Part shown: in pieces, positions 1-42,750 of the stretch | How the letters are laid out: every line of letters begins with the position of its first letter | How positions within the stretch are numbered: position 1 is the first letter of the stretch | Assembly: GCA_964558315.1 (NCBI GenBank) | Contig: CAZLCL010000004.1 | Location: 7,221 to 49,970 of the forward strand | Length of the DNA: 42,750 nt | Reading direction: 5' to 3' | Origin: an uncultured Candidatus Saccharibacteria bacterium | GTDB taxonomy: Bacteria > Patescibacteriota > UBA1384 > XYA2-FULL-43-10 | Made by a program: the position numbers and the translations under genes | The notes under the pieces: generated by a model | Database searches by the model: none | What the model was told of the DNA's origin: nothing | The model's input: the letters and a program-made list of their open reading frames with translations, nothing else

Positions 1-857
1 GTTTCTGAACCGGCGATAATTTCGTTAGCCTCATCTCTTAAAATTAATGACATAATCTCGTTGCGTTCATCTCTGTTGTCATTTTTAAACCTAATCCTAA
101 TCGGATAATATCTGTCCTCAGCTGAATCGTTATCAATATAATTTGCAGATAGTTCGGTGTAACGATTTAACGCAAATGTTGTTGCATCTTCTTGCCAAAC
201 CTTATCCATATCTAGCCAATTATCTAACAATAATATTGATTCGGAGCCGTCATAAGTTGCCGAATATGATGTAATACAACCGTTGCCCATTTGTTCATCG
301 GCAGATTGATAATAATCTGTTGGGCAAGTAATCTTTCTTTTTTCTCCAGCGTTAACTTTAAGAAAAGTATAAAACTCAATTCCCCACTCCTGATCGGAGT
401 ATTGGATAGAGTTAATTTTTCCATTGCGATCAGTTTGAGGTTGCGAAATAAGGCCACCATTCAGAGTTAAACTATTGAGCTCCAAAGAGCCCTCCATTAA
501 CACAATCGCCTCACTGCCAATTATGACATTTTTATTTGCAATATTTAGATGTGAGGATTCATAAAGATACGGGGCGCTTAGATATGAAACATGAGAATAA
601 GATTTAATAGTGTTTGGAGTCCCCGAAATAGAACTAGACTCTTTTTGGTAAACGTAGCCGAACTTATCAACCGAATAAAAACCTGAGCCGAAAGAGATCG
701 TCTGCCCACTACTGGTGACTGTAATCCCCGCCACCACTGGGGTTTTTTGCGGTTTTAAAAAAAACCAAAGCGAAGCAATTGCTATAACAACCAAACAAAA
801 AGGGATTATCCTCTTTAAAATAATCTTTTGGTATAAAGACAATTTGGGGAGTCTCAC
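1..857 (-). CDS. Partial CDS (C-terminus runs off the left edge): N-terminally membrane-anchored exported protein of unknown function
   Basis: Hand translation of the minus strand gives no in-frame stop from 857 down to position 3. GTG at 855-857 is preceded by an in-frame TAA (858-860) and a GGAGGGG SD (862-868). The N-terminus VRLPKLSLYQKIILKRIIPFCLVVIAIASLWFFLKPQ has one hydrophobic helix. It is absent from the ORF track because no stop lies inside the window. Confidence 0.6.
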   Translation of the reverse strand, partial: MRLPKLSLYQKIILKRIIPFCLVVIAIASLWFFLKPQKTPVVAGITVTSSGQTISFGSGFYSVDKFGYVYQKESSSISGTPNTIKSYSHVSYLSAPYLYESSHLNIANKNVIIGSEAIVLMEGSLELNSLTLNGGLISQPQTDRNGKINSIQYSDQEWGIEFYTFLKVNAGEKRKITCPTDYYQSADEQMGNGCITSYSATYDGSESILLLDNWLDMDKVWQEDATTFALNRYTELSANYIDNDSAEDRYYPIRIRFKNDNRDERNEIMSLILRDEANEIIAGSE

Positions 858-892
858 TTATCCCCTCCATTAAATAATTTTCAACTTTTTCA

Positions 893-922
893 ATTATACA
901 ATTATTTTCTGTCGTTGGTCAA
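893..922 (-). promoter_or_regulatory. Sigma70-like promoter for the 1..857 gene (TTGACC-18 nt-TATAAT)
   Basis: On the minus strand, TTGACC lies at 922-917 and TATAAT at 898-893 with an 18-nt spacer. This is about 35 nt upstream of the GTG start. Confidence 0.4.
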
Positions 923-1285
923 AAAATTCCGGTCTGAATAATATGTAAAATAATTATCCGCTTTGATATTCTATGTGGATGCAAATATTTTTTTGACAGT
1001 TACTTTACCAACAGCCCAGGGGACCGGCCTAGGGGACGGTTCTATAATAGCCTCGTATTTACACTTTTGTTATTTTGCGATTAATTTTGTCTTGCTCTCG
1101 ATATCTTTGAAAATCACTTCCCCAAACATTCTTATGGTATGACTCTACAATTATCGTGTCAACAATCAGCTATTGGTAAAAAGTGTAATTATTATTCATA
1201 AGAGAAACGTCCCCCTGTCGTTTGTTATATATAGCATAGCAACCACCGAAAAAACAATATCCCAGTTTACCAAAATGGTAAATTA

Positions 1286-1537
1286 TTATTTTAACGATTC
1301 TCGGAGCATAAGTCTTAGAGTTGATTTTCCTTTAGTCGATTTTAAGTACATTTCCCTTCTTTTTGCATCGGCCTTGCTTTTGTAAGCTTCATAAAATATA
1401 AGCTCAAACGGACAAAAGGCCTTCGTTGATTTTACATAACCGTTTTGATGATACTCAAATCGTTGCTTAAGATTAGTTGAATAACCGACATAAATAAAAT
1501 CCTTGCATAAACTTTTAAGCGCATAAACGTAGTACAT
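1286..1537 (-). CDS. GIY-YIG nuclease superfamily protein (UPF0213-like, 83 aa)
   Basis: MYYVYALKSLCKDFIYVGYSTNLKQRFEYHQNG...YEAYKSKADAKRREMYLKSTKGK carries the GIY/YIG motifs and the conserved R and E spacing. I start it at the internal Met (1537), because the track ORF extension to 1675 crosses a terminator and the tRNA-Trp gene. Confidence 0.8.
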   Translation of the reverse strand: MYYVYALKSLCKDFIYVGYSTNLKQRFEYHQNGYVKSTKAFCPFELIFYEAYKSKADAKRREMYLKSTKGKSTLRLMLRESLK

Positions 1538-1551
1538 AACATTATTATAAC

Positions 1552-1576
1552 AAAAAAAGCCACAACAGATGTGGCT
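1552..1576 (-). terminator. Intrinsic terminator downstream of tRNA-Trp
   Basis: Minus strand reads AGCCACA-TCTGT-TGTGGCT (7-bp stem) followed by TTTTTT. Confidence 0.6.
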
Positions 1577-1664
1577 ATCTTGGTCATGAACTACGAAGAT
1601 TTCAGGACACATTCGCCATGTAAATTCGCAGCTATTGGCATAGCCGTGAACCTTACATGGTTCA

Positions 1665-1738
1665 TGGCAGGCCATAGAGGAGTCGAACCCCTGATTACGG
1701 TTTTGGAGACCGTCGTTATACCGTTTAACTAATGGCCT
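1665..1738 (-). tRNA. tRNA-Trp (anticodon CCA), CCA-encoded, 74 nt
   Basis: Hand-folded cloverleaf. Acceptor is AGGCCAT/ATGGCCT and D stem GTTA/TAAC. Anticodon stem is ACGGT/ACCGT with loop CTCCAAA. T arm is AGGGG-TTCGACT-CCTCT, discriminator G, 3' CCA. Confidence 0.95.
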
Positions 1739-1811
1739 ATAAACATAAAGGCAGATCGCACAGCATAGAAAGATCCGCTCTTTCTATATTATACTCTCTA
1801 CCTTATTTTTT

Positions 1812-1979
1812 CTACTTGGTCTCTTTGTGCAAAGTTTGCTTATTGCATTTTGGGCAATATTTTTTAAGCTCAATTCTTTTAATCACATCCTGCCCTTTTA
1901 GTCTTTTTTCAGTATGATGATTGCGCTCTTTACATTCTACACACTCTAGAGTAACAATCTCTCTTGCATCTTTTGCCAT
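1812..1979 (-). CDS. rpmG: 50S ribosomal protein L33 (55 aa)
   Basis: Hand translation gives MAKDAREIVTLECVECKERNHHTEKRLKGQDVIKRIELKKYCPKCNKQTLHKETK, with the typical L33 CxxC...CxxC...HKE(T)K pattern. It is below the 60-aa cutoff of the ORF track. Confidence 0.9.
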   Translation of the reverse strand: MAKDAREIVTLECVECKERNHHTEKRLKGQDVIKRIELKKYCPKCNKQTLHKETK

Positions 1980-2017
1980 AATCAGCCTTTATACAATAAA
2001 TTTATTAATTAATCTTA

Positions 2018-2093
2018 TGGAGCCGTTGGGCGGACTTGAACCGCCGACTTACTCCTTACCATGGAGTTACTCTACCAACTGAGTTACAACGGC
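2018..2093 (-). tRNA. tRNA-Thr (anticodon GGU), 76 nt
   Basis: Acceptor GCCGTTG/CAACGGC; anticodon stem ACTCC/GGAGT with loop ATGGTAA; T arm GGCGG-TTCAAGT-CCGCC; discriminator T; CCA encoded. Confidence 0.95.
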
Positions 2094-2107
2094 AAACCCT
2101 GATTTTA

Positions 2108-2194
2108 TGGTGCTGAGGGCAGGATTCGAACCTGCGAAGGCACAAGGCCGTGTGATTTACAGTCACATGCGTTTGACCGCTTCGCTACCTCAGC
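2108..2194 (-). tRNA. tRNA-Tyr (anticodon GUA), type II with long variable arm, 87 nt
   Basis: Acceptor GCTGAGG/CCTCAGC; anticodon stem TGTGA/TCACA with loop CTGTAAA; 15-nt variable arm CGGCCTTGTGCCTTC; T arm GCAGG-TTCGAAT-CCTGC; ACCA end. Confidence 0.95.
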
Positions 2195-2241
2195 GCACAA
2201 ATTCATTTTTTTTAATTTTTGGTTATTATTTCTCGGTTTTT

Positions 2242-2316
2242 TGGAGCCACCTGAGGGACTCGAACCCACAACCTACTGTTTACAAAACAGTTGCTCTACC
2301 ATTGAGCTAAGGTGGC
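2242..2316 (-). tRNA. tRNA-Thr (anticodon UGU), 75 nt
   Basis: Acceptor GCCACCT/AGGTGGC; anticodon stem ACTGT/ACAGT with loop TTTGTAA; T arm GTGGG-TTCGAGT-CCCTC (one U-U mismatch); CCA encoded. Confidence 0.9.
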
Positions 2317-2401
2317 GTTACCACAAAGAGTCATCTGGTTGTGATGTCTAAAATATCCCCAAAAACAATAATACTATATATTAAAAAACCCTATTAATCA
2401 A

Positions 2402-3145
2402 TCATTTAGATCTAAAAACATGGGAATGACTCATCTGTTTTTCTTCGGCAATTGTAGCTAATCTTCGATATTCACGATTATCAAGATCTAGGCTCGAAGC
2501 TCTTTTAAAAGATTTAGCTGATTTTGCATATTGCCTAATCTCCAAATATGCCTGACCTAAAAGCCCATACCAACCAGCATTATTACGATCTATCATCACC
2601 GCTTTTAGTAAATTATCTATCGCCTCATTATATTTTTCTTTAATCAAAAAATACTCTCCGATTACCGCATAGGCCATTGCATTCTCTTTGTTGCACTTTA
2701 ATGCTGTTTCAGCACCTATTTTTGCATTTTCATGCTCTCCCTTTTTAAGAGATATTAAAGCGATAAAAGCATAAGCTTGATCGCAATGCTTGTCCATTGA
2801 GATGGCGCTGATAGCTTTCTCTTCTGCAGAGTTATAATCGTTAATATTTATCAGCTCATTAACCTCAAATAATACCTTTGCCAATTCAGGATCATCAGCG
2901 GAGTAGCTATCTTGAGCCATTTCGATATCCTTAGGCGTAATAACTGTTTTTTGATCAGCAACAATAGCATTTATAATTTCGCTCTCATCTACATGCCTTC
3001 TTTTAGAAAAGATTTTATTAAAAGAGGGCAGATCAATTCTGCTTTTTTTAATTCGTTTCTTAAATACTCTTTCGCTTTTCGGTGCTTTTCTAAACAAAAT
3101 AAATATTAATGCACCTAAACAAATTACAATTGCCGCCTCTAACAA
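2402..3145 (-). CDS. Membrane-anchored tetratricopeptide (TPR) repeat protein
   Basis: N-terminal hydrophobic helix (MLEAAIVICLGALIFILF), then several 34-aa TPR-like units (e.g. AMAYAVIGEYFLIKEKYNEAIDNLLKAVMIDRNN, AGWYGLLGQAYLEIRQYAKSAKSFKRASSLD). Confidence 0.7.
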   Translation of the reverse strand: MLEAAIVICLGALIFILFRKAPKSERVFKKRIKKSRIDLPSFNKIFSKRRHVDESEIINAIVADQKTVITPKDIEMAQDSYSADDPELAKVLFEVNELININDYNSAEEKAISAISMDKHCDQAYAFIALISLKKGEHENAKIGAETALKCNKENAMAYAVIGEYFLIKEKYNEAIDNLLKAVMIDRNNAGWYGLLGQAYLEIRQYAKSAKSFKRASSLDLDNREYRRLATIAEEKQMSHSHVFRSK

Positions 3146-3942
3146 TTTACCTCCACCAGATTACCATTTTTTTCTAATTTGACTGTATAAAAATTTTTCA
3201 ATACGTTGTGACTTACAACCGTCCCTTTGCCTTCTTTAATTTTTACCTCGCTACCTATAAGGGGCAGGGTTTTTTTCGCTTTATGATATATATCAAGTTC
3301 ATATTTTAAGCAACACATCAGTTTTCCACACACTCCAGTAACTCTATTTGACCCCATCTGGGCCAAATTTTGATCAACTGCCATATCTAAAGTTACGCTT
3401 TCCAAATTTCCCTTTAAAAACCTCTTGCAACAGATTTTTTCACCACATCTACCAACACCCCCCAAATATCTGGCTTCGTCTCTGGCCCCGACTTGTTGTA
3501 AACGAATTACTTTACCGAAAGAATGAGCCAAGTCAGAAACCAATACTCTAAAATCTACTCTGCTGGGCGCAGTAAAATAAAAAGTTAATTTTTTATCATC
3601 AAAAGAGAGAGAAGCATCCAATAACTGCATCGGCAATTTATATTTGATGATTTTTGGTTTACACTCTTCTAAATATTTTTTCGCTTCAATGTTCTGATTC
3701 TCGATCTGTTTTCGGTCTTTATCGCTTAACTTTCTGATAAAAACAAACTTCTCCTCCGACTCGACGGGTTTATCTTTTTTACTTTCTTCTTCGGCTACAC
3801 CATTCGAGACAATAAAAGCAATTTCTAGACCGTTCTTTGACTCTACTAAAATCTCATCTCCAATAGACAGTTTATGATTATCCAGATTAATTTGGACAAC
3901 TCTACCATCCGTTTTTAATTTTGCATAAGCTTCAGATAACAT
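3139..3942 (-). CDS. PSP1 C-terminal domain protein (RicT/YaaT-like)
   Basis: LTFYFTAPSRVDFRVLVSDLAHSFGKVIRLQQVGARDEARYLGGVGRCGEKICCKRFL is characteristic of the PSP1/YaaT family. It sits immediately downstream of holB, as in Bacillus. Confidence 0.8.
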   Translation of the reverse strand: MLSEAYAKLKTDGRVVQINLDNHKLSIGDEILVESKNGLEIAFIVSNGVAEEESKKDKPVESEEKFVFIRKLSDKDRKQIENQNIEAKKYLEECKPKIIKYKLPMQLLDASLSFDDKKLTFYFTAPSRVDFRVLVSDLAHSFGKVIRLQQVGARDEARYLGGVGRCGEKICCKRFLKGNLESVTLDMAVDQNLAQMGSNRVTGVCGKLMCCLKYELDIYHKAKKTLPLIGSEVKIKEGKGTVVSHNVLKNFYTVKLEKNGNLVEVNC

Positions 3943-4624
3943 GATTTTTATATCTCAAAATTAATGATTCAAGCACCAGCAAAGGATTGACATTATTACC
4001 AATATCTCTCTTTGCTTGCAGTATTTCTTTGACAATTTTTGGCAAATCTTTTTTAAGGCTACTATTCTTTTTTGTGAACTCCATCTCCATATCAAACAAC
4101 AGATCAGCAGTTTGGTTGTTTTCGACAATCTTTTTCAACTCTTTGGTAATTTTATAAAAAGGATCCGAAAAAAGTTTTGCAATGTCTATCTCACTCAATT
4201 TTGAATGTGTCTCTAATTGCACAAAACTTTTTTGTTGACATCGGGATTTTATTGTTGAAATTAAATTGTCACGTTGAGAATATAAAAGAATAATTGCGTA
4301 TTGGGGAGGCTCTTCGAGCGTTTTTAATAATGCATTGGCCGCCTCCCGCCTCAACAAATTTGCTTCTTCCAAAAATAACATTTTATATTTAAAGTTTGGT
4401 GTTAAAGATAAGAAATGCTGAGCCTCTTTAATTTGTTTTATGTTTATCGCCCTAACTTTACCTTCCGAATTATCAGGACTAACATTTTGTATATCAAATT
4501 TATCTATTTGAAACTGATCAATTATCTCTTTAACAAATTGTTTGGACTTGTTAATATCTCCCGTTAACAAATAAGAAGAAGGAATTTTTACCCTCTCTAT
4601 TTTTTTATTATCATTCTTATCCAT
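3932..4624 (-). CDS. holB: DNA polymerase III delta-prime subunit (short form, 230 aa)
   Basis: ANALLKTLEEPP and STIKSRCQ clamp-loader (AAA+ sensor) motifs are present. The holB-yaaT synteny is conserved. Confidence 0.75.
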   Translation of the reverse strand: MDKNDNKKIERVKIPSSYLLTGDINKSKQFVKEIIDQFQIDKFDIQNVSPDNSEGKVRAINIKQIKEAQHFLSLTPNFKYKMLFLEEANLLRREAANALLKTLEEPPQYAIILLYSQRDNLISTIKSRCQQKSFVQLETHSKLSEIDIAKLFSDPFYKITKELKKIVENNQTADLLFDMEMEFTKKNSSLKKDLPKIVKEILQAKRDIGNNVNPLLVLESLILRYKNHVI

Positions 4625-4740
4625 AGTATCAATAATCTAACAAATCACACGTCTTTTTACAATAAAGATTTAAAATAATTATCAAAACATGTATAATGTG
4701 ATAATATTAGTGATCATATTAGTTATTAAATCAATTATTT

Positions 4741-5094
4741 ATGGGCAAATCAAAAGTAAAAGAATCGGAGTTAGAAGACAGATTGCTGATGTGCAAAGAC
4801 TGCGGTGAAAAATTTGTTTGGACAGCTGGAGAACAAAAATTTTTCCTTGATAAGGGTCTGCAAAATATCCCTAAAAGATGCAAGGTTTGCACCTCAAAAT
4901 TTAAAGGTAAAATTCACGAGAAACACCCTCACTTTTGGATTAAATGTCAATCATGTAAAATTAAAGCCGAAGTTCCGTTTGAACCGAAATCGGAAGACAT
5001 TTTATGTGAAAAATGTTTCAACAAAAAAATAGCTGAGAGAGATAAAATAATTTCTGACATGGGCGAAAAGTTTTCGCCACCAATAGATTCTTAA
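4741..5094 (+). CDS. Zinc-ribbon protein (zf-trcl / CxxC-x17-CxxC type)
   Basis: CKDCGEKFVWTAGEQKFFLDKGLQNIPKRCKVC matches the probable zinc-ribbon domain pattern. A second ribbon, CQSC...CEKC, follows. Confidence 0.65.
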   Translation: MGKSKVKESELEDRLLMCKDCGEKFVWTAGEQKFFLDKGLQNIPKRCKVCTSKFKGKIHEKHPHFWIKCQSCKIKAEVPFEPKSEDILCEKCFNKKIAERDKIISDMGEKFSPPIDS

Positions 5095-5096
5095 AT

Positions 5097-5261
5097 TTAT
5101 TTAACAGCTATTTTTTTAATACTTCTTAAACATTTTGCACACAAAAGAATACCGTTAACCTTTTGCAAATTCGGTTTAAATTTTCTCTTCGTGTGGACTT
5201 GCGAGTGAGAAACATTGCTCCCGCTCACCGCCTTTTTATCACAAATTTGACAACGAGCCAT
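5097..5261 (-). CDS. rpmB: 50S ribosomal protein L28 (54 aa)
   Basis: Hand translation gives [54 protein letters not shown], with the L28 signature (G.NVSHS...T.R.F.PNLQ). SD is GGAGATAAATAATG. It is below the ORF-track cutoff. Confidence 0.9.
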
Positions 5262-5335
5262 TATTTATCTCCGACTTATCTAGTTATATACGAAAAATAC
5301 CATATCATATATTAATAAATTAATCAATTCATAAA

Positions 5336-5983
5336 ATGCTAATATTAAACTTAATTCAAAACCCGATTCTTCTTATAGTATTTATCTTTTCGCTACTAAT
5401 TGCGGTTACCGTTCATGAATATGCGCACGCATATTCAGCGTATAGGTCTGGTGATCCGACCGCAAAATTAATGGGGCGACTAACTTTAAATCCAGTTTCG
5501 CATTTAGACCCACTAGGCACAATTTTTCTATTTATTGTAGGATTCGGCTGGGGCAAACCTGTGTCGACTAATCCCAATAATTATTCCAAAAAAAGCGATG
5601 AGATATGGGTTGCCCTATCCGGCATAATTGCCAATTTAGTTTTAGCCACAATATTAGCCATCCCCTTAAGAATCGCCACTTTAAAAGGAATTCCCATAGA
5701 CTCTAACATCTGGCTAACTTTATTAAGTATATGCGTGGATATAAATATTGTCTTGGCGGCTTTTAATTTGCTACCCATATCTCCGCTCGACGGCTCTCAT
5801 GTAATCGAATATTTTATGAGCGAGGAGACAAAAATCAATTATCGTATTTATAGTCCTTATGTTTTGCTTTTTTTATTAATAGTTGACAGAGTTTCTTCCA
5901 CCTCTCTTTTATATACTATTATGGAGCCAATTATTCGCATTTTTTCTATCATAGCAAAGGGAACATTCTCTTTCTTTATTTAA
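5336..5983 (+). CDS. Site-2 protease family (peptidase M50) membrane metalloprotease
   Basis: HEYAHA (HExxH) lies in TM helix 1 and there is a NLLPISPLDG motif. Multiple hydrophobic helices are present. Confidence 0.85.
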   Translation: MLILNLIQNPILLIVFIFSLLIAVTVHEYAHAYSAYRSGDPTAKLMGRLTLNPVSHLDPLGTIFLFIVGFGWGKPVSTNPNNYSKKSDEIWVALSGIIANLVLATILAIPLRIATLKGIPIDSNIWLTLLSICVDINIVLAAFNLLPISPLDGSHVIEYFMSEETKINYRIYSPYVLLFLLIVDRVSSTSLLYTIMEPIIRIFSIIAKGTFSFFI

Positions 5984-6275
5984 AGAACAAATAGGCTTTT
6001 TGTGCTCATTAGCTTTATCAAGTTTTTATAAAATGATAAGATAATTGTGTTCTGCCCCGAATCATAAATTGGCTAACACATTTTTATTGGGACTTGTGCA
6101 CGATTTTTGTAGCGATATATTTTTCGGGAGCACAGGTGAGCTTTAGCTCAATCCTAAATTCTTATCACCTGTTGGTGATATATGCGGACGCCCACCTTGG
6201 AATTTTTAAGACCAATCTTATGATAATCGGGGTAGAACTTTACAAATTTTTATACGCAAGATATCTTTTTTAGAT

Positions 6276-6352
6276 CGGGGTGTAGCACAGTTGGCTAGTG
6301 CGCATGGCTGGGGGTCATGAGGTCGTCGGTTCGAGTCCGACCACCCCGACCA
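6276..6352 (+). tRNA. tRNA-Pro (anticodon GGG), 77 nt
   Basis: Acceptor CGGGGTG/CACCCCG; D stem GCAC/GTGC; anticodon stem CATGG/TCATG with loop CTGGGGG; T arm GTCGG-TTCGAGT-CCGAC; ACCA end. Confidence 0.95.
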
Positions 6353-6729
6353 TTTAGGACTTTTTAAAAATACTGAATATGTTTATATTGTTTTTGGAAT
6401 ATGTCTCAAATTTTTTAAGCATTATTAATAGCACGATAATAGTTTTAACCATTTCGAAAACATTTGTTCTCTTTTAAAGGAATTTTTCTGTAGATAGCTA
6501 CGATTTTGGGATAGCAAATTAGTCAAGGGGTATTTATTTGCTCTCATATAAACGACCGCAATCATAATTATTACGAAATATTTGCTGAATTGGTTTTTAT
6601 GCGTGTATAATTATTTATGACACACAATAAACAATATTAGATGTTCGGTTTTTTTGGATTAATTTTTAAAAACTAGGCACAATAATTGTTTATCACAAGA
6701 TGATTTGCTAAAATATTTCTATAAATAAT

Positions 6730-8877
6730 ATGCAAAATAAGTCATTTTTGAAAAAAGCTTTTTTGGCGACAAAAAGTGTTGCTCCTGGTTATTTTTTGTT
6801 GACGGAAAAAGTAGAAGAAAAATCCAACGAGTCTTTTTTGTTATTTATTATTGAATCCCACGATGACAAATTTGGTAAAAAATTTCAACAAATTACTCAT
6901 CAGCATGTTACAAAAGAATTTCTTTCTAACAATAATTACTCCCTTTTGAATTTTGAAGAGAGCCTCAACAATGTTAATAAATACTTTTTAAATAATCAGA
7001 CTGCTGAACAGCAATCTTCGCTTAACGCTTTTATCGGTTTTTATCAAGATTTTACTCTCCATATTTCGATGATCGGCTCCATTGAAGGTTATTTATTAAG
7101 AAAAGGCAAAATTAATTCGTTGACCGAAGGTTTAAGTAGTAATAATGATACGAGCTTTGTAAATATTACCAGTGGCGAATTACTGGCTTTAGATTCAATT
7201 ATTGTCGGCAATAAAAACTTTTTTGATCGGCTTTCTTTGGACAGAATTAGAAGAACAATTGATCACTTAAGTCCCAAAGAAGCTACCAGAGATTTTTTTA
7301 GGATATTGAGAAAAAATCACTTTTTAGACTGCAATTCAATCATTTTAAATGTTTCCCCTTATGGTAATGACAATAATGCATCTGATATTGACGATACAGA
7401 TGAGATTATTTATCTTGATGAAATAGAGGAGACAAAACTTTCGCATACATGGAAAACAATTAAGCCATTTTTAATCAAATTTTTATCTTATTTAGCTACT
7501 GCTATTAACCGATCCGGAAAACTATTATTGCAATTGTGGCGTAAAATTTCCCAATCTTGGGATACTAAGTATCGCCAAAAAACTAAGGAATTTATTAACG
7601 AAACCGGTAAAAATACTAAAAAAGGCCTGAATAGCGTTTCATCGAACATTAGACAAGGGATAAAACCAAAATCATCTAAGGTAAAAATTAAGTCTTATCA
7701 AGGTGCCGAAAAAAATTATTTTCTATATATCAAAAACATCATAAATTTTATTATAGTTAGTCTTATAAAACTGTTTAAAAAAGAGAATCGAAAATATCTT
7801 TACACATTTTTGCTACTTGTTTTAATACTAACTTCTTATTTAAAAATCGTTTCAAATAACAAAAATAGGGATTCAATCAAACAACAAAACGATGCAAAGT
7901 ATGCCCTAGAGCAAGCTGAGGCATCCCTTCAAAAAGCCAACGAAGACATCTCTTTGGGTAGATCAAACGGCATGGAGACTTTATCCCAAGCACTTGACTA
8001 TCTATCTCAAGCCGAAAATAATCCGGCCATTCTTGAATCAGCTCAAAAAATTAAAAAGGATATTTACTCGAAAATTGATGGTATCACAAACACAATTAGG
8101 TTATCTAATCCATCGGCAATTTTTTCTTTCAACCACGCCGTTTCAGTAACCGCAATATCCGGCTCAGTAATTTATGGTATTACCGAAGATGGCAAAATAT
8201 ATTTTACCGACGCAAGAGATAAAGACCCAAGATTAATAAGTGCAATAGATTCGACTTTTGGCAAACCTTTGTCGGCTTCTTATTCAGAGAACACCGGCCT
8301 CTTGTATATTTTAACCGATAAACCAACCATTTGGGCATTTGATCCTCTTGCACAATCAGGCGCAGAGATAGAGGTCACAGAGAGCAGTTGGGAAGCAGGC
8401 AATGCGATAACCACTTATAGCACTAATCTATATCTTTTGGATTCTGTAAATGGAAAAATCTGGCGACATAGCGAAAACGGCCAAAAATTTAATAAAGGTG
8501 TTTCCTATGCTGGTAATAGTAACGCCGCGTTGAACGGTGTTTCGTTGGCGATAGATGGTAGTATTTATGTATTGAAAGAGGATTCTACTATCGTAAAATT
8601 TTCTCATGGCACATCGGATACAAATTTCTCTCTGCAGAATCCTCCTCAACCTGATAGTAAAATTTCTAAGGCCGAATCAATTATTACTGACTCAGACTCA
8701 CAAAATATTTATATTCTTGATTCAGATCAAAATCGGATTCTGGAATTTGCCAAAGATGGTAAATTCGTCAAACAGTATCGTTTAGAAGGAAAAGATATTA
8801 GCTCCTTTCAAATTAACCCTCGAGTTCAAAAAATGTGGGTTTTTTGCCAGAATGAAGTATTCGAAATAGATTTATAA
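6730..8877 (+). CDS. Large membrane protein of unknown function: cytoplasmic N-domain, central TM region, C-terminal beta-propeller-like (NHL/YncE-like) repeats
   Basis: Hydrophobic segments lie around aa 330-375 (FLYIKNIINFIIVSLIKLF, YLYTFLLLVLILTSYLKIV). The C-terminal third has about 6 repeats of the type IY(I/L)LD...I..F (e.g. NIYILDSDQNRILEFAKDGKFVKQY). Confidence 0.5.
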   Translation: MQNKSFLKKAFLATKSVAPGYFLLTEKVEEKSNESFLLFIIESHDDKFGKKFQQITHQHVTKEFLSNNNYSLLNFEESLNNVNKYFLNNQTAEQQSSLNAFIGFYQDFTLHISMIGSIEGYLLRKGKINSLTEGLSSNNDTSFVNITSGELLALDSIIVGNKNFFDRLSLDRIRRTIDHLSPKEATRDFFRILRKNHFLDCNSIILNVSPYGNDNNASDIDDTDEIIYLDEIEETKLSHTWKTIKPFLIKFLSYLATAINRSGKLLLQLWRKISQSWDTKYRQKTKEFINETGKNTKKGLNSVSSNIRQGIKPKSSKVKIKSYQGAEKNYFLYIKNIINFIIVSLIKLFKKENRKYLYTFLLLVLILTSYLKIVSNNKNRDSIKQQNDAKYALEQAEASLQKANEDISLGRSNGMETLSQALDYLSQAENNPAILESAQKIKKDIYSKIDGITNTIRLSNPSAIFSFNHAVSVTAISGSVIYGITEDGKIYFTDARDKDPRLISAIDSTFGKPLSASYSENTGLLYILTDKPTIWAFDPLAQSGAEIEVTESSWEAGNAITTYSTNLYLLDSVNGKIWRHSENGQKFNKGVSYAGNSNAALNGVSLAIDGSIYVLKEDSTIVKFSHGTSDTNFSLQNPPQPDSKISKAESIITDSDSQNIYILDSDQNRILEFAKDGKFVKQYRLEGKDISSFQINPRVQKMWVFCQNEVFEIDL

Positions 8878-8882
8878 AATAA

Positions 8883-9338
8883 TTATTCTAATATCACCGG
8901 CTCTCGATCGTGACCAACTTTTTTTATATACTCCTCACTCGAAGATTTGGTGACCATATAAACGCTATTTTTATGATCATTTTTTATAATGATACCCTTA
9001 ATGCCTGAGCCATTAATTTTGAACCATTTGCCTTTCTCATATCCCGATTCGGCGATAATTTTTACAACTTCTGGTTTATAGCGATCCCATTTACCGTTAT
9101 TTATTGATTCCTCTTTTGCCCAACCCGTTGCCGGCGATCCTGATTTTTTATCTCGATTTCCCCACTCCAATAATTGTGTTGTGTTATTGCTAAAGACTGG
9201 TAAAAATGGTTTTTTTGACCAATAATAAACTCTTACCTCTCCGCTTTTTTCAGCTTGATGGATTTCTTCATCATCTAAAAATTCTTTGAGTTGGCTCTTA
9301 TTAATTTTTGATAATTTAAATCCAATTCCACCGCACAT
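8883..9338 (-). CDS. Short SRAP-like protein (SOS-response associated peptidase / YedK-HMCES family, abasic-site processing)
   Basis: From the internal Met the protein begins MCGG (Cys2, the SRAP nucleophile position). It also has LEWGN, WAKEES (NARxE-like), SGYEKGKW (GFYEW-like) and C-terminal GHDREPVIL (the HDRMPVIL motif). I prefer the start at 9338 over the track start 9353 because it puts Cys at position 2 and removes the overlap with the upstream gene. Confidence 0.55.
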   Translation of the reverse strand: MCGGIGFKLSKINKSQLKEFLDDEEIHQAEKSGEVRVYYWSKKPFLPVFSNNTTQLLEWGNRDKKSGSPATGWAKEESINNGKWDRYKPEVVKIIAESGYEKGKWFKINGSGIKGIIIKNDHKNSVYMVTKSSSEEYIKKVGHDREPVILE

Positions 9339-9339
9339 A

Positions 9340-9606
9340 TTATTTTTTAACATTTAAGAATATTTGTTTAAAAAAGGGTAAAGCCAGAGTTGAAATCATA
9401 AAACCAAGTGTGGGAACAACAGCGTTTAACCAAGGGTTTTCAATCTTTATTGCCCACATATAAATACCGATAGGCAGATATGTAAAAATGGCGATTAATA
9501 ATCTTCTTTGCCAGCTAGTTTCCCACTGTTTATCTTTTTCTACCCTTTCGTTTCTTTTTTCGATATTCATGATCCGTTTTTCTAGTTTGATTATTACTTC
9601 GTTCAT
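9340..9606 (-). CDS. Small two-TM membrane protein, unknown function
   Basis: Charged coiled N-terminus (KLEKRIMNIEKRNERVEKDKQWE) followed by two hydrophobic helices. Confidence 0.5.
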   Translation of the reverse strand: MNEVIIKLEKRIMNIEKRNERVEKDKQWETSWQRRLLIAIFTYLPIGIYMWAIKIENPWLNAVVPTLGFMISTLALPFFKQIFLNVKK

Positions 9607-9742
9607 GATTATGTCTTTCTAACGGAGTTACTAATAATTATCTTAAAAAATTTTCGACTAATCGAATTAGGAGGGAATCTTTAATGCAATATTTTATCAA
9701 TCTCCTAATTACTTCGAATTATTTCTTAGTAATTTATTTCAA

Positions 9743-9937
9743 TCATTTGGGGCGGCTCTCTGGGTTAAACGGGGGTTTCTCCTCCCCAAAATCAATTACA
9801 GCTTGACCATTTTCAAATTTAATTTTTGGATTGTTTTCAGCCGTTCTTTCCTCTCTTAGCTTTTTTAGCATTTCCTCAAAAGCTAAGTCTAGCCCATCAC
9901 GATCACTTTTAATTGATGTATCATCTTGAGTTGGCAC
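9743..9937 (-). CDS. Small acidic hypothetical protein (64 aa)
   Basis: GTG start preceded by a GGAGG SD 5 nt upstream. No family recognised. Confidence 0.4.
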   Translation of the reverse strand: MPTQDDTSIKSDRDGLDLAFEEMLKKLREERTAENNPKIKFENGQAVIDFGEEKPPFNPESRPK

Positions 9938-9951
9938 AGTGTCCTCCGTTT

Positions 9952-10245
9952 TTATGTAATTATTAATCCATTATTTTCGTTGCAAGTAATCTCTTGATGA
10001 CGGTTTAGAAGTTTTTTTCTTAAACTTAGTAATTGTATATGAAATGTCATAAATTTATCTACTTCTCGGCTATCTACCCCCTCAGAAATGGATAAATGTT
10101 CGATAATTTTTTGACATTTATCTAACTCAGTCTCGACCACTTCTAGTTGATATTTAATCTCATCAACGCTTTTAGCTGGTTCAAAAACCGGAACAGTAAT
10201 TCCATCTTTCAAAAGATCTTCTAAAGGAATTGGGTTAAGCGACAT
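9952..10245 (-). CDS. Small coiled-coil hypothetical protein (97 aa)
   Basis: ORF lies directly downstream of argS on the same strand. No family recognised. Confidence 0.45.
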   Translation of the reverse strand: MSLNPIPLEDLLKDGITVPVFEPAKSVDEIKYQLEVVETELDKCQKIIEHLSISEGVDSREVDKFMTFHIQLLSLRKKLLNRHQEITCNENNGLIIT

Positions 10246-10264
10246 AAAAAACCAATATTATTAT

Positions 10265-11929
10265 CTACATTTTTTCCGGAGTTGATATCGAGCAGATTTT
10301 TAACACTGCACATAAAACATGCTTAGTGGCTGTTATTAAAGCAATTCTTGCCTCTTTCAGATCTGCCTCTGCCTCCAAAACCCGACAGTTTGCATAAAAA
10401 TCATGAAATTTGGTAGCAACCCTGTAAGCATATCTCGGCAACCTTTGAAGTTCAAAATCTGAGGCGGTATCGTAAACTATATCTTTGAACTTAATTATTT
10501 CATTAAGCAAAGCAATTTCACTTTTTTCTTTGAATATTGTTACATCAATTTTTTTCTGTTTATTGTTGTCTGCTTTTGCTAAAATTGATGATATTCTTGC
10601 ATGGGCATATTGAATATAAAAAACCGGATTTTTCTCACTCTTATCTTTGGCCATTTTTATGTCAAAATCAATAGGGGTGTTATTATTTTGCGATAAAATA
10701 ATGTATTTAAACGCATCTGCACCCACACCCGATTTTATGACATCTCTCAACAAAATAAAATTACCCTGCCTTTTACTCATTTTTATTATTTCTTCACCAT
10801 TTTTTATTCTGACATTTTGATACATAATAATTTTTAGCCGATTAGGATCATAACCTAATGCTTTTATTGATGCTTTCATTCTCTCGATGTGGCCGTGATG
10901 ACCCGGACCAAGCACATCTATCATAATATCCGCACCCTTGTCAATTTTATATTTATGACATGCAATATCATCCGCAAAATATGTCAAAGTCCCCTGCCCG
11001 TCACTCTTTCGTAATACATTTTCTGAAGATTCTTTATCCAAACCATCATGATCTATAAACCACAAAGCTCCTTCTCTTTTCTCTGTATAGCCTTTTTGTT
11101 CGATAATTTTTATCGCTTCAGCCGTTTGACCATCTTTTTCCAAATCACTTTGATATATGAACTCATCATATTTTATGTCCAGTAAACCAGCATCTTTTTT
11201 GATATTATTTATCATCTCTTTGATACCCTTTTCGCGCAACAAAGCTACGATTTCATCTTTGTCTTTCATTTTTAAAAATTCATTTCGATGTTTTCGTATT
11301 ACATTTATCACAGTATCTTTAACATACTCCCCAGGATACCCGCCCTCAGGAAAAGGTATTTGATTGCCGGTTTCTTTCATATACCAGTAGTAAAATGATT
11401 CGATTAATAAATCAATCTGTCCACCGATATCATTGACATAAAAAGATCTTGTGATCTTATTTCCGACAAATGAAAGCAGGTTTGCCAAACACTCTCCAAC
11501 TGGGCCTCCTCTGGCGTTACCTATATGGACTGGCCCTGTAGGATTGGCTGAAATATATTCAATATTAATTAGTTTTTTATCTTTTGGCTCAATAGAACCA
11601 TACTGGTTGCCCTGTTCTAAGATAGTATTAAACTCCTGACTAATAAAATTTGAATTCAAAAAAATATTTAAATAACCGGGACCGGCAATTTCGACCTTTT
11701 TAATAATCTTATCAGAGATGTTTTTTGATATCTTTTCAGCACAAGATCTTGGGTCTGCAGATAACATATTGGCTATAATTAAAGAGGCATTAGTTGAGTA
11801 GTGTCCCATGTTATCTTTCGGCGGTTCTGCTACTTCAAAACCGACTGGGATATTATACCCGCTTTTTACTATAGCTGAAGCAATAATATTTTTAATAATT
11901 TTATTAATCATATTTAAGAAATTTTCCAA
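10265..11929 (-). CDS. argS: Arginine--tRNA ligase
   Basis: Class I HIGH-region (SANPTGPVHIGNARG), a MSKRQG (KMSK-like) motif and the C-terminal DALR anticodon-binding region. 554 aa. Confidence 0.9.
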   Translation of the reverse strand: MENFLNMINKIIKNIIASAIVKSGYNIPVGFEVAEPPKDNMGHYSTNASLIIANMLSADPRSCAEKISKNISDKIIKKVEIAGPGYLNIFLNSNFISQEFNTILEQGNQYGSIEPKDKKLINIEYISANPTGPVHIGNARGGPVGECLANLLSFVGNKITRSFYVNDIGGQIDLLIESFYYWYMKETGNQIPFPEGGYPGEYVKDTVINVIRKHRNEFLKMKDKDEIVALLREKGIKEMINNIKKDAGLLDIKYDEFIYQSDLEKDGQTAEAIKIIEQKGYTEKREGALWFIDHDGLDKESSENVLRKSDGQGTLTYFADDIACHKYKIDKGADIMIDVLGPGHHGHIERMKASIKALGYDPNRLKIIMYQNVRIKNGEEIIKMSKRQGNFILLRDVIKSGVGADAFKYIILSQNNNTPIDFDIKMAKDKSEKNPVFYIQYAHARISSILAKADNNKQKKIDVTIFKEKSEIALLNEIIKFKDIVYDTASDFELQRLPRYAYRVATKFHDFYANCRVLEAEADLKEARIALITATKHVLCAVLKICSISTPEKM

Positions 11930-13080
11930 AACTTTCTTTTGCCGACTTGAATTATCATTCCACTATAAACAGAAACCTTTGCGCTTTCATCAGTTATTTT
12001 TGCCCCATCAATTCTTACTGCTCCTTGATTTATTAACCTTTTAATCTCAGAATTTGAAATACCTGCTGATAAGTTATTAAGGAGTAATACTATATTAAAG
12101 TTGCCGCTCATCTTAACTTTAACCATATCATCAGGATGTTCTTTCTTGCGAAATTGATTTATAAATGAATTCTTGGCAATTTCAGCAATTTCTTTATTAT
12201 GATAAATTGTAACAACCTCTTCCGCTAGCATTTCTTTATAATCACGAGGATTTGCCCCATTTTCAATTTCTTGTTGATATCTATCAATCACCTTGTCGCT
12301 TACAGAGGTGCAAAGAGTGAAAAAAGTAATGATCTGTTCATCTGGTATAGACATAATCTTTCCAAATTGTTCCTTCGCGCTATCATTTACTCCAATGTAA
12401 TTACCTAAAGACTTTGACATCTTTTCTTTTCCATCTGTTCCAGATAGCAGATGGGTCATAACAATATCTTGCGGTTTTTGACCCAGCTTCTTCTGTAACT
12501 CTCTGCCTGCTAACATATTGAATCTTTGATCTGTGCCACCAATCTCTACATCGGCCTCCAGCATTACGGAGTCGTAAGCCTGCATCATTGGATAAAACAG
12601 CTCATGCATTGATATTTCCATATTTTGCTTTAGCCTTTTTTCAAAATCATCTCTTTCTATTATTTGCGCAACGCTAAAATTTGAACCAAGTTTGATAATA
12701 TCTTGCATATTTAACTTTTTAAACCACTCAGAATTTTTTCTAATTTCTATCTTCTTAACATTTAAAATCTTTCCAACTTGATCTAAATAAGTCTTAGCAT
12801 TTAAGTTAATTTGTTCGGCCGTTAAAACCGGCCTTGTCTTATTTTTTCCAGATGGATCGCCAATCATTGCAGTGTAATCACCAATTAAAAATATTACTGT
12901 ATGTCCTGCATCTTGAAATTTTTTCAATTGCCATAAGGCTACAGCATGCCCCAGATGGATATCTGGGCTAGATGGATCCACCCCATATTTAACACGCAAC
13001 CTTTTTTTGCTTTGAATTCTTTTCTTAATACCATTAACTGAAATAATTTCTGAACAATTTCTGCAAATTAGCTCGTTCAT
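11914..13080 (-). CDS. tyrS: Tyrosine--tRNA ligase
   Basis: HLGH (HIGH) and KMSKS motifs are present, plus a C-terminal S4-like domain (SNSEIKRLINQGAVRIDG). Confidence 0.9.
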   Translation of the reverse strand: MNELICRNCSEIISVNGIKKRIQSKKRLRVKYGVDPSSPDIHLGHAVALWQLKKFQDAGHTVIFLIGDYTAMIGDPSGKNKTRPVLTAEQINLNAKTYLDQVGKILNVKKIEIRKNSEWFKKLNMQDIIKLGSNFSVAQIIERDDFEKRLKQNMEISMHELFYPMMQAYDSVMLEADVEIGGTDQRFNMLAGRELQKKLGQKPQDIVMTHLLSGTDGKEKMSKSLGNYIGVNDSAKEQFGKIMSIPDEQIITFFTLCTSVSDKVIDRYQQEIENGANPRDYKEMLAEEVVTIYHNKEIAEIAKNSFINQFRKKEHPDDMVKVKMSGNFNIVLLLNNLSAGISNSEIKRLINQGAVRIDGAKITDESAKVSVYSGMIIQVGKRKFWKIS

Positions 13081-13099
13081 ACAACTCCCAATTATTACC

Positions 13100-13128
13100 T
13101 TGACAAATGAAGTTTAAAAGTCTAAAAT
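13100..13128 (+). promoter_or_regulatory. Distal sigma70-like promoter upstream of the PBP gene (TTGACA-17-TAAAAT)
   Basis: TTGACA at 13100-13105, 17-nt spacer, TAAAAT at 13123-13128. Confidence 0.45.
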
Positions 13129-13143
13129 TTAGCCGTTTTCTGA

Positions 13144-13172
13144 TTTACATGTTATCAATCAAAGCGTATAAT
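13144..13172 (+). promoter_or_regulatory. Proximal sigma70-like promoter upstream of the PBP gene (TTTACA-17-TATAAT)
   Basis: TTTACA at 13144-13149, 17-nt spacer, TATAAT at 13167-13172. It is followed by AAAGGAGGG SD and the ATG at 13196. Confidence 0.55.
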
Positions 13173-13195
13173 GTAAAGAAAGGAGGGAAACAAAT

Positions 13196-16015
13196 ATGAA
13201 AAGAAAAAAATCATTTTTTAGTCGCTTTAAAAACCCTCTAAAGCTTAGAAATATTTTATTACCGAAAAAAGCCCCAAAGAATACTTGGAAAAAGGTTTAC
13301 AAGTTTCTGCTTTATGGGCTAGTTGTTTTTGTGTTTGCGGTGGTTTTTGTTTTTGCCTGGTTTTCAAAAGATCTGCCAACACCGGATAAAATTGCTCAGC
13401 GTAGCGCAACACAATCAACAAAAATATATGACAGAAGCGGAGAAATCCTTCTCTACGAAACAGGAGAACAGATTAGAACAATTGTTAAAAGTGACCAATT
13501 ACCCGAAATCTTAAAAGAGGCGACTGTTTCAATCGAAGACGAGAGTTTTTATCGCCATTATGGTTTTGACCTGCGCGGATTGGCCGCCGCATTGTGGGAA
13601 AAAGTTACAAATCGTAGTGCTCGAACTAGAGGGGCTTCTACTATTACCCAGCAGTATGTTAAAAATGCTTTGCTTGATTCTAACCGAACCATGACGAGAA
13701 AAATTAAGGAACTAATCCTTTCTATTGAACTAGAGGCTATGTATAGCAAAGAAGAGATTTTGACCATGTATTTGAATGAGATTCCCTACGGGGGCAATAT
13801 CGCTGGAGTCGAGGCGGCGTCTAGGACTTACTATGCTAAACCCGCATCTGAATTAACACTAGCCCAAGCGGCGACATTGGCGGCTATTCCTCAATCTCCC
13901 ACTTACTATTACCCATATGGAACTCATACCGATGAGCTGGTATATCGTAGAAATTATGTCTTAAAAAAAATGGTTGAAACTAAAGCCATAACCCAAGAAG
14001 AAGCGGACATTGCTGTTCAAGAAGATACAACAACCGTTGGGGTATCTTTGCAACCAAGAAAAAGCACAATTCTCGCCCCTCATTTTGCTATGTATGTTAT
14101 AGAACAGGCAACTAAAGAATTTGGACAGGAAAAAATTCAAAAAGAGGGTTTTAAAATTATTACAACTCTAGATTACGAGAAGCAGACGATGGCCGAAGAA
14201 TCTGTAGTTAAAGGAAGCGCAAAACTGGACAGATATAACGCTTCTAATGCCGCTTTGGTTTCTGTGGATAACAATACCGGAGAAATTTTAGCTATGGTCG
14301 GATCACGAGATTATTTTAATACCGAAATTGATGGCAATGTTAACGTAGCAGACTCCCTTAGACAACCCGGCTCATCATTTAAGCCTTTTGCTTATGCAAC
14401 ATTATTTAAAGATAAGAATTATTCACCTAGCAAAATTATTTGGGATTTACAGACCGACTTTGGAGGCGGATATGTTCCTAAAAATTATAATGGAAATTTT
14501 AATGGGCCGGTTACTATTCGCACAGCTCTGTCGAACTCATTAAACATTCCTGCGGTTAAAGCCCTATCTTTGGCTGGTATAGATGAGACAATAAACACCG
14601 CCAGTGAGCTCGGTATTACTACTCTAACCGATAGAGACAAGTATGGGCTATCCTTAGTGCTTGGAGCAGGCGAAGTTAAACCGGTCGAAATGGCTGGCGC
14701 TTTTAGCGTATTTGCATCAGGAGGCATAAAACATGATCTTAAATCAATTTTAAAAGTATATGATGCCAAAGGAAAATTAGTATATGAATATAATGAAAAC
14801 TCCGACAAGGGGAGGCAGGTGATTGATCCGCAAATCGCTTATCAAATATCTAGTATATTATCCGACAATCAAGCCAGGTCTTTAGTTTTCGGCACTAGAT
14901 CTTCACTCTATTTTCCCGATAAAACTATCGCCGCTAAAACGGGCACCACTTCATCTTACAAAGATGCTTGGACTGTTGGCTATTCTAAACAAATCTCAAC
15001 TGCAGTATGGGTTGGCAATAACGACTCGACTCCAATGAAAAATGGCGCTGATGGATCAATTTTAGCTGGACCGATTTTCAATAGTTATATGAATAAAGTT
15101 GTTACCACCAACGAGCCATTCGATAGACCAAACGGTATTCAAGAATTAACCGTAGAAAAGTTTTCCAACAAAATCCCCTCAGATCTATCTAGCGAGACAA
15201 CTACTGACATATTTGCGTCTTGGCAAATCCCCACCGATCAGGACAATGTTCATGTAAAAGTGAGAGTATGCAAATTTAATGGATTGCTAGCAGATGATAA
15301 TGTTTCCGATAGCTTGGTTGAGGAAAGAATTTTTACAAAAATTAATTCTGAGAGGCCGGATAACTCCAAATGGGAAAGTCCTGTCAGATCTTGGGCATCC
15401 AACATGGGTTGGGATAACCTCCCCCCTAGTGATAAGTGTGATATCTCTAGCATGCCTTCGAGCGTTGTAATAACCTCTCCCGCAAATGGCGCCGAAGTAT
15501 CGGGTAGTTCGCTAATTAAAGCTGAGGTTAGCTCTTCTTATGCAATTATTAAAACTACCTTTTATATTGATAATGTTTCGATTGGTGGTGATGATGCGGC
15601 TCCTTTTGAAATCTCATATAATTTTGATTTGCTCTCAAAGGGGAATCATGAAATCTTAGTTATTGCGGAAACTGTTGATGGATCAGCCCTTAAACACACT
15701 ATTACAATTTCCGTCAATAAAGATAGCGACCCTCCCGAAATATCAAATGTCACTTCATCAAAAATCAACAGCACCACCTATTTGATTTCTTGGAAAACAA
15801 ATGAACCATCTATGTCACAGGTTTTTTTTGGCACCACATCACAAAGCACCGCCCCATATAATTATTCAAACAAATCAGAAGTTGATTCTAGCTTAGTTAC
15901 TAACCATGAAATTGCGATTACGGTATCTGCCGGCACCAAATATTATTATCGAGCAATTTCTTCAGATGCTTATGATAACTCAGCAGTATCGCTGGAATAC
16001 TCATTTGGACCATAA
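13196..16015 (+). CDS. Class A penicillin-binding protein (GT51 transglycosylase + transpeptidase) with C-terminal Ig-like/FN3-like extension
   Basis: GT51 motifs EDESFYRHYGFD and GASTITQQ are present. Transpeptidase motifs SSFKP (SxxK), SNSLN (SxN) and KTGTT (KTG) are present. About 200 extra C-terminal residues have beta-sandwich-like sequence (YLISWKTNEPSMSQVFFG...YYYRAISSDAYDN). Confidence 0.9.
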   Translation: MKRKKSFFSRFKNPLKLRNILLPKKAPKNTWKKVYKFLLYGLVVFVFAVVFVFAWFSKDLPTPDKIAQRSATQSTKIYDRSGEILLYETGEQIRTIVKSDQLPEILKEATVSIEDESFYRHYGFDLRGLAAALWEKVTNRSARTRGASTITQQYVKNALLDSNRTMTRKIKELILSIELEAMYSKEEILTMYLNEIPYGGNIAGVEAASRTYYAKPASELTLAQAATLAAIPQSPTYYYPYGTHTDELVYRRNYVLKKMVETKAITQEEADIAVQEDTTTVGVSLQPRKSTILAPHFAMYVIEQATKEFGQEKIQKEGFKIITTLDYEKQTMAEESVVKGSAKLDRYNASNAALVSVDNNTGEILAMVGSRDYFNTEIDGNVNVADSLRQPGSSFKPFAYATLFKDKNYSPSKIIWDLQTDFGGGYVPKNYNGNFNGPVTIRTALSNSLNIPAVKALSLAGIDETINTASELGITTLTDRDKYGLSLVLGAGEVKPVEMAGAFSVFASGGIKHDLKSILKVYDAKGKLVYEYNENSDKGRQVIDPQIAYQISSILSDNQARSLVFGTRSSLYFPDKTIAAKTGTTSSYKDAWTVGYSKQISTAVWVGNNDSTPMKNGADGSILAGPIFNSYMNKVVTTNEPFDRPNGIQELTVEKFSNKIPSDLSSETTTDIFASWQIPTDQDNVHVKVRVCKFNGLLADDNVSDSLVEERIFTKINSERPDNSKWESPVRSWASNMGWDNLPPSDKCDISSMPSSVVITSPANGAEVSGSSLIKAEVSSSYAIIKTTFYIDNVSIGGDDAAPFEISYNFDLLSKGNHEILVIAETVDGSALKHTITISVNKDSDPPEISNVTSSKINSTTYLISWKTNEPSMSQVFFGTTSQSTAPYNYSNKSEVDSSLVTNHEIAITVSAGTKYYYRAISSDAYDNSAVSLEYSFGP

Positions 16016-17302
16016 ATTGCTGTTGTTTAGATCGTTGATATTTTTTATCTCCTCATTACATAAAACTTTATAGTTCATTTTTATAGACTCTTTTTTCCGC
16101 TCCTCGGCCCCATTTACTTTTCTTACTTCACCCATTAAGCCAATTTCGCCAAAAACAGATAAAGCATCTGGACAAGTTTTGTTTTTATATGAAGAAATTA
16201 TTGCTAAAGATACCGCTAAATCAGCCGCAGGTTCTTTAATTTTTAATCCCCCCACCACATTTAAATAAATATCATGATTCGATAAATTGATCCCAGCATT
16301 TTTTTGAATAACTGCGGCAAGAATGTTGAGTCTGTTTAAATCAAAACCCGCAGTAGTTCTTCTGGGATATCCGTATTTTGTGGGCATGGTCAAAGCTTGA
16401 ATTTCCATAAATAATATTCTTCTTCCCTCCATAATTGGGCAGATAATACTACCAGGTTTGTTAACTCTCTGAGATAGGAAAAGCTCAGAGGGATTAAGAA
16501 CCTCTTTAAGTCCATCTTTCGCCATCTCAAAAATTCCAATTTCACTAGTAGCCCCAAATCTATTTTTTATACTTCTGATGATTCTACCGCCATGATCTTT
16601 GTTGCCCTCCAAATATAAAACTGTGTCAACCAAATGTTCAATAATCTTTGGACCAGCGATATTCCCATCTTTGGTAACATGACCGATAATTAAAACGCTG
16701 ATATTGTGCTCTTTAGCTAATCTCTGTAAAAATAAGGCAGATTCTTTGACTTGGGAAATACTGCCGGCACTAGTATTTATGTCAGAAACATATACTGTTT
16801 GAATCGAATCTATCACTAACAATTTCGGTTTATAACTAAGAATTTTTTCTTTGACTGATGATAAATCTCCTCCTGACATTAACAACATACTATCATTTTT
16901 CACTTTTAATCTCTCTATCCTATCTTTTATTTGATACAACGATTCCTCTGCAGATATATAAAAAGTTTTATCTATAGCCTTACACAATTGAGTAGTAATA
17001 GTTGATTTGCCAATTCCCGGTTCGCCTCCCAGTAATACGACACTACCGCTCACTAAACCACCCCCCAAAACTCTATCGAGCTCAGCCATGCCGGTTTTCT
17101 CTCGAAATTTCTCCGTATTGGTAATTTCAGATATTTTTTTAATTTCTAAATCATCTACTGCTCTTCGATTAGAAGATGCTCGAGACACCGAAATCTCTTT
17201 CAGGGTATTCCACTCTCCGCAAAATACACATTTTCCCGACCAAGCTAACGATTCTTCGCCGCAATTGTCACAAACGAATAATTTTTGAACTTTATTTGCC
17301 AT
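16001..17302 (-). CDS. radA: DNA repair protein RadA/Sms
   Basis: N-terminal zinc finger CDNCGEE...CVFCGEWNT, Walker A GEPGIGKST, the KNRFG motif, and a Lon-like C-terminal domain. Confidence 0.9.
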   Translation of the reverse strand: MANKVQKLFVCDNCGEESLAWSGKCVFCGEWNTLKEISVSRASSNRRAVDDLEIKKISEITNTEKFREKTGMAELDRVLGGGLVSGSVVLLGGEPGIGKSTITTQLCKAIDKTFYISAEESLYQIKDRIERLKVKNDSMLLMSGGDLSSVKEKILSYKPKLLVIDSIQTVYVSDINTSAGSISQVKESALFLQRLAKEHNISVLIIGHVTKDGNIAGPKIIEHLVDTVLYLEGNKDHGGRIIRSIKNRFGATSEIGIFEMAKDGLKEVLNPSELFLSQRVNKPGSIICPIMEGRRILFMEIQALTMPTKYGYPRRTTAGFDLNRLNILAAVIQKNAGINLSNHDIYLNVVGGLKIKEPAADLAVSLAIISSYKNKTCPDALSVFGEIGLMGEVRKVNGAEERKKESIKMNYKVLCNEEIKNINDLNNSNLWSK

Positions 17303-18971
17303 TTTTATCTTTCAAAAAATCAATATCTATCACTTTTATCTGTAAATTTTCATTGCCATTCCATTTCTCCTTTTCAATGTAATAAATTACATCAACTTCA
17401 TGCAAATTTTTTACTTCCTTGCCTTCTAAATTGCAATTAAAATAAATTGATTTAATCTGCTTATTTTTTTGTAATAGATACATAGACAAATGTTTCATCT
17501 CTTTTCCTACCAACTTTGGATTCTTAATTTGTGCGAACCTAGATAAAAATATCGGCTTTGGATTGCCCATACCAAAAGGCTCAATTTTTTCAATACATTC
17601 ATAAAGCTCCATATCAATCTGCTCTAAATTTAGCTCCGCATCAATCTTGTATTTTTTTTCAAACTCATTTTTGTTAATATTTTTATGTGAAATCTCAATG
17701 ATCTCTGAACAAAAATGCTGGTATTTTGATGCTTTGACACTTAGTCCAGCGGCACCTTTGTGCCCTCCAAATTTTTCTATGTCACCCGAAACACAAGACA
17801 ATAAATCTATAATATTTATTTCATTTACACTTCTGGCGCTTCCAATATATGTTTTTGCTACTTTATCATAAGTAAATACTATTGTCGGACGTAAATATTT
17901 TTCTGCCAATTTCGATGCGCAAGGACCTAATATCCCCTTGTTCCAATCACCAGAAATTATTACTATGTTATTTTTTGTCAATTTTTTTAACTTTATCTCT
18001 GTCTCGGCCTCAATTAATAAATTATCCATTAGCAGTTGGCGATCATTATTGTCGCTCTCGAGCTTATCGGCAAGTTTTTTTGCCTCCATTTCGTCATGAG
18101 TTATTAACAGTTTTAATGCATCTTCGGGCGTTGAAACACGACCGGGAGCATTAATTCTCGGCCCGATTGAATATGCGATATTATATGCATTGAGTGGAAT
18201 TGCTAACTTTGCATTATTAATTAATTTTGATATTCCCAAATTTTTTGATTTATTCAAAACGGTTAGCCCATACTTGGCAATTATTCTATTACTTGCGATC
18301 AATGGCACTACATCGGCTATTGTGGATATTGCCGCCAAATCTAAGTTCCATTTTAAAAATTTTTCTGTAATTTGAGGAAAATATTCATGCAACCTACAAC
18401 ACAAAAGATATATAACCCCAGCGCCTGATAAATCTCTAATTGCGCTATCAGCATTGGATATTTTTGGATTAATTAAAGCAATTGCTGTAGGCAGTTCATC
18501 AGCGGGAAGATGATGGTCGGTAATAATTAAATCTATATTTTTTTCTCGAGCATATAATGCCTCGTTAATATTTCTGATACCTAAATCAATAGTAATTATT
18601 AATTTGCACTTTTTTTCGATCAAATACTCTATCCCCTCTTTGCTTAAGCCGTAACCACAATCTCTTGATGGAATATATATATAATATTTTATTTTCAAAA
18701 TATCAAATAATTTTGATAATAAAGCGGCGCCAGGGATACCATCAGCATCATAATCTGCAAATATCCCGACAATTTCATTTTTTTGAATGACTTTTTTAAT
18801 TCTATTCAAAATCTTGTCAAAGTCGGGTAATAGTTTCGAATCAGATAACAAGGTATCAAAACTTGGAGATAAAAAACTCTCCTTATTAGCTAAATCAACC
18901 TCTCTGTTTATCAAAATTTGCTCGATAATATCTTTTGAAGACTCTTTTTTAACAATCCAATTGCTTTTCAT
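17292..18971 (-). CDS. recJ: Single-stranded-DNA-specific exonuclease RecJ
   Basis: DHH family motifs DYDADGI, ITDHH and GGHKGAAG (DHHA1) are present. Confidence 0.9.
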   Translation of the reverse strand: MKSNWIVKKESSKDIIEQILINREVDLANKESFLSPSFDTLLSDSKLLPDFDKILNRIKKVIQKNEIVGIFADYDADGIPGAALLSKLFDILKIKYYIYIPSRDCGYGLSKEGIEYLIEKKCKLIITIDLGIRNINEALYAREKNIDLIITDHHLPADELPTAIALINPKISNADSAIRDLSGAGVIYLLCCRLHEYFPQITEKFLKWNLDLAAISTIADVVPLIASNRIIAKYGLTVLNKSKNLGISKLINNAKLAIPLNAYNIAYSIGPRINAPGRVSTPEDALKLLITHDEMEAKKLADKLESDNNDRQLLMDNLLIEAETEIKLKKLTKNNIVIISGDWNKGILGPCASKLAEKYLRPTIVFTYDKVAKTYIGSARSVNEINIIDLLSCVSGDIEKFGGHKGAAGLSVKASKYQHFCSEIIEISHKNINKNEFEKKYKIDAELNLEQIDMELYECIEKIEPFGMGNPKPIFLSRFAQIKNPKLVGKEMKHLSMYLLQKNKQIKSIYFNCNLEGKEVKNLHEVDVIYYIEKEKWNGNENLQIKVIDIDFLKDKNGK

Positions 18972-19759
18972 TATTTATAATAAACCCAGCCGTTAATTCT
19001 TAAGTCCACATATTCTTTTATTTCATCTTTTTTTTCCATCAAAACAATTTTTAAATTTTCAAGTTGTTGCTCTGAATCTCTAAGTGTGTCAAATTTTACG
19101 ATGATATTATCTTTAGCCACTAAATATAGATCTACTGTTGTTTCCTCGATATAATAATCTTTAACTTCTAAATTTGTCTTTTCGGTAATATTGTCGTTAA
19201 TTTTTTGTAAAAATGAGACGAAGTTGTCTGAAACTACTTTTTGATTTATTAATATGGGGACATTTTTATGATCTACAATTGTAGGAATTGTTAGCATATT
19301 GTAATCAGCTATTTCTCTGTATGCAACCCCCTTATCATTTATCAAATAAGATTTATTCTGTGTCAACCAGACTAAATTTGGGGAGTTTTCTTCAATAATT
19401 ATTTTAACTGCACTTGGAATCCCTTTATATATTTTTACACTTCGAATCTCAGGAATCTGTTCAATAATTTTTGTTTGGATCTGTTGTGAATTTATCAATA
19501 GCAAATTTTGTCCTTTGGGTATAAGATTTTCTATAGATTGTGTCTCTATATTGCTATTCCCGCTAATTTGAATTTCTTTTAAAGAAAAAATGTTAGAAAT
19601 AAATGTAAAATATATTAATATTCCTATTGGAAAGACAATTTTTAAAATATTTGAAACAATAGAATAATTAGCCTTATTACTCTCTTGGCTTTTTGACTTG
19701 TAATATAATGAAGGATTTTTTATTACCTTTTTTCTTTTACCACTCCCCCAAGTATTCAA
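18971..19759 (-). CDS. ftsQ: Cell division protein FtsQ/DivIB (POTRA domain)
   Basis: Single N-terminal TM helix, then a POTRA-like segment (IKEIQISGNSNIETQSIENLI). It sits after murB in the dcw cluster. Confidence 0.7.
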   Translation of the reverse strand: MNTWGSGKRKKVIKNPSLYYKSKSQESNKANYSIVSNILKIVFPIGILIYFTFISNIFSLKEIQISGNSNIETQSIENLIPKGQNLLLINSQQIQTKIIEQIPEIRSVKIYKGIPSAVKIIIEENSPNLVWLTQNKSYLINDKGVAYREIADYNMLTIPTIVDHKNVPILINQKVVSDNFVSFLQKINDNITEKTNLEVKDYYIEETTVDLYLVAKDNIIVKFDTLRDSEQQLENLKIVLMEKKDEIKEYVDLRINGWVYYK

Positions 19760-20675
19760 TTTCCTCCTCCAGTTCTACATCATAATTGTTTCGAACCAGC
19801 TCTTTAGCTTTTTCTGCCACTTTTTTCAGATCGTCTGAGGTTGCTTCCCTTTTATTTATTAAAAAATTTGCATGTTTCTTTGAAACCGCGGCCCCACCAC
19901 ATCGAATTTTTTTTGCACCAGACCTTTCCAAAAGATAACCCGCCGCTTGCTCCGGTAATTTGCCCGGATTTTTAAACCAGCTTCCGCATGTTTTTTCACC
20001 GATTGGCTGAGTTGTTTGTCTATATTCTAAATTTTCCTTCATTTTTTTTGCGATTTCATCATTTCTCTTTTGTGCCAATCTCATATGCACAGTTAATATA
20101 ATCGGATTAAATTGTTTCTCTTTTGTTCTTTTTAGCTTTGAGCTTCTGTAGCTAAATTCCATCCATTCGCGACTTCTTTTAATAATTTTTATCTCTCCAT
20201 TAATTTTGTCTAAAACAGTAATACTTTTTATGTAATCTCCGATATACTGATTTTTGCTTCCAGCATTACCATATATAGCGCCACCTATTGTCCCCGGAAT
20301 ACCCACCATGAATTCAATTCCACCAAGCCTATAAGAGGATAATTGATTTAATAACTTCGAAATTGTTATACCTGAATCAACAATAATTTCCCCTCGATCA
20401 GTATTAATTACGATATTGTCGGACATATTTTTAATAATCATTCCCTTAAAACCACTATCGGAAAATAAAATATTGCTACCACTGCCAATTATCGTAAAAG
20501 GAATATTTAATTTGTCTGCTTCTTTTATGCTTTTTACTAATTCATTGACATCTTTTGCAATGTAAAAATAATCCGCGACCCCCCCTGTTCCAATGGAGGA
20601 GTAGTTTTTTAACAGCACATTAAATTCTAAACTTTCTCCTAATCGCTCTTTTAACTCTTCATTTATCAAATCCAT
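19737..20675 (-). CDS. murB: UDP-N-acetylenolpyruvoylglucosamine reductase
   Basis: FAD-binding PCMH-type N-domain (GTGGVADYF, IGSGSNILFSD) and MurB C-terminal domain (GSWFKNP, GGAAVSKKHANFLIN). Confidence 0.9.
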   Translation of the reverse strand: MDLINEELKERLGESLEFNVLLKNYSSIGTGGVADYFYIAKDVNELVKSIKEADKLNIPFTIIGSGSNILFSDSGFKGMIIKNMSDNIVINTDRGEIIVDSGITISKLLNQLSSYRLGGIEFMVGIPGTIGGAIYGNAGSKNQYIGDYIKSITVLDKINGEIKIIKRSREWMEFSYRSSKLKRTKEKQFNPIILTVHMRLAQKRNDEIAKKMKENLEYRQTTQPIGEKTCGSWFKNPGKLPEQAAGYLLERSGAKKIRCGGAAVSKKHANFLINKREATSDDLKKVAEKAKELVRNNYDVELEEEIEYLGEW

Positions 20676-21948
20676 CTGTTTTCTCCATTTTTTTTAACTC
20701 TTGCATAATTTCGTATATCGGAGGAATACCAATAGTTAGCAATAATGAGTGTTTTTTAGTTTCAGACAGCAACTCTTTGACTATATCGGCATTGTCTGAA
20801 AAACTTTTCGACCAAATCCCGAATTTTTTAATTTTTTCAGCCAACTGGTCAGAAGAAATGTTTAATTTTTTATCTCTTCCAGGAACAAAGTAAATATCTT
20901 TAATATATACTTTATCCGCTTCCGCAAAACACTCTGAAAATTCCTGAAACAGCTGAGCAATTCTTTTATATTGGTGTGGCCAAAAAACTACAATAATTTT
21001 CCTATCAATAAATTCTTCCTTCAGGGCATTAATTGTTGCTTTTATTTCACTTGGATGATGTCCGTAATCGTCAAACAATAAAGTGTCGTTGATTTTACCC
21101 CAACTCTCCATCCTTCTCTTTGCTCCTTTAAAAGCTCGGAATGATTTCTTAATTAAATCATCATTTATAGAAAGAATATTAGAAGCGGCCAGAACTGAAA
21201 GAGCATTTAATCTATTATGTTTTCCGCATATAGCTAATTCAATTGTTAATTTATTGTATTTTTCCGAACCCTTTCCATACCAGACAATTTTGATATTTTT
21301 TAGATTTGCCTTGGAAATCACATCCACAAGATTTTTATCTTCAATATTCGCAATAATTGTGCCGTTTGGTCTTACATTATGCAAATATTTGATAAAGGTT
21401 TCTTTTATTTCATCTATACCCCCGGGATAAGTATCTAAATGCTCTTTGTCGATATTTGTTAAAATTAGTATTTCAGGGTTAAAATCCAAAAAACTTTTAT
21501 CATATTCACATGCCTCCAGCACAAAATATTCAGAATTACCAATATGATATGATTTGTTATTAAATTCTCTTACCTTTTCTCCAACCAAAACTGTTGGATC
21601 TAAACCAGCCTGAATCATTACAAAACCAAGTAAAGATGTTATTGTAGTTTTCCCATGCATCCCTGAAATCGCAATCAATTTTTTATTCTTAGTAAGATCT
21701 CCGATTAATTCCGATCTCTTAATAACTTTTATACCCAATCTCTCCGCTGTTTCCACCTCAATCCAGCCAGGTGATCCAATAGTAATTGCTGAGTTTCTAA
21801 CTACAATATCAATATCTTTATTAATATTTTTCTGGCTATGTCCGTTTCTTTTTATATCGGAACCAGTAACCGTATTGCCTTGAATTTTTAATAATTCAGC
21901 AAGAGCTGACATAGAAACACCCATATCTCCAATAAGATGGTATCTCAT
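20659..21948 (-). CDS. murC: UDP-N-acetylmuramate--L-alanine ligase
   Basis: Mur ligase P-loop ISGMHGKTTITS is present. The position fits the dcw cluster, and so does the length. Confidence 0.85.
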   Translation of the reverse strand: MRYHLIGDMGVSMSALAELLKIQGNTVTGSDIKRNGHSQKNINKDIDIVVRNSAITIGSPGWIEVETAERLGIKVIKRSELIGDLTKNKKLIAISGMHGKTTITSLLGFVMIQAGLDPTVLVGEKVREFNNKSYHIGNSEYFVLEACEYDKSFLDFNPEILILTNIDKEHLDTYPGGIDEIKETFIKYLHNVRPNGTIIANIEDKNLVDVISKANLKNIKIVWYGKGSEKYNKLTIELAICGKHNRLNALSVLAASNILSINDDLIKKSFRAFKGAKRRMESWGKINDTLLFDDYGHHPSEIKATINALKEEFIDRKIIVVFWPHQYKRIAQLFQEFSECFAEADKVYIKDIYFVPGRDKKLNISSDQLAEKIKKFGIWSKSFSDNADIVKELLSETKKHSLLLTIGIPPIYEIMQELKKMEKTDGFDK

Positions 21949-23030
21949 AGATTCCTCATATATTTTAATATCTCAGAAATTATAACATCTTTTCCATCAT
22001 GTTTAATTGACTTGTTGGCATTTTCTCCTATTACTTTTAAGTTTCTTTCGTCTAACATCAAATATTCTATTCTATTTAATAAATTTGCTGGTGTTAACAT
22101 GTCTTGCTTAATTAATATTGTTGCCCCCATTCTTTCTAAGTATTTTGCGTTCTTTATTTGATGATTATTTGTAGCATAAGGATAAGGAATCAAAATGGAG
22201 GCTTTTTTTAATTTTGCAATTTCTCCAATAATATTTGCTCCCGATCTGGTTATTATCAGGTCGCATCTGCTGATTGCATCAGCCATTTTATTATATGAGA
22301 ATGAAAAACTTTCATAATTTTTAAACTTTTCTTTTTCAATTTTTTGCAGACAATCATTATCAATAGCGTGATCCGCGGCTCCGGAATTATAAATTACTTT
22401 GTATTTGTTTAATAGCGATGGTAATATTGATGAAATAGTATTCGAAAAAACTTTTGCGCCCAAACTTCCACCAGTAATAAATATCGTTTTTTTGCCATTA
22501 CTTTTTTTGGCTTGAAAAAAGTCACGGACAATTAAGCCGGAGTATTTGATATCAAAGTTATTTTTTCCATAGCACTCTTTGGGAAATGAGACAAAAAAGG
22601 TTTTTGCGTTTTTTGAATACAAGCGGTTAGCCCTTCCTATCACCGAATCCGATTCATGAATGATATATGGTATTCCAATTAACTTTGCCCAAAACAAAAC
22701 CGGTATTGAATTAAAACCTCCTTTTGAAAATATCATTTTAGGTCTTACTCTGATTAAAATTATCAATACCTGAAAAACAGAAAACAGTAATTTAAAACTT
22801 TCGGCAACTTTTACTGCTATTCTGCCATGCTTGCCTTTACCCGATCTTATAACATACGATTTTGCGCCCTTAAATAATTCTTTTTCAATTAATGAATTCG
22901 CATGGATAACATAAACATCGAATTTACGTGAAACTAGCTCTTTGTATATTTCAAAAATCGGGATTGCGTGACCACCTGTAGATGAGCTGACTAATAATAT
23001 TTTATTATTAACTTTCATAATAAATTTCAC
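21945..23030 (-). CDS. murG: Undecaprenyldiphospho-muramoylpentapeptide beta-N-acetylglucosaminyltransferase
   Basis: GT28 N-terminal STGGHAIP motif, a C-terminal GT-B domain, and the dcw position. The exact start (Met1 versus Met5) is uncertain. Confidence 0.85.
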   Translation of the reverse strand: MKFIMKVNNKILLVSSSTGGHAIPIFEIYKELVSRKFDVYVIHANSLIEKELFKGAKSYVIRSGKGKHGRIAVKVAESFKLLFSVFQVLIILIRVRPKMIFSKGGFNSIPVLFWAKLIGIPYIIHESDSVIGRANRLYSKNAKTFFVSFPKECYGKNNFDIKYSGLIVRDFFQAKKSNGKKTIFITGGSLGAKVFSNTISSILPSLLNKYKVIYNSGAADHAIDNDCLQKIEKEKFKNYESFSFSYNKMADAISRCDLIITRSGANIIGEIAKLKKASILIPYPYATNNHQIKNAKYLERMGATILIKQDMLTPANLLNRIEYLMLDERNLKVIGENANKSIKHDGKDVIISEILKYMRNL

Positions 23031-24161
23031 TTATAATTTTTTTATAGTGCCTTTCGCATAGCTGGCGTATTTTGAAATATTAATTAATATCCCCGCCGCC
23101 GCTAAAAGAATTAATAATGACGAGCCGCCATAGCTTATTAGAGGCAAGGGAACTCCCGTTAAAGGTAAAAGTGAAAGCATCGCTCCAATATTTATGAATG
23201 ATTGCCAGATAATCCAAGCAGTTATTCCCGTTGCTAACAAAGAGGAATAACGGTCGGGTGCATGTTTGGCGATCCTAAATCCCCTTATACCAACGAAGCC
23301 GATTAGTAAAATCACTGAACTTGCCCTTAAAAATCCCAATTCTTCGCAAATAATGGCAAAAATCGAATCTGTATGAGCTTCGGGCAGATATAAATATTTT
23401 TGTTTACTTTGACCAAAACCTAATCCCCACAACCCCCCGGAACCGATCGCTATCAAAGCATTTCTGATATGATAGCCGCTACCCAAAGTATCACTTTCTG
23501 GATTTAAAAAAGTTAAAAATCTCTGCAAGCGATAAGGTTCAATTTTTATTGCGATCCAAAATAATATCCCCGCTAGTCCAGCCCCAGCAAATAAATTTAT
23601 GTATGATGCACCAGCAATAATATACATTGTAGCCGAGATACCCAGCATTACCGACAATGTTCCAAAATCTTTTTGGAGCAACATCAATATTGAAACTACA
23701 ATCATTATCAAAAAAAACGGAAGTGTTTTATTTTTATTGATCTCTTTGAGATTTATGTTAGAAAACCAGCTGGATAAATATAATATTAACGACAGCTTTG
23801 CCAATTCCGATGGCTGAAACTGTTGTCCCGCTATACTTACCCAACGAGTCGAAGAACGATCATTTTGATGACCAAATAATAGGGGCAAAACTAAAAAAAA
23901 TAGTGTCGAATATAGCATATACTTAGAATTATTTTTCCAAAAACGATAATCAATCGCCTGAAAAACTATCCAAATAATTAGCCCAATCACCACCCACTGT
24001 AATTGACGAGTTAAGTAATATTTATCGTTTGCACCATCGGTTATTTGAAGAGAGTAATATTTTGATACCGAATAAATTGCAATCAGGCCGAACATAACCA
24101 AAACAAATATTGCTAGGGCCAACAAATAATCTGGTTTGTTTTTTCTTAAATCATTATTCAT
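23031..24161 (-). CDS. ftsW: SEDS-family peptidoglycan glycosyltransferase FtsW
   Basis: About 10 TM helices and conserved SEDS segments (QPSELAKL, LPEAHTDSIFA, GVPLPLISYGGSS). Confidence 0.85.
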   Translation of the reverse strand: MNNDLRKNKPDYLLALAIFVLVMFGLIAIYSVSKYYSLQITDGANDKYYLTRQLQWVVIGLIIWIVFQAIDYRFWKNNSKYMLYSTLFFLVLPLLFGHQNDRSSTRWVSIAGQQFQPSELAKLSLILYLSSWFSNINLKEINKNKTLPFFLIMIVVSILMLLQKDFGTLSVMLGISATMYIIAGASYINLFAGAGLAGILFWIAIKIEPYRLQRFLTFLNPESDTLGSGYHIRNALIAIGSGGLWGLGFGQSKQKYLYLPEAHTDSIFAIICEELGFLRASSVILLIGFVGIRGFRIAKHAPDRYSSLLATGITAWIIWQSFINIGAMLSLLPLTGVPLPLISYGGSSLLILLAAAGILINISKYASYAKGTIKKL

Positions 24162-25600
24162 GGTAGTTTTTTAATGCTTTTAAGAACCGCTTTTCTAAAT
24201 TTTTCACCCCTATCTTTATAATTTTCAAACATATCAAATGAAGCGCAGGCTGGTGAAAATAATATCACATCTCCCTTTTGCGCTTCTTCTAATGCCAAAT
24301 TTACAATTTTCTCAATATCTGCCGGAGCAAAAATGACTTTTCTTTGATGGGCTGACTTTATTAAAGATTCGTTTATTTTGTTTGCTTCTTCTCCAACTAA
24401 CAAAACTAAATGTGTATTTGATTCAGCAATTACTTTAGCCAGTTCAGAAAAATCGGCCCTTTTACTGCTACCACCAAGTATCAAAATTTTAGGTTCAATA
24501 AAAGACTTTATTGCGGCAATAGTTGGGGCAGGGTTTGTTGCATAAGAATCGTTAATTATCTTAATGCCGTTTTTTTCAATAATTAATTCCAACCTATGCG
24601 GCAAACCATTGAATTCCATAGCCGCTTTTCGAATTCCAGTGTGGCTTACTCCATAAATATTAGCCACAACAGAGGAAGCGGCGATATTTTCTAAGTTATG
24701 TTTGCCGAATAATTTGACCTCTGTATTATTACAGATAATTTTTTCACTCCCATTCGTTACAAGAACAACTTCATCTATACCATTTTTTGACCGTATATAT
24801 GCCCCCTCATCTATACGGTTTTTAGAGGAGAAATATAGAACTTTTGCGTTTGTAGAAGATGAATATTGATATGAATACAAACTATCCATATTAATTATTG
24901 CATAATCATTATGTAATTGATTTTTCACAATCTCCATTTTTGCATTTCGATATTCCTCTTCGCTACTGTGATAGTCGAGATGATCAATACCGATGTTAGT
25001 AATTACAGCTACATGTGGGCTAAAACCCAAGTCTTGCAATTGAAAACTAGACAATTCCAATATTACAACATCTTGATTTGATAATTTTGAGAGCAGGTTA
25101 ATCGCGGGCAAGCCGATATTTCCAGCAAGGTAAACATTTCTGTAATTGGCACTGTCCTCTTGTTTCCCAATTTCAAGCATCTTTTTAATAATAGATGATG
25201 TCGTGCCTTTTCCTTTAGTTCCAGTAACACCAATAATATCGCAAGGACAAAGCTTAAAAAACTCTTTTATCTGGCTTGATATCTTAACACCATCTTTAAC
25301 TGCTGATACAATTTTCTGATCAGATATTTTTATTCCAGGTGAGCGAATAATTATATCATAATCAGAAAGATTATCTTTATATTTAGCACCAAATACTTTT
25401 TCAAACCGATTATCTTTAAGGACACTAATCAGCTCGTCTTTATTTTCCGCAGAGGAACTTTCGATTAATTTTCTTTCAGAGGCCATGTCTAGCAAGGTTA
25501 CACTTTGAGCTCTATCAATACAAAATTTCGCCATAGCTGTTCCTTCGATCCCCACACCCAAAATTGCGACCCTGCCATATGTAATATCGTCTTTAGTCAT
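24158..25600 (-). CDS. murD: UDP-N-acetylmuramoylalanine--D-glutamate ligase
   Basis: Mur ligase P-loop VTGTKGKGTTSS, and its position between mraY and ftsW. Confidence 0.85.
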   Translation of the reverse strand: MTKDDITYGRVAILGVGIEGTAMAKFCIDRAQSVTLLDMASERKLIESSSAENKDELISVLKDNRFEKVFGAKYKDNLSDYDIIIRSPGIKISDQKIVSAVKDGVKISSQIKEFFKLCPCDIIGVTGTKGKGTTSSIIKKMLEIGKQEDSANYRNVYLAGNIGLPAINLLSKLSNQDVVILELSSFQLQDLGFSPHVAVITNIGIDHLDYHSSEEEYRNAKMEIVKNQLHNDYAIINMDSLYSYQYSSSTNAKVLYFSSKNRIDEGAYIRSKNGIDEVVLVTNGSEKIICNNTEVKLFGKHNLENIAASSVVANIYGVSHTGIRKAAMEFNGLPHRLELIIEKNGIKIINDSYATNPAPTIAAIKSFIEPKILILGGSSKRADFSELAKVIAESNTHLVLLVGEEANKINESLIKSAHQRKVIFAPADIEKIVNLALEEAQKGDVILFSPACASFDMFENYKDRGEKFRKAVLKSIKKLP

Positions 25601-25630
25601 AGCTATATATTATCTTAAAATCGGAATAAT

Positions 25631-26650
25631 TTAAACCACACCGCTACCAAGTAAGGCAACCATTAGTCCGGCTGTTGCTGATACAGCACCTATAATCCAA
25701 AAACGCATGGTGATCTTTGACTCCGGCCAACCAATCGCCTCCAAATGATGATGCAGAGGAGAAGAGATAAATATTTTTTTGCCGCCCCTCAGTTTTTTAG
25801 ACATAAACTGAATAATAAAACTTAATCCTTCGATTGAAAATACTATTGTAATAATAAATAAGGGAATAATTGTATTTGTTAATGCGGCAATTACACCTAA
25901 AGTCATACCAAGTGCCATTGACCCCGTGTCACCCATAAAAAACCTTGCCGGCGGAATATTAAACCATAAAAACGAAAGTAATGCCCCCATAATCGTCCCG
26001 CAAAAGACAGCCAACTCTGTTTTACCCTCAGTTAAACAAATAATGGCGTAAACTGCATAAGATAGTGCAAATATCCCACCAGCTAATCCGTCTAGGCCAT
26101 CAGTTTCATTTGATGAAAATGCCATCCATACCAGAGTAATAATAAATATTGGTATATACCAGTAGCCGATAACATAATCTCCGACAGCCGGAATATGAAT
26201 TGAATTCCAATCTAATTTATAGAAAAACCACCAAGCTCCGATTATTGCAATAATAGTATATAGGGAAAATTTTTCTCTAAATCTCAAGCCTCCCCCGTTG
26301 GGCCCACGACCGCGCACATTCCAAAGATCATCAAATGCTCCAACAATTCCCGTAGCTACCAAACAAAACAACGGCAACCACGTTGCACTTCTTTCCAAAT
26401 TAAAAATTAACGTCAACACCGCAGTTGTTAACCATATCAAGATGCCGCCCATCGTTGGTGTGCCTGATTTGTGAGCATGAAGTTTAGACATAATTGGAGC
26501 CGATTTTGCATCTCTTATTCTCTTGCCCATTTTATGTTTAAATAAAAAGTCGGTAAAAAATGGCGTTAAAATTAGAGAAATAATAAACGAGGCCATGGCA
26601 AACCACAACATTCTTGAAATATCTTGCACCGAATAGTTTAATACTTCCAT
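25631..26650 (-). CDS. mraY: Phospho-N-acetylmuramoyl-pentapeptide transferase
   Basis: Polytopic membrane protein with NETDGLDGLAGG and MGDTGSMALG motifs. Confidence 0.9.
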   Translation of the reverse strand: MEVLNYSVQDISRMLWFAMASFIISLILTPFFTDFLFKHKMGKRIRDAKSAPIMSKLHAHKSGTPTMGGILIWLTTAVLTLIFNLERSATWLPLFCLVATGIVGAFDDLWNVRGRGPNGGGLRFREKFSLYTIIAIIGAWWFFYKLDWNSIHIPAVGDYVIGYWYIPIFIITLVWMAFSSNETDGLDGLAGGIFALSYAVYAIICLTEGKTELAVFCGTIMGALLSFLWFNIPPARFFMGDTGSMALGMTLGVIAALTNTIIPLFIITIVFSIEGLSFIIQFMSKKLRGGKKIFISSPLHHHLEAIGWPESKITMRFWIIGAVSATAGLMVALLGSGVV

Positions 26651-26663
26651 TTTTCTCCTTTTA

Positions 26664-27926
26664 TCAATTTTTTTTAGCTAGCCACTCTTCACTTTGTCTG
26701 ACTAAGTTTTCTTTTGGATCTAAATCATCATTAAGTAATATTTTTACAGTTTCTTCAAAATAATTATTATTTTGACTTGCTTTTATTAATACCAGATCAT
26801 CCTTTTTGATTATTGAAAAAATATTTTGATCAAGCTCTTCGCGACTTTTATACACTAATACATTGTGATTTTTATTAATTTCAGCTGACATTAATTCAGC
26901 ATTTTTTCCCGCAAATATTATTAATTCTATATTTTTAAGCTCATTAATGAATTTCGCAACCTCTTTATGATATGATTTTTCAAATTTTCCCAGTTCGTTC
27001 ATATCCCCGAGAATCAAAACTCTACGTCCTTGATATTTTATTTCGTTTAAACATAATGCCGCGGCTTTTACCGATTCGGGATTTGCATTATAGGTATCGT
27101 CAATGATTTTAATACCCTTTTTGCCATTTAAAAGATTCATTCTACCATGAAAAGGCTTTCTTAAATTAATACTATTTATTATTTCTTCATAATTCCCCAA
27201 CAGCTGATGACAAACCGCAACAGCAAGCATGTCAGCATATATCATCTGTTTGCCGATTAATAGATTTTTTACTAAAAATTTTTTATTCTGAAAATTTAAT
27301 TGATATTTATTTCCCTCTATACTGATATCAATATCAGACGCAAAAATGCTTGCTTTAGCATTATATATTGAATATCTTTTACCACCTTTTAAATTTTGCT
27401 TTAAATATACATCATCTGCGTTATAAAATAAATTTTCCTCATTGACATATTTTGACAATTTTATTTTTTCATTTTGCATTTGTTCAAGAGTGGCAAAGTT
27501 TGCAACATGCGCCACAGTCGCCGCGGTTATTACTGCAATATCCGGTTTGGCAATGCTACAAAAATAATCAATATCTCCAGGGTGTTCCACCCCCATTTCA
27601 ATTATTAAGCACTTTGGAAATTTTTTCTCGTAGAGATGTTTAGAAATCTTTAGTAGAAACAACGGCCATTCAATTTTTTTAGGTTGTTCATTATAACCCA
27701 AAATTGTCAAAGGGATGCCGATTTCGGCGTTAAGATTGCCCGAAGTATATCTTAAATCTTCACCCAATTTTTGTTTTAAAATAAATGCGATAGCTTCTTT
27801 GCTTGAAGTTTTGCCAACCGAACCAGTAATTGCGATAATTTTCGGTTGGTGTTTGTTGATTACTCGGCGAGCAACACTAGCCAACCTGCGATAAATCAAT
27901 TTTAAAACTACATTTTTTATATTCAT
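26664..27926 (-). CDS. murF: UDP-N-acetylmuramoyl-tripeptide--D-alanyl-D-alanine ligase
   Basis: Mur ligase P-loop ITGSVGKTSSKE, DDTYNANPES, and its position upstream of mraY. Confidence 0.8.
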   Translation of the reverse strand: MNIKNVVLKLIYRRLASVARRVINKHQPKIIAITGSVGKTSSKEAIAFILKQKLGEDLRYTSGNLNAEIGIPLTILGYNEQPKKIEWPLFLLKISKHLYEKKFPKCLIIEMGVEHPGDIDYFCSIAKPDIAVITAATVAHVANFATLEQMQNEKIKLSKYVNEENLFYNADDVYLKQNLKGGKRYSIYNAKASIFASDIDISIEGNKYQLNFQNKKFLVKNLLIGKQMIYADMLAVAVCHQLLGNYEEIINSINLRKPFHGRMNLLNGKKGIKIIDDTYNANPESVKAAALCLNEIKYQGRRVLILGDMNELGKFEKSYHKEVAKFINELKNIELIIFAGKNAELMSAEINKNHNVLVYKSREELDQNIFSIIKKDDLVLIKASQNNNYFEETVKILLNDDLDPKENLVRQSEEWLAKKN

Positions 27927-29653
27927 TTTTTGGCGTCTAAACGATAATAAAAATTAAGTAAAAATGAAGATATATCTCCAAAAACAGGGGCCGCTGTGCT
28001 TTCAGCATATTTCGCGCTCTTGGGTCTATCTAGCTTTACAAGCATGGTATATTTTGGATTTTCGGTTGGAGCGAATCCTGCCAAAGAGTGAATAAAAATT
28101 CCCAGCCCAGACTCATTTTGCTCATAACCACCTTCGGGATTCGCAATTTGCGCAGTCCCTGTTTTAGCTCCCACAGAAAAGCCTTCGACCTGAGCCCTTT
28201 TTGAATGTCCATTTTCTACTACCTGTCTTAACATCTCGGCAATTACCGCAGATGTTTGCTCGGAAATTATCCGAATACCCTCTTTTTTCTCAACCTTTTT
28301 TTCAGTTCCATCGGGTAACAATATTCTATCCACGAGATGAGGATACACATAAACTCCTCTGTTTGCAATAGCCGTGTAGGCCGCTACAATTTGCAAGGGT
28401 GTAACTGCAATACCTTGGCCAAAAGCTATTGTAGCGCGATTAATATCTCTCCACTCTTTAACCGGTTTAGTATAGCCGGAAACTTCGGTGTCCAAATCAA
28501 TCCCGGTCTTATCTAAAAAATTAAAATTTTTTAGATATTCATACATCGTTTCTTTCCCAAGCAGTTCAGATATCCAAACCATAGCAACATTATCTGAATT
28601 TTGTAATACCTGAACCATATTTTCTTTACCAAAAGCTTTTCTTTCCGCAGTTTTAATCTCATAGTTATCCACCCAGACATGCCAATCAAATTCACTTTCT
28701 GTCTCTGCTGTAATTAAACCTTTATCAATAGCGGCCGACATAATTATCGGTTTAAAAATACTTCCGGGCTCATACAAATATGCTATTGCCGGATTAATAA
28801 ACCTTTCAGGATTTTCTTCGGCCACCAGCCGATACTGATTTGGGTTATAATTTGGCAAACTGGCCATAGCCAAGATCCCTCCCGTTTCTACATCCATAAC
28901 AATAATTGTGCCAGATTCGGCTTGATATTCTTCTAACGCCTCAGCTAATTTTTTTTCTACGTAATATTGCACAGAACGATCTATAGTTAAAATATAACTG
29001 GCACCATCTTGCGCGTCTTTTTTATTTAACAAAGAAATTACTCTTCCTAAAGTGTCTTTTTCTCCAATTTTAAGTCCGCTTGATCCCTGAAGCTCCTTAT
29101 TGTAATGCCCCTCAAAACCATAATTTCCTTTGTTTTCAGCATTAACAAAACCTAGCAAATGAGAAGCCAAATTCCCTTCGGGATAATACCTGCTATTTTC
29201 GGGCACGATAATCACACCAGAAATTTTCTCTGATTTAATACTTTGCGCTGTATCATAATCTAAGCCCTTAGCTAGAGGAGGGATATAAAGTTTCTCATTG
29301 TTAATTTTTGAGAATAACTCCTCTTCAGCCACATTTAACAAAGCAGATAGTTTGCTAGCCACCTCTAATTTGTCTTTTATCTGCTTTGGGACAGCCCAAA
29401 CTTGATATTTTTTAACATCAAAAGCTAAAGGATACAACGAACCTTCCTCTTCGATAGCATCATGGGCATAAATTCTTCCCCTTTGAGCGCTCTCTGTCTC
29501 TTCAAATCTTTGCTGTTCTTCAGCTAAGGCAACATATTTATCATGCTGGATAATTTGTTTCTCAAACATTCTACCAATGATTACGAGCATAAGAAAAATC
29601 ACCAGAACACCTGCGACACGAAAACGTGCTTCAATTTCATTATCTAAGTTCAT
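27923..29653 (-). CDS. ftsI: Class B penicillin-binding protein (FtsI/PBP2-type transpeptidase)
   Basis: N-terminal TM anchor; SIFKP (SxxK), SDN (SxN) and KTGTA (KTG) motifs. Confidence 0.85.
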   Translation of the reverse strand: MNLDNEIEARFRVAGVLVIFLMLVIIGRMFEKQIIQHDKYVALAEEQQRFEETESAQRGRIYAHDAIEEEGSLYPLAFDVKKYQVWAVPKQIKDKLEVASKLSALLNVAEEELFSKINNEKLYIPPLAKGLDYDTAQSIKSEKISGVIIVPENSRYYPEGNLASHLLGFVNAENKGNYGFEGHYNKELQGSSGLKIGEKDTLGRVISLLNKKDAQDGASYILTIDRSVQYYVEKKLAEALEEYQAESGTIIVMDVETGGILAMASLPNYNPNQYRLVAEENPERFINPAIAYLYEPGSIFKPIIMSAAIDKGLITAETESEFDWHVWVDNYEIKTAERKAFGKENMVQVLQNSDNVAMVWISELLGKETMYEYLKNFNFLDKTGIDLDTEVSGYTKPVKEWRDINRATIAFGQGIAVTPLQIVAAYTAIANRGVYVYPHLVDRILLPDGTEKKVEKKEGIRIISEQTSAVIAEMLRQVVENGHSKRAQVEGFSVGAKTGTAQIANPEGGYEQNESGLGIFIHSLAGFAPTENPKYTMLVKLDRPKSAKYAESTAAPVFGDISSFLLNFYYRLDAKK

Positions 29654-29716
29654 ATAGATATATTACTTGATGAGCAAATATTATTGAAGTATATCCTTTA
29701 TTGATGGTTAAAAACA

Positions 29717-30082
29717 TTATTCAGCAGACGCCAAGTCAGAACTTTGTTCATCTAAATGGTTTACTTTTGACACCGGCTCCATCTCCGGTTTTTGAACGTC
29801 TTGATCAATTTCTTGTAGAGATTGTAATCTGACTTTTTCTACCTCAAGCCTTTCCTTCTTAAGTTCAAGCTGATCTTTTTTATCATTGATATCTCTAATT
29901 TTTATACTTCTATTCGCCCCTTCCGTAGCTTGTGTTAAATATACCAAAGATAATATGGTAAAAATTGATATTGCCACATATTTTATTGTATTAGCTCCTA
30001 TAGCAAATTCCCTTTTTACCATTCTTTTTTTTATCCCCAGTTGAGATTTATTTGAGTTGGTAATTGTTAACATTCTTCCCAT
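29717..30082 (-). CDS. FtsL-like small bitopic cell-division protein
   Basis: 121 aa with one TM helix (YVAISIFTILSLVYL) followed by a coiled coil (KKDQLELKKERLEVEKVRLQSLQE). It sits between mraZ and ftsI. SD is AGGAGAAACAGATG. Confidence 0.55.
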   Translation of the reverse strand: MGRMLTITNSNKSQLGIKKRMVKREFAIGANTIKYVAISIFTILSLVYLTQATEGANRSIKIRDINDKKDQLELKKERLEVEKVRLQSLQEIDQDVQKPEMEPVSKVNHLDEQSSDLASAE

Positions 30083-30109
30083 CTGTTTCTCCTATTATTC
30101 TCATCTTTT

Positions 30110-30275
30110 ACTTTCACAAATCAGCAGCCAGCATATTTTTATTTTTATTATTTTTGGTATAATATTTTAGTAAAGATGCCTCTCAGATAATCTGAGAGGT
30201 TTTATTTTTGTTTTTAATAGAATAAGTTGCCTTATGCCCCTCCGCTGTTGGACCTGGCTGCTGATTTGTGAAAGT
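30110..30275. mobile_element. MITE-like non-autonomous element: 166 bp bounded by perfect 22-bp terminal inverted repeats, TTTT on both flanks
   Basis: ACTTTCACAAATCAGCAGCCAG at 30110-30131 is the exact reverse complement of 30254-30275 (checked base by base). TTTT lies at 30106-30109 and at 30276-30279. No ORF lies inside. Confidence 0.5.
30178..30216 (+). terminator. Intrinsic-terminator-like hairpin inside the MITE-like element, antisense to the dcw operon
   Basis: CCTCTCAGA-TAA-TCTGAGAGG (9-bp stem) is followed by TTTTATTTTTGTTTTT on the plus strand. It is preceded by an extended -10 (TGGTATAAT, 30155-30163). Confidence 0.5.
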
Positions 30276-30285
30276 TTTTAATGTT

Positions 30286-30717
30286 CTAAAATCCAATTTG
30301 GTCTAAATTTTCCGCTACCTCTTCTGAATTGTTTTCCATTTCAGTTTTAAACTTTTGCCACTCTTCATCCGGCCATATTTCTATACGATTATATACTCCG
30401 TTTACAGATATTTTGCTTTTTATTTTGGCATACTGTAACAAATATTTAGGCAAAACTATGCGACCACTCTTATCCAATTCTGCTTCAACGGCTCCAGCCA
30501 ACATTAGTCTTGAAAAACTTCTCGCATTTTTTTGAGTAATTGGCAGATTAGAAATTTTCTCCGCTAATAATTGAAATTCATCTTTGGGATAAACCCACAA
30601 ACAATGATCTAGCCCTCTCGTTACAACACAACCATTAGATAACTGATTTCTAAATTTTGAGGGCATAGATATACGATTTTTGTCATCTACACTATGAGAG
30701 TATTCGCCAATAAACAT
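30286..30717 (-). CDS. mraZ: Transcriptional regulator MraZ
   Basis: Two SpoVT/AbrB-like halves carry the DxxxR motifs (DDKNRISMPSKFR and LDKSGRIVLPKYL). It is the first gene of the dcw cluster. Confidence 0.9.
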   Translation of the reverse strand: MFIGEYSHSVDDKNRISMPSKFRNQLSNGCVVTRGLDHCLWVYPKDEFQLLAEKISNLPITQKNARSFSRLMLAGAVEAELDKSGRIVLPKYLLQYAKIKSKISVNGVYNRIEIWPDEEWQKFKTEMENNSEEVAENLDQIGF

Positions 30718-30873
30718 ATTGATAAAAGTTAATAATTACAGCCGACCTATAAAATGCGACGATGTCGTAAACTCTTCCCTCATCTTTTTAAATATGCATT
30801 TTTATTTAAGTTGATGAATGTTAAATTCAACAACATTTAGAACATTTTTGTTTTTGGATAGATTAGTGGTATT

Positions 30874-30898
30874 CCACTTTATCCCACTTTTTACCACT
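30874..30898 (-). promoter_or_regulatory. MraZ operator: three AGTGG boxes phased at exactly 10 bp
   Basis: Plus-strand CCACT lies at 30874-30878, 30884-30888 and 30894-30898. The minus strand reads AGTGGTAAAA AGTGGGATAA AGTGGAATAC, about 160-180 nt upstream of the mraZ ATG. Confidence 0.65.
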
Positions 30899-31009
30899 AG
30901 CTTACATATTAGACCTGTATGGCTATTTGGTCAAAGCATAAATAATCCATTTTTGTGGATAAAGTTGTGGACAAATACTTGTATATAAATATTTCTAATA
31001 CAGCATTAA

Positions 31010-31063
31010 ATAAATAATAAAAAATAATCAGCCGATATATTAATTTTTTATTGGCTGATTATT
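31010..31063 (-). terminator. Terminator-like hairpin downstream of glyQS
   Basis: An 11-bp stem AATAATCAGCC/GGCTGATTATT (31023-31033 / 31053-31063) with a 19-nt loop, followed on the minus strand by a T-rich run. The large loop lowers confidence. Confidence 0.45.
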
Positions 31064-31081
31064 AATTAGTATATTCTAAGT

Positions 31082-32455
31082 CTATAATTTTTGAGTAATT
31101 AAGCTCGCAATTTCCTGAATCTTAACCCTTTGTTGCTTCAAAGTATCCCTGTCTCTAATTGTTACAGTATTATCATTGAGACTATCGAAATCAACTGTAA
31201 CGCAAAAAGGAGTCCCAATCTCATCTTGACGACGATAGCGTTTTCCGATATTGCCGTTATCATCAAATTCACAAACAAAAGACGTTTTGAGATCGTCAAA
31301 AATTTGTTTTGCCATATTAACAAGCTCGGGCTTATTCTTTAACAGCGGGAAAATTGCCGCCTTAACTGGGGCAATCTTTGGCGGGAATTTCATCACAACT
31401 CTTTTACCATCCCCAACAGTCTCTTCGCAATATGCACTATCTAAAGCAACTAAAATACTACGATCTAATCCAAAAGTCGGCTCCAAAACATGTGGTATAT
31501 ACTTCCGATTTGTTGCCTCATCAAAATACTCGAGCTTCTCTCCGCTTTTCTCAGAATGAACCTTCAAATCAAAATCACTACGATGAGCCAATCCGAATAA
31601 CTCCTTAAAGCCAAAAGGATATTGATATTCAATATCTACTGTTTTTTTGGAATAGTGGGAAAGTTTTTCTTTGGGATGTTCATATCTTCTCAAATTTTCT
31701 TTGACCGCTCCAATCTCAATGGCAAATTCCTCTTGTAAATCTAGCCACTCCGAAAAAATCTCTTGCCAATTACTGTCGGGAGAAATATAGTATTCTATCT
31801 CCATCTGCTCAAATTCTCGAAGTCTAAAAATAAAATTTCCGGCTACAATTTCGTTTCGGAAAGCTTTGCCGATTTGAGCCACTCCAAAAGGAATCTTTTG
31901 GCGTGTGGAGTCTAAAATATTTTTAAATTCAATAAAAATAGCACCGGCAGTTTCTGGCCGTAGATATGCCACTGCCTCATCCCCAACTCCGGTAGTATTC
32001 ATGTTAGTCTTAAACATCATGTTAAAATTTCTTACCTCACTCCAATTCCGTTTGCCACAATTTGGACAATTAACCTTGTCATCAAGCATTTTTTTCATTT
32101 GCTCTAATTTACCCTCTAAGTCCTGCCCAGTAGCATCTTCGACAATATTGTCAGCCCTGAACCTGCTTTTGCACTCCTTGCAATCCACCATAGCATCATT
32201 AAAACTGGTGGTATGGCCACTAGCCTCCCATAACCTTGGGTGAAGAATAATAGGGCCGTCAATCCCAACAATATCCGATCGGTTGTTTACAAATTTTTTC
32301 CACCACAAATCTTTAATATTCTTTTTTAACTCCGAGCCGTAAGGACCGTAGTTATATGAGTTAGCAAAACCGCCATATATCTCAGATGCACTATTTACGA
32401 AGCCTCTCCTCTTGCAGAGAGATACAATTTTTTCCATCCTGTCTTGATCAGCCAT
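31082..32455 (-). CDS. glyQS: Glycine--tRNA ligase (dimeric class II, GlyQS type)
   Basis: 457 aa. It starts with an N-terminal RRGF..SSEIYGG-like segment (RRGFVNSASEIYGGFANSYNYGPYG). Class II motifs follow (FRNEI, GLDR). An anticodon-binding C-domain closes the protein. Confidence 0.9.
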   Translation of the reverse strand: MADQDRMEKIVSLCKRRGFVNSASEIYGGFANSYNYGPYGSELKKNIKDLWWKKFVNNRSDIVGIDGPIILHPRLWEASGHTTSFNDAMVDCKECKSRFRADNIVEDATGQDLEGKLEQMKKMLDDKVNCPNCGKRNWSEVRNFNMMFKTNMNTTGVGDEAVAYLRPETAGAIFIEFKNILDSTRQKIPFGVAQIGKAFRNEIVAGNFIFRLREFEQMEIEYYISPDSNWQEIFSEWLDLQEEFAIEIGAVKENLRRYEHPKEKLSHYSKKTVDIEYQYPFGFKELFGLAHRSDFDLKVHSEKSGEKLEYFDEATNRKYIPHVLEPTFGLDRSILVALDSAYCEETVGDGKRVVMKFPPKIAPVKAAIFPLLKNKPELVNMAKQIFDDLKTSFVCEFDDNGNIGKRYRRQDEIGTPFCVTVDFDSLNDNTVTIRDRDTLKQQRVKIQEIASLITQKL

Positions 32456-32523
32456 ATTTTTCCTCTTTAATATTCTAGCCAGATTTTATCCTATTTTAAG
32501 CCAAACGTAAACAATGATGCTCA

Positions 32524-32544
32524 ACCAGCTAACGCAGGTGGTTT
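32524..32544 (-). repeat. 21-nt hairpin module, copy 2 (degenerate)
   Basis: Plus strand ACCAGCTAACGCAGGTGGTTT matches 19 of 21 nt with 32741-32761. Confidence 0.7.
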
Positions 32545-32623
32545 CTGGGTTCAACGGGCTAATGCCCTCTTTTGTCATCCTGAGTGAAACGAAGGATCTG
32601 TTTACCATTAACGCGGTGATGGG

Positions 32624-32656
32624 ATTCTTAACCCGCTGATTCAGCGGGTTAAGAAT
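32624..32656 (-). other. Perfect 14-bp stem-loop in the glyQS leader region
   Basis: ATTCTTAACCCGCT (32624-32637) pairs with AGCGGGTTAAGAAT (32643-32656) across a 5-nt loop. No U-run follows on either strand. Confidence 0.8.
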
Positions 32657-32740
32657 GACAGAGTATGGTAGAGAATGTATTTTTTCTTAAGTTATTGTAT
32701 ATGCATCTGATTGCATAATGCTAATGCTTTAAACGCATAC

Positions 32741-32761
32741 ACCTGCTTACGCAGGTGGTTT
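32741..32761 (-). repeat. 21-nt hairpin module, copy 1 (7-bp stem; GUAA tetraloop when read on the minus strand)
   Basis: Plus strand ACCTGCTTACGCAGGTGGTTT. The stem is CACCTGC/GCAGGTG at 32740-32757. The loop is TTAC on plus, which is GTAA (a GNRA loop) on minus. Confidence 0.7.
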
Positions 32762-32780
32762 ACCTTGTAGGTAAGGCGTT

Positions 32781-32808
32781 GGTGCCCCGATATTGTCATC
32801 GGGGCACC
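32781..32808 (-). other. Perfect 11-bp GC-rich stem-loop immediately 3' of the 53-codon ORF
   Basis: GGTGCCCCGAT (32781-32791) pairs with ATCGGGGCACC (32798-32808) across a 6-nt loop. There is no U-run, so it is not a canonical terminator. Confidence 0.8.
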
Positions 32809-32824
32809 ATGGCTCTATCAGGCA

Positions 32825-32986
32825 TCAGCGCAGACGTTTTTCGACTTTTGCCATGACATGATTGTAGTTGGCAAGAGCCCTTTGGCAGTAATTCTGCCGG
32901 CGTAATTGAGCAAGAGCTTGTTGCTCAGCCCTTTGCGCTCTTGCCGTTTTGCCACTATTGCGAAACGCTACCTGATGTTGAGTCAC
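32825..32986 (-). CDS. Candidate small basic protein (53 aa, GTG start), unknown function
   Basis: Hand translation gives VTQHQVAFRNSGKTARAQRAEQQALAQLRRQNYCQRALANYNHVMAKVEKRLR. A strong SD, AAGGGAGGAAG, sits 7 nt before the GTG. Codon choice is GC-rich and unlike neighbouring genes. It is below the ORF-track cutoff and could be a chance ORF in a structured RNA. Confidence 0.35.
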   Translation of the reverse strand: MTQHQVAFRNSGKTARAQRAEQQALAQLRRQNYCQRALANYNHVMAKVEKRLR

Positions 32987-33040
32987 GATTCTTCCTCCCT
33001 TGTATTCGTTCCGGGATGACGAAAAATCACCAACCCAGAC

Positions 33041-33076
33041 AAAAACAAAAAAGCCGCCGGTAGACTTGGCGGTTTT
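33041..33076 (-). terminator. Intrinsic terminator after the island-1 micro-ORF
   Basis: Minus strand reads AAAACCGCC-AAGTCTAC-CGGCGGC followed by TTTTTTGTTTTTG. The GC stem lies at 33053-33058 / 33068-33073. Confidence 0.7.
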
Positions 33077-33098
33077 AATGTTTAACTATATTTAAAGA

Positions 33099-33197
33099 TT
33101 ACACTAAAACCACCCGTTTACCCACGACCACAACACAAACTAGAGCACCTGATTGCTTTGATAAAAAAATCGCTCTATTTTGCATTATTTGTTTCAT
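33099..33197 (-). CDS. Candidate leaderless Val-rich micro-ORF (32 aa), possible leader peptide
   Basis: MKQIMQNRAIFLSKQSGALVCVVVVGKRVVLV. The ATG begins 8 nt after the -10 hexamer, with no SD. The last codons overlap a sequence complementary to the terminator 5' arm. Confidence 0.3.
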   Translation of the reverse strand: MKQIMQNRAIFLSKQSGALVCVVVVGKRVVLV

Positions 33198-33204
33198 TTT
33201 TATC

Positions 33205-33233
33205 ATATTACCAGCCTGATTTTTCCAGGTCAA
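33205..33233 (-). promoter_or_regulatory. Sigma70-like promoter of island 1 (TTGACC-17-TAATAT)
   Basis: On the minus strand, TTGACC lies at 33233-33228 and TAATAT at 33210-33205 with a 17-nt spacer. Confidence 0.55.
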
Positions 33234-33324
33234 CTATGATCCGAAAATATTCTTCTAATGATTGTGCGGCTATAACCAATTTTACAAAGAAAAGGCATAA
33301 TTATCTAACACCACTCATTTTTAA

Positions 33325-33364
33325 AACACAATAATTTGATACGATCGTTGCAATCTATTGTGTT
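33325..33364 (-). repeat. 40-nt hairpin repeat, copy A (overlaps the stop codon of the PaaX-like gene)
   Basis: AACACAATAATTTGATACGATCGTTGCAATCTATTGTGTT has a 9-bp stem AACACAATA/TATTGTGTT. The 22-nt loop contains the palindrome ACGATCGT. 34 of 40 nt are identical to copy B. On the minus strand it is followed by TTTTAAAAAT. Confidence 0.8.
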
Positions 33365-33879
33365 TTGAAAATTTTTTTGAGCTCATTCTCAATATCTGTT
33401 TTTTCTACAACAAAATAAGCTACAAATTTTTCAACCTCGTGCATTTTAATCACTAAAATTTCATCATCAGCTTTATTATAAGGGCAAGCCCACAAACTCT
33501 TCTGAACTTGGCGGAAACCAATCTGTTTAATTGATCGTCTAAATCGGTCTCTTCTTTTTCTGAACTCCTCGGGAATATCGAAGGACAATATCCGCCACCT
33601 ACCGTCCGAAGATTTATCTTTAGAATTCTCTAAGCATTTAATATTTCCCTTATCCGTTAGAACAATCGAGTTATTATTGATTTTAATATAACCACTTTTT
33701 TCTAAATATTTAATTCTTTCGCTAAACCTGGTTATTCTGAAACCTTTTAGCTCAATCTGTTCACATAATTTATTTGGAGTTAAAAAAGCGTGACCAACTA
33801 CAAAAGGAAAATTTACAATAACTTCCAGTATTGTTAAACTGATATCTCTAAGAATAATTTTTGTCTTTGGATTTTTCAT
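33355..33879 (-). CDS. PaaX-family-like regulator (N-terminal winged HTH + C-terminal PaaX_C / Cas2-like fold domain)
   Basis: DGRWRILSFDIPEEFRKRRDRFRRSIKQIGFRQVQKSLWACPY matches the PaaX C-terminal pattern W.G.W.lv.fdiPe..r..Rd.lrr.L...GF..l..s.W..P. The N-terminal part has an HTH-like RFSERIKYLEKSGYI. Confidence 0.7.
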   Translation of the reverse strand: MKNPKTKIILRDISLTILEVIVNFPFVVGHAFLTPNKLCEQIELKGFRITRFSERIKYLEKSGYIKINNNSIVLTDKGNIKCLENSKDKSSDGRWRILSFDIPEEFRKRRDRFRRSIKQIGFRQVQKSLWACPYNKADDEILVIKMHEVEKFVAYFVVEKTDIENELKKIFKTQ

Positions 33880-33911
33880 TTACCTCAAAAAGTCAAAATT
33901 CTTAATAATCA

Positions 33912-33951
33912 AACCCAATGTTTTGATACGATCGTTGCATATTATTGTGTT
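33912..33951 (-). repeat. 40-nt hairpin repeat, copy B (between recO stop and the PaaX-like gene start)
   Basis: AACCCAATGTTTTGATACGATCGTTGCATATTATTGTGTT has the same 18-nt loop core TTTGATACGATCGTTGCA as copy A. The stem has one mismatch. Confidence 0.8.
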
Positions 33952-33958
33952 AGGTTTG

Positions 33959-34690
33959 CTAACTGATCAGTTGTTTTTTGCTAACAAGTTCTCTCTCGAG
34001 AGCATTTTCTAAGTATTTTTCGGTAATCGTCTTTGCTAATTTAACATGATCGCTAGGACATTTTATTTTCTGACAAACATTAAGTTCATCATTTTGTAAA
34101 AGACGAAGTAACTTTATAAAGCTGTTGCTTATTAATGATTTTGAAAAAACCCCTTGTGCGCATAGAGAACAAAGTATCAGCCCATCGTTTTCCGACAAAT
34201 AATTGTCATCCGGTTTAAGCTTTTTTTTACATTTAAAACAGTGATAAAAATCAGGCTTAAAACCCGCTTGGTCCAAAATCTTCAGCTCATAGGACAACAA
34301 TATTAAACGGTTTTTATCTTCCGAAATTATCTTTAATGTTTTTATGAATAGTTCGAAAGCATCAATATTTTTCTCTTCCTCTTCAAAAATCTTGTCAATA
34401 ATCTCCGCCACATAGACTGCTTGCATTGACAATTTTCGATCTCGATCGAAGCTGTGGTTTTCGATAATTCTGGCACCTGTTACGATATAGAATGTTTTGC
34501 CTTGATGCATTTCCAGCTCAAGTAAATTGTATGGCTCTAGGCTCCCTGCCATTCTGGAGGATATTTTACGCACACCCTTGGCGATTGCTTTAATTTTTCC
34601 CAAGCGATCAGTAAAAATAGTCAGAATTTTATCTGCCTCATTAAAGTTCAAACGCTTTATTACCACGCCTCTTGTTTTGATTCTGCGCAT
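33959..34690 (-). CDS. recO: DNA repair protein RecO
   Basis: N-terminal OB-fold segment (GVVIKRLNFNEADKILTIFTDRLGKIKAIAKGVRK) and a central Cys4 zinc motif (CFKC...CSLC). Confidence 0.85.
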   Translation of the reverse strand: MRRIKTRGVVIKRLNFNEADKILTIFTDRLGKIKAIAKGVRKISSRMAGSLEPYNLLELEMHQGKTFYIVTGARIIENHSFDRDRKLSMQAVYVAEIIDKIFEEEEKNIDAFELFIKTLKIISEDKNRLILLSYELKILDQAGFKPDFYHCFKCKKKLKPDDNYLSENDGLILCSLCAQGVFSKSLISNSFIKLLRLLQNDELNVCQKIKCPSDHVKLAKTITEKYLENALERELVSKKQLIS

Positions 34691-34762
34691 ATTAATATGT
34701 GAAATGAAATAATGATATTCCTTTTACAACAATAACAGGTATTTTCACATAATATTACATTG

Positions 34763-35512
34763 TTAGCTACGGGAAGACAAAATGCTCTCCGCCTCTTTTA
34801 GCTGTTCGGGATTATTCACGCCTAACACTTCTTCCTCGCTCGACACCTTAACCGCGATTATCTTTTTGCCTTGATCTTTGGCAATTTTTATTAGATCTGT
34901 TAGATAATATTCTTTTTGGGCATTGTTTGTGGAAAGCTTATCAAAGTTTTGCCACAACCATTCTGCATCAAAAATATAAAACCCGGGGTTTGATTCCGAA
35001 ATCTGCTTTTGTTCCTCAGTGCAATCCTTTTGTTCAACAATTTCGGAAACATAGCCATCTTCATCGCGCAAGATCCGGCCGAATGCCCAGAAATTTGGAT
35101 CGGCAAAATCAACCGATAGCATAGCAATAGTCGGTTGTTCATTTTGATACTCTTGAATCAGATTTTTGATTGTTTCAGGCTTAAACAAGGGCATGTCACC
35201 GTAACACACCACAACAGCCTCAACTTGACCTATTAGGCTCTCTCTGGCCATCATTGCAGCATGACCGGTGCCTAACTGTTCCTCTTGAACTGCATAATCA
35301 ATAGAATCAGCAAAGTATTCCCTAACTAACTCTTGTTTATAGCCGACAACAGCAACTATTCGCTCGATTCCAGAGTCTTGCACATTTTTGATAGCGTAAT
35401 AAAGCAAGGGTTTGCCATTTGCCTCAAACATCACTTTTGGTATGGGGGAAGCAGAGCCTTCGTTCATTCTTGTGCCCTTACCGGCGGCTAATATAACTGC
35501 GGCAAAATTCAT
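34763..35512 (-). CDS. GlmU-like nucleotidyltransferase domain protein (UDP-GlcNAc pyrophosphorylase half)
   Basis: AVILAAGKGTRM, PKVMF, QEEQLGTGHAA, YGDMPL, EQKDCTEEQ, NPGFY and EYYLTDL follow the N-terminal domain of GlmU motif by motif. No LbH domain is attached. Confidence 0.8.
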   Translation of the reverse strand: MNFAAVILAAGKGTRMNEGSASPIPKVMFEANGKPLLYYAIKNVQDSGIERIVAVVGYKQELVREYFADSIDYAVQEEQLGTGHAAMMARESLIGQVEAVVVCYGDMPLFKPETIKNLIQEYQNEQPTIAMLSVDFADPNFWAFGRILRDEDGYVSEIVEQKDCTEEQKQISESNPGFYIFDAEWLWQNFDKLSTNNAQKEYYLTDLIKIAKDQGKKIIAVKVSSEEEVLGVNNPEQLKEAESILSSRS

Positions 35513-35524
35513 TTTGTTCTCCTC

Positions 35525-36214
35525 TTAATCTTTCAAATGATCTATAATTTTTGAATCATCAGCTATTAATCCTCTATGACTTTTAAAGCCACCCAGCACA
35601 CACCTCTTGCCGATAAAAGTTCCGGGATTAATTAATGCTTTACATCCTGTTTGGCTACCGTCACCCAGAATACTGCCAAATTTTAGTAATCCGGTATCAT
35701 AATACTTGCCATCCGACTTAATTCCAATAGTTTTGGGGTTATCGTCAAAAAAATCGAATCTTATATTGGCAAAGATCGTGCTGGCCGCAATATTGGTGTT
35801 GTTACCAATTATCGAATCACCTACGTAATTAAAATGGGAGGTCCAGGCCTTGTTGAGCATGATGGAATTTTTTATCTCACAGGAGTTGCCGATAATACAC
35901 TCATCTCCAAGAATTACATTTTCTCTAATAAAAGCTCCAGGGCGAATTTCGCAGTTATTGCCGATAACAACATTATCTCCCACATATGCACCGGGATATA
36001 TTTTTGTGCCTTCTCCAACATAAATATGCTCCCCTTCCATAAATGCCCTAGGAAAACGACCTCCAAGGTTCTTAGATTGTTTCTCTTTAAAGAAAGTTAT
36101 TATATATTCTTCGATATTCTTAACTGTTTCCCAAAGCGGCTTCTTGGGAACAAAGACTTGTCTGAACTCAAATTTATTTAAATCAAAATATTTTTCAGCA
36201 AAAAATCTCTCCAT
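35525..36214 (-). CDS. Left-handed beta-helix (hexapeptide) acetyltransferase, GlmU C-terminal-domain-like
   Basis: Tandem hexapeptide repeats (VGDNVVIGNNCEIRPGAFIRENVILGDECIIGNSCEI) are present. HFNYVGDSIIGNNTNIAASTIFAN resembles GlmU HLSYLGDAEIG..VNIGAGTITCN. Confidence 0.75.
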   Translation of the reverse strand: MERFFAEKYFDLNKFEFRQVFVPKKPLWETVKNIEEYIITFFKEKQSKNLGGRFPRAFMEGEHIYVGEGTKIYPGAYVGDNVVIGNNCEIRPGAFIRENVILGDECIIGNSCEIKNSIMLNKAWTSHFNYVGDSIIGNNTNIAASTIFANIRFDFFDDNPKTIGIKSDGKYYDTGLLKFGSILGDGSQTGCKALINPGTFIGKRCVLGGFKSHRGLIADDSKIIDHLKD

Positions 36215-36269
36215 ATATTATCCTTAGTTAATCTAACCCCAGCCTACCACTACATTAAAGCGAAAAATA

Positions 36270-36310
36270 TGGAAAAAGAAAAGTCCGCCCGCCGGGTCGG
36301 CGGGCGGACT
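36270..36310 (-). terminator. Strong intrinsic terminator closing island 2
   Basis: A perfect 13-bp GC-rich stem AGTCCGCCCGCCG/CGGCGGGCGGACT (36282-36294 / 36298-36310) with a 3-nt loop, followed on the minus strand by TTTTCTTTTT. Confidence 0.85.
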
Positions 36311-36336
36311 GGATCTCATAATGCTACTGCGACCCC

Positions 36337-36549
36337 TTAGCACCTCCGGTGCTTCCATGCACCGGTGTTAATTTCTTGCTCCATACACTTGGGACAACCC
36401 GGTTGACTACATTGAATGCATCTTTTGAGGGTGTTCCGCGCAACCGGCGGGTCGGCTTTGGGCCTCGGTCCATGGAGCCCAGCCCCGCAATGAGGGCATT
36501 TCTTCTCCGCGTTCACGCCGTTAACTCTTGATGCAGACCTCTTTGCCAC
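36337..36549 (-). CDS. Candidate small CPxCG-type zinc-finger protein (70 aa, GTG start)
   Basis: VAKRSASRVNGVNAEKKCPHCGAGLHGPRPKADPPVARNTLKRCIQCSQPGCPKCMEQEINTGAWKHRRC, with SD AAAGGGG 6 nt before the GTG at 36549. The longer ATG-start version in the ORF track (to 36642) would run through a terminator hairpin. The sequence is very GC-rich (40/60 at 36421-36480) and could instead be structured RNA. Confidence 0.4.
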   Translation of the reverse strand: MAKRSASRVNGVNAEKKCPHCGAGLHGPRPKADPPVARNTLKRCIQCSQPGCPKCMEQEINTGAWKHRRC

Positions 36550-36600
36550 AGATATCCCCTTTCGTGCTGTATTGAAAAGCGTATGCCCTTCAAGCAGAAC

Positions 36601-36623
36601 AAAAAAACCGCCTTTTGGCGGCT
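36601..36623 (-). terminator. Intrinsic terminator after the island-2 micro-ORF
   Basis: Minus strand reads AGCCGCC-AAAA-GGCGG followed by TTTTTTT. Confidence 0.8.
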
Positions 36624-36649
36624 GATCTTTAGATGTCTGCAACGAAGAA

Positions 36650-36709
36650 TCAACCGCTGTGCGGACAGATTAGAATAACACCAATAATAAGTGATTCTGA
36701 TCGCTTCAT
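36650..36709 (-). CDS. Candidate leaderless micro-ORF (19 aa), possible leader peptide
   Basis: MKRSESLIIGVILICPHSG. The A of the ATG is the 7th nt after the TATAAT hexamer. The stop-codon region GCGGTTGA is complementary to the terminator 5' arm. Confidence 0.25.
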   Translation of the reverse strand: MKRSESLIIGVILICPHSG

Positions 36710-36715
36710 GTTAAC

Positions 36716-36744
36716 ATTATATCATATGTAGCAATAAATGTCCA
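36716..36744 (-). promoter_or_regulatory. Sigma70-like promoter of island 2 (TGGACA-17-TATAAT)
   Basis: On the minus strand, TGGACA lies at 36744-36739 and TATAAT at 36721-36716 with a 17-nt spacer. Confidence 0.55.
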
Positions 36745-36941
36745 TATTTACCAGCAGTTTTCTCCAGATTTGATCTTTCTTCTCAAACACCGGTTATTTA
36801 CCCCGCCTAAAAACCGTTTTTCTTGCACTGGCACAACAAAATCTCCCCATTCCCAACAATCAACGCCTCAGTCAGAATTTTAAATTCTATTGCTACTTTT
36901 TCCATAATTCTTTATTCGTTATTCTTAATTTTATATTTGGC

Positions 36942-37832
36942 TTACTTCTGGCATTTTGGACACCAGTGTGTGCCACGACCTCCGATTACGGTGCGCTCGA
37001 TAGCTCCTCCGCAATTATTGGGGCACTTCTGCCCAGTTTTACGGTAAACTAATAGATGCTCGTGAGCTTCGCCCTGCTTGCCAAAAGCATCTACAAAATT
37101 TTCACTAGATGAACCACCAAAATCAATTGCCCGATTCAACACCTTTTGGGCGGCCGAAATTAATTTGCTCCACTCTTGCTTAGTTAACTTAGACACCAAG
37201 CGCATCGGTTTTATACCCGCCTCAAAAAGCGACTCATCGGCATAGATATTCCCCACTCCGGCAATTATGGCTTGATCCATTATGAACTGTTTAATCTTGC
37301 GATTAGGGAATCTCTTGGCCATCTCAGCTAAATACTCAGGAGTGAGCTCTCCCTCTAAAGGCTCTACTCCAATATTATTAAATAGGGCCCCATAATTATG
37401 ATCTTTGATCTTTGATTTTTGAATTATCTTTATCCAGCCGAATCTTCTAATATCGTTAAAATATAGCACGCTTTCGTCATCAAAATAAAATATGGCCCTT
37501 GTATGTTTATTGGGCAACTTCTCAAGCCATGCACCATCCGGATGGCCTCCACCCTTGCGATTGCGCAAACAAAAATCATTTTCGCCTGGGCATTCTTCCC
37601 ATATTAGCTGTCCCGTCATCTTTAGATGGAATAATATTAGATTATCATCATCCAACTCAAAAAAGATATTCTTGGCTCTGCGGCTAATATTATCAATTTG
37701 TTTGCCAATAACTTCTTTTTTGTGTATTTGCACAACCTTGTTGTCGCGATCATCAAAATTCGTGATTCTTTTGCCAATTATCACTTTTTTTAAACCCCTA
37801 ACGATTGTTTCCACTTCCGGTAGCTCAGGCAT
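36942..37832 (-). CDS. mutM: Formamidopyrimidine-DNA glycosylase
   Basis: N-terminal MPELPEVE (catalytic Pro2/Glu3), an H2TH region, and a C-terminal zinc finger [25 protein letters not shown]. Confidence 0.9.
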   Translation of the reverse strand: [296 protein letters not shown]

Positions 37833-37906
37833 AATTAAATACTAAAAAATAATAATCTGTCATTTTGTCTTAGCCTTTTTTAGATTTCAATTTTGTGTTT
37901 TGGATT

Positions 37907-38557
37907 TTAACTTTTGGGTTTCAACGACAGGTATTTTATCGCCTCTGGCAAACATTTTATTTTTATTCCTTCATATACATCTTTATAATGAGCCTCAGCA
38001 TCTAACATATCTAAATCTTGACGCACTATCTGCAAACAAAACGATTTGGGAAAATTTCTTTTAATTTCTTCGAGTGTATCCGCTAAATCATCAATAAGGA
38101 TAAAGTTTTCCATTTCGGAGACAATACTTGATAAATGCTTCCACTTTTCTTGGTCTGTAATATAAATATTACTAATCTTATTTTTTATGTTCGCATTTTC
38201 AATTTTTTTTAATTGATACTTTTCCTCTCCTACGGTTAATATATTTACTTCGTATACCTCTGTGTCAATATTTTTAAAAAATTGCTCGACATCATCATAT
38301 AACATACTCCTAATATCGGAAAAAACTTTTGCCAATCTTGAATCTGCAAGTTTCAAACTGGTCGGTTTAATTTTTACTAGCCTTTGCAAATGATTACTCG
38401 GGTTATATTTGTTGTCCATTCCTTCTAACATATATGTTGTTTTAATATCTTTCATTTCGTAACCCATTCTAAAAAAAGCATCAAACAATCTACTATTGAA
38501 TAGAGATGTATTAAGAATTACACCATCAAAATCAACAAACAGTTTAATCTTTTTCAT
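37907..38557 (-). CDS. HAD-superfamily hydrolase-like protein
   Basis: N-terminal motif I is FVDFDGVILNT (DxD). The distal acidic motif is LIDDLADT. Confidence 0.6.
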   Translation of the reverse strand: MKKIKLFVDFDGVILNTSLFNSRLFDAFFRMGYEMKDIKTTYMLEGMDNKYNPSNHLQRLVKIKPTSLKLADSRLAKVFSDIRSMLYDDVEQFFKNIDTEVYEVNILTVGEEKYQLKKIENANIKNKISNIYITDQEKWKHLSSIVSEMENFILIDDLADTLEEIKRNFPKSFCLQIVRQDLDMLDAEAHYKDVYEGIKIKCLPEAIKYLSLKPKS

Positions 38558-38748
38558 AATAATAAATATTTGTATTACAAAATAATAAATATATAGCGTG
38601 TTTTTACCTAATTATATCACATAATGCATATTTGACAGGTTAGTTAATTTTAGATAACATAATTATACTAAGACCAACAAGGTAATTATAAAAAATAAAA
38701 CAGACACCAAAACAAAAAAGGCAGTGAACTTGGCCTTTTTAATATTGA

Positions 38749-39105
38749 GTGAATAAATCTATGGATATTGATAACCCGCGTTATTGGAAAAAATTAATCA
38801 ATCAGGGTCTAATAAAATTCTTTTTGCTAAAAGTTCTTTATAAAGATAAAGAATCTTACGGTTATAAAATTGTCAAAAGAATTGAAGAACTATCAGAGGG
38901 TGCTTGTCGCCCAACCGAATCAACGATATATCCTGCCTTAGATCAATTAATGAAGGGTAAATATGTTGAGGTTCATGAGATATCTAATGGTATGCGCATT
39001 AGAAAAATTTATATGTTAAATGAGAGGGGGCGAGCCGCTTATAGAGCCGCCGCTAAAGCATATGGGGAAATTATCCCCCTGCTTCGTGAATCTATCATGC
39101 TCTAA
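38749..39105 (+). CDS. PadR-family transcriptional regulator
   Basis: FFLLKVLYKDKESYGYKIVKRIEELSEGACRPTESTIYPALDQLMKGKYVE is the PadR winged-helix signature. The start may be the ATG at 38761. Confidence 0.8.
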   Translation: MNKSMDIDNPRYWKKLINQGLIKFFLLKVLYKDKESYGYKIVKRIEELSEGACRPTESTIYPALDQLMKGKYVEVHEISNGMRIRKIYMLNERGRAAYRAAAKAYGEIIPLLRESIML

Positions 39106-39115
39106 TGAGTTTATC

Positions 39116-39183
39116 AAGTTCATAAAGTTAGAAAGTTCATAAAGTCGAATGAATTTATACTTTATAAGCTTTAAAAACTTTAT
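39116..39183. promoter_or_regulatory. Candidate operator array between PadR and the U32 gene
   Basis: A perfect 13-nt direct repeat AAGTTCATAAAGT lies at 39116-39128 and 39133-39145. Two inverted copies of its core (ACTTTAT) lie at 39159-39165 and 39177-39183. Confidence 0.4.
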
Positions 39184-39201
39184 TAACTTATAACTTTTAT
39201 T

Positions 39202-40557
39202 ATGCCCGAGCTTTTAATGCCAGCTGGCGATTTAGAAAAAGCTAAAATCGCCTATCAATATGGTGCTGATGCTTGTTATGGTTCAACAAGTGCTTTTAGC
39301 ATGCGCACTCGCGAAATCGGGTTTAATTATAAAACGCTTAAAGAAGCGATTGAATATGCCCATTTTATCGGCAAAAAGTTTTATGTTACTCTTAACACAT
39401 ATCCGCATGAATGTGAAATGGCAAAAATTAGAGCACATGCCCGCAAACTAATTGCCATGCAACCTGATGCAATAATTGTGGCTGATCCAGGAATTCTGCA
39501 AATCGTTAAAAACCAACTCACAAGCTTAAAGAAACTAGATACAAACAAATTTCAAATATTAAAACACAAAACACAAAATAATATCGGAACAGTCAAGCAG
39601 TATAGCAATAGAATAGAGCTCCACCTATCAACTCAAGCCAATGCCACAAACTCTGAAGCTATCAAATTTTGGGCTAAAAACGGAGTCTCTAGAATAATTT
39701 TGCCAAGAGAGCTTTCAATTACGGAAATAATCGAGATTAGAAAAAAGGTGCCTAAAAAGATTATGCTGGAGGCTTTTGTTCATGGTGCTATGTGTAATTC
39801 AGTTTCTGGGCGATGCAATCTATCGAATTATTTAAGCTATCGTGACGCCAATCGCGGGACATGTGTCCAAGCCTGTCGCTGGAAGTATACCTTAGTCGAA
39901 GAAAAAAGACCGGGACAATTTATGCCCGTTGAAGAAGATGATCATGGTTCATACATTTACAATTCAAAAGATTTAAATATGATTGATCATCTTAAAGAGT
40001 TGCACGACGCTGGCATTAAATCATTCAAAGTAGAAGGTCGTAATAAAAGTATATACTACTGTGCCATTGTGGCCAGAGCTTACAGAAAAGCAATTGATAA
40101 TTTAGCCCAATCGAAGAACCAAGGTATTAAAGAACTAAAAAGAGAACTTGATACTGTTACCAACCGCGAATACTCCACAGGCTTCTATTTTGGGAAACCA
40201 ACTGACGCTGATATAAATTATCAAACTTCTCGCCCCTCTTCCGATTGGCAATTTGTGGGAATTGTAAAAAAGAAACTCGACACTAAATTTCATCCTGAAT
40301 TTATTTCAGGATCTCACAAGATTCCAAAACGAGTTCAAAATGGCAATTGTTATCTAATAGAAGCAAGAAACGAAATTATTAAAAATTCATGGGTTGAGAT
40401 AGTAACTCCAGATAAAATCTATAGAAAAAAATTAACTAAATTTACCACTCTCCAAGGAGATGTTTTAGAGAAATTAAATCCTAACAATCATTTTATCCTC
40501 CAGTCGCCAGCTCAACTGTGCAAAAACGCAGTGATTCGCATGAAAAAAACAAATTAA
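39202..40557 (+). CDS. Peptidase U32 family protein (collagenase-like; family now linked to RNA hydroxylation)
   Basis: EAFVHGAMCNSVSGRCNLS matches the U32 signature E-x-F-x2-G-[SA]-[LIVM]-C-x4-G-x-C-x-[LIVM]-S. Confidence 0.85.
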   Translation: MPELLMPAGDLEKAKIAYQYGADACYGSTSAFSMRTREIGFNYKTLKEAIEYAHFIGKKFYVTLNTYPHECEMAKIRAHARKLIAMQPDAIIVADPGILQIVKNQLTSLKKLDTNKFQILKHKTQNNIGTVKQYSNRIELHLSTQANATNSEAIKFWAKNGVSRIILPRELSITEIIEIRKKVPKKIMLEAFVHGAMCNSVSGRCNLSNYLSYRDANRGTCVQACRWKYTLVEEKRPGQFMPVEEDDHGSYIYNSKDLNMIDHLKELHDAGIKSFKVEGRNKSIYYCAIVARAYRKAIDNLAQSKNQGIKELKRELDTVTNREYSTGFYFGKPTDADINYQTSRPSSDWQFVGIVKKKLDTKFHPEFISGSHKIPKRVQNGNCYLIEARNEIIKNSWVEIVTPDKIYRKKLTKFTTLQGDVLEKLNPNNHFILQSPAQLCKNAVIRMKKTN

Positions 40558-40680
40558 TAGATTTTTCTACTCATTATTTAGAAAAACTAAAAGATAAATT
40601 AATTATTTATCACAGCTAAATTTTGTAGTAGTAGCAATTAAATGCAAGCTTGAATATAAAACCAACATTTGTGTAATATT

Positions 40681-40700
40681 TCCGTGATCACGGATTTTTT
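40681..40700 (+). terminator. Terminator-like hairpin downstream of the U32 gene
   Basis: TCCGTGATCACGGA followed by TTTTTT on the plus strand. Confidence 0.5.
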
Positions 40701-40863
40701 ACACTTTTTTATAATTACTTAGTAACTTTTGCGATACTATTGAGATTTGAGAAAACATCTAGAGAACATTTTTGGGAAAGATCGTCTTTTCGAAATTTTT
40801 AAAGACATTTTTTTTGAGCTCAATGCCTCGTGTGCAATCTTCTGAAATTACAATTATCACTTT

Positions 40864-41751
40864 CTAGTTCCTATTTAAAATCAGACTGGATGCCCCTGAT
40901 TCAAAAATAATGTCAATTTTGTTTTCGTTCTGATCATAATCGGAACTTAGCCAGTTTTCTCCGGATTTTGATAAACCGATAGCAGAAAAATTGTTACTGG
41001 ATAGCCCTGATTTATTTTCAACTTTAATTGCATGGCTTAATGGCACTTCTATATCAAAAGTCGAAGCACCGCTTGAAATAACAATTTTTACAGCTTTTGA
41101 CTTATCTCCTATTTTAATCTCCGCTGACGTAGCGCCACTATCTATATCTAATTCGCTTAATATTGATTGTCGTAGATCCATGGTAATCTTCGATGCTCCG
41201 GAATCAATATTCACTCTCAATGGAAGCTCCGCTGAAGTTTTTAACTCCATCCGATTTTTTATATTGGGATTTAATAAAAAATTGCTGATCGGCAATTGAT
41301 TAATTGATATGGTCTGGGTTTTATTAATTATTTCATTATCAATATCAATTCCACTATTTGATTCGACCCTACCCTCCAGTATCTTTTCTGCGCCATCTGA
41401 CAAGATAAATTCAGCCGCACCAATTTTAAAATCTAAAACTACATTATCTGCGCTGTTAGAGATCTGCTCATTTACCTCGGTGATTATGCTTTCATTCTTA
41501 ACTCCTTTGTATACCCAGGCAAACGCAGACACTATAGCTAACACGAGAATTAGAGAAATTACCGAGAGCCAGACTGTATTTAAACCTTTCTGTGAAAATA
41601 GTAATGAGACACCCCAAATAACAAAAATTATCGGCCAAAGACGCCAAATTTCAGACCAAAAACCACCAGAAATTATGCCAAGATTTGTAGATAACCACAA
41701 TAATCCAATAATAATTATTATTACCCCCCAAAATAGGCGATTTGCGTTCAT
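40864..41751 (-). CDS. LiaF-like / toastrack (DUF2154/DUF4097-like) membrane protein
   Basis: N-terminal LiaI-LiaF-like TM segment (FWGVIIIIIGLLWLSTNLG...WPIIFVIWGVSLLF). The C-terminal has repeated beta-strand units D(S/I)GAS..(I/L) (NIDSGASKITMDL, DIDSGATSAEIKI, ISSGASTFDIEV, FESGASSLIL). Confidence 0.65.
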   Translation of the reverse strand: MNANRLFWGVIIIIIGLLWLSTNLGIISGGFWSEIWRLWPIIFVIWGVSLLFSQKGLNTVWLSVISLILVLAIVSAFAWVYKGVKNESIITEVNEQISNSADNVVLDFKIGAAEFILSDGAEKILEGRVESNSGIDIDNEIINKTQTISINQLPISNFLLNPNIKNRMELKTSAELPLRVNIDSGASKITMDLRQSILSELDIDSGATSAEIKIGDKSKAVKIVISSGASTFDIEVPLSHAIKVENKSGLSSNNFSAIGLSKSGENWLSSDYDQNENKIDIIFESGASSLILNRN

Positions 41752-42206
41752 CGCTTCTCCTTTCTTTCAAACGGCAAAAGAAGCACAATACCAATAATTA
41801 CTAAGAGTAGTGGCCAAGATTTTGTAAATGACATTTCTGGAAATAAATTGTTTATAACTAATAACAGCCCAAGAATTATTAAGATGTAGGCAAATATCAT
41901 ATCTCCCCTTGCATTAACTGCCGCTTTTTTAATACCGCCAGCCGCCTTATTAGCCGTCTCTTTAATTTTGTGGCTATCGCTATCATTAATTTCTTTTTTT
42001 ATATTATCAGCGTATGATTTACCGCCCTCTTCCGGCATGATAATTAATAAAATTATATATATTAGAGCGCCAGCTCCTTTAGAAATCAGCAACAATACGA
42101 ATATGAGCCTAATAATCACAACATCAATCTTAAAATAATCTGCGACACCCAAACAAACTCCACCAATAATTCTGCCATCTTTAGGTCGTAAAAATTTTGA
42201 TTCCAT
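41748..42206 (-). CDS. PspC-domain membrane protein
   Basis: LRPKDGRIIGGVCLGVADYFKIDVVIIRLIFVLL is the PspC domain signature. Additional TM helices are present. Confidence 0.8.
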   Translation of the reverse strand: MESKFLRPKDGRIIGGVCLGVADYFKIDVVIIRLIFVLLLISKGAGALIYIILLIIMPEEGGKSYADNIKKEINDSDSHKIKETANKAAGGIKKAAVNARGDMIFAYILIILGLLLVINNLFPEMSFTKSWPLLLVIIGIVLLLPFERKEKR

Positions 42207-42220
42207 GTTATCTCTCCTTT

Positions 42221-42382
42221 TTAATCATGAAAGATATCTCTAAACATAATGCCTAAGCCGATAATAATAATTATTATCGGCCAAACAATACGATAATTAA
42301 ATAATGGAATGTAGTTGCCCAAAAAGATTACAGTCCCAAGTAAAATTAGAATTAAGGCTAACAAAACTTTTCTTTCTTTCAT
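42221..42382 (-). CDS. Small two-TM membrane protein (53 aa), LiaI/LiaF-TM-like
   Basis: Hand translation gives MKERKVLLALILILLGTVIFLGNYIPLFNYRIVWPIIIIIIGLGIMFRDIFHD. It is below the ORF-track cutoff and shows the same LLG...W.P...I..G pattern as the N-terminus of 40864..41751. Confidence 0.55.
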   Translation of the reverse strand: MKERKVLLALILILLGTVIFLGNYIPLFNYRIVWPIIIIIIGLGIMFRDIFHD

Positions 42383-42394
42383 TGGTCTTATCTA

Positions 42395-42631
42395 TTAATA
42401 ATCATCTGATTTAGAAGCCACCACAAAGAATAAAGTCATTACTCCGATAGCAGTTAAAGCCATACCGACAATAAAAAGTGTGACAATCAACGTAGTTCCA
42501 ATTTCACTACTATTTTTAATAGTGTCGGCCCCAACAGAGATAAAATCATTTGTGGAAGCATAAATTAGACCGCTTCCGCATGCAATAAATAAAAGTGATA
42601 ACAGAGCTTTAATTTTTTTGTTTTTTAGCAT
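42395..42631 (-). CDS. Small membrane/lipoprotein-like protein (78 aa)
   Basis: The N-terminal signal-like segment has LFIACGSG (a possible lipobox). A C-terminal TM helix is present. A TTGCAA-16-TAATAT promoter-like sequence lies upstream on the minus strand. Confidence 0.5.
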   Translation of the reverse strand: MLKNKKIKALLSLLFIACGSGLIYASTNDFISVGADTIKNSSEIGTTLIVTLFIVGMALTAIGVMTLFFVVASKSDDY

Positions 42632-42750
42632 CTTGTTCTCTATTATTAATCCTCTTGACTTTGCTTTAATATTACCACTATTTATAATTATTGCAAGAAT
42701 AAACTAAGTCTTAACTTAAAAAAACGAGATTTATCTCTCGTTTTAAGTCG

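Follow-up and report, generated by a model that had tools for sequence, protein, structure and literature searches.

The window, the whole stretch of 42,750 nucleotides of DNA that was analyzed, carries on its minus strand an mraZ gene (30286 to 30717; an open reading frame (ORF) of 143 amino acids with the stop codon TAG at 30288 to 30286) followed by an ftsL-like gene of 121 amino acids (29717 to 30093 including its Shine-Dalgarno (SD) sequence), whose ATG lies at 30082 to 30080 and whose own SD sequence is AGGAG at 30093 to 30089. The spacer between the two genes is 208 nt long and holds the element described here. Its neighbors are glyS, mraZ, and ftsL, and no recombinase or transposase ORF is adjacent. 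A candidate promoter of the dcw (division and cell-wall) operon was found on the same strand at 30860 to 30934, consisting of TTGACC-17-TAATAT (30934 to 30906) and then GTGG direct repeats with a 10-nt spacing (MraZ boxes), as read from the sequence. This probable promoter is the likely source of the transcript bearing the element. Orthologues of mraZ were found in all 45 relatives searched, at 41 to 77% identity, and orthologues of the ftsL-like gene (MGRMLTITNS...) come after the element in the relatives. According to an earlier note on this DNA, the element sits where rsmH normally lies. The gene is indeed not found after mraZ here, and the order mraZ, element, ftsL without rsmH was observed in 18 of 18 order-level relatives whose mraZ flank was read, but an intact rsmH exists elsewhere in the source genome (G000:C30:8255-9199). 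It is located on a different contig from mraZ.

The element is bounded by two arms of 22 nt at 30110 to 30131 and 30254 to 30275, which are exact reverse complements of each other (22/22) and enclose 122 nt. When up to 3 mismatches were allowed, the window still had no third site for the arm, and the number of chance matches expected for this 22-mer in dinucleotide shuffles was 0.00. Folding of the 208-nt spacer gave -62.9 kcal/mol (z = -9.5) for the minus strand and -65.6 kcal/mol (z = -9.0) for the plus strand, and on both strands 0 shuffles matched the observed fold. The arm check, the shuffles, and the folds confirm that the 166-bp element with its perfect 22-bp inverted repeats, as first described, is real and non-random. 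The flanking TTTT, which had been taken for a possible target duplication, is a mere A/T run, and in two relatives (G005 and G001) the helix extends into it by 1 to 2 pairs.

On the minus strand, two overlapping boxA-like sequences (30266 to 30286) precede the helix: GAACAUUAAAAAC (30286 to 30274) begins on the final base of the mraZ stop codon, and AAACUUUCACAA (30277 to 30266) enters the 5' arm. The 5' arm of the closing helix P1 (ACUUUCACAAAUCAGCAGCCAG, 30254 to 30275), like the 3' arm, is defined by exact complementarity and covariation. It is followed by a mini-hairpin (30236 to 30253) predicted in the RNAfold minimum free energy structure, in which GUCC (30253 to 30250) pairs with GGGC (30239 to 30236) across the loop AACAGCGGAG; in this model, the mini-hairpin looks like a remnant of the GCCC...GGGC ends of the full-size anti-core/core helix. 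The orphan SD-like core GGAGGGGCAUAAGGC (30229 to 30243) was recognized from invariant alignment columns. A-rich tract 1 (CUAUUAAAAACAAAAAUAAAA, 30200 to 30220), identified by conservation of the family motif AUCAAAAACAAAAA, occurs order-wide, and the AAAAACAAAAA within it is unchanged over four genera. The variable hairpin (30179 to 30199), with 9 bp and the loop UUA, has different yet self-complementary sequences in five genomes, two of them with one sense-strand C.A mismatch. A-rich tract 2 (UAUACCAAAAAUAAUAAAAAUAAAAAUAUG, 30132 to 30161), whose reverse complement holds TGGTATAAT, leads to the 3' arm of P1 (CUGGCUGCUGAUUUGUGAAAGU, 30110 to 30131). Such a second (A)ACAAAAA tract immediately 5' of the 3' arm was present in most genomes.

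Conservation and copy number

The element occupies a single locus in the source genome (852 kb); the 22-mer occurs nowhere else in that genome, and a search for further copies found no dispersed ones. Each of the 24 relatives inspected had a homologous long-stem element in this position with unchanged orientation, and no empty mraZ-ftsL site was seen among them. In G001, G005, and G003, the homologous element showed 69 to 77% identity within the synteny glyS-mraZ-element-ftsL. The covariance model R1 found exactly one locus per genome in 39 of the 44 genomes of the order, and all 39 matches adjoin mraZ on the mraZ strand. The same architecture was found in G045, which belongs to another family, between mraZ and rsmH. 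The interior between the arms ranges from 92 to 264 nt across genomes, with lineage-specific insertions, and the window version (166 nt) is the shortest in the set. The earlier note had proposed a recent insertion of a MITE-like element, which is refuted by the occurrence of the same inverted repeat at the same site in other genera and families. We conclude that the 166-bp element is not mobile DNA but the local orthologue, minimal in size, of a structured RNA that occurs once per genome directly 3' of mraZ. This RNA is present throughout the order and also outside it, in a minimum of one further family of the class, where it is found between mraZ and rsmH.

The element does share with MITEs its small size (166 bp), perfect terminal inverted repeats, an AT-rich interior, and the lack of an ORF. 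It differs from them in being a single copy at an orthologous site order-wide, with no empty site among 24 relatives, in having no conserved target duplication, and in its covarying arms and invariant interior motifs. A MITE autonomous partner or transposase was not found; pattern scans of genome and metagenome collections returned only chance matches in GC-rich genomes and orthologous loci. The loose pattern CAGCAGCCAG-N(105-135)-CTGGCTGCTG had 119 matches in the genome collection, mostly GC-rich chance ones. In the metagenome collection, the specific pattern detected L137, which is a true additional copy, along with three chance matches. Blastn searches with the window element and a full-size relative against 50,697 phage records gave no match. 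The single IMG/VR match to the core 17-mer was an ordinary ribosome-binding site of a GC-rich phage. An inverton was also considered and is very unlikely; the element has the same orientation in 39 of 39 model matches and 24 of 24 spacers, and there is no adjacent recombinase ORF.

All 24 mraZ-downstream spacers inspected contained a closing helix, with a length of 12 to 29 bp (median, 23 bp). Pooled, these helices comprised 484 Watson-Crick pairs, 17 G.U, 11 C.A, and 15 other mismatches. In the covariation analysis of P1 with 13 sequences, 94.7% of the cells were paired and 17 of the 25 pairs showed compensatory changes, with the inner 6 pairs almost invariant. None of 500 shuffles reached the observed values, and sliding the partners lowered pairing to 21 to 49%. 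The perfect arms had been attributed to either a recent event or selection. The compensatory changes and the fraction of paired cells indicate selection for pairing, and the perfection of the arms is thus not a sign of recency.

Parallel with the rRNA leader

In the rrn leader of the source genome, the boxA-like GAACUUUGACAA passes straight into a leader-trailer helix that measures at least 20 bp. The window boxA-like AAACTTTCACAA differs from this rrn GAACUUUGACAA at 2 of 12 positions, and the window also has GAACATTAAAA. The orthologous site has 1 mismatch to GAACUUUGACAA in G001 (GAACTTTAACAA) and 2 in G005. Across the 24 genomes, boxA-like matches were enriched upstream of the helix relative to controls that consisted of coding sequence, not AT-rich spacer. 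A boxA-like sequence with 3 mismatches or fewer was recognizable in only 6 of the 24 genomes and was absent in G003, and a degenerate boxA pattern was found 5 times genome-wide compared to about 4.6 expected, as estimated from base composition. The boxA consensus GYTCTTTAANA is gamma-proteobacterial (PMC5725501), and GAACUUUGACAA is the version of the present lineage.

In rRNA operons, the Nus complex is described as bringing the leader strand to its distant partner, whereby the RNase III site is formed (PMC8632103). The genes for RNase III (G000:C1:68752-69147) and NusB are both encoded in the source genome, adjacent to each other. The element resembles an rRNA leader, including the 16S leader/trailer layout of the source genome itself, in that a boxA-like sequence is directly continued by the 5' strand of a long-range helix, 20 bp or longer, that brackets untranslated RNA. 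In contrast to the rRNA leader, the helix does not enclose rRNA but some 120 nt that are A-rich for the most part and contain an SD-like core, the element is located within a protein-coding operon, and the boxA-like sequence is recognizable in part of the family only. Protection from Rho was considered as a role of boxA and cannot explain it here, since no Rho RNA-binding domain was found in the genome.

Orphan SD-like core and a second locus

The core GGAGGGGCA does not vary within the clade; its counterpart in full-size relatives is CAAAGGAGGGGCAAAGG. The GGAGG of the core is complementary to the 16S 3' end of the genome, GGAUCACCUCCUUUCU (also given as CCUCCUUU). The same 9-mer as the core is the actual ribosome-binding site before several start codons in the source genome, and no start codon or ORF after the core was conserved among the relatives aligned. 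Small ORFs behind the orphan SD were considered, namely a window frame that begins with a rare AUA codon and, in G006, a frame of 5 codons that begins with AUG, and rejected, neither being conserved. In full-size relatives, the core ACAAAGGAGGGGC pairs with the upstream GCCCGUUCUCGUUUG, and G007 has a U.G that is valid on the sense strand. A sponge of the CsrB/RsmZ type presenting GGA to CsrA was also rejected; no PF02599 match was found at E ≤ 0.1 in this 94%-complete genome.

A second element with the same 17- to 20-nt core was found before an mfd-like gene. In 8 of 9 genomes, it precedes the AUG by 62 to 73 nt; in the ninth genome, the distance to the first ATG of the mfd-like gene was 211 nt. 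This second element lies in mRNA sense, and the mfd-like AUG has no SD sequence of its own. An antisense "anti-SD" small RNA at the second locus was dropped as an explanation, given this mRNA sense and the constant position before the mfd-like gene in 8 of the 9 genomes.

SD-like sequences without an ORF of their own are also known from cry3A of Bacillus thuringiensis, where STAB-SD is a 5' mRNA stabilizer (Agaisse and Lereclus 1996, as cited in PMC4113751). Elements of the STAB-SD type bind 30S subunits, by which RNase J is blocked and the half-life of the mRNA increased. An RNase J gene is encoded in the source genome. The likeness extends to the complementarity with the 16S 3' end, which comprises GGAGG in the window, where GGAGG(GGCA) was set against the 16S end ...CACCUCCUUUCU, and the 8-nt AAAGGAGG in the relatives and the mfd leader. 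Unlike STAB-SD, the core lies inside a helix-closed structure, and full-size versions pair it with an anti-core.

Sense strand and proposed mechanism

We infer that the element is read on the minus strand and belongs, untranslated, to the transcript of the dcw operon. The clues to this sense are the location within the operon, the boxA-like sequence on the sense strand, the core/anti-core pairing of full-size relatives with the sense-valid U.G of G007, and the mRNA sense of the second element before the mfd-like gene. The wobble pairs of the closing helix are indecisive, with 17 G.U on the sense strand versus 11 on the antisense strand in 24 genomes. The internal hairpin of G001 and G005, where a C.A on the sense strand corresponds to a G.U on the antisense strand, counts against the minus-strand reading.

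The best explanation, which we hold to be moderately probable, is an RNA of the dcw transcript in which a boxA-like sequence leads to a 22-bp helix enclosing an orphan SD, two A-rich tracts, and a variable hairpin. The observed features on which it builds are the conservation of site and orientation, the single copy, the helix covariation, the invariant motifs, the parallel with the rrn leader, and the genes for RNase III, NusB, and RNase J. Nus factors on boxA would keep the 5' arm close to the polymerase until transcription has produced the 3' arm. RNase III would then cut the long helix, by which the mraZ message would be separated from the ftsL-ftsI-mur message and the enclosed RNA released or exposed. 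An RNase III substrate formed by the 22-bp duplex in the dcw mRNA had already been suggested in the earlier note, and this idea appears to survive as the best mechanism, the enzyme being encoded in the genome. By analogy with STAB-SD, the orphan SD could bind the 16S 3' end in a 30S subunit, and the bound 30S could shield an RNA against degradation by RNase J in the 5'-to-3' direction, or the site might serve for ribosome loading. Counting against a STAB-SD-like protection, the ftsL mRNA would lack the orphan SD if RNase III cut both arms, as the excised piece would carry it.

Alternative explanations

It is fairly unlikely that the excised RNA of about 120 nt is the functional product and acts in trans, with the operon only as its vehicle. 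Among the possible actions of such an RNA are titration of the anti-SD on free 30S subunits and binding to a protein or RNA partner that also recognizes the mfd-leader core. The interior sequences GGAGGGGCA and AAAAACAAAAA are invariant, which a bare cleavage site would not need, and the rRNA-like layout of boxA and helix is a route to stable RNAs. Furthermore, the recurrence of the core in a second, unrelated leader in at least nine genomes fits a shared trans-acting partner. However, the interior of the window version is mostly unstructured and A-rich, which is unusual for a stable RNA, and both known core copies sit in cis upstream of genes.

We regard as improbable a plus-strand antisense unit, confined to the small clade of the window, in which TGGTATAAT is a promoter and the hairpin (30178 to 30200) with its T-run is an intrinsic terminator. 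It predicts an antisense RNA of about 40 nt or interference with dcw transcription. The sequences that the earlier note described as an extended -10 and a terminator are both present, TGGTATAAT at 30156 to 30164 and an internal hairpin of 9 to 10 bp at 30179 to 30199 with a plus-strand T-run, but they are probably the mirror of conserved sense motifs. The unit does agree with the TATAAT or TATACT seen in 5 of 5 clade members, with the scoring of the hairpin and T-run as a plus-strand terminator, and with the hairpin of G001 and G005, which has U.G on the plus strand as opposed to C.A on the sense strand. The T-runs, however, are the reverse complement of the order-wide AUCAAAAACAAAAA, and the apparent terminator is probably the reverse complement of a AUCAAAAACAAAAA-type tract plus the variable hairpin. 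Likewise, the -10 is the reverse complement of UAUACCAAAAA and may be a by-product of tract 2. TATAAT is limited to the window's own small clade, beyond which the -10 is not conserved. A consensus scan listed no promoter on the plus strand of this region, where promoter-like sites occurred at chance level (7 found versus 7.8 ± 2.6 in shuffles). The antisense transcript would also end short of the invariant core and would account for neither this core nor the closing helix.

There is very little likelihood that the long helix serves solely for processing or insulation, by which mraZ would be uncoupled from the downstream genes, with a functionless interior. The helix is the best-supported feature, and an interior varying from 92 to 264 nt with lineage-specific insertions would suit this explanation. 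It is at odds with the invariance of interior motifs across families, even in the minimal version, and with the dedicated anti-core/core helix in full-size versions.

Hardly credible is an element acting as DNA, be it a MITE or other mobile insertion, an inverton, or a palindromic protein-binding or cruciform site, as the perfect 22-bp terminal inverted repeats around an AT-rich segment with a promoter-like -10 and the near-equal counts of helix mismatches (17 G.U versus 11 C.A, no strand bias) might suggest, given one copy per genome at the same site in 39 of 44 genomes without an empty site among the 24 relatives, a TTTT flank not kept as a duplication, an interior orientation to mraZ constant in the 39 model matches and 24 spacers (against active inversion), outer arms that covary and are not constant (against two copies of a fixed protein site), and glyS, mraZ, and ftsL as neighbors without a recombinase or transposase.

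Relation to known RNA families

The post-mraZ structured RNA matches no family in Rfam 15 and no paper found: the window had no match at E = 10, ten relatives had none at E = 1, the second locus also had none, and the literature searched contained no description of a post-mraZ RNA. The mraW RNA motif (RF01746), which is located upstream of mraW (rsmH), is likewise a conserved structured element in the same operon slot. The element of G045 is located between mraZ and rsmH. Actinomycetales are the only taxon for which the mraW motif is listed (Weinberg et al. 2010, PMC2864571). The element described here differs from it in having no RF01746 match, in its Saccharibacteria host, and in its downstream gene, which in this order is ftsL and not rsmH.

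Significance

Saccharibacteria are ultra-small, host-dependent episymbionts whose control of division is largely unknown. Almost every genome of the order, and at least one other family of the class, has a single-copy post-mraZ RNA under strong purifying and compensatory selection. The window version is the shortest in the set (166 nt) and therefore likely represents the minimal core, consisting of the closing helix, GGAGGGGCA, two A-rich tracts, and one hairpin; as the shortest copy, it is also the most convenient for in vitro work. For annotation, the element is a warning that, in reduced genomes, perfect terminal inverted repeats may form an RNA helix and do not necessarily mark a mobile element. 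The core in the mfd-like leader provides a second, independent handle on the partner of the core. As a tentative idea that we consider rather unlikely, a miniature "rRNA-operon-like" unit within the division operon may make or expose a small RNA whose sole invariant feature is a mimic of a ribosome-binding site, shared with the mfd leader as a small regulon that would be read by the 16S 3' end or by one RNA-binding factor. If this were true, the expression of division, cell-wall, and transcription-repair genes would be tied to the supply of free 30S subunits.

Conservation of the element between mraZ and ftsL

The spacer between mraZ (30286-30717, minus strand) and an ftsL-like gene (29717-30082, minus strand, followed by ftsI and murF) contains a 166-bp element closed by a perfect inverted repeat. 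As the earlier note had described, the 22-nt arms at 30110-30131 and 30254-30275 are perfectly complementary to each other in inverted orientation; 122 nt lie between them. The two arms were the only matches to the 22-mer in the window with up to 3 mismatches, and dinucleotide-preserving shuffles gave none. The spacer folded with z-scores of -9.5 (minus strand) and -9.0 (plus strand) relative to shuffles. Upstream of mraZ lie a promoter-like TTGACC-17-TAATAT and, after it, GTGG repeats with 10-nt spacing (GTGGTAAAAAGTGGGATAAAGTGGAATACCAC; 30860-30934, minus strand), the MraZ operator expected before mraZ. The A-tract motif CAAAAACAAAAA of the element recurs in the mraZ 5' untranslated region as UAUCCAAAAACAAAAAUG (30845-30856, minus strand), just downstream of the MraZ boxes, and UAUCAAAAACAAAAAUG has one further occurrence on contig C29. 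The A-tract 12-mer occurs 10 times in the genome (G000), compared to ~0.6 expected by base composition.

We searched 60 relatives using BLAST and found the whole element at 69 to 77% identity in G001, of the same genus, and in G005 and G003, of other genera. These share the context glyS-mraZ-ftsL, with about 205 to 243 nt between the last two genes. The presence of the same element at the same site, an outcome that the earlier note had itself named as decisive, refutes a recent MITE-like insertion. The element is single-copy in the 852-kb genome (37% G+C), and no empty site was seen among the 24 relatives inspected. A blastn search of 50,697 phage records with the window element and a full-size relative gave no phage-borne copy. 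An invertible DNA switch is also disfavored, since the orientation of the element is constant. Alignment of the window element with those of G001, G005, and G003 showed that the inner stem CAGCAGCCAG/CTGGCTGCTG is invariant, and that the outer stem varies in sequence among genomes with its complementarity kept; in G005, four positions are altered on both arms. We are highly confident that this is a conserved, non-mobile RNA element of the sense (minus) strand.

The closing helix was found in all 24 sequences in an ungapped helix search, with a length of 12 to 29 bp (median 23) and with 484 Watson-Crick pairs, 17 G.U, 11 C.A, and 15 other mismatches in total. In a 13-sequence alignment in common register, 94.7% of the cells were paired, and 17 of 25 pairs showed two-sided changes. 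None of 500 column shuffles reached any of five covariation measures, and pairing fell to 21 to 49% when the partners were slid by 1 to 3 columns. A covariance model built from this alignment (R1) identified a single locus in each of 39 genomes, out of 44 in the order; five of the 39 gave a second "match", which was this palindromic locus read on the other strand. R1 gave two weak matches in 118 other genomes of the class, indicating that the model is order-specific. Comparison of coordinates showed that every R1 match adjoins mraZ and lies on the mraZ strand. The inner arm (30254-30262 in the window) reads UCAGCAGCC, and CCAGCAGCC in G002 and G003; the latter is a 9-nt stretch of the universal 16S "515" region, GCCAGCAGCCGC, and this match is probably due to chance.

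Architecture across the order and comparison with known RNAs

We found mraZ in 45 relatives and read the downstream DNA in 20 of them. All 18 order-level genomes fetched had an ORF-free spacer of ~180 to 760 nt between mraZ and ftsL and lacked rsmH in the slot after mraZ; in G000, an intact rsmH lies on another contig (G000:C30:8255-9199), away from the dcw cluster. Each of these spacers contained a 5' arm (RTCAGCAGCCAG, CCAGTAGCCAG, or a variant), ATCAAAAACAAAAA, variable hairpins, a second ACAAAAA tract, and a complementary 3' arm, and the larger versions also carried GCCCGTTCTCGTTTG and CGGAGGAGGACAAAGGAGGGGCAAAGG. In G045, from another family of the class, rsmH still follows mraZ, and a recognizable version lies between the two genes, with the motifs ATTACCAGCAACTAG, AAGGAGGACAGC, AATCAAAAACA, and CTAGTTGCTGGTAAT in this order. 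The arrangements mraZ-RNA-ftsL in the order and mraZ-RNA-rsmH in G045 indicate that the RNA stayed with mraZ when rsmH moved. Relatives of family f4 (loci L145, L157, L146, and L158 of G010, G014, G012, and G020, respectively) have a conserved internal CAGCUUU(UU) complementary to AAAAAGCUG, a sequence that reaches from the last A-tract into the beginning of the 3' arm. Such complementarity could compete with the inner part of the closing helix, as in a possible alternative fold or switch.

No family in Rfam 15 matched the window or ten relatives, and we found no description of such an RNA in the literature searched. Among named elements, the mraW motif (RF01746), listed for Actinomycetales (PMC2864571), comes closest in position; its Rfam model does not match, and the element is thus an analogue rather than a member. 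In architecture, the rrn leader and its leader-trailer helix come closest, and in the core, the STAB-SD element. The window thus contains a reduced version of a conserved Saccharibacteria dcw-operon RNA family that was not found in Rfam or in the literature searched.

Strand of the element

The wobble pairs of the closing helix (17 vs. 11) do not decide the strand. The sense strand is favored by operon position, a boxA-like sequence, an rrn-like layout, core pairing, and a second locus. The element lies inside the operon, and the probable promoter and MraZ boxes precede it, upstream of mraZ. Boxes resembling the 16S leader boxA of G000 (GAACUUUGACAA) occur on the sense strand directly upstream of the 5' arm and overlapping it: AAACUUUCACAA (2 mismatches) and GAACAUUAAAAAC, which begins on the final nucleotide of the mraZ stop codon, in the window, GAACUUUAACAA (1 mismatch) in G001, and GCACUUUAACAA in G004. 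In the 45 nt preceding the helix, the closest boxA match had on average 3.83 mismatches over 24 genomes, compared to 5.05 ± 0.18 in control windows, and 6 of the 24 had 3 mismatches or fewer (1.25 expected). Considering that the controls were coding sequence and that G003 lacks the motif, we rate the putative boxA as suggestive only. In the rrn operon of G000, a leader-trailer helix of at least 20 bp begins with its 5' strand immediately after boxA, the layout that the element shows with its boxA-like sequence and closing helix. The genes nusB (69219-69590) and rnc, encoding RNase III (68752-69147), are adjacent on the same strand (G000:C1:68752-69590), a pairing of interest given that a boxA and a helix of the RNase III type seem to occur together in the element. 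The 16S rRNA gene (G000:C15, minus strand) has a ~700-nt insertion near its 3' end, between AAGTCGTAAAA and GTGAACAAGGTA, apparently with an open reading frame. The insertion resembles an intron carrying a homing-endonuclease gene, of the sort common in candidate-phyla-radiation rRNA genes.

An extended -10 followed by a terminator had been proposed on the plus strand. Both TGGTATAAT and a hairpin with a T-run are indeed present; they are probably mirror images of sense-strand motifs. A-rich tracts of the type AUCAAAAACAAAAA flank the variable hairpin on both sides on the sense strand across the order, and an A-tract with a hairpin reads on the other strand as a hairpin and then a T-run. Likewise, TGGTATAAT is AUUAUACCA read on the opposite strand, and AUUAUACCA runs into the second A-tract (UAUACCAAAAA). 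TATAAT is confined to the five members of the window's clade and missing elsewhere. A consensus scan gave 7 promoter-like sites, compared to 7.8 ± 2.6 in shuffles, and listed no plus-strand promoter at the element. One observation speaks for the plus strand: a sense-strand C.A in the hairpin of G001 and G005 would there become a U.G pair. A clade-specific antisense unit is therefore kept as a minor rival.

Orphan Shine-Dalgarno-like core and a second locus

The core GGAGGGGCA and the A-tracts are invariant and single-stranded. GGAGG is complementary to the 16S 3' end GGAUCACCUCCUUUCU, and AAAGGAGG of relatives extends this to 8 nt. Several start codons in G000 have the same 9-mer as a genuine ribosome-binding site, and no conserved ORF follows the core. 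The core ACAAAGGAGGGGC of full-size relatives is paired with an upstream GCCCGUUCUCGUUUG, forming a helix in which G007 has a sense-valid U.G. The window's clade has lost the anti-core segment and the GGAGGAGGACAAA part; what is left is a predicted stem of 4 bp (GUCC/GGGC) whose loop contains GGAG, so that the Shine-Dalgarno (SD) sequence of the minimal form would be more exposed.

A second locus (L159/L162; G000:C17, about 12585-12665, mRNA sense) carries the same 17- to 20-nt core, (A)GCCAAAGGAGGGGCAAAGGC, enclosed by a 10-bp closing stem GTGCTATCTG/CAGATAGCAC, and a variable hairpin. It follows the rplK terminator and precedes the AUG of an mfd-like gene (606 aa) by 62 nt. At least eight further genomes of the order (G001, G002, G004, G005, G006, G007, G010, and G012) show the same layout. 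In mRNA sense, the distance to the AUG is 62 to 73 nt in 8 of the 9 genomes; in G007, the first ATG is 211 nt away. The mfd-like AUG has no SD of its own in the genomes read, and no Rfam 15 family matches this locus.

Proposed mechanism

The covarying long-range helix has a length compatible with RNase III, and G000 encodes RNase III, NusB, and RNase J; CsrA and the Rho RNA-binding domain were not detected in this 94%-complete genome. The RNase III duplex envisaged in the earlier note is retained as the best candidate mechanism. For the 16S RNase III stem, delivery of the leader strand to its partner by Nus factors has been proposed (PMC8632103). Here, Nus factors on boxA may tether the 5' arm to the polymerase and hand it to the 3' arm. 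The orphan SD may recruit a 30S subunit, either blocking RNase J, as described for the STAB-SD element (PMC4113751), or serving as a standby loading site; a double RNase III cut would leave the SD on an excised fragment. In this scheme of processing combined with an orphan SD, towards which we lean slightly, cutting of the helix by RNase III would part the message of mraZ, an autoregulator, from that of ftsL-ftsI-mur.

Follow-up and report, generated by a model that had tools for sequence, protein, structure and literature searches.

A composite island upstream of glyQS in a Candidatus Saccharibacteria bacterium: a terminated leader, an orphan gene for a 53-residue protein and a palindromic repeat insertion

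The window, by which we mean the whole 42,750-nt stretch of an uncultured Candidatus Saccharibacteria contig that was analysed, carries glyQS and a PaaX_M/Cas2-like gene on either side of an 899-nt gap (32456-33354). This gap had been singled out in an initial annotation as an island with no open reading frame (ORF) of 60 or more amino acids, and none is present; the longest are of 58 and 53 amino acids. It had also been described as having a GC content of about 50%, in contrast to neighbouring genes of about 30%. The first figure applies to 32701-33000, where the GC content is 0.49, but not to the rest, as the flanking 300-nt bins are at 0.40 and 0.36; the high-GC part is thus the central 300-450 nt. 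The neighbouring genes are nearer to 0.33-0.40, within a window that is mostly about 0.30-0.42. The reported density of hairpins is genuine, since the minimum free energy z-scores of the island (minus strand, -8.5; plus strand, -9.3) indicate more structure than expected by chance. The two perfect stems that had been given as 14 and 11 bp were measured as 16 and 12 bp.

What kind of sequence is this? The island is a composite of three things: a leader RNA with a terminator, a gene for a 53-residue protein, here called ORF53, and a 258-nt insertion of repeats (Table 1). The suggestion of one coherent 0.9-kb island of structured RNA does not survive this dissection, as the GC-rich core is mostly ORF53 and 258 nt of the hairpins are specific to this species. 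The conserved structured RNA is limited to about 215 nt of leader and 5' UTR and to one hairpin that follows ORF53. The wider proposal, that the composition marks either structured RNA or recently acquired DNA, turns out to be right on both counts, each for a part of the region.

Table 1. Features of the island and its flanking genes, in order of position in the window
Feature	Position	Strand	Details
glyQS	31082-32455	-	Gene downstream of the gap
Proximal glyQS promoter-like site, 5' UTR and ribosome-binding site	32456..32514	-	TTTACG-17-TAAAAT, 32511-32483; promoter scan
Insertion of palindromic repeats, 258 nt	32515..32772	.	Subterminal 21-nt direct repeats 32524-32544 and 32741-32761
REPIN-like element, 86 nt	32574..32659	+	GTCAT...ATGAC bounds, hairpin A (GTCATCCTGAGTGAAACGAAGGATC), spacer, 16-bp perfect palindrome 32624-32656
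Perfect stem, 16 bp	32624-32639 / 32641-32656		Inside the insertion
12-bp GC-rich hairpin after ORF53	32780..32809	-	Stem 32780-32791 / 32798-32809
ORF53, orphan gene for a 53-aa basic protein	32825..32986	-	dN/dS, conserved frame
ORF53 5' UTR	32987..33046	-	Stem 3 (33038-33027 with 33022-33011), A-rich stretch, GGGAGG ribosome-binding site 32999-32994
Leader Stem 2, long predicted terminator hairpin	33047..33128	-	33128-33101 with 33081-33053, then U6 33052-33047
Shorter alternative terminator	CCGCC 33072-33068 with GGCGG 33058-33054	-	Within Stem 2
Candidate leader ORF, 32 codons (MKQIMQNRAIFLSKQSGALVCVVVVGKRVVLV)	33099..33197	-	Starts with ATG 7 nt past the -10; its final third supplies the 5' strand of the terminator hairpin
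Leader Stem 1	33131..33187	-	15-bp hairpin, 33187-33172 with 33146-33131, variable 25-nt loop
Distal sigma70-type promoter	33205..33233	-	-35 TTGACC 33233-33228, 17-nt TG-ending spacer, -10 TAATAT 33210-33205; promoter scan
PaaX_M/Cas2-like gene	33355-33879	-	Other flank of the gap

Orthologous regions were reached by a full HMMER search with ORF53, followed by exact-protein look-ups. The comparison drew on five related Patescibacteria contigs. The syntenic loci are L169, L170, L173 and L177, together with the partial L171 and L172. A comparison with related Patescibacteria had been proposed at the outset, and it did yield orthologues, with ORF53 always upstream of glyQS. In a scan of genome contigs based on GlyRS the closest syntenic relative was L006 (81%), the contig of which stops 219 nt upstream of glyQS; all others were at about 70% or lower and were not syntenic. 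Among the matches listed from a GlyRS scan of metagenome contigs none was closer than 69%, the source contigs themselves not being among them. An nhmmer search with the leader profile over 1.5 Mb of sequence returned the orthologues and nothing further. BLASTN of the island gave no match to phage records and, from plasmid records, only a 27-nt motif. A link with a second GC-rich island was considered and dropped, since the 101-aa ORF of that island is unrelated to the 133-aa gene of L169.

The 258-nt insertion sits between the hairpin that follows ORF53 and the glyQS promoter in this species only. It is absent at exactly this point from L169, L170, L171, L172, L173 and L177, and the empty site has identical boundaries in four lineages. 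Comparison with the empty site (GCCTT|TTGTTT) reveals no target-site duplication. The two 21-nt repeats share 90% identity, each being set 9-11 nt in from its end of the insertion. All six of the strain SNPs are within it. L169 has diverged less from the window than from L173, so that a single insertion is the more parsimonious history, the alternative being two identical deletions. The block was recently inserted; most likely it is a non-autonomous mobile or recombinational element that contributes nothing to the neighbouring cassette.

Within the insertion, 32574-32659 has the order GTCAT, hairpin, spacer, hairpin, ATGAC, a layout that is shared with L053 and with cyanobacterial plasmids. 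A 27-nt stretch of this element recurs without change in plasmids of Planktothrix and Gloeothece. The GTCAT motif is also found in Bacteroidota plasmids and at six unrelated loci with covarying stems. A literature search for the motif found primer sequences only. No second copy of the insertion was found in the 42.7-kb window, in about 13 kb of the sister strain or in the 1.5 Mb of sequence examined. REP sequences are normally lineage-specific. As in REP and REPIN sequences (PMC3116915), the 86-nt element has two inverted palindromic units and a spacer that fold into a hairpin, and its core motif occurs in arrays in other genomes. Unlike REPs, it is single-copy in the window and the 13 kb of sister strain, and its core motif spans phyla, which is unusual. 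The insertion as a whole has a resemblance, and only that, to the IS200/IS605-derived MITEs (PMC3116915), with which it shares directly oriented subterminal hairpins that are similar at its two ends, and insertion without target duplication.

ORF53 begins with GTG, or with ATG in L177; its frame is open in four lineages, and the stop is conserved to within one codon. The dN/dS ratio is 0.12-0.37 in six pairs, with dS of 0.45-2.1, similar to the dS of GlyRS, and the differences from L169 at the three codon positions number 4, 9 and 19. Judged by this pattern of substitution, ORF53 is a real protein-coding gene under purifying selection. Its homologues are P0001, P0002, P0123 and an uncalled ORF in L173; searches of 1.8-5.8 billion proteins yielded just three homologous clusters. 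It has been found only in this clade, always upstream of glyQS. Profile searches with ORF53 gave no match in Pfam, PHROG, NCBIfam or the PDB. The AF2 model is of one long helix (pLDDT 86). A ribbon-helix-helix fold, suggested by a G-x-S...ALxxY-like pattern, was rejected, having neither support from Pfam nor agreement with the single long helix of the model. At the RNA level the fold of ORF53 is not conserved between lineages (z of +0.4 to -3.0).

The elements on both sides of ORF53 are also conserved. Its 5' UTR, which has a strong ribosome-binding site, is 84-93% identical between lineages, whereas synonymous sites differ at 44-70%, and Stem 3 within it is paired in 100% of cells. An anti-SD hairpin (UCCC with GGGA) could in principle sequester the Shine-Dalgarno sequence; of the two competing structures, however, it is Stem 3 that is conserved. 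Behind ORF53 the hairpin has a conserved stem and a variable loop, its closing U-A pair is replaced by U-G in relatives, and its z-score is -5.5; a U-rich tract follows after 5-7 nt in the relatives. It is likely to be a terminator or a stabiliser. Additionally, the proximal promoter and 5' UTR of glyQS are 95-97% identical to those of L169, L170, L171, L172 and L173. With this promoter-like site glyQS may be transcribed separately, in which case it need not be under the control of the cassette.

The sigma70-type promoter that had been recognised in the island, TTGACC-17-TAATAT with a TG extension, is also conserved in the four other lineages. Its -35 and -10 elements are kept in L169, L170, L173 and L177, while the spacer has diverged, and in the more distant L006, L176 and L175 its homologue is the only glyQS promoter (GTCAAGGTTTACG...ATATTAT). 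The conservation of these sequences shows a distal promoter predicted to drive a leader of some 150 nt that folds into two long hairpins. The leader fold has a z-score of -4.6 to -6.2 in four lineages, each with the identical two-hairpin fold. Stem 1 is paired in 93% of cells, with two pairs changed on both sides. Stem 2 has 25 pairs and 98.4% of cells paired; column pair 87/138 covaries through C-G, U-G, U-A and G-C, and one-sided changes always retain pairing through G-U. Because only four or five closely related sequences are compared, most of the leader pairs do not vary, and three pairs provide all of the covariation. The minus-strand reading of the annotation is upheld by the leader, in which 97.3% of pair cells are formed, against 76.9% for the mirrored plus-strand structure and 38-51% for slid controls.

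Stem 2 directly abuts U6 and is, as read from its sequence, an intrinsic terminator. The terminator claimed earlier, CCGCC/GGCGG with T6 at 33072-33047, can be read directly at that position; the scanner missed it because of its 9-nt loop. The long hairpin with U6 has an energy of -33 to -36 kcal/mol. In computed folding, masking 14 nt leaves the inner helix alone, and masking 22-43 nt yields the CCGCC/GGCGG hairpin. The terminator and 5' UTR segments are 80-93% identical, against the 44-70% by which synonymous sites differ.

A candidate leader ORF overlaps both stems. It has no stops in its frame in 5/5 sequences, against 2-5 in the other two frames, and is always 32 codons long; its central 25 nt are highly diverged yet contain no indels. 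The ATG is 7 nt past the -10 in 5/5 sequences, so that the mRNA would be leaderless or nearly so. As in an attenuator, a conserved open frame thus begins close to the predicted transcription start, and an intrinsic terminator, with alternative pairings in the computed folds that depend on coverage, lies between this frame and ORF53. A cognate codon cluster was looked for in the frame and not found; there are 1-2 Gly and 5-8 Val codons, with no evident link to GlyRS. Conservation of the peptide is inseparable from RNA constraint, as the conserved residues coincide with the RNA stems. The ORF could be accidental, with a tail rich in Val simply because that stretch of RNA is a GU-rich strand of a helix.

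Is the leader a member of a described RNA family? The annotation could match the island to none, had held in particular that it was not a T-box, and had advised an Rfam search. With Rfam 15 at the gathering score the whole window gave five tRNAs and the island no hit. In E-value mode the island returned chance-level fragments of miRNAs, leaders or terminators, with E of at least 0.06 and bit scores far below the thresholds, and so no credible family match. The T-box is the usual glyQS leader in Firmicutes; the leader here is likewise upstream of glyQS and has a terminator and a GGGUGGU string resembling that of a T-box. This string raised the T-box (RF00230) as a candidate, but over 32300-33500 there was no match at the gathering score or at E up to 10. 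The GGGUGG is fully paired (columns 89-93 with 131-135) in a helix supported by covariation and is not a 7-nt bulge. The Stem 1 loop contains no GGC in any lineage, and no specifier loop with a GGC codon was found.

The best explanation for the locus, to which we give a probability of about 0.6, is a composite cassette in which ribosome-dependent transcription attenuation would gate ORF53. As no separate promoter can be recognised for ORF53, its expression would depend entirely on transcription that passes the leader terminator. The position of the ribosome on the candidate 32-codon ORF would decide whether the terminator forms. With no ribosome, the long hairpin would form and transcription would terminate. 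If the initial 14 nt of that hairpin's 5' strand were covered by a ribosome, only the inner helix would be left, with GGCGGC unpaired, and polymerase would read through. A ribosome at the leader stop codon would permit the short CCGCC/GGCGG hairpin, again giving termination. The more specific proposal of a working attenuator, in which a leaderless 32-codon ORF in the ancestral glyQS 5' region gates an orphan 53-aa coiled-coil protein, is a tentative one that we consider possible at less than even odds.

Could the leader instead be complete in itself? It might be a stand-alone small gene or a dual-function small RNA, its terminated transcript of about 150 nt encoding a 32-aa peptide or working as an RNA, with no switch, and ORF53 being expressed only by constitutive leak. 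Covariation gives most support to the full-length hairpin that runs up to U6, which would be just what is needed for a simple strong terminator, and the alternative short hairpin is invariant, so that covariation cannot speak for it. The leader ORF is conserved in both length and frame, as a small gene would be. However, nowhere is the locus better conserved than in the 60 nt that separate the terminator from ORF53 (84-93%), where no promoter is recognisable, and ORF53, under purifying selection and always directly behind the terminator, implies functional read-through. We regard this alternative as doubtful. Genes for aminoacyl-tRNA synthetases are often controlled by leader RNAs, such as the T-box and those of thrS and pheST. 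This would suit another reading, in which the leader is a riboswitch-like or protein-binding attenuator that responds to a ligand, a tRNA or a protein, possibly the ORF53 protein, and the 32-codon frame is incidental. Its hairpins are structured, strand-specific and conserved, with conserved internal loops, and basic helical proteins such as that of ORF53 may well bind RNA, as such proteins often do. This reading is improbable, as there is no Rfam match, the T-box and glycine riboswitch included, and the GGGUGGU is paired throughout instead of being presented in a bulge. The Stem 1 loop, variable in sequence, fixed in length and open in frame, fits coding better than an aptamer.

Two further readings concern the region as a whole. 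That all 0.9 kb are one large new structured non-coding RNA, as the initial annotation leaned towards, would account for the strongly negative fold z-score across the entire region, the lack of an Rfam match and the high GC content in an AT-rich genome. It is very unlikely, and already contradicted, given that ORF53 evolves as a protein and has predicted folds that differ between lineages (z +0.4 to -3.0), that 258 nt of the hairpins are absent from all relatives, and that the region is divided by a terminator. Inert junk or a chimeric assembly would be compatible with Logan contigs that break within the island. These breaks fall at the 21-nt repeat pair of the insertion, however; two independent JGI assemblies span the whole island with 99.3% identity, both junctions are confirmed by two Logan contigs, and four other lineages have kept the core to a degree far beyond neutral expectation. 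This last reading is extremely unlikely. The annotation had allowed for absence from close relatives or a chimera, and neither was encountered: the core is conserved in relatives and the assemblies agree.

The proposed attenuation cassette has features of the leader-peptide attenuators of Proteobacteria (pheST/pheM, ilvBN/ivbL, trp, his and the pyrBI type). A short ORF adjoins the predicted start of transcription and overlaps, in its 3' part, with a strand of hairpins that exclude each other, and a terminator with a GC stem and U-tract lies ahead of the downstream gene. As with pheST, the cassette is upstream of an aminoacyl-tRNA synthetase gene, and the Val-rich 32-residue candidate peptide is one that we take to be reminiscent of ivbL. 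In pyrBI-type attenuation it is the coupling of ribosome and polymerase that acts on the terminator. Unlike these systems, the candidate ORF lacks a string of codons cognate to the downstream enzyme (1-2 are for Gly), its start is leaderless, and the gene directly controlled would be the orphan 53-aa ORF and not glyQS. The pairing here is 1:4 plus 2:3 versus 3:4, whereas classical attenuators have 1:2, 2:3 and 3:4. The dual-function small RNAs SgrS/SgrT, RNAIII/hld and SR1/SR1P are similar in that a structured, terminated transcript, here predicted at about 150 nt, has a conserved short ORF, but the leader here is not known to pair with a target or to act independently, and its terminator precedes a dependent downstream gene.

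Gaps of this kind, seemingly free of ORFs, rich in GC and dense in hairpins within AT-rich reduced genomes, can conceal genes for microproteins below the length cut-off, and they can also conceal young palindromic insertions. The GTCAT...ATGAC hairpin motif, found across phyla, may merit a survey of its own. Gene regulation in the Patescibacteria is almost unstudied because these organisms are uncultured or grow only in co-culture. We know of no leader-peptide attenuator described in the Patescibacteria; if the proposed attenuator is real, it would to our knowledge be the first, and GlyRS or translation could be the target of the small protein. The cassette precedes a gene for an essential aminoacyl-tRNA synthetase and is clearly better conserved than neutral evolution would predict; its compact arrangement of promoter, leader ORF, terminator and small gene is a concrete object for testing transcription-translation coupling in the Patescibacteria.

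Is the 899-nt gap between glyQS and the gene for a PaaX_M/Cas2-like winged-helix protein simply a structured region that lacks genes? It contains no ORF of at least 60 aa, as the initial annotation had stated, and it folds far better than shuffled sequences (z of -8.5 for the minus and -9.3 for the plus strand), in agreement with the hairpin density described there. The reported GC content of about 50% applies to 32701-33000 (0.49) but not to the adjoining 300-nt bins (0.40 and 0.36); most of the window is at 0.30-0.42. Perfect stems do exist, at 16 bp and 12 bp rather than the 14 bp and 11 bp first given. The proposed promoter and intrinsic terminator were both recovered, and the absence of a known RNA family was upheld by an Rfam search, with no credible match in the island. 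The sole matches in the window are tRNA genes, a minus-strand cluster of four and a single plus-strand gene (1668-2316 and 6276-6349).

Features of the glyQS upstream region, in window positions
Feature	Position	Strand	Description
PaaX_M/Cas2-like gene	33355-33879	-	winged-helix protein
Promoter	33233-33205		
Leader	about 33198 to 33047	-	two long hairpins
Stem 1	33187-33172 with 33146-33131	-	
Stem 2	33128-33101 with 33081-33053	-	directly abuts U6
Terminator	33072-33047		GC stem and T6
ORF53	32825-32986	-	coding, 53 aa
12-bp hairpin after ORF53	32809-32780	-	conserved stem, variable loop
Insertion	32515-32772		258 nt, between 12-bp-hairpin spacer and glyQS promoter region
GTCAT...ATGAC element	32574-32659		86 nt; small hairpin, spacer, 16-bp palindrome
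Proximal glyQS region	32456-32514	-	promoter-like site, 5' UTR, ribosome-binding site; 95-97% conserved
glyQS	31082-32455	-	

When genome and metagenome collections were scanned with GlyRS, no close relative among the matches listed could be used. A full HMMER search with the ORF53 protein found a protein of equal length and 75% identity, a subsequent profile search added a third homologue (64% identity), and the syntenic loci were obtained by exact-protein look-ups. These comprise loci with GlyRS 87-88% identical to that of the window (L169, L170, L173, L177 and the partial L171 and L172) and a farther set at 81% (L174, L175, L176 and L006).

ORF53 has dN/dS of 0.12-0.37 in all six pairs, at dS (0.45-2.1) comparable with that of GlyRS (0.9-2.4). 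It starts with GTG in four sequences and with ATG in L177; its stop is kept within one codon. The predicted RNA folds of ORF53 differ between lineages (z +0.4 to -3.0), which places the constraint on the protein. An AF2 model gives a single long helix (pLDDT 86), and no match was found in Pfam, NCBIfam, PHROGs or PDB. GC3 is 0.43-0.62, above the 0.35-0.38 of glyQS, which makes the gene atypical of the host in composition. In relatives, the 12-bp hairpin that follows has a U-rich tract 5-7 nt downstream.

Comparison of the leader ahead of ORF53 drew on four or five closely related sequences. With five sequences aligned, standard pairs occupy 97.3% of pair cells, against 38-51% when the structure is slid and 76.9% when it is mirrored on the plus strand; the strand difference is due to invariant G-U pairs and to one-sided changes that pair only as G-U. 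One pair covaries (C-G, U-G, U-A, G-C), and the fold has the same shape in each lineage (z -4.6 to -6.2). Judged from this comparison, the leader structure is an RNA-level one, on the minus strand. A T-box reading was rejected on the Rfam search of the island and the pairing analysis. The leader also contains a candidate ORF of 32 codons, its ATG exactly 7 nt past the -10 in all five sequences and its frame free of stops in each (2-5 stops in the other two frames). Its length is constant despite an almost unalignable 25-nt loop in Stem 1. Stem 2 has as its 5' strand the last third of this ORF (…VVVGK…), and conservation of the putative peptide is inseparable from that of the stems. The most conserved part of the locus (84-93%) is the ORF53 5' UTR, the 60 nt past the U-tract, where a Stem 3 is paired in 100% of cells and GGGAGG lies 7 nt ahead of the start codon.

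In the alignment with relatives, the distal promoter retains its -35 and -10 around a diverged spacer. The same context, GTCAAGGTTkACG ... ATAwTAT, is the sole promoter ahead of glyQS in L006, L176 and L175, and L174 has the order recO, 61 nt, glyQS; the cassette therefore sits inside the former glyQS 5' region. The contig of L006, the closest species-representative genome (GlyRS 81%), stops 219 nt upstream of glyQS (L006 1-219), at the position of the cassette in the window clade, and its leader has nothing in common with that of the window beyond the promoter context and one short stretch, ATCAAAGCAAT...TAGTTTGT. Within the clade, the spacer between recO and glyQS is a hot spot of variation (L174 3440-3500; L175 2877-3500; L176 2408-3500; L169 4823-5677). 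It measures 61 nt in L174; in L175 it is GC-rich, 624 nt long and contains a 102-aa ORF on the opposite strand; and L169, L170, L176 and L177 have in it a GC-rich, opposite-strand 284-285-aa orphan gene, which in relatives occupies the place of the PaaX_M/Cas2-like gene.

That gene is accompanied in the window by two copies, in the same orientation, of a 46-56-nt composite palindrome, ACACAATA-N-TGCAACGATCGTATCAAA-N-ATTGkGT, one just upstream of it (33317-33372) and the other overlapping its stop codon (33906-33957). They may form an operator pair for the regulator, or mark the boundary of a gene cassette that was swapped in. The fpg and hexapeptide-transferase genes flank a second GC-rich gap (36233-36750; GC 0.55 at 36301-36600). 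It contains a promoter-like site, two terminators of GC hairpin and T-run, and a 101-aa Cys-rich ORF; Rfam gave no match to the gap, nor Pfam to the ORF. Only about 200 nt can be aligned with L169, where the corresponding stretch carries NUDIX and 133-aa genes.

In the relatives the glyQS promoter region directly follows the 12-bp-hairpin spacer, and by this comparison the window carries an insertion without target duplication. As the window and L169 are closer to each other than L169 and L173, it is more parsimonious to assume a single insertion in the lineage of the window than two identical deletions. The inserted block has, 9-11 nt in from either end, near-identical and directly oriented 21-nt repeats that form hairpins (32524-32544 and 32741-32761), and the Logan contigs end near them, at 32544 and 32708. 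In its layout the block is similar to REPINs and IS200/IS605-derived MITEs (PMC3116915). No second copy was found in the 1.5 Mb of sequence searched. The small hairpin of the 86-nt element has 27/27 identity with plasmid sequences of Planktothrix and Gloeothece, which contain it in arrays and as inverted doublets; it also occurs in Bacteroidota plasmids and at six unrelated loci with covarying stems. A motif GTCAT-xyz-GAG..GA-z'y'x'-ATC is common to Patescibacteria, Chloroflexota, Cyanobacteria and Bacteroidota (window 32574-32598; other loci L053 6393-6457, L007 10305-10344, L015 7559, L021 8564, L033 8409, L076 4872 and L086-L088 about 1440-1580), with covarying stem variants ATCCT, ATTCC, ATTCT, ATTGC and ATCCC. 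It is often in inverted doublets or arrays, sometimes within annotated giant ORFs, and a literature search found no name for it. All six differences from the sister strain across the island fall in one 42-nt stretch inside the element (32582-32623). On the minus strand each replaces a C by T, G or A; two extend the palindrome to 20 bp. This cluster suggests conversion by another repeat copy or local hypermutation.

We put the anatomy of the locus at a probability of about 0.8-0.9. The promoter and the strand-specific terminator hairpin are conserved, the 5' UTR is constrained, and the gene downstream is a real one. How might it work? ORF53 has no recognisable promoter of its own, and its expression would depend on read-through of the terminator in the leader. 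Folding under constraint gave three leader states. Free RNA would form the long hairpin next to U6 (-33 to -36 kcal/mol); covering the first 14 nt of the hairpin 5' strand would leave the inner helix only; and covering 22-43 nt, as by a ribosome at the stop codon, would yield a short CCGCC/GGCGG terminator. These predicted states have the logic of ribosome-dependent attenuation, a mechanism that we propose tentatively from sequence and folding models, as one that may well prove wrong. With 14 nt covered, the GGCGGC partner is absent in L173 and L177 and feeble in the window and L169.

Foremost among the rivals is a small gene or RNA that is simply terminated, with some leaky read-through, followed by a leader controlled by a ligand or protein. 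One large non-coding RNA would suit the dense folding of the island and is very unlikely beside the coding constraint on ORF53. Junk or a chimera is likewise very unlikely: the chimera entertained in the initial annotation is contradicted by two JGI assemblies with the island at 99.3% identity and by two Logan contigs that confirm both junctions.

Leader-peptide attenuators are known upstream of pheST and ilvBN, and by analogy the cassette would work most like these; its leader ORF has no codon cluster relating to GlyRS. Neither the ORF53 family nor the leader is present in the libraries searched. With a cassette that is most like such attenuators and an insertion that is similar to REPINs and MITEs, the locus belongs to known kinds rather than to a new one. 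For a phylum that has been little studied it provides a regulatory cassette open to testing, and it is a warning about "ORF-free GC islands".

Follow-up and report, generated by a model that had tools for sequence, protein, structure and literature searches.

A candidate leader-peptide transcription attenuator with a leaderless upstream ORF ahead of an orphan small-protein gene in a Candidatus Saccharibacteria genome

Introduction

What is the role of a valine-rich micro-ORF of 32 codons that is closely followed by an intrinsic terminator, an orphan small gene and, further on, glyS, in the genome of an uncultured Candidatus Saccharibacteria bacterium? The question is raised by a segment, here called island 1, of a 42,750-nt stretch of contig CAZLCL010000004.1 (the window). 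CPR/Patescibacteria rely on hosts for amino acids and, to our knowledge, their gene regulation is almost unexplored. An initial annotation of the locus recognized the layout of leader-peptide attenuation. Here, we compare the alternative folds of the leader RNA, a second module in the same genome, and the related loci in the databases. We arrive at a tentative reading, held at slightly less than an even chance, in which island 1 is a ribosome-mediated (leader-peptide) transcription attenuator with a leaderless uORF that gates an orphan small protein.

Results

Promoter and upstream ORF

All the features of island 1 described here are on the minus strand, from 33233 to 33041. The promoter P1 (33233-33205) comprises a -35 box TTGACC (33233-33228), a spacer of 17 nt, and a -10 box TAATAT (33210-33205), the latter with a TG extension (TGgTAATAT, 33213-33205). 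There are 7 nt between the -10 box and the ATG at 33197, and the predicted +1 (33198/33197) falls on the A of that codon or 1 nt before it, within 1 nt as first annotated. The hexamers alone match at 9 of 12 positions, and promoter-like hexamer sites occur at about chance frequency in this AT-rich DNA (76 vs. 61, 64 vs. 66, and 60 vs. 48). Thus, P1 is raised above chance by the TG extension and the context alone.

The ATG opens uORF1 (33197-33099), with the sequence MKQIMQNRAIFLSKQSGALVCVVVVGKRVVLV and a TAA stop at 33101-33099. The length of 32 codons agrees with the initial annotation, but the number of Val residues is 8 and not 9. The main Val run, V20-C-V-V-V-V25 (codons 20-25, 33140-33123), ends 9 nt upstream of the anti-terminator core described below. 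The peptide contains only 2 Gly and a hydrophobic stretch of about 10 residues broken by KR. Its GC contents at the three codon positions (GC1/2/3 = 0.52/0.27/0.30) are close to those of the host genes. There is no SD at uORF1, the start of which would be leaderless. Since an SD is absent in about half of 35 larger host genes, SD-independent initiation is plausible in this host. Both the transcription start and the translation of the leaderless AUG are predictions from the DNA sequence. The opposite strand contains a promoter-like site with 9 of 12 matches (33179-33206) and a frame of 58 aa (33158-33334), both by appearance no better than chance.

The tail of the peptide had been likened to enterobacterial ilv leader peptides. 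The resemblance is one of composition only: BLASTP yields no alignment and Rfam no leader family above threshold. With a 44-aa extended version of the micro-ORF as query, no homologue is found among 5.8 billion protein clusters, and uORF1 belongs to no Pfam or NCBIfam family.

Alternative folds of the leader RNA

The short intrinsic terminator (33076-33041) is made of CCGCC (33072-33068), a 9-nt loop, and GGCGG (33058-33054), with flanking A/U pairs and then C-U6-G-U5 (33053-33041). As previously stated, its arm AAAACCGCC starts 22 nt past the uORF1 stop and the GC stem is followed by a U-run. The stem is marginal (5 bp), and the loop, at more than 8 nt, is the reason why a consensus scanner missed the terminator. 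The anti-terminator core (33114-33068) pairs GGUGGUUUUAGUGU (33114-33101) with ACAUUAAAACCGCC (33081-33068). Its 5' arm corresponds to codons 28-32 of uORF1 and one base more, the first of the stop codon, and the core sequesters the 5' arm of the terminator, with residues 33072-33068 common to both pairings. An anti-terminator of 9 bp had been proposed; the pairing is present, but it extends over 14 contiguous base pairs. When the alternative folds are compared, the anti-terminator has an energy of -17.7 kcal/mol vs. -8.6 to -11.4 kcal/mol for the terminator. The energetics are thus lopsided, with an anti-terminator thermodynamically far stronger than the terminator, and in the free RNA the core forms with a pair probability of 0.99.

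In the untranslated RNA, the core is prolonged by GGUA/UACC and by a lower stem GGUCGU (33129-33124)/GCGGCU (33057-33052), giving a long hairpin of about 26 bp (33129-33052) that is flush with the U-tract (pair probability of the lower stem, 0.97). The minimum free-energy (MFE) fold of the free leader contains this hairpin and hairpin 1 (33188-33130), which lies within codons 4-23 of uORF1 and may be a pause hairpin or a 5' structure. The first 10 nt of the RNA, AUG included, are unpaired in the MFE folds. The fold of the 166-nt leader has z = -6.6, with none of 200 shuffles equally stable, and that of its 91-nt 3' part z = -4.2. Hairpins abound throughout the 745-nt spacer, the fold of which has z = -9.6.

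Such folds are also what one expects if island 1 specifies only a structured RNA of about 150 nt with two long hairpins, either a small RNA or a 5' leader, in which the AUG and the frame are incidental. The terminator would then act constitutively or under the control of an unknown factor, ORF53 (see below) would be expressed via leak-through, and the Val run would reflect G/U-rich arms. We consider this explanation, the main rival of the attenuator reading, rather unlikely. The free-RNA fold, with its stability and well-formed lower stem, the hairpins throughout the spacer, and the orphan status of the micro-ORF all fit. The Val codons sit in the G/U-rich arms of the two long hairpins, so that RNA structure alone could have produced the Val run. 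The long hairpin, since it reaches to the U-tract, could be a plain small-RNA terminator. Further, among leaders with premature terminators, only a minority are leader-peptide attenuators (PMC2965389).

The response of the folds to a ribosome is the property that leader-peptide attenuation requires. With a simulated ribosome at the stop (33119-33087 masked), the short terminator forms, and it forms only then. When the A site is instead placed on V22-V25, it is the anti-terminator that forms, and no terminator is seen. The logic put forward in the initial annotation (a ribosome at the stop masks the anti-terminator and an earlier stall frees it) therefore holds in constrained folds, in silico.

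Downstream genes

The putative regulated gene, ORF53 (32999-32825), has a strong SD (GGGAGG, 32999-32994) followed, after 7 nt, by a GTG start at 32986, and encodes 53 aa. The product is basic and modeled by AF2 as one long helix (pLDDT 86), a fold that is uninformative as to function. The codon-position GC contents (GC1/2/3 = 0.63/0.43/0.43) show a coding-like periodicity, and a gene is called at the same position in an independently assembled metagenome (L001). The only match of ORF53 in homology searches is itself, and there is no family match in Pfam, NCBIfam, PADLOC, or PHROGs. Since no promoter-like site occurs between the island-1 terminator and ORF53, expression of ORF53 would depend on read-through. 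Sequestration of the ORF53 SD by the U-tract was considered and rejected, the fold being not significant (z = -1.7).

Directly 3' of ORF53, there is an 11-bp GC-rich hairpin (32808-32781) that may be a 3' stabilizer or a weak stop. It is not followed by a U-tract, so that read-through toward glyS is possible. The next gene on the same strand is glyS, which is not Val-related. We found no tie of the element to valine or to other branched-chain amino-acid metabolism, the regulated genes being orphans. The element could in principle be a dedicated regulatory leader of glyS, like the T-box of glyQS in Firmicutes or the pheST attenuator, given its position upstream on the same strand and the possible read-through past ORF53. 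But about 590 nt separate it from glyS, an interval that includes an ORF with an SD as well as several hairpins and debris of repeats. Promoter-like sites and an SD of its own are present at glyS, Gly occurs just twice in the peptide, and the orthologous glyS spacers listed, at 70-150 nt, are without the element. No T-box covariance-model match appears in 32300-33500 even at E up to 10, nor is another leader family detected. A role as a glyS leader is thus highly improbable, and the link between the element and glyS, as judged from the sequence, is weak.

Two types of toxin-antitoxin systems were considered and rejected. For type I, the hydrophobic stretch of uORF1 is short and interrupted, and no antitoxin-like antisense unit was identified. 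For type III, the leader is without tandem repeats, the downstream ORF has 53 aa vs. about 170 aa for ToxN-like proteins, and there is no PADLOC match.

A second module in the same genome

About 3.5 kb from island 1, the layout is repeated in island 2 (36744-36282, minus strand). The leader of island 2 (36744-36598) begins with the promoter P2, TGGACA-17-TGaTATAAT (36744-36716), the best promoter match of the window (11/12 plus TG). The ATG of uORF2 (36709) is 7 nt after the -10 box, at the predicted +1. The 19 codons of uORF2 (MKRSESLIIGVILICPHSG, stop UGA at 36652-36650) are rich in Ile, Leu, and Val, with an L-I-I-G-V-I-L-I run. The stop sits within one arm (36657-36648) of a 10-bp anti-terminator (-12.2 kcal/mol), the partner of which (36627-36618) overlaps the 5' arm of the terminator (36623-36606, AGCCGCC-AAAA-GGCGGUU, then U7). 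In both islands, 29 nt separate the stop from the CCGCC terminator stem. The following gene, ORF70 (36560-36282), has an SD AGGGGA (36560-36555) and a GTG start at 36549; it encodes 70 aa and is followed by a 13-bp terminator (36310-36282). The protein is Cys-rich with three CxxC motifs, and the AF2 confidence is low; no homologue was found. The energetic balance is of the other kind: in island 2, the terminator wins every masked fold (pair probabilities of 0.93 for the terminator vs. 0.03 for the anti-terminator). The two islands have no sequence similarity by BLAST, and MAFFT aligned the terminators only. Island 2 is an independent replicate, within one genome, of the same design and supports the attenuator reading.

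How often would such a layout arise by chance? Among dinucleotide shuffles of the leaders, we counted those in which an ATG lies at +6 to +9, its frame spans 15 codons or more, and the stop precedes the terminator by 15-45 nt. This combination occurs in 22 of 4000 shuffles for island 1 and in 64 of 4000 for island 2; with the stop additionally at an anti-terminator arm, only 2-3 of 4000 remain. Across 1.49 Mb of loci, about 24 promoter-to-terminator units belong to other genomes, and only 2 of them, as expected by chance, have an ATG near +1. Of the genome studied here, about 58 kb were recovered, and both units of the window have an ATG near +1. The roughly 16 kb beyond the window (L165, L168) contain an rRNA operon, pilus genes, and one promoter-to-terminator unit (L165:1865-2007, just outside the window) with no ATG near +1. 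Short terminated RNAs without uORFs do, therefore, exist in this genome, as the RNA-only explanation would have it. That explanation needs, however, a coincidence for the ATG at +1, for open frames of 32 and 19 codons, and for stops placed in anti-terminator arms, and a further one for the agreement of two unrelated sequences in the 29-nt spacing. Neither does the leader match any of the Rfam families.

The two islands also bear on the possibility that the peptides themselves are the products. The 32-aa peptide, and the 19-aa one of island 2, would then be encoded by leaderless small-protein genes, for example for membrane-active or regulatory peptides; the hairpin would merely end the transcript and the overlap between stop and pairing would be incidental. 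In both islands, the ATG at +1 is followed by an open frame, both peptides begin with MK and contain a short hydrophobic V/I/L/C stretch, and the codon-position GC of uORF1 is like that of host genes. Yet a membrane helix needs more than the roughly 10 residues of the hydrophobic stretches, we identified no antisense partner, and homologues and family matches are lacking. The promoterless next gene and the stops within pairings that compete with the terminators would also be left unexplained. We judge such small-protein genes improbable.

Occurrence in related genomes and databases

Relatives of the GlyRS were compared in at least 80 loci from GTDB genomes and at least 80 from metagenomes. The closest relative among the loci listed (L003) has 81% identity in GlyRS; its contig reaches only 220 nt beyond glyS on the upstream side, and this stretch is unrelated to island 1. 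In the listed relatives at or below 70% GlyRS identity, with spacers of 70-150 nt, island 1 is absent upstream of glyS, and neither BLAST nor tblastn detects any similarity to island 1 in them. The island DNA matched only the same strain (L001, L165). In the metagenome L001, island 1 is identical except for 7 substitutions, all in the repeat-bearing segment at about 32580-32625.

Searches of viral contigs gave no homologues, those of phage DNA no similarity to the island DNA, and a PADLOC scan of ORF53 and ORF70 nothing. In plasmid DNA, the matches are limited to a 27-nt repeat identical to cyanobacterial plasmid copies; a literature search for this motif returned primer matches only. Island 1 also carries a 21-nt direct repeat. 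In Rfam, nothing reaches the gathering thresholds over the whole window and, for known families at E up to 10 over the islands, nothing appears beyond a sub-threshold Phe_leader. This best match (22.5 bits vs. a cut-off of 55, E = 0.52) covers the terminator hairpin only. The amino-acid leaders of Rfam (Phe, Leu, His, Thr, Trp) were accordingly rejected, none being at gathering score, and so were the T-box and the large ncRNA families.

With such a distribution, island 1 might be a non-functional insert, a GC-richer lineage-specific insertion of 900 nt with debris of mobile repeats in which the features are fortuitous. Its absence from the listed relatives, the plasmid-like and direct repeats, and the chance rate of promoter-like hexamers point that way. 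On the other hand, island 2 repeats the design and does so with canonical terminators and a promoter close to consensus, and the shuffle statistics speak against chance. In addition, the independent metagenome preserves the island outside the repeat-bearing segment, and ORF53 combines codon-position GC periodicity with a strong SD. A fortuitous origin of the features therefore appears to us a poor explanation.

Discussion

For leader-peptide attenuation, the terminator/anti-terminator geometry and the ribosome logic of the initial annotation stand, in silico, whereas kinship with ilv leaders and a tie to valine are without support. Against this reading speak the lack of homologues and of the island in the relatives listed, the orphan status of the regulated genes, the lopsided energetics of both islands, the position of the Val codons in hairpin arms, and the chance frequency of the promoter hexamers. 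The mechanism would be as follows. Transcription from the TG-extended promoter would start at about 33198/33197, so that the RNA would open with the AUG of the 32-codon ORF. During smooth translation to the UAA, the ribosome would cover about 33119-33087, including the 5' arm of the anti-terminator; the CCGCC/GGCGG hairpin would then form before the U-tract and transcription would terminate, leaving an RNA of about 150 nt. With a stall in V20-C-V-V-V-V25, the leading edge of the ribosome would be at about 33119-33113 and the anti-terminator would be left free. The free anti-terminator (33114-33101 with 33081-33068) would sequester the terminator arm, and RNA polymerase would read through into the SD-led ORF53 and possibly onward to glyS. 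With no translation, the anti-terminator would extend to the long hairpin flush with the U-tract and should terminate, a situation that resembles superattenuation. The simplest signal would be the supply of charged tRNA-Val, but any slowing of elongation at that position would have the same effect; we infer both this signal and the efficiencies of termination.

The length of 32 codons and the Val run of uORF1 recall the ilvB and ilvG leaders. With the enterobacterial attenuators in general (trp, his, leu, thr, pheA, ilvBN, and ilvGMEDA, and pheST for an aminoacyl-tRNA synthetase), island 1 has in common a putative short ORF close to the promoter with a codon run of one class, an intrinsic terminator ahead of the structural gene, and an anti-terminator that uses one strand of the terminator and would be masked by a ribosome at the stop and freed by a stalled one. 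The fold is also termination-competent when untranslated. The differences are as marked. Unlike in those attenuators, there is no SD in island 1, because the AUG is at the predicted 5' end. Neither sequence nor Rfam family kinship links them. The enterobacterial elements precede biosynthetic operons, whereas island 1 precedes the gene of an orphan 53-aa helical protein in a CPR-type host, where little biosynthetic capacity is expected. Hairpin 1 shares no strand with the anti-terminator, in contrast to the 1:2/2:3 arrangement of trp, and the excess stability of the anti-terminator over the terminator is a further difference.

Mycobacteria provide an established case of leaderless sensory uORFs; there, polycysteine short ORFs are reported to form a "Cys ribulon" (Canestrari et al., 10.1101/834739). 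As described there, the likeness to island 1 lies in a leaderless sensory uORF as first cistron, with a codon run for one amino acid, and in a stalled ribosome that remodels the downstream RNA and turns the next gene on. The mycobacterial uORFs of that account act on translation, the stalled ribosome blocking RBS-sequestering structures, whereas island 1 has an intrinsic terminator. They are also placed before cysteine-metabolism genes and conserved across species (10.1101/834739); for island 1, we found neither a metabolic link nor a homologous locus among those listed. In Firmicutes, the uORF attenuators that respond to antibiotics or translation stress (ermK, vmlR, bmrCD, lmo0919, mef/mel; e.g., PMC4335068) similarly combine a short uORF, a terminator/anti-terminator pair, and a stall inside the uORF that leads to read-through, and the signal is not necessarily an amino acid. 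An SD is present at these uORFs, which are followed by resistance genes for rRNA methylases, ABC-F proteins, or efflux pumps, but no such gene is present at island 1. If termination is the default in island 1, there is a likeness to rnTrpL of Sinorhizobium (PMC6614838), with an RNA of about 150 nt that contains a small ORF and may act in trans. Purely as an analogy, an attenuator-derived small RNA would bridge the attenuator and the small-RNA readings.

A wider possibility, which we regard as doubtful, is that the two islands are members of a limited group of "sensor cassettes", each complete in itself, in a CPR-type host. Each would consist of a strong promoter, a leaderless uORF with branched-chain codons, and a stop embedded in the anti-terminator, and would gate an orphan small protein (a basic helix of 53 aa or a Cys-rich protein of 70 aa). 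Such cassettes would have at least two origins, in non-homologous sequences with the same 29-nt spacing. They would represent ribosome-mediated transcription attenuation in Patescibacteria, by which lineage-specific effectors would be switched in response to starvation or translation stress.

Should island 1 prove to be a small RNA or an RNA-only leader, then one strain simply has an orphan element of an ordinary kind. If the attenuator reading is true, ribosome-sensing control of transcription would be present in the CPR radiation, and leaderless uORFs would be usable together with intrinsic terminators. The layout also provides a search pattern for other genomes, in which a TG-extended promoter is followed by a short ORF that starts with an AUG at +1 and stops about 29 nt ahead of a terminator. 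With the attenuator reading, attenuation would, in this organism, be wired to orphan small proteins and not to biosynthetic operons, which would point to effectors induced by starvation or translation stress.

Leader elements and predicted folds of island 1

In island 1, on the minus strand upstream of the orphan ORF53, the promoter P1 (TTGACC-17 nt-TAATAT, 33233-33205) is present as in the initial annotation, with the addition of a TG before the -10 hexamer. Such promoter-like hexamers on their own are no commoner than chance in the window's genome. The ATG at 33197, 7 nt past the -10, opens the 32-codon uORF1 ending with TAA (33101-33099, minus strand); a recount of its peptide gives 8 Val and not 9. 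The terminator is likewise found, with the arm AAAACCGCC beginning 22 nt past the uORF1 stop and a GC stem, CCGCC (33072-33068) with GGCGG (33058-33054) on the minus strand, followed by C-U6-G-U5. This short terminator, with its loop of 9 nt, is marginal (-8.6 to -11.4 kcal/mol), and a consensus scanner missed it. The anti-terminator pairing, first put at 9 bp, exists but is longer, with 14 contiguous pairs between 33114-33101 and 33081-33068 (-17.7 kcal/mol). In untranslated RNA, it is extended into a long hairpin of ~26 bp (33129-33052). The island 1 leader folds much more stably than its shuffles (z = -6.6; 0/200 shuffles equally stable).

The leader RNA, +1 to U-tract, was folded with the ribosome footprint set unpairable. 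With a ribosome at the stop codon (mask 33119-33087), the CCGCC/GGCGG terminator forms in the constrained fold, as the proposal that such a ribosome masks the anti-terminator would have it. When the A site is at V22, V23 or V24, the 14-bp core forms and the terminator is excluded; on V25, a 12-bp core forms with the same exclusion. The annotation also had the anti-terminator freed by an earlier stall or by lack of translation; in the folds this holds for stalls at V22-V25. RNA without a ribosome adopts the long hairpin, the lower stem of which (GGUCGU/GCGGCU, pair probability 0.97) is flush with the U-tract. By analogy with superattenuation, this hairpin is probably able to terminate. The objection that Val codons inside the anti-terminator spoil the logic applies to V29, V30 and V32 only, not to the main run V20-V25.

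A second module of the same architecture

Island 2, on the same strand as island 1, lies in a GC-rich spacer (36941-36215). Its promoter P2 (TGGACA-17-TGaTATAAT, 36744-36716; 11/12 matches plus the TG) is the best promoter match of the window. The ATG of uORF2 (36709, minus strand) is 6 nt past the -10, and its 19 codons, MKRSESLIIGVILICPHSG, are Ile/Leu/Val-rich. The UGA stop (36652-36650) is part of an anti-terminator hairpin of 10 bp, in which it falls within the 5' arm (36657-36648). The 3' arm (36627-36618) overlaps a canonical terminator (AGCCGCC-AAAA-GGCGGUU, then U7) at the 5' arm of the latter. The anti-terminator is the minimum free energy fold of the nascent RNA prior to synthesis of the terminator 3' arm; the energies are close (-12.2 kcal/mol vs. 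-11.5 for the terminator), and full-length folds prefer the terminator under every mask. Downstream of this terminator comes ORF70 (SD AGGGGA, GTG start, 70 aa), Cys-rich with three CxxC motifs, for which a search found no homologue; a strong 13-bp terminator follows ORF70.

Sequence comparison of the two islands reveals no similarity beyond the CCGCC/GGCGG-U-run terminators. In both, the stop codon is 29 nt from the terminator stem, the frames are open exactly up to the anti-terminator arm, the run of branched-chain amino-acid codons stops 9-12 nt short of the anti-terminator, and the next gene is SD-led and without its own promoter; in both, the AUG would stand at the predicted +1. Ribosome-mediated attenuation with a leaderless uORF is the reading that we favor, at somewhat below even confidence, because it alone uses all these features jointly, in two unrelated sequences.

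Chance expectation and other promoter-to-terminator units

For each leader, 4000 dinucleotide shuffles were searched for three features in combination: an ATG placed 6-9 nt past the -10, an ORF spanning 15 codons or more, and a stop with 15-45 nt left to the terminator. Island 1 gave 22 qualifying shuffles and island 2 gave 64. Placing the stop also at the strand pairing with the terminator arm, a criterion set after seeing the data, leaves only 2-3 per 4000. In 1.49 Mb of fetched loci, scanned for a strong promoter with a terminator 40-230 nt further on, other genomes hold about 24 units. An ATG near +1 is found in only two of these, as often as chance predicts, and neither of the two has the stop-to-terminator geometry present in both units of the window. 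A relaxed scan covering about 58 kb of sequence from this genome found no further module.

A third unit occurs outside the window (locus L165 of the same genome, 1865-2007), some 400 nt ahead of the 23S rRNA, with a strong TG-extended promoter, an RNA of about 105 nt and a CCGC/GCGG terminator. It has no AUG at +1 and no Rfam match, and may be an unclassified small RNA. The neighboring 23S rRNA gene spans 5.9 kb (L165 2419-8305), implying that insertions or introns add about 3 kb, as is typical of CPR bacteria.

This AUG-less unit speaks for the main rival, an RNA-only leader or small RNA in which the long hairpin is simply the terminator and the G/U-rich arms happen to read Val. The lopsided energetics, the orphan status of every ORF and the lack of a functional link to valine point the same way; we consider it unlikely, though a serious competitor to attenuation.

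No Shine-Dalgarno is recognizable in about half of the 35 larger window genes, and a -10-like hexamer stands 6-8 nt before the ATG in several genes (e.g., starts 29653, 37832, 25600 and 39202). Both observations hint that this organism may commonly use leaderless mRNAs.

ORF53, glyS and relatives

ORF53 (SD GGGAGG 32999-32994, GTG 32986, 53 codons, minus strand) begins 54 nt past the U-tract, and the promoter scan found no promoter-like site between the island 1 terminator and ORF53. Its GC by codon position (0.63/0.43/0.43) is coding-like, the L001 assembly (same strain) has a called gene here, and AF2 predicts one long helix (pLDDT 86). Among 5.8 billion protein clusters it matches only itself, and a family search gave zero matches. 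An 11-bp hairpin without U-tract (32808-32781) follows, and beyond it a stretch of about 250 nt with hairpins and remnants of repeats, past which glyS has its own promoter-like sites and SD. A direct action of island 1 in glyS control is not supported, and a glyS-specific leader is among the less likely explanations.

GlyRS relatives were drawn from 185k species genomes and metagenomes; the nearest among the matches listed are Patescibacteria/CPR metagenome-assembled genomes. In the top one listed (81%), the contig ends 220 nt upstream of glyS, and these 220 nt are non-coding and unrelated to island 1. The others listed (70% or less) have spacers of 70-150 nt without similarity to island 1. 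A search for homologues of the uORF1 micro-ORF found none, and a functional leaderless small protein is a less likely reading of the frame. Given this absence from the listed relatives and the micro-ORF without homologue, island 1 appears to be lineage-specific. The usual deciding tests for attenuators are conservation, covariation and preservation of the frame.

Surroundings of island 1

The window, part of JGI contig Ga0247854_1000119 (158 kb), belongs to a genome rich in AT (GC about 34%) and carries housekeeping genes (tRNAs, mraZ, class II GlyRS, recO, fpg); a second sample yielded an independent assembly of the same strain. The island 1 spacer (32456-33354), flanked by a PaaX/Cas2-like regulator gene (33879-33355) and by glyS (32455-31082), is unusually long (899 nt), and its GC climbs to 0.51. 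Its RNA (32456-33200, 745 nt) forms a far more stable fold than its shuffles (z = -9.6) because of several perfect 11-15 bp hairpins (32808-32781, 32757-32740, 32652-32622).

A 41-nt palindrome, AAACACAATA..GCAACGATCGTATC..TATTGTGTT, has two copies (33324-33365 and 33911-33951, 85% identical) on either side of the regulator gene, one overlapping the recO stop and the other, which lies some 90 nt before P1, the stop of the regulator itself. The copies may serve as operators for the regulator or as bidirectional hairpin terminators.

The 27-nt motif TGTCATCCTGAGTGAAACGAAGGATCT (32573-32599, with an inverted repeat at 32655-32573) is 100% identical to multi-copy repeats located in plasmid genes of Planktothrix and Gloeothece, and similar to a match in another fetched locus (L050); it belongs to a widespread GTCATYCTGAG-type short repeat. 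The window differs from L001 by 7 substitutions in and just upstream of this repeat (about 32580-32625). A 21-nt direct repeat, AACCACCTGCGT(A/T)AGC(A/T)GGT, itself a small hairpin (32741-32761 and 32524-32544), encloses about 200 bp with the GTCATYCT repeat, and this bracketing suggests a small insertion within the spacer. Inert inserted DNA is a less likely account of the island.

Upstream of mraZ (30874-30934, minus strand), a promoter with the P1 hexamers (TTGACC-17-TAATAT) precedes three GTGG(T/G/A) repeats spaced 10 nt apart (30897, 30887, 30877), the pattern expected for MraZ operator boxes.

Relation to known attenuators

Functionally, the layout of island 1 is that of enterobacterial leader-peptide attenuators, but the metabolic link of the latter is lacking, and island 1 matched none of the known leader sequence families. 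Translation-stress uORF attenuators, e.g., of mef/mel type, show that such elements can respond to signals other than an amino acid (PMC4335068). Mycobacterial polycysteine uORFs are a precedent for the predicted leaderless start but are reported to act by RBS sequestration and not termination (10.1101/834739), whereas the competing structure of island 1 is a terminator. A ribosome at a stop codon is known to repress only terminators a few bp downstream (PMC4824070), and the 29-nt spacing is compatible with that short-range rule. If real, island 1 would be a known attenuation mechanism in a new form, in an unexplored lineage.

Follow-up and report, generated by a model that had tools for sequence, protein, structure and literature searches.

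Ribosome-dependent transcription attenuators are known classically from the trp, his, leu, thr and ilv amino-acid operons. Another group, the vmlR, bmrCD, erm and cat leaders, consists of leader-ORF attenuators that respond to antibiotics or translation stress. CPR/Patescibacteria have small genomes that are regarded as poor in regulatory devices and contain many short intergenic islands, which usually go unannotated. Two described systems involve leaderless ORFs. For C. glutamicum ilvBNC, the initiation of IlvL, ahead of alternative hairpins and a terminator, has been discussed as taking place on a leaderless mRNA (PMC11857589). In the mycobacterial 'Cys ribulon', ribosome pausing on polycysteine leaderless short ORFs remodels the downstream mRNA (bioRxiv 10.1101/834739).

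Here we compare with these systems an intergenic island (island 2) in a stretch of 42,750 nt, which we call the window and to which all positions refer. The best explanation of island 2, and one that we consider fairly probable, is a leader-peptide attenuator that is set by ribosome position and governs the gene of a conserved Cys-rich small protein.

Island 2 and its Cys-rich protein gene

The gap between mutM and the LbH gene (36215-36941) is 727 nt long and was left uncalled by the gene caller of the source assemblies. An earlier note had described it as a high-GC, ORF-poor island carrying, on the minus strand, a promoter, a micro-ORF, two terminators and a small ORF with its Shine–Dalgarno (SD) sequence. 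All of these parts are present where it placed them. The high GC content applies to 36282-36623 (56%, with 40 of 60 nt at 36421-36480), whereas the upstream portion, 36624-36941, has 35%. The term ORF-poor was wrong, since the 70-codon ORF is a conserved gene.

All features of the island lie on the minus strand. The promoter, of the sigma-70 type and reading TGGACA-17-TATAAT with an extended -10 TG (36744..36716), matches at 11/12 and came top of the promoter scan. Both hexamers and the 17-nt spacing are kept in the related locus L007, and equivalent promoters are found 6-9 nt 5' of the micro-ORF ATG in L019, L021, L023, L026 and L028. The 19-codon leader ORF, MKRSESLIIGVILICPHSG plus a stop codon (36709..36650), has its ATG 7 nt past the -10 hexamer. 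Its stop codon is included in the 5' strand of a predicted antiterminator, GCGGUUGAUU (36657..36648), taken from the RNAalifold consensus. The 3' strand (36618..36627), placed by consensus fold, covariation and nascent folding, overlaps the 5' arm of terminator 1. The latter, AGCCGCC-AAAA-GGCGGUU followed by U7 (36623..36599), has a calculated energy of about -10.6 kcal/mol. A second helix (helix 2, 36560..36603), predicted from the consensus fold and covariation, extends from the U-tract (UUUG) via UUGAAGGGC/GCUUUUCAA to a CGAAA that adjoins the SD.

The SD, GAAAGGGG (36556..36563), is 6 nt ahead of a GTG start codon and is found in matching register in all loci of the family. The gene for the 70-aa Cys-rich protein (36549..36337) was assigned from homologues, conservation and codon-position bias. 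It is followed by terminator 2, a 13-bp stem with 11 GC pairs (36310..36282) and then a T-rich tract to 36272. The distance from terminator 2 to the LbH ATG is 68 nt (58 nt past the T-tract). The outer 7 bp (AGUCCGC/GCGGACU) are common to L007, and L018 and L028 carry strong hairpins in the equivalent position.

Two minus-strand features lie outside the unit. The LbH gene has a conserved upstream (promoter) region, CCATATTTTTCGCTTTAATGTAGTGG (36240..36281), which is shared by L007, L018, L026 and L028 and also found ahead of LbH in the island-less L013. At the other end (36807..36905) are the first ~32 codons of a NUDIX/MutT gene, a remnant that matches the N-terminus of the L007 NUDIX protein (BLASTP, 16/24 identical, E=2e-9). 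Sister genomes have an intact NUDIX/MutT gene, and in L012 an intact PF00293 gene occupies the position of the remnant.

The exact 70-aa sequence is absent from the protein collection that we searched by word index, and the family was found only by an exhaustive phmmer search of 1.84 billion representatives after the word-indexed search had failed. The matches were P0121 (E=7e-14) and three more small proteins, to which a profile search added P0128 and P0129. Relatives of the 70-codon ORF occur in at least nine other metagenomic genomes. The family shares the motif CPxCxAxL..P..K..RN..K.C..C...GC..CM....W.H..C and has 19 invariant residues, seven Cys and one His among them; the initiator Met, entered by hand in the query row, comes on top of these. 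Between L019 and L021 the differences by codon position are 12/13/41, dominated by third positions, with 32 synonymous and 20 nonsynonymous codons. The homologues, the invariant residues and this pattern show the ORF to be a real, conserved coding gene. Its product is basic (charge +10). Comparison with Pfam, NCBIfam, PHROGs, PADLOC and PDB returned nothing significant, and a role in a defence system was rejected in the absence of a PADLOC match. By these comparisons the protein belongs to a new small-protein family.

The AlphaFold model of the protein is mediocre (pLDDT 70.8) and Foldseek gave no significant fold match (best E=0.15). The top matches were the two-zinc cross-brace domains FYVE, PHD and RING (TM 0.42-0.49, not significant), which likewise have eight conserved ligands, here seven Cys and one His, within some 55 residues. 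Unlike those domains, the family has no sequence-family match, and the model is only moderately confident. Assignment of a function by structure was dropped on account of the moderate model and the non-significant matches. With two predicted sites, the protein probably binds two zinc ions. An acidic 'EPPxxYWxGDPPP' peptide of sister genomes is a candidate partner.

The leader and its predicted switch

A leader of the island 2 type precedes every Cys-rich ORF, including those of L028 and the 5'-truncated L031. The L028 leader, which was outside the training set of the covariance model, scores 95 bits.

The RNAalifold consensus of the leaders consists of the antiterminator (helix 1) and helix 2. 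Four of the 11 pairs in helix 1 show double-sided changes and 88.6% of its cells are paired, with corresponding values of 10 of 20 pairs and 91% for helix 2. Taken together, 90.2% of cells are paired, compared with 38-50% when the partners are slid, and 14 pairs have double-sided changes. On four of five measures, the covariation score included, none of 500 shuffles reached the observed value; on the fifth, further pair types, 91 of 500 did so. The 5-bp core of helix 1 is invariant and hence uninformative for covariation, so that the signal in this helix comes from about four extension pairs in eight sequences of one clade. Since these covarying pairs sit in the extension, outside the terminator, the antiterminator is specifically supported.

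The terminator 1 cores CCGCC and GGCGG are invariant in all eight aligned leaders. In nine full-length leaders terminator 1 has a 6-7-bp GC stem and U6-U8, with energies, where computed, of -10 to -11.6 kcal/mol. In seven of nine genomes the nascent RNA has its energy minimum in the antiterminator fold; in L026 and L028 the minimum-energy fold is a different one. The upstream parts are predicted, from these comparisons, to be a transcription attenuator with a covariation-supported antiterminator and helix 2.

A known structured RNA was rejected after Rfam and ARAGORN gave negative results. At gathering thresholds only tRNAs pass within the window. In permissive searches island 2 matched rnk_leader best, through its terminator hairpin, with a score of 27.1 bits where the threshold is 50 bits; island 1 had no match. 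ARAGORN detected nothing besides tRNAs elsewhere. The earlier view of the island as regulatory is supported, and neither an Rfam nor a protein family covers it.

The micro-ORF is open in 9/9 genome variants with a length of 19-23 codons. The chance of its staying open is only moderately low, at 0.23-0.41 for each variant and about 0.3 per lineage, with roughly five independent lineages. In most variants the ATG falls 6-9 nt past the -10 box. Substitutions are mostly nonsynonymous (9:1, 11:0 and 8:5 nonsynonymous to synonymous), without third-position bias. The frame is thus maintained while the peptide sequence is unconserved, and the ORF looks regulatory. Across the eight aligned leaders, the stop codon is always located within the invariant GGCGG of the 5' strand or at most 13 nt past it. 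The term leaderless is used here on the strength of promoter spacing, from which we infer the transcription start; L027 may instead carry a short 5' UTR with an SD. The leaders have no conserved run of regulatory codons, only a general richness in Ile, Leu and Val, and an AT-rich genome produces such peptides anyway. Attenuation by branched-chain or cysteine 'hunger codons', suggested by the I/L/V-rich leaders and by a Val run in island 1, was rejected because there is no conserved codon pattern.

These elements can be combined into a mechanism. The strong promoter would start a leaderless mRNA right at the AUG of the 19-codon ORF. The antiterminator, of ~10-11 bp, would be formed by a 5' strand comprising the last codons of this ORF, its stop codon and the next ~8 nt, and by a 3' strand that doubles as the intrinsic terminator's 5' arm. 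A ribosome on schedule would cover the stop-codon region while the polymerase makes the terminator. The antiterminator would then be blocked, the terminator would fold and transcription would halt after ~110 nt (the OFF state). If translation of the leader were absent, late or stalled upstream, the antiterminator would form first and the polymerase would read through; helix 2 would fold afterwards and the SD-led gene of the 70-aa protein would be expressed (the ON state). The 13-bp terminator 2 would shield the downstream LbH/NTP-transferase operon, which appears to have its own promoter. Ribosome position would thus decide the switch, most likely with the gene ON when translation falters, and the inducing signal may be translation stress or the supply of aminoacyl-tRNA.

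Two conserved, covarying helices would also be expected of a switch set by a ligand (a riboswitch), by a protein such as the Cys-rich product acting on its own gene, or by a tRNA, with the micro-ORF incidental. The unconstrained leader peptide, the small, basic (+10), plausibly nucleic-acid-binding product and the position of helix 2 next to the SD agree with this. We nevertheless regard it as unlikely. In the region 5' of the antiterminator neither sequence nor structure is conserved in a way that would provide an aptamer or a binding site, yet in 9/9 variants this region remains an open frame of constant length with its ATG by the -10 box. The stop codon always falls within the antiterminator strand, and there is no Rfam match.

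Small hydrophobic peptides are common toxins, and a canonical terminator follows the micro-ORF, whose peptide is hydrophobic. The island might therefore hold two separate genes, one for a 19-aa membrane peptide or type I toxin-like micro-protein and one for the zinc protein, the latter depending on leaky read-through or on a promoter that escaped recognition. This seems quite improbable to us. The substitution ratios quoted above show no purifying selection on the peptide, 19 residues are short for a membrane helix, and the covarying pairing between the 3' end of the ORF and the terminator arm would be left unexplained. The promoter scan gave no same-strand candidate between terminator 1 and the SD and no plus-strand candidate between 36221 and 36879, and no features of an antisense RNA were seen.

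Island 1, distribution and cargo

Island 1, 3 kb away, also lies on the minus strand. Its whole leader (32989..33233) comprises a promoter, TTGACC-17-TAATAT (33233..33205), a putatively leaderless 32-codon ORF (33197..33099), an antiterminator, a terminator, a second helix and an SD, and the gene that it would regulate (32825..32986) encodes a basic (+9) protein of 53 aa. A covariance model, R1, built from island 2-type leaders only, finds this leader in register at 32989-33114 with 25.6 bits (E~0.003 over 214 kb; 7.5e-6 locally), a score at the level of reverse-strand self-hits and with rough E-values. Island 1 folds into a matching antiterminator/terminator alternative, and its leader is conserved in L007 and L012. 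The 53-aa ORF is called as a gene in the JGI and Logan assemblies and, with codon-position differences of 3/9/18 from L007, evolves as coding. The proposal that both islands share an order of parts gains from the R1 match and the matching folds, which support this order as functional and recurrent. The islands' products are indeed unrelated, the 53-aa protein being outside the Cys-rich family.

In every genome with visible flanks the slot of the island 2 unit is mutM ... NTP-transferase. L019, L021 and L023 have the order mutM-[0-2 genes]-unit-NTP_transferase and L026 and L028 have mutM directly upstream of the unit; on the shorter contigs of L018, L027 and L031 only the NTP-transferase side is visible. 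The unit is absent in L017 (mutM-LbH gap 80 nt), L013 and L006. The comparison of sister genomes that had been suggested therefore finds the same slot wherever the unit is present, and its absence in some relatives.

L007 and L012 differ in the ORF only: between identical flanks they carry an unrelated GC3-rich ORF in its place. A derivation of the L007 cargo from the Cys-rich family by frameshift or inversion was rejected, since tblastn found nothing. One leader type thus fronts three unrelated ORFs (the Cys-rich, the L007 alternative and the 53-aa of island 1), which argues against autoregulation specific to one product.

This exchange of ORFs and the patchy presence, together with the somewhat raised GC3 of the 70-codon ORF (0.58 versus 0.33-0.41), are what might be expected of a selfish or mobile cassette, or of a high-GC island acquired by recent transfer. 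Such an origin is in our view very improbable. The syntenic slot is constant, the Cys-rich family is confined to one clade, each leader type has a single copy within the window and a BLAST search with island 2 found no further copy in the window or the related loci. The GC excess of island 2 comes largely from amino-acid content and GC-rich terminator stems; for the 70-codon ORF, amino acids and housekeeping codon usage predict 0.513 and 0.56 is observed. No integrase, resolvase or transposase domain was found in the ten neighbouring products scanned or in the Pfam annotation of the flanks, and the two islands have no direct repeat in common. Neither cargo is phage-like. A phage origin of both was rejected after blastn against 50,697 phage records and PHROGs found nothing, and an exact 22-mer of the conserved flank had zero matches in viral and metagenome contigs, collections that do not include the source contig. 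The selfish cassette of the earlier note therefore has little to commend it: there are two copies in 42.7 kb and the islands share leader architecture and no sequence.

We likewise dropped the idea that the high GC of the 70-codon ORF stems from the DNA of an actinobacterial host (Actinobacteria), because the family is syntenic and limited to the clade, and amino-acid composition explains most of its GC; the L007 cargo and a 284-aa GC3-rich gene may still have such an origin. An assembly chimera at the GC boundaries, which a sharp GC change within a metagenomic contig could indicate, has a negligible probability. Orthologous units occur in many other samples, and the chimera is refuted by the 727 nt, over which four independent assemblies, made from different samples, agree at 100% identity. 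The source samples are JGI 3300022664/3300022666 and SRR6476074/76. We propose that island 2 forms a transcription unit complete in itself, which has been inherited vertically in a CPR-like lineage. A sister MAG bears the label Candidatus Saccharibacteria.

The shared leader type on three small, basic, GC-rich ORFs and the ORF swap in L007 and L012 allow a bolder reading, which we offer as a doubtful one. The islands might be a lineage-specific platform for sensing translation stress, with a leaderless sensor ORF and antiterminator placed ahead of promoterless, exchangeable cargo, whose GC-rich rare codons could keep it translatable. The cargo would use codons that are rare in the genome, while the tRNAs depleted would be those serving the AT-rich proteome and the sensor ORF. 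If true, organisms credited with very little regulation would possess an inbuilt response to starvation or conflict.

Comparison with known systems

The intergenic island conceals an uncalled conserved gene of a new Cys-rich family behind a covariation-supported attenuator that is present twice in one region. A covariance model and a protein profile are now available for scanning all CPR genomes, and the proposed switch is concrete and testable: a 19-codon ORF would control a terminator through its start and stop codons. The small basic proteins, probably induced on faltering translation, are candidate stress, ribosome-associated or host-interaction factors in episymbionts. The mechanism is a textbook one and the advance is incremental unless the exchangeable-cargo reading is true. 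The word 'undescribed' in the earlier note is right for this leader and this protein family but not for the type of mechanism, since attenuation through leaderless uORFs is known (PMC11857589; bioRxiv 10.1101/834739).

The combination of a leaderless uORF with transcription attenuation is already established in C. glutamicum ilvBNC (PMC11857589). That system belongs to another phylum and has no sequence relationship to island 2. It also differs in having Ile/Leu/Val regulatory codons with a clear metabolic rationale and in following a three-hairpin model with an anti-antiterminator. The Cys ribulon resembles the islands in its leaderless sensory uORFs and in having several loci of one design. 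In that system the step controlled is translation, through the unmasking of a ribosome-binding site, and poly-Cys tracts sense cysteine, whereas the target in island 2 would be a canonical intrinsic terminator and the leader has at most one Cys.

In common with the trp, his, leu, thr and ilv attenuators, island 2 has a short upstream ORF, an intrinsic terminator and a mutually exclusive antiterminator on the 5' arm of that terminator, with the leader stop codon so placed that a terminating ribosome would mask the antiterminator strand. Unlike these, its leader has no pathway-linked run of regulatory codons, its mRNA is predicted to be leaderless, and the gene that it would control encodes a small basic protein, where those attenuators serve biosynthetic operons. 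Furthermore, when nothing is translated the 2:3 helix is predicted to dominate in island 2 and give read-through, whereas trp terminates in that state. The vmlR, bmrCD, erm and cat leaders control resistance genes (ABC-F proteins, efflux pumps and methylases), and no evidence of an arrest peptide or drug dependence was seen at island 2. The proposed sign of regulation is nevertheless the same as theirs, with delay of the ribosome favouring the antiterminator and inducing the downstream gene.

Organization and composition of island 2

Island 2 is the 727-nt interval that separates mutM (36942-37832) from the LbH acetyltransferase gene (35525-36214), both on the minus strand. All of the parts listed for its minus strand in the earlier note were located. 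The promoter, TGGACA-17-TATAAT (36744..36716; 11 of 12 positions matched, extended TG), precedes a 19-codon micro-ORF, MKRSESLIIGVILICPHSG (36709..36650), the ATG of which lies 7 nt after the -10 hexamer. There follow terminator 1 (AGCCGCC-AAAA-GGCGGTT plus U7, 36623..36599), an SD (GAAAGGGG), a GTG-start 70-codon ORF (36549..36337) and the 13-bp terminator 2 (36310..36282). The upstream third holds the remnant of a NUDIX gene (36807-36905) that is intact in two relatives, L007 and L012.

The suspected GC peak was recovered (40/60 in 36421-36480), with the GC-rich part restricted to 36282-36623 (56%); 36624-36941 is 35% GC and the window 34.7%. A chimeric contig at these boundaries, the artefact that the note had allowed for, is excluded because four independent assemblies (two JGI samples, two Logan runs) carry the 727 nt without any difference. 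With housekeeping codon usage, the amino-acid composition of the 70-aa protein would by itself give 51% GC; the observed value is 56%, and GC3 is moderately raised (0.58 versus 0.33-0.41). Most of the island's GC excess is therefore explained by the composition of a protein rich in Cys, Gly, Pro, Arg and Ala, together with GC-rich terminator stems.

A family of small cysteine-rich proteins

The description of the island as ORF-poor does not stand. The 70-codon ORF found no match in a word-indexed protein search; exhaustive phmmer comparison with 1.84 billion representatives returned four small proteins, P0121 (E=7e-14), P0123, P0125 and P0126. P0128 and P0129 came from a profile search and five more loci from a metagenome scan. 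The family alignment has 19 invariant residues, a count outside which the initiator Met, typed by hand into the query row, stands. They include seven Cys and one His (C18, C21, C44, C47, C52, C55, H67 and C70), enough for two predicted zinc sites. Differences between relatives L019 and L021 at codon positions 1/2/3 number 12/13/41; 32 codons differ synonymously only and 20 nonsynonymously, a clear sign of purifying selection on the protein. The ORF is a real, conserved gene of a new small-protein family.

The product is strongly basic (net charge +10) and has no family match in Pfam, NCBIfam, PDB sequences, PADLOC or PHROG. Its AlphaFold model (pLDDT 70.8) bears only a non-significant likeness to FYVE/PHD/RING cross-brace domains. 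Across all genomes the GC content of the gene is 49-63%, compared with 39-49% for the surrounding locus.

We note that the Cys-rich ORF is accompanied in most genomes by a very small acidic ORF (net charge -4 to -6, motif DPxxEPPxxYWxGDPPP), which lies after it, overlaps it or is fused to it (L021 ~8246-8386, L023 8276-8401, L028 ~572-652; fused in P0121, from L018, and in L031). In the window apparently its first few codons alone remain (ATGAGATCC, ~36319), ahead of the terminator. The peptide may be a partner or neutralizing peptide. A further phmmer match, P0122 (642 aa), consists of eight tandem ~60-aa repeats, each with ARVCPHCGAH, that matched the CPHCGA motif of the query; it probably stems from translation of repeat DNA in a high-GC organism and has no relation to the family.

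A putative attenuator, also present in island 1

The micro-ORF is open, at 19-23 codons, in all nine variants (chance of staying open 0.23-0.41 per sequence; about five independent lineages). Its start lies 6-9 nt after the -10 box in most genomes, L027 possibly having a short SD-bearing leader instead of a leaderless start, and its stop codon always falls in the invariant GGCGG or at most 13 nt after it. Substitutions are mostly nonsynonymous (9:1, 11:0 and 8:5) and third-position bias is absent, which suggests that the act of translation is conserved, not the peptide sequence, and that the ORF behaves as a leader peptide. The leaders are rich in I, L and V, with no conserved codon run.

When the leaders of eight genomes, each taken from the ATG of the micro-ORF up to the start codon of the main ORF, were aligned, the RNAalifold consensus was the antiterminator, not the terminator. 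GGCGGUUgauu, which includes the micro-ORF stop codon, pairs with the terminator 5' arm and the bases preceding it (helix 1), and a long helix 2 extends from the U-tract, by way of UUGAAGGGC/GCUUUUCAA, as far as the nucleotides immediately preceding the SD. In this structure 90.2% of cells pair, versus 38-50% with partners slid by 1-3 columns, and fourteen pairs have double-sided changes. None of 500 shuffles reaches the observed value on four of five measures, the covariation score among them; on the fifth, further pair types, 91 do. The covarying pairs of helix 1 are situated in its extension outside the terminator hairpin, so the support is specific to the antiterminator. The 5-nt cores GGCGG, CCGCC and GGCGG are invariant, as expected for one strand obliged to pair with two partners. 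The minimum-energy fold of the nascent RNA, before the terminator 3' arm exists, is the antiterminator in seven of nine genomes (exceptions L026 and L028); the terminator hairpins (-10 to -11.6 kcal/mol) are each followed by a U6-U8 run. The parts upstream of the 70-codon ORF thus probably form an attenuator. Three structural features expected of a leader-peptide attenuator are present in this leader; regulatory codons matched to a pathway were not found in it.

Island 1, ~3 kb away, has a promoter (TTGACC-17-TAATAT), a leaderless 32-codon ORF (33197..33099, minus), an antiterminator (GGGUGGUUUUAGUGUAA with ACAUUAAAACCGCC), a terminator, a U-tract-to-SD helix, an SD and a GTG-start 53-aa ORF (32986..32825, minus), parts that are 81-84% conserved in L007 and L012. 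R1, a covariance model trained on island 2-type leaders only, gives an in-register match to its leader in all three sequences, the window, L007 and L012 (25-27 bits; E ~0.001-0.004 over 214 kb, 7.5e-6 locally). These are the best same-strand matches outside the training family; reverse-strand self-matches score similarly. Codon-position differences indicate coding evolution in the 53-aa ORF (3/9/18) and not in the island 1 micro-ORF (10/9/10). Island 1 would seem to be the same device, and the earlier proposal of a real, recurrent regulatory module is borne out. As also proposed, the products are unrelated, the 53-aa protein being basic (+9) and distinct from the Cys-rich family.

Inside island 1, after the hairpin of the 53-aa ORF, lies a ~260-nt hairpin-rich insert (32515-32775, minus), absent from L007 and L012 and with no match in Rfam. 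Two almost identical direct repeats, AACCACCTGCGTAAGCAGGTG and AACCACCTGCGTTAGCTGGTTG, bound it, and a palindrome of 12 bp, CTTAACCCGCTGAATCAGCGGGTTAAG, lies within; it could be a small insertion element or RNA gene. The window and JGI contig L001 are 99.82% identical over 11.8 kb; all 21 differences fall within 31103-32623 (glyS and the insert) and none upstream of 32623, suggesting a strain-variable or recombined block with its boundary inside island 1.

The locus in relatives and comparison with known systems

Where the flank suffices, the Cys-rich gene occupies one slot, PadR ... mutM - [0-2 variable genes] - unit - NTP_transferase ... recO ... glyS - mraZ, with mutM directly upstream in L026 and L028; the short contigs L018, L027 and L031 show the NTP-transferase side only. 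In L017 LbH lies 80 nt after mutM, the L013 locus is rearranged and the L006 gap has different content without the leader; the unit is therefore dispensable. Since it also precedes LbH in the island-less L013, the conserved 3' flank is simply the LbH promoter region.

L007 and L012 closely resemble the window in promoter, leader ORF, terminator, helix 2 and SD (~80% identity overall by BLAST, near-identical from terminator 1 to SD) and share the outer 7 bp of terminator 2. Bounded exactly by the SD and by this outer stem, both conserved, an unrelated 115-aa ORF (MPECFVCQKP..., GC 0.60, GC3 0.69; L007 7715-8062, L012 5577-5924) stands in place of the Cys-rich ORF; the exchanged stretch begins immediately beyond the SD and extends to the inner stem of the terminator.

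In L006, a sister MAG labelled Saccharibacteria, the gap contains a NUDIX remnant and, on the opposite strand, a 106-aa Cys-containing ORF (7087-7407, minus) with a terminator at its end; because the R1-type leader is absent, L006 shows the locus in a third state. The recO-glyS interval of sister genomes holds a conserved 272-294-aa ORF (L007 10483-11337, L012 8345-9199, L016 3425-4279, L021 10843-11727 and L006 9946-10764, all minus), a stable, very GC3-rich gene (61% GC, GC3 0.76) in AT-rich genomes, without a match in Pfam, NCBIfam or PADLOC; the window has a PaaX/Cas2-like gene (33355-33879) in its place. The label 'split glmU' is doubtful: within 34763-36214 (minus) LbH precedes the NTP-transferase gene, reversing the GlmU domain order, and in L019, L021, L023 and L026 the latter has no adjoining LbH gene.

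A selfish or mobile cassette finds little favour. BLAST detects no common sequence between the islands and no other copy of either in the window, there is no resemblance of either cargo to phage DNA, the scanned neighbouring products and the precomputed flank annotation contain no integrase or transposase domain, and the unit keeps its slot wherever flanks are visible. The original interpretation is partly supported; the module is neither selfish nor mobile. A translation-stress platform with exchangeable cargo seems to us rather unlikely.

Were the leaderless ORF translated on schedule, the ribosome would cover the stop-codon region while the polymerase makes the terminator, the antiterminator would be blocked and transcription would stop after ~110 nt. 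With leader translation absent, slow or stalled upstream, the antiterminator would form and the Cys-rich protein be made. Leader-peptide attenuation is a textbook mechanism. The sign of such a switch would place it closer to translation-stress or antibiotic-responsive leader attenuators than to the trp attenuator. The module was called undescribed, and indeed no protein family covers island 2 and neither island reaches the threshold of any Rfam family (the best permissive match, rnk_leader, is terminator-driven and scores 27 of the 50 bits required). This particular leader and the small-protein family are new; the kind of mechanism is familiar, attenuation together with leaderless uORFs having been described for Corynebacterium ilvBNC (PMC11857589) and leaderless uORFs that sense ribosomes for mycobacteria (bioRxiv 10.1101/834739).
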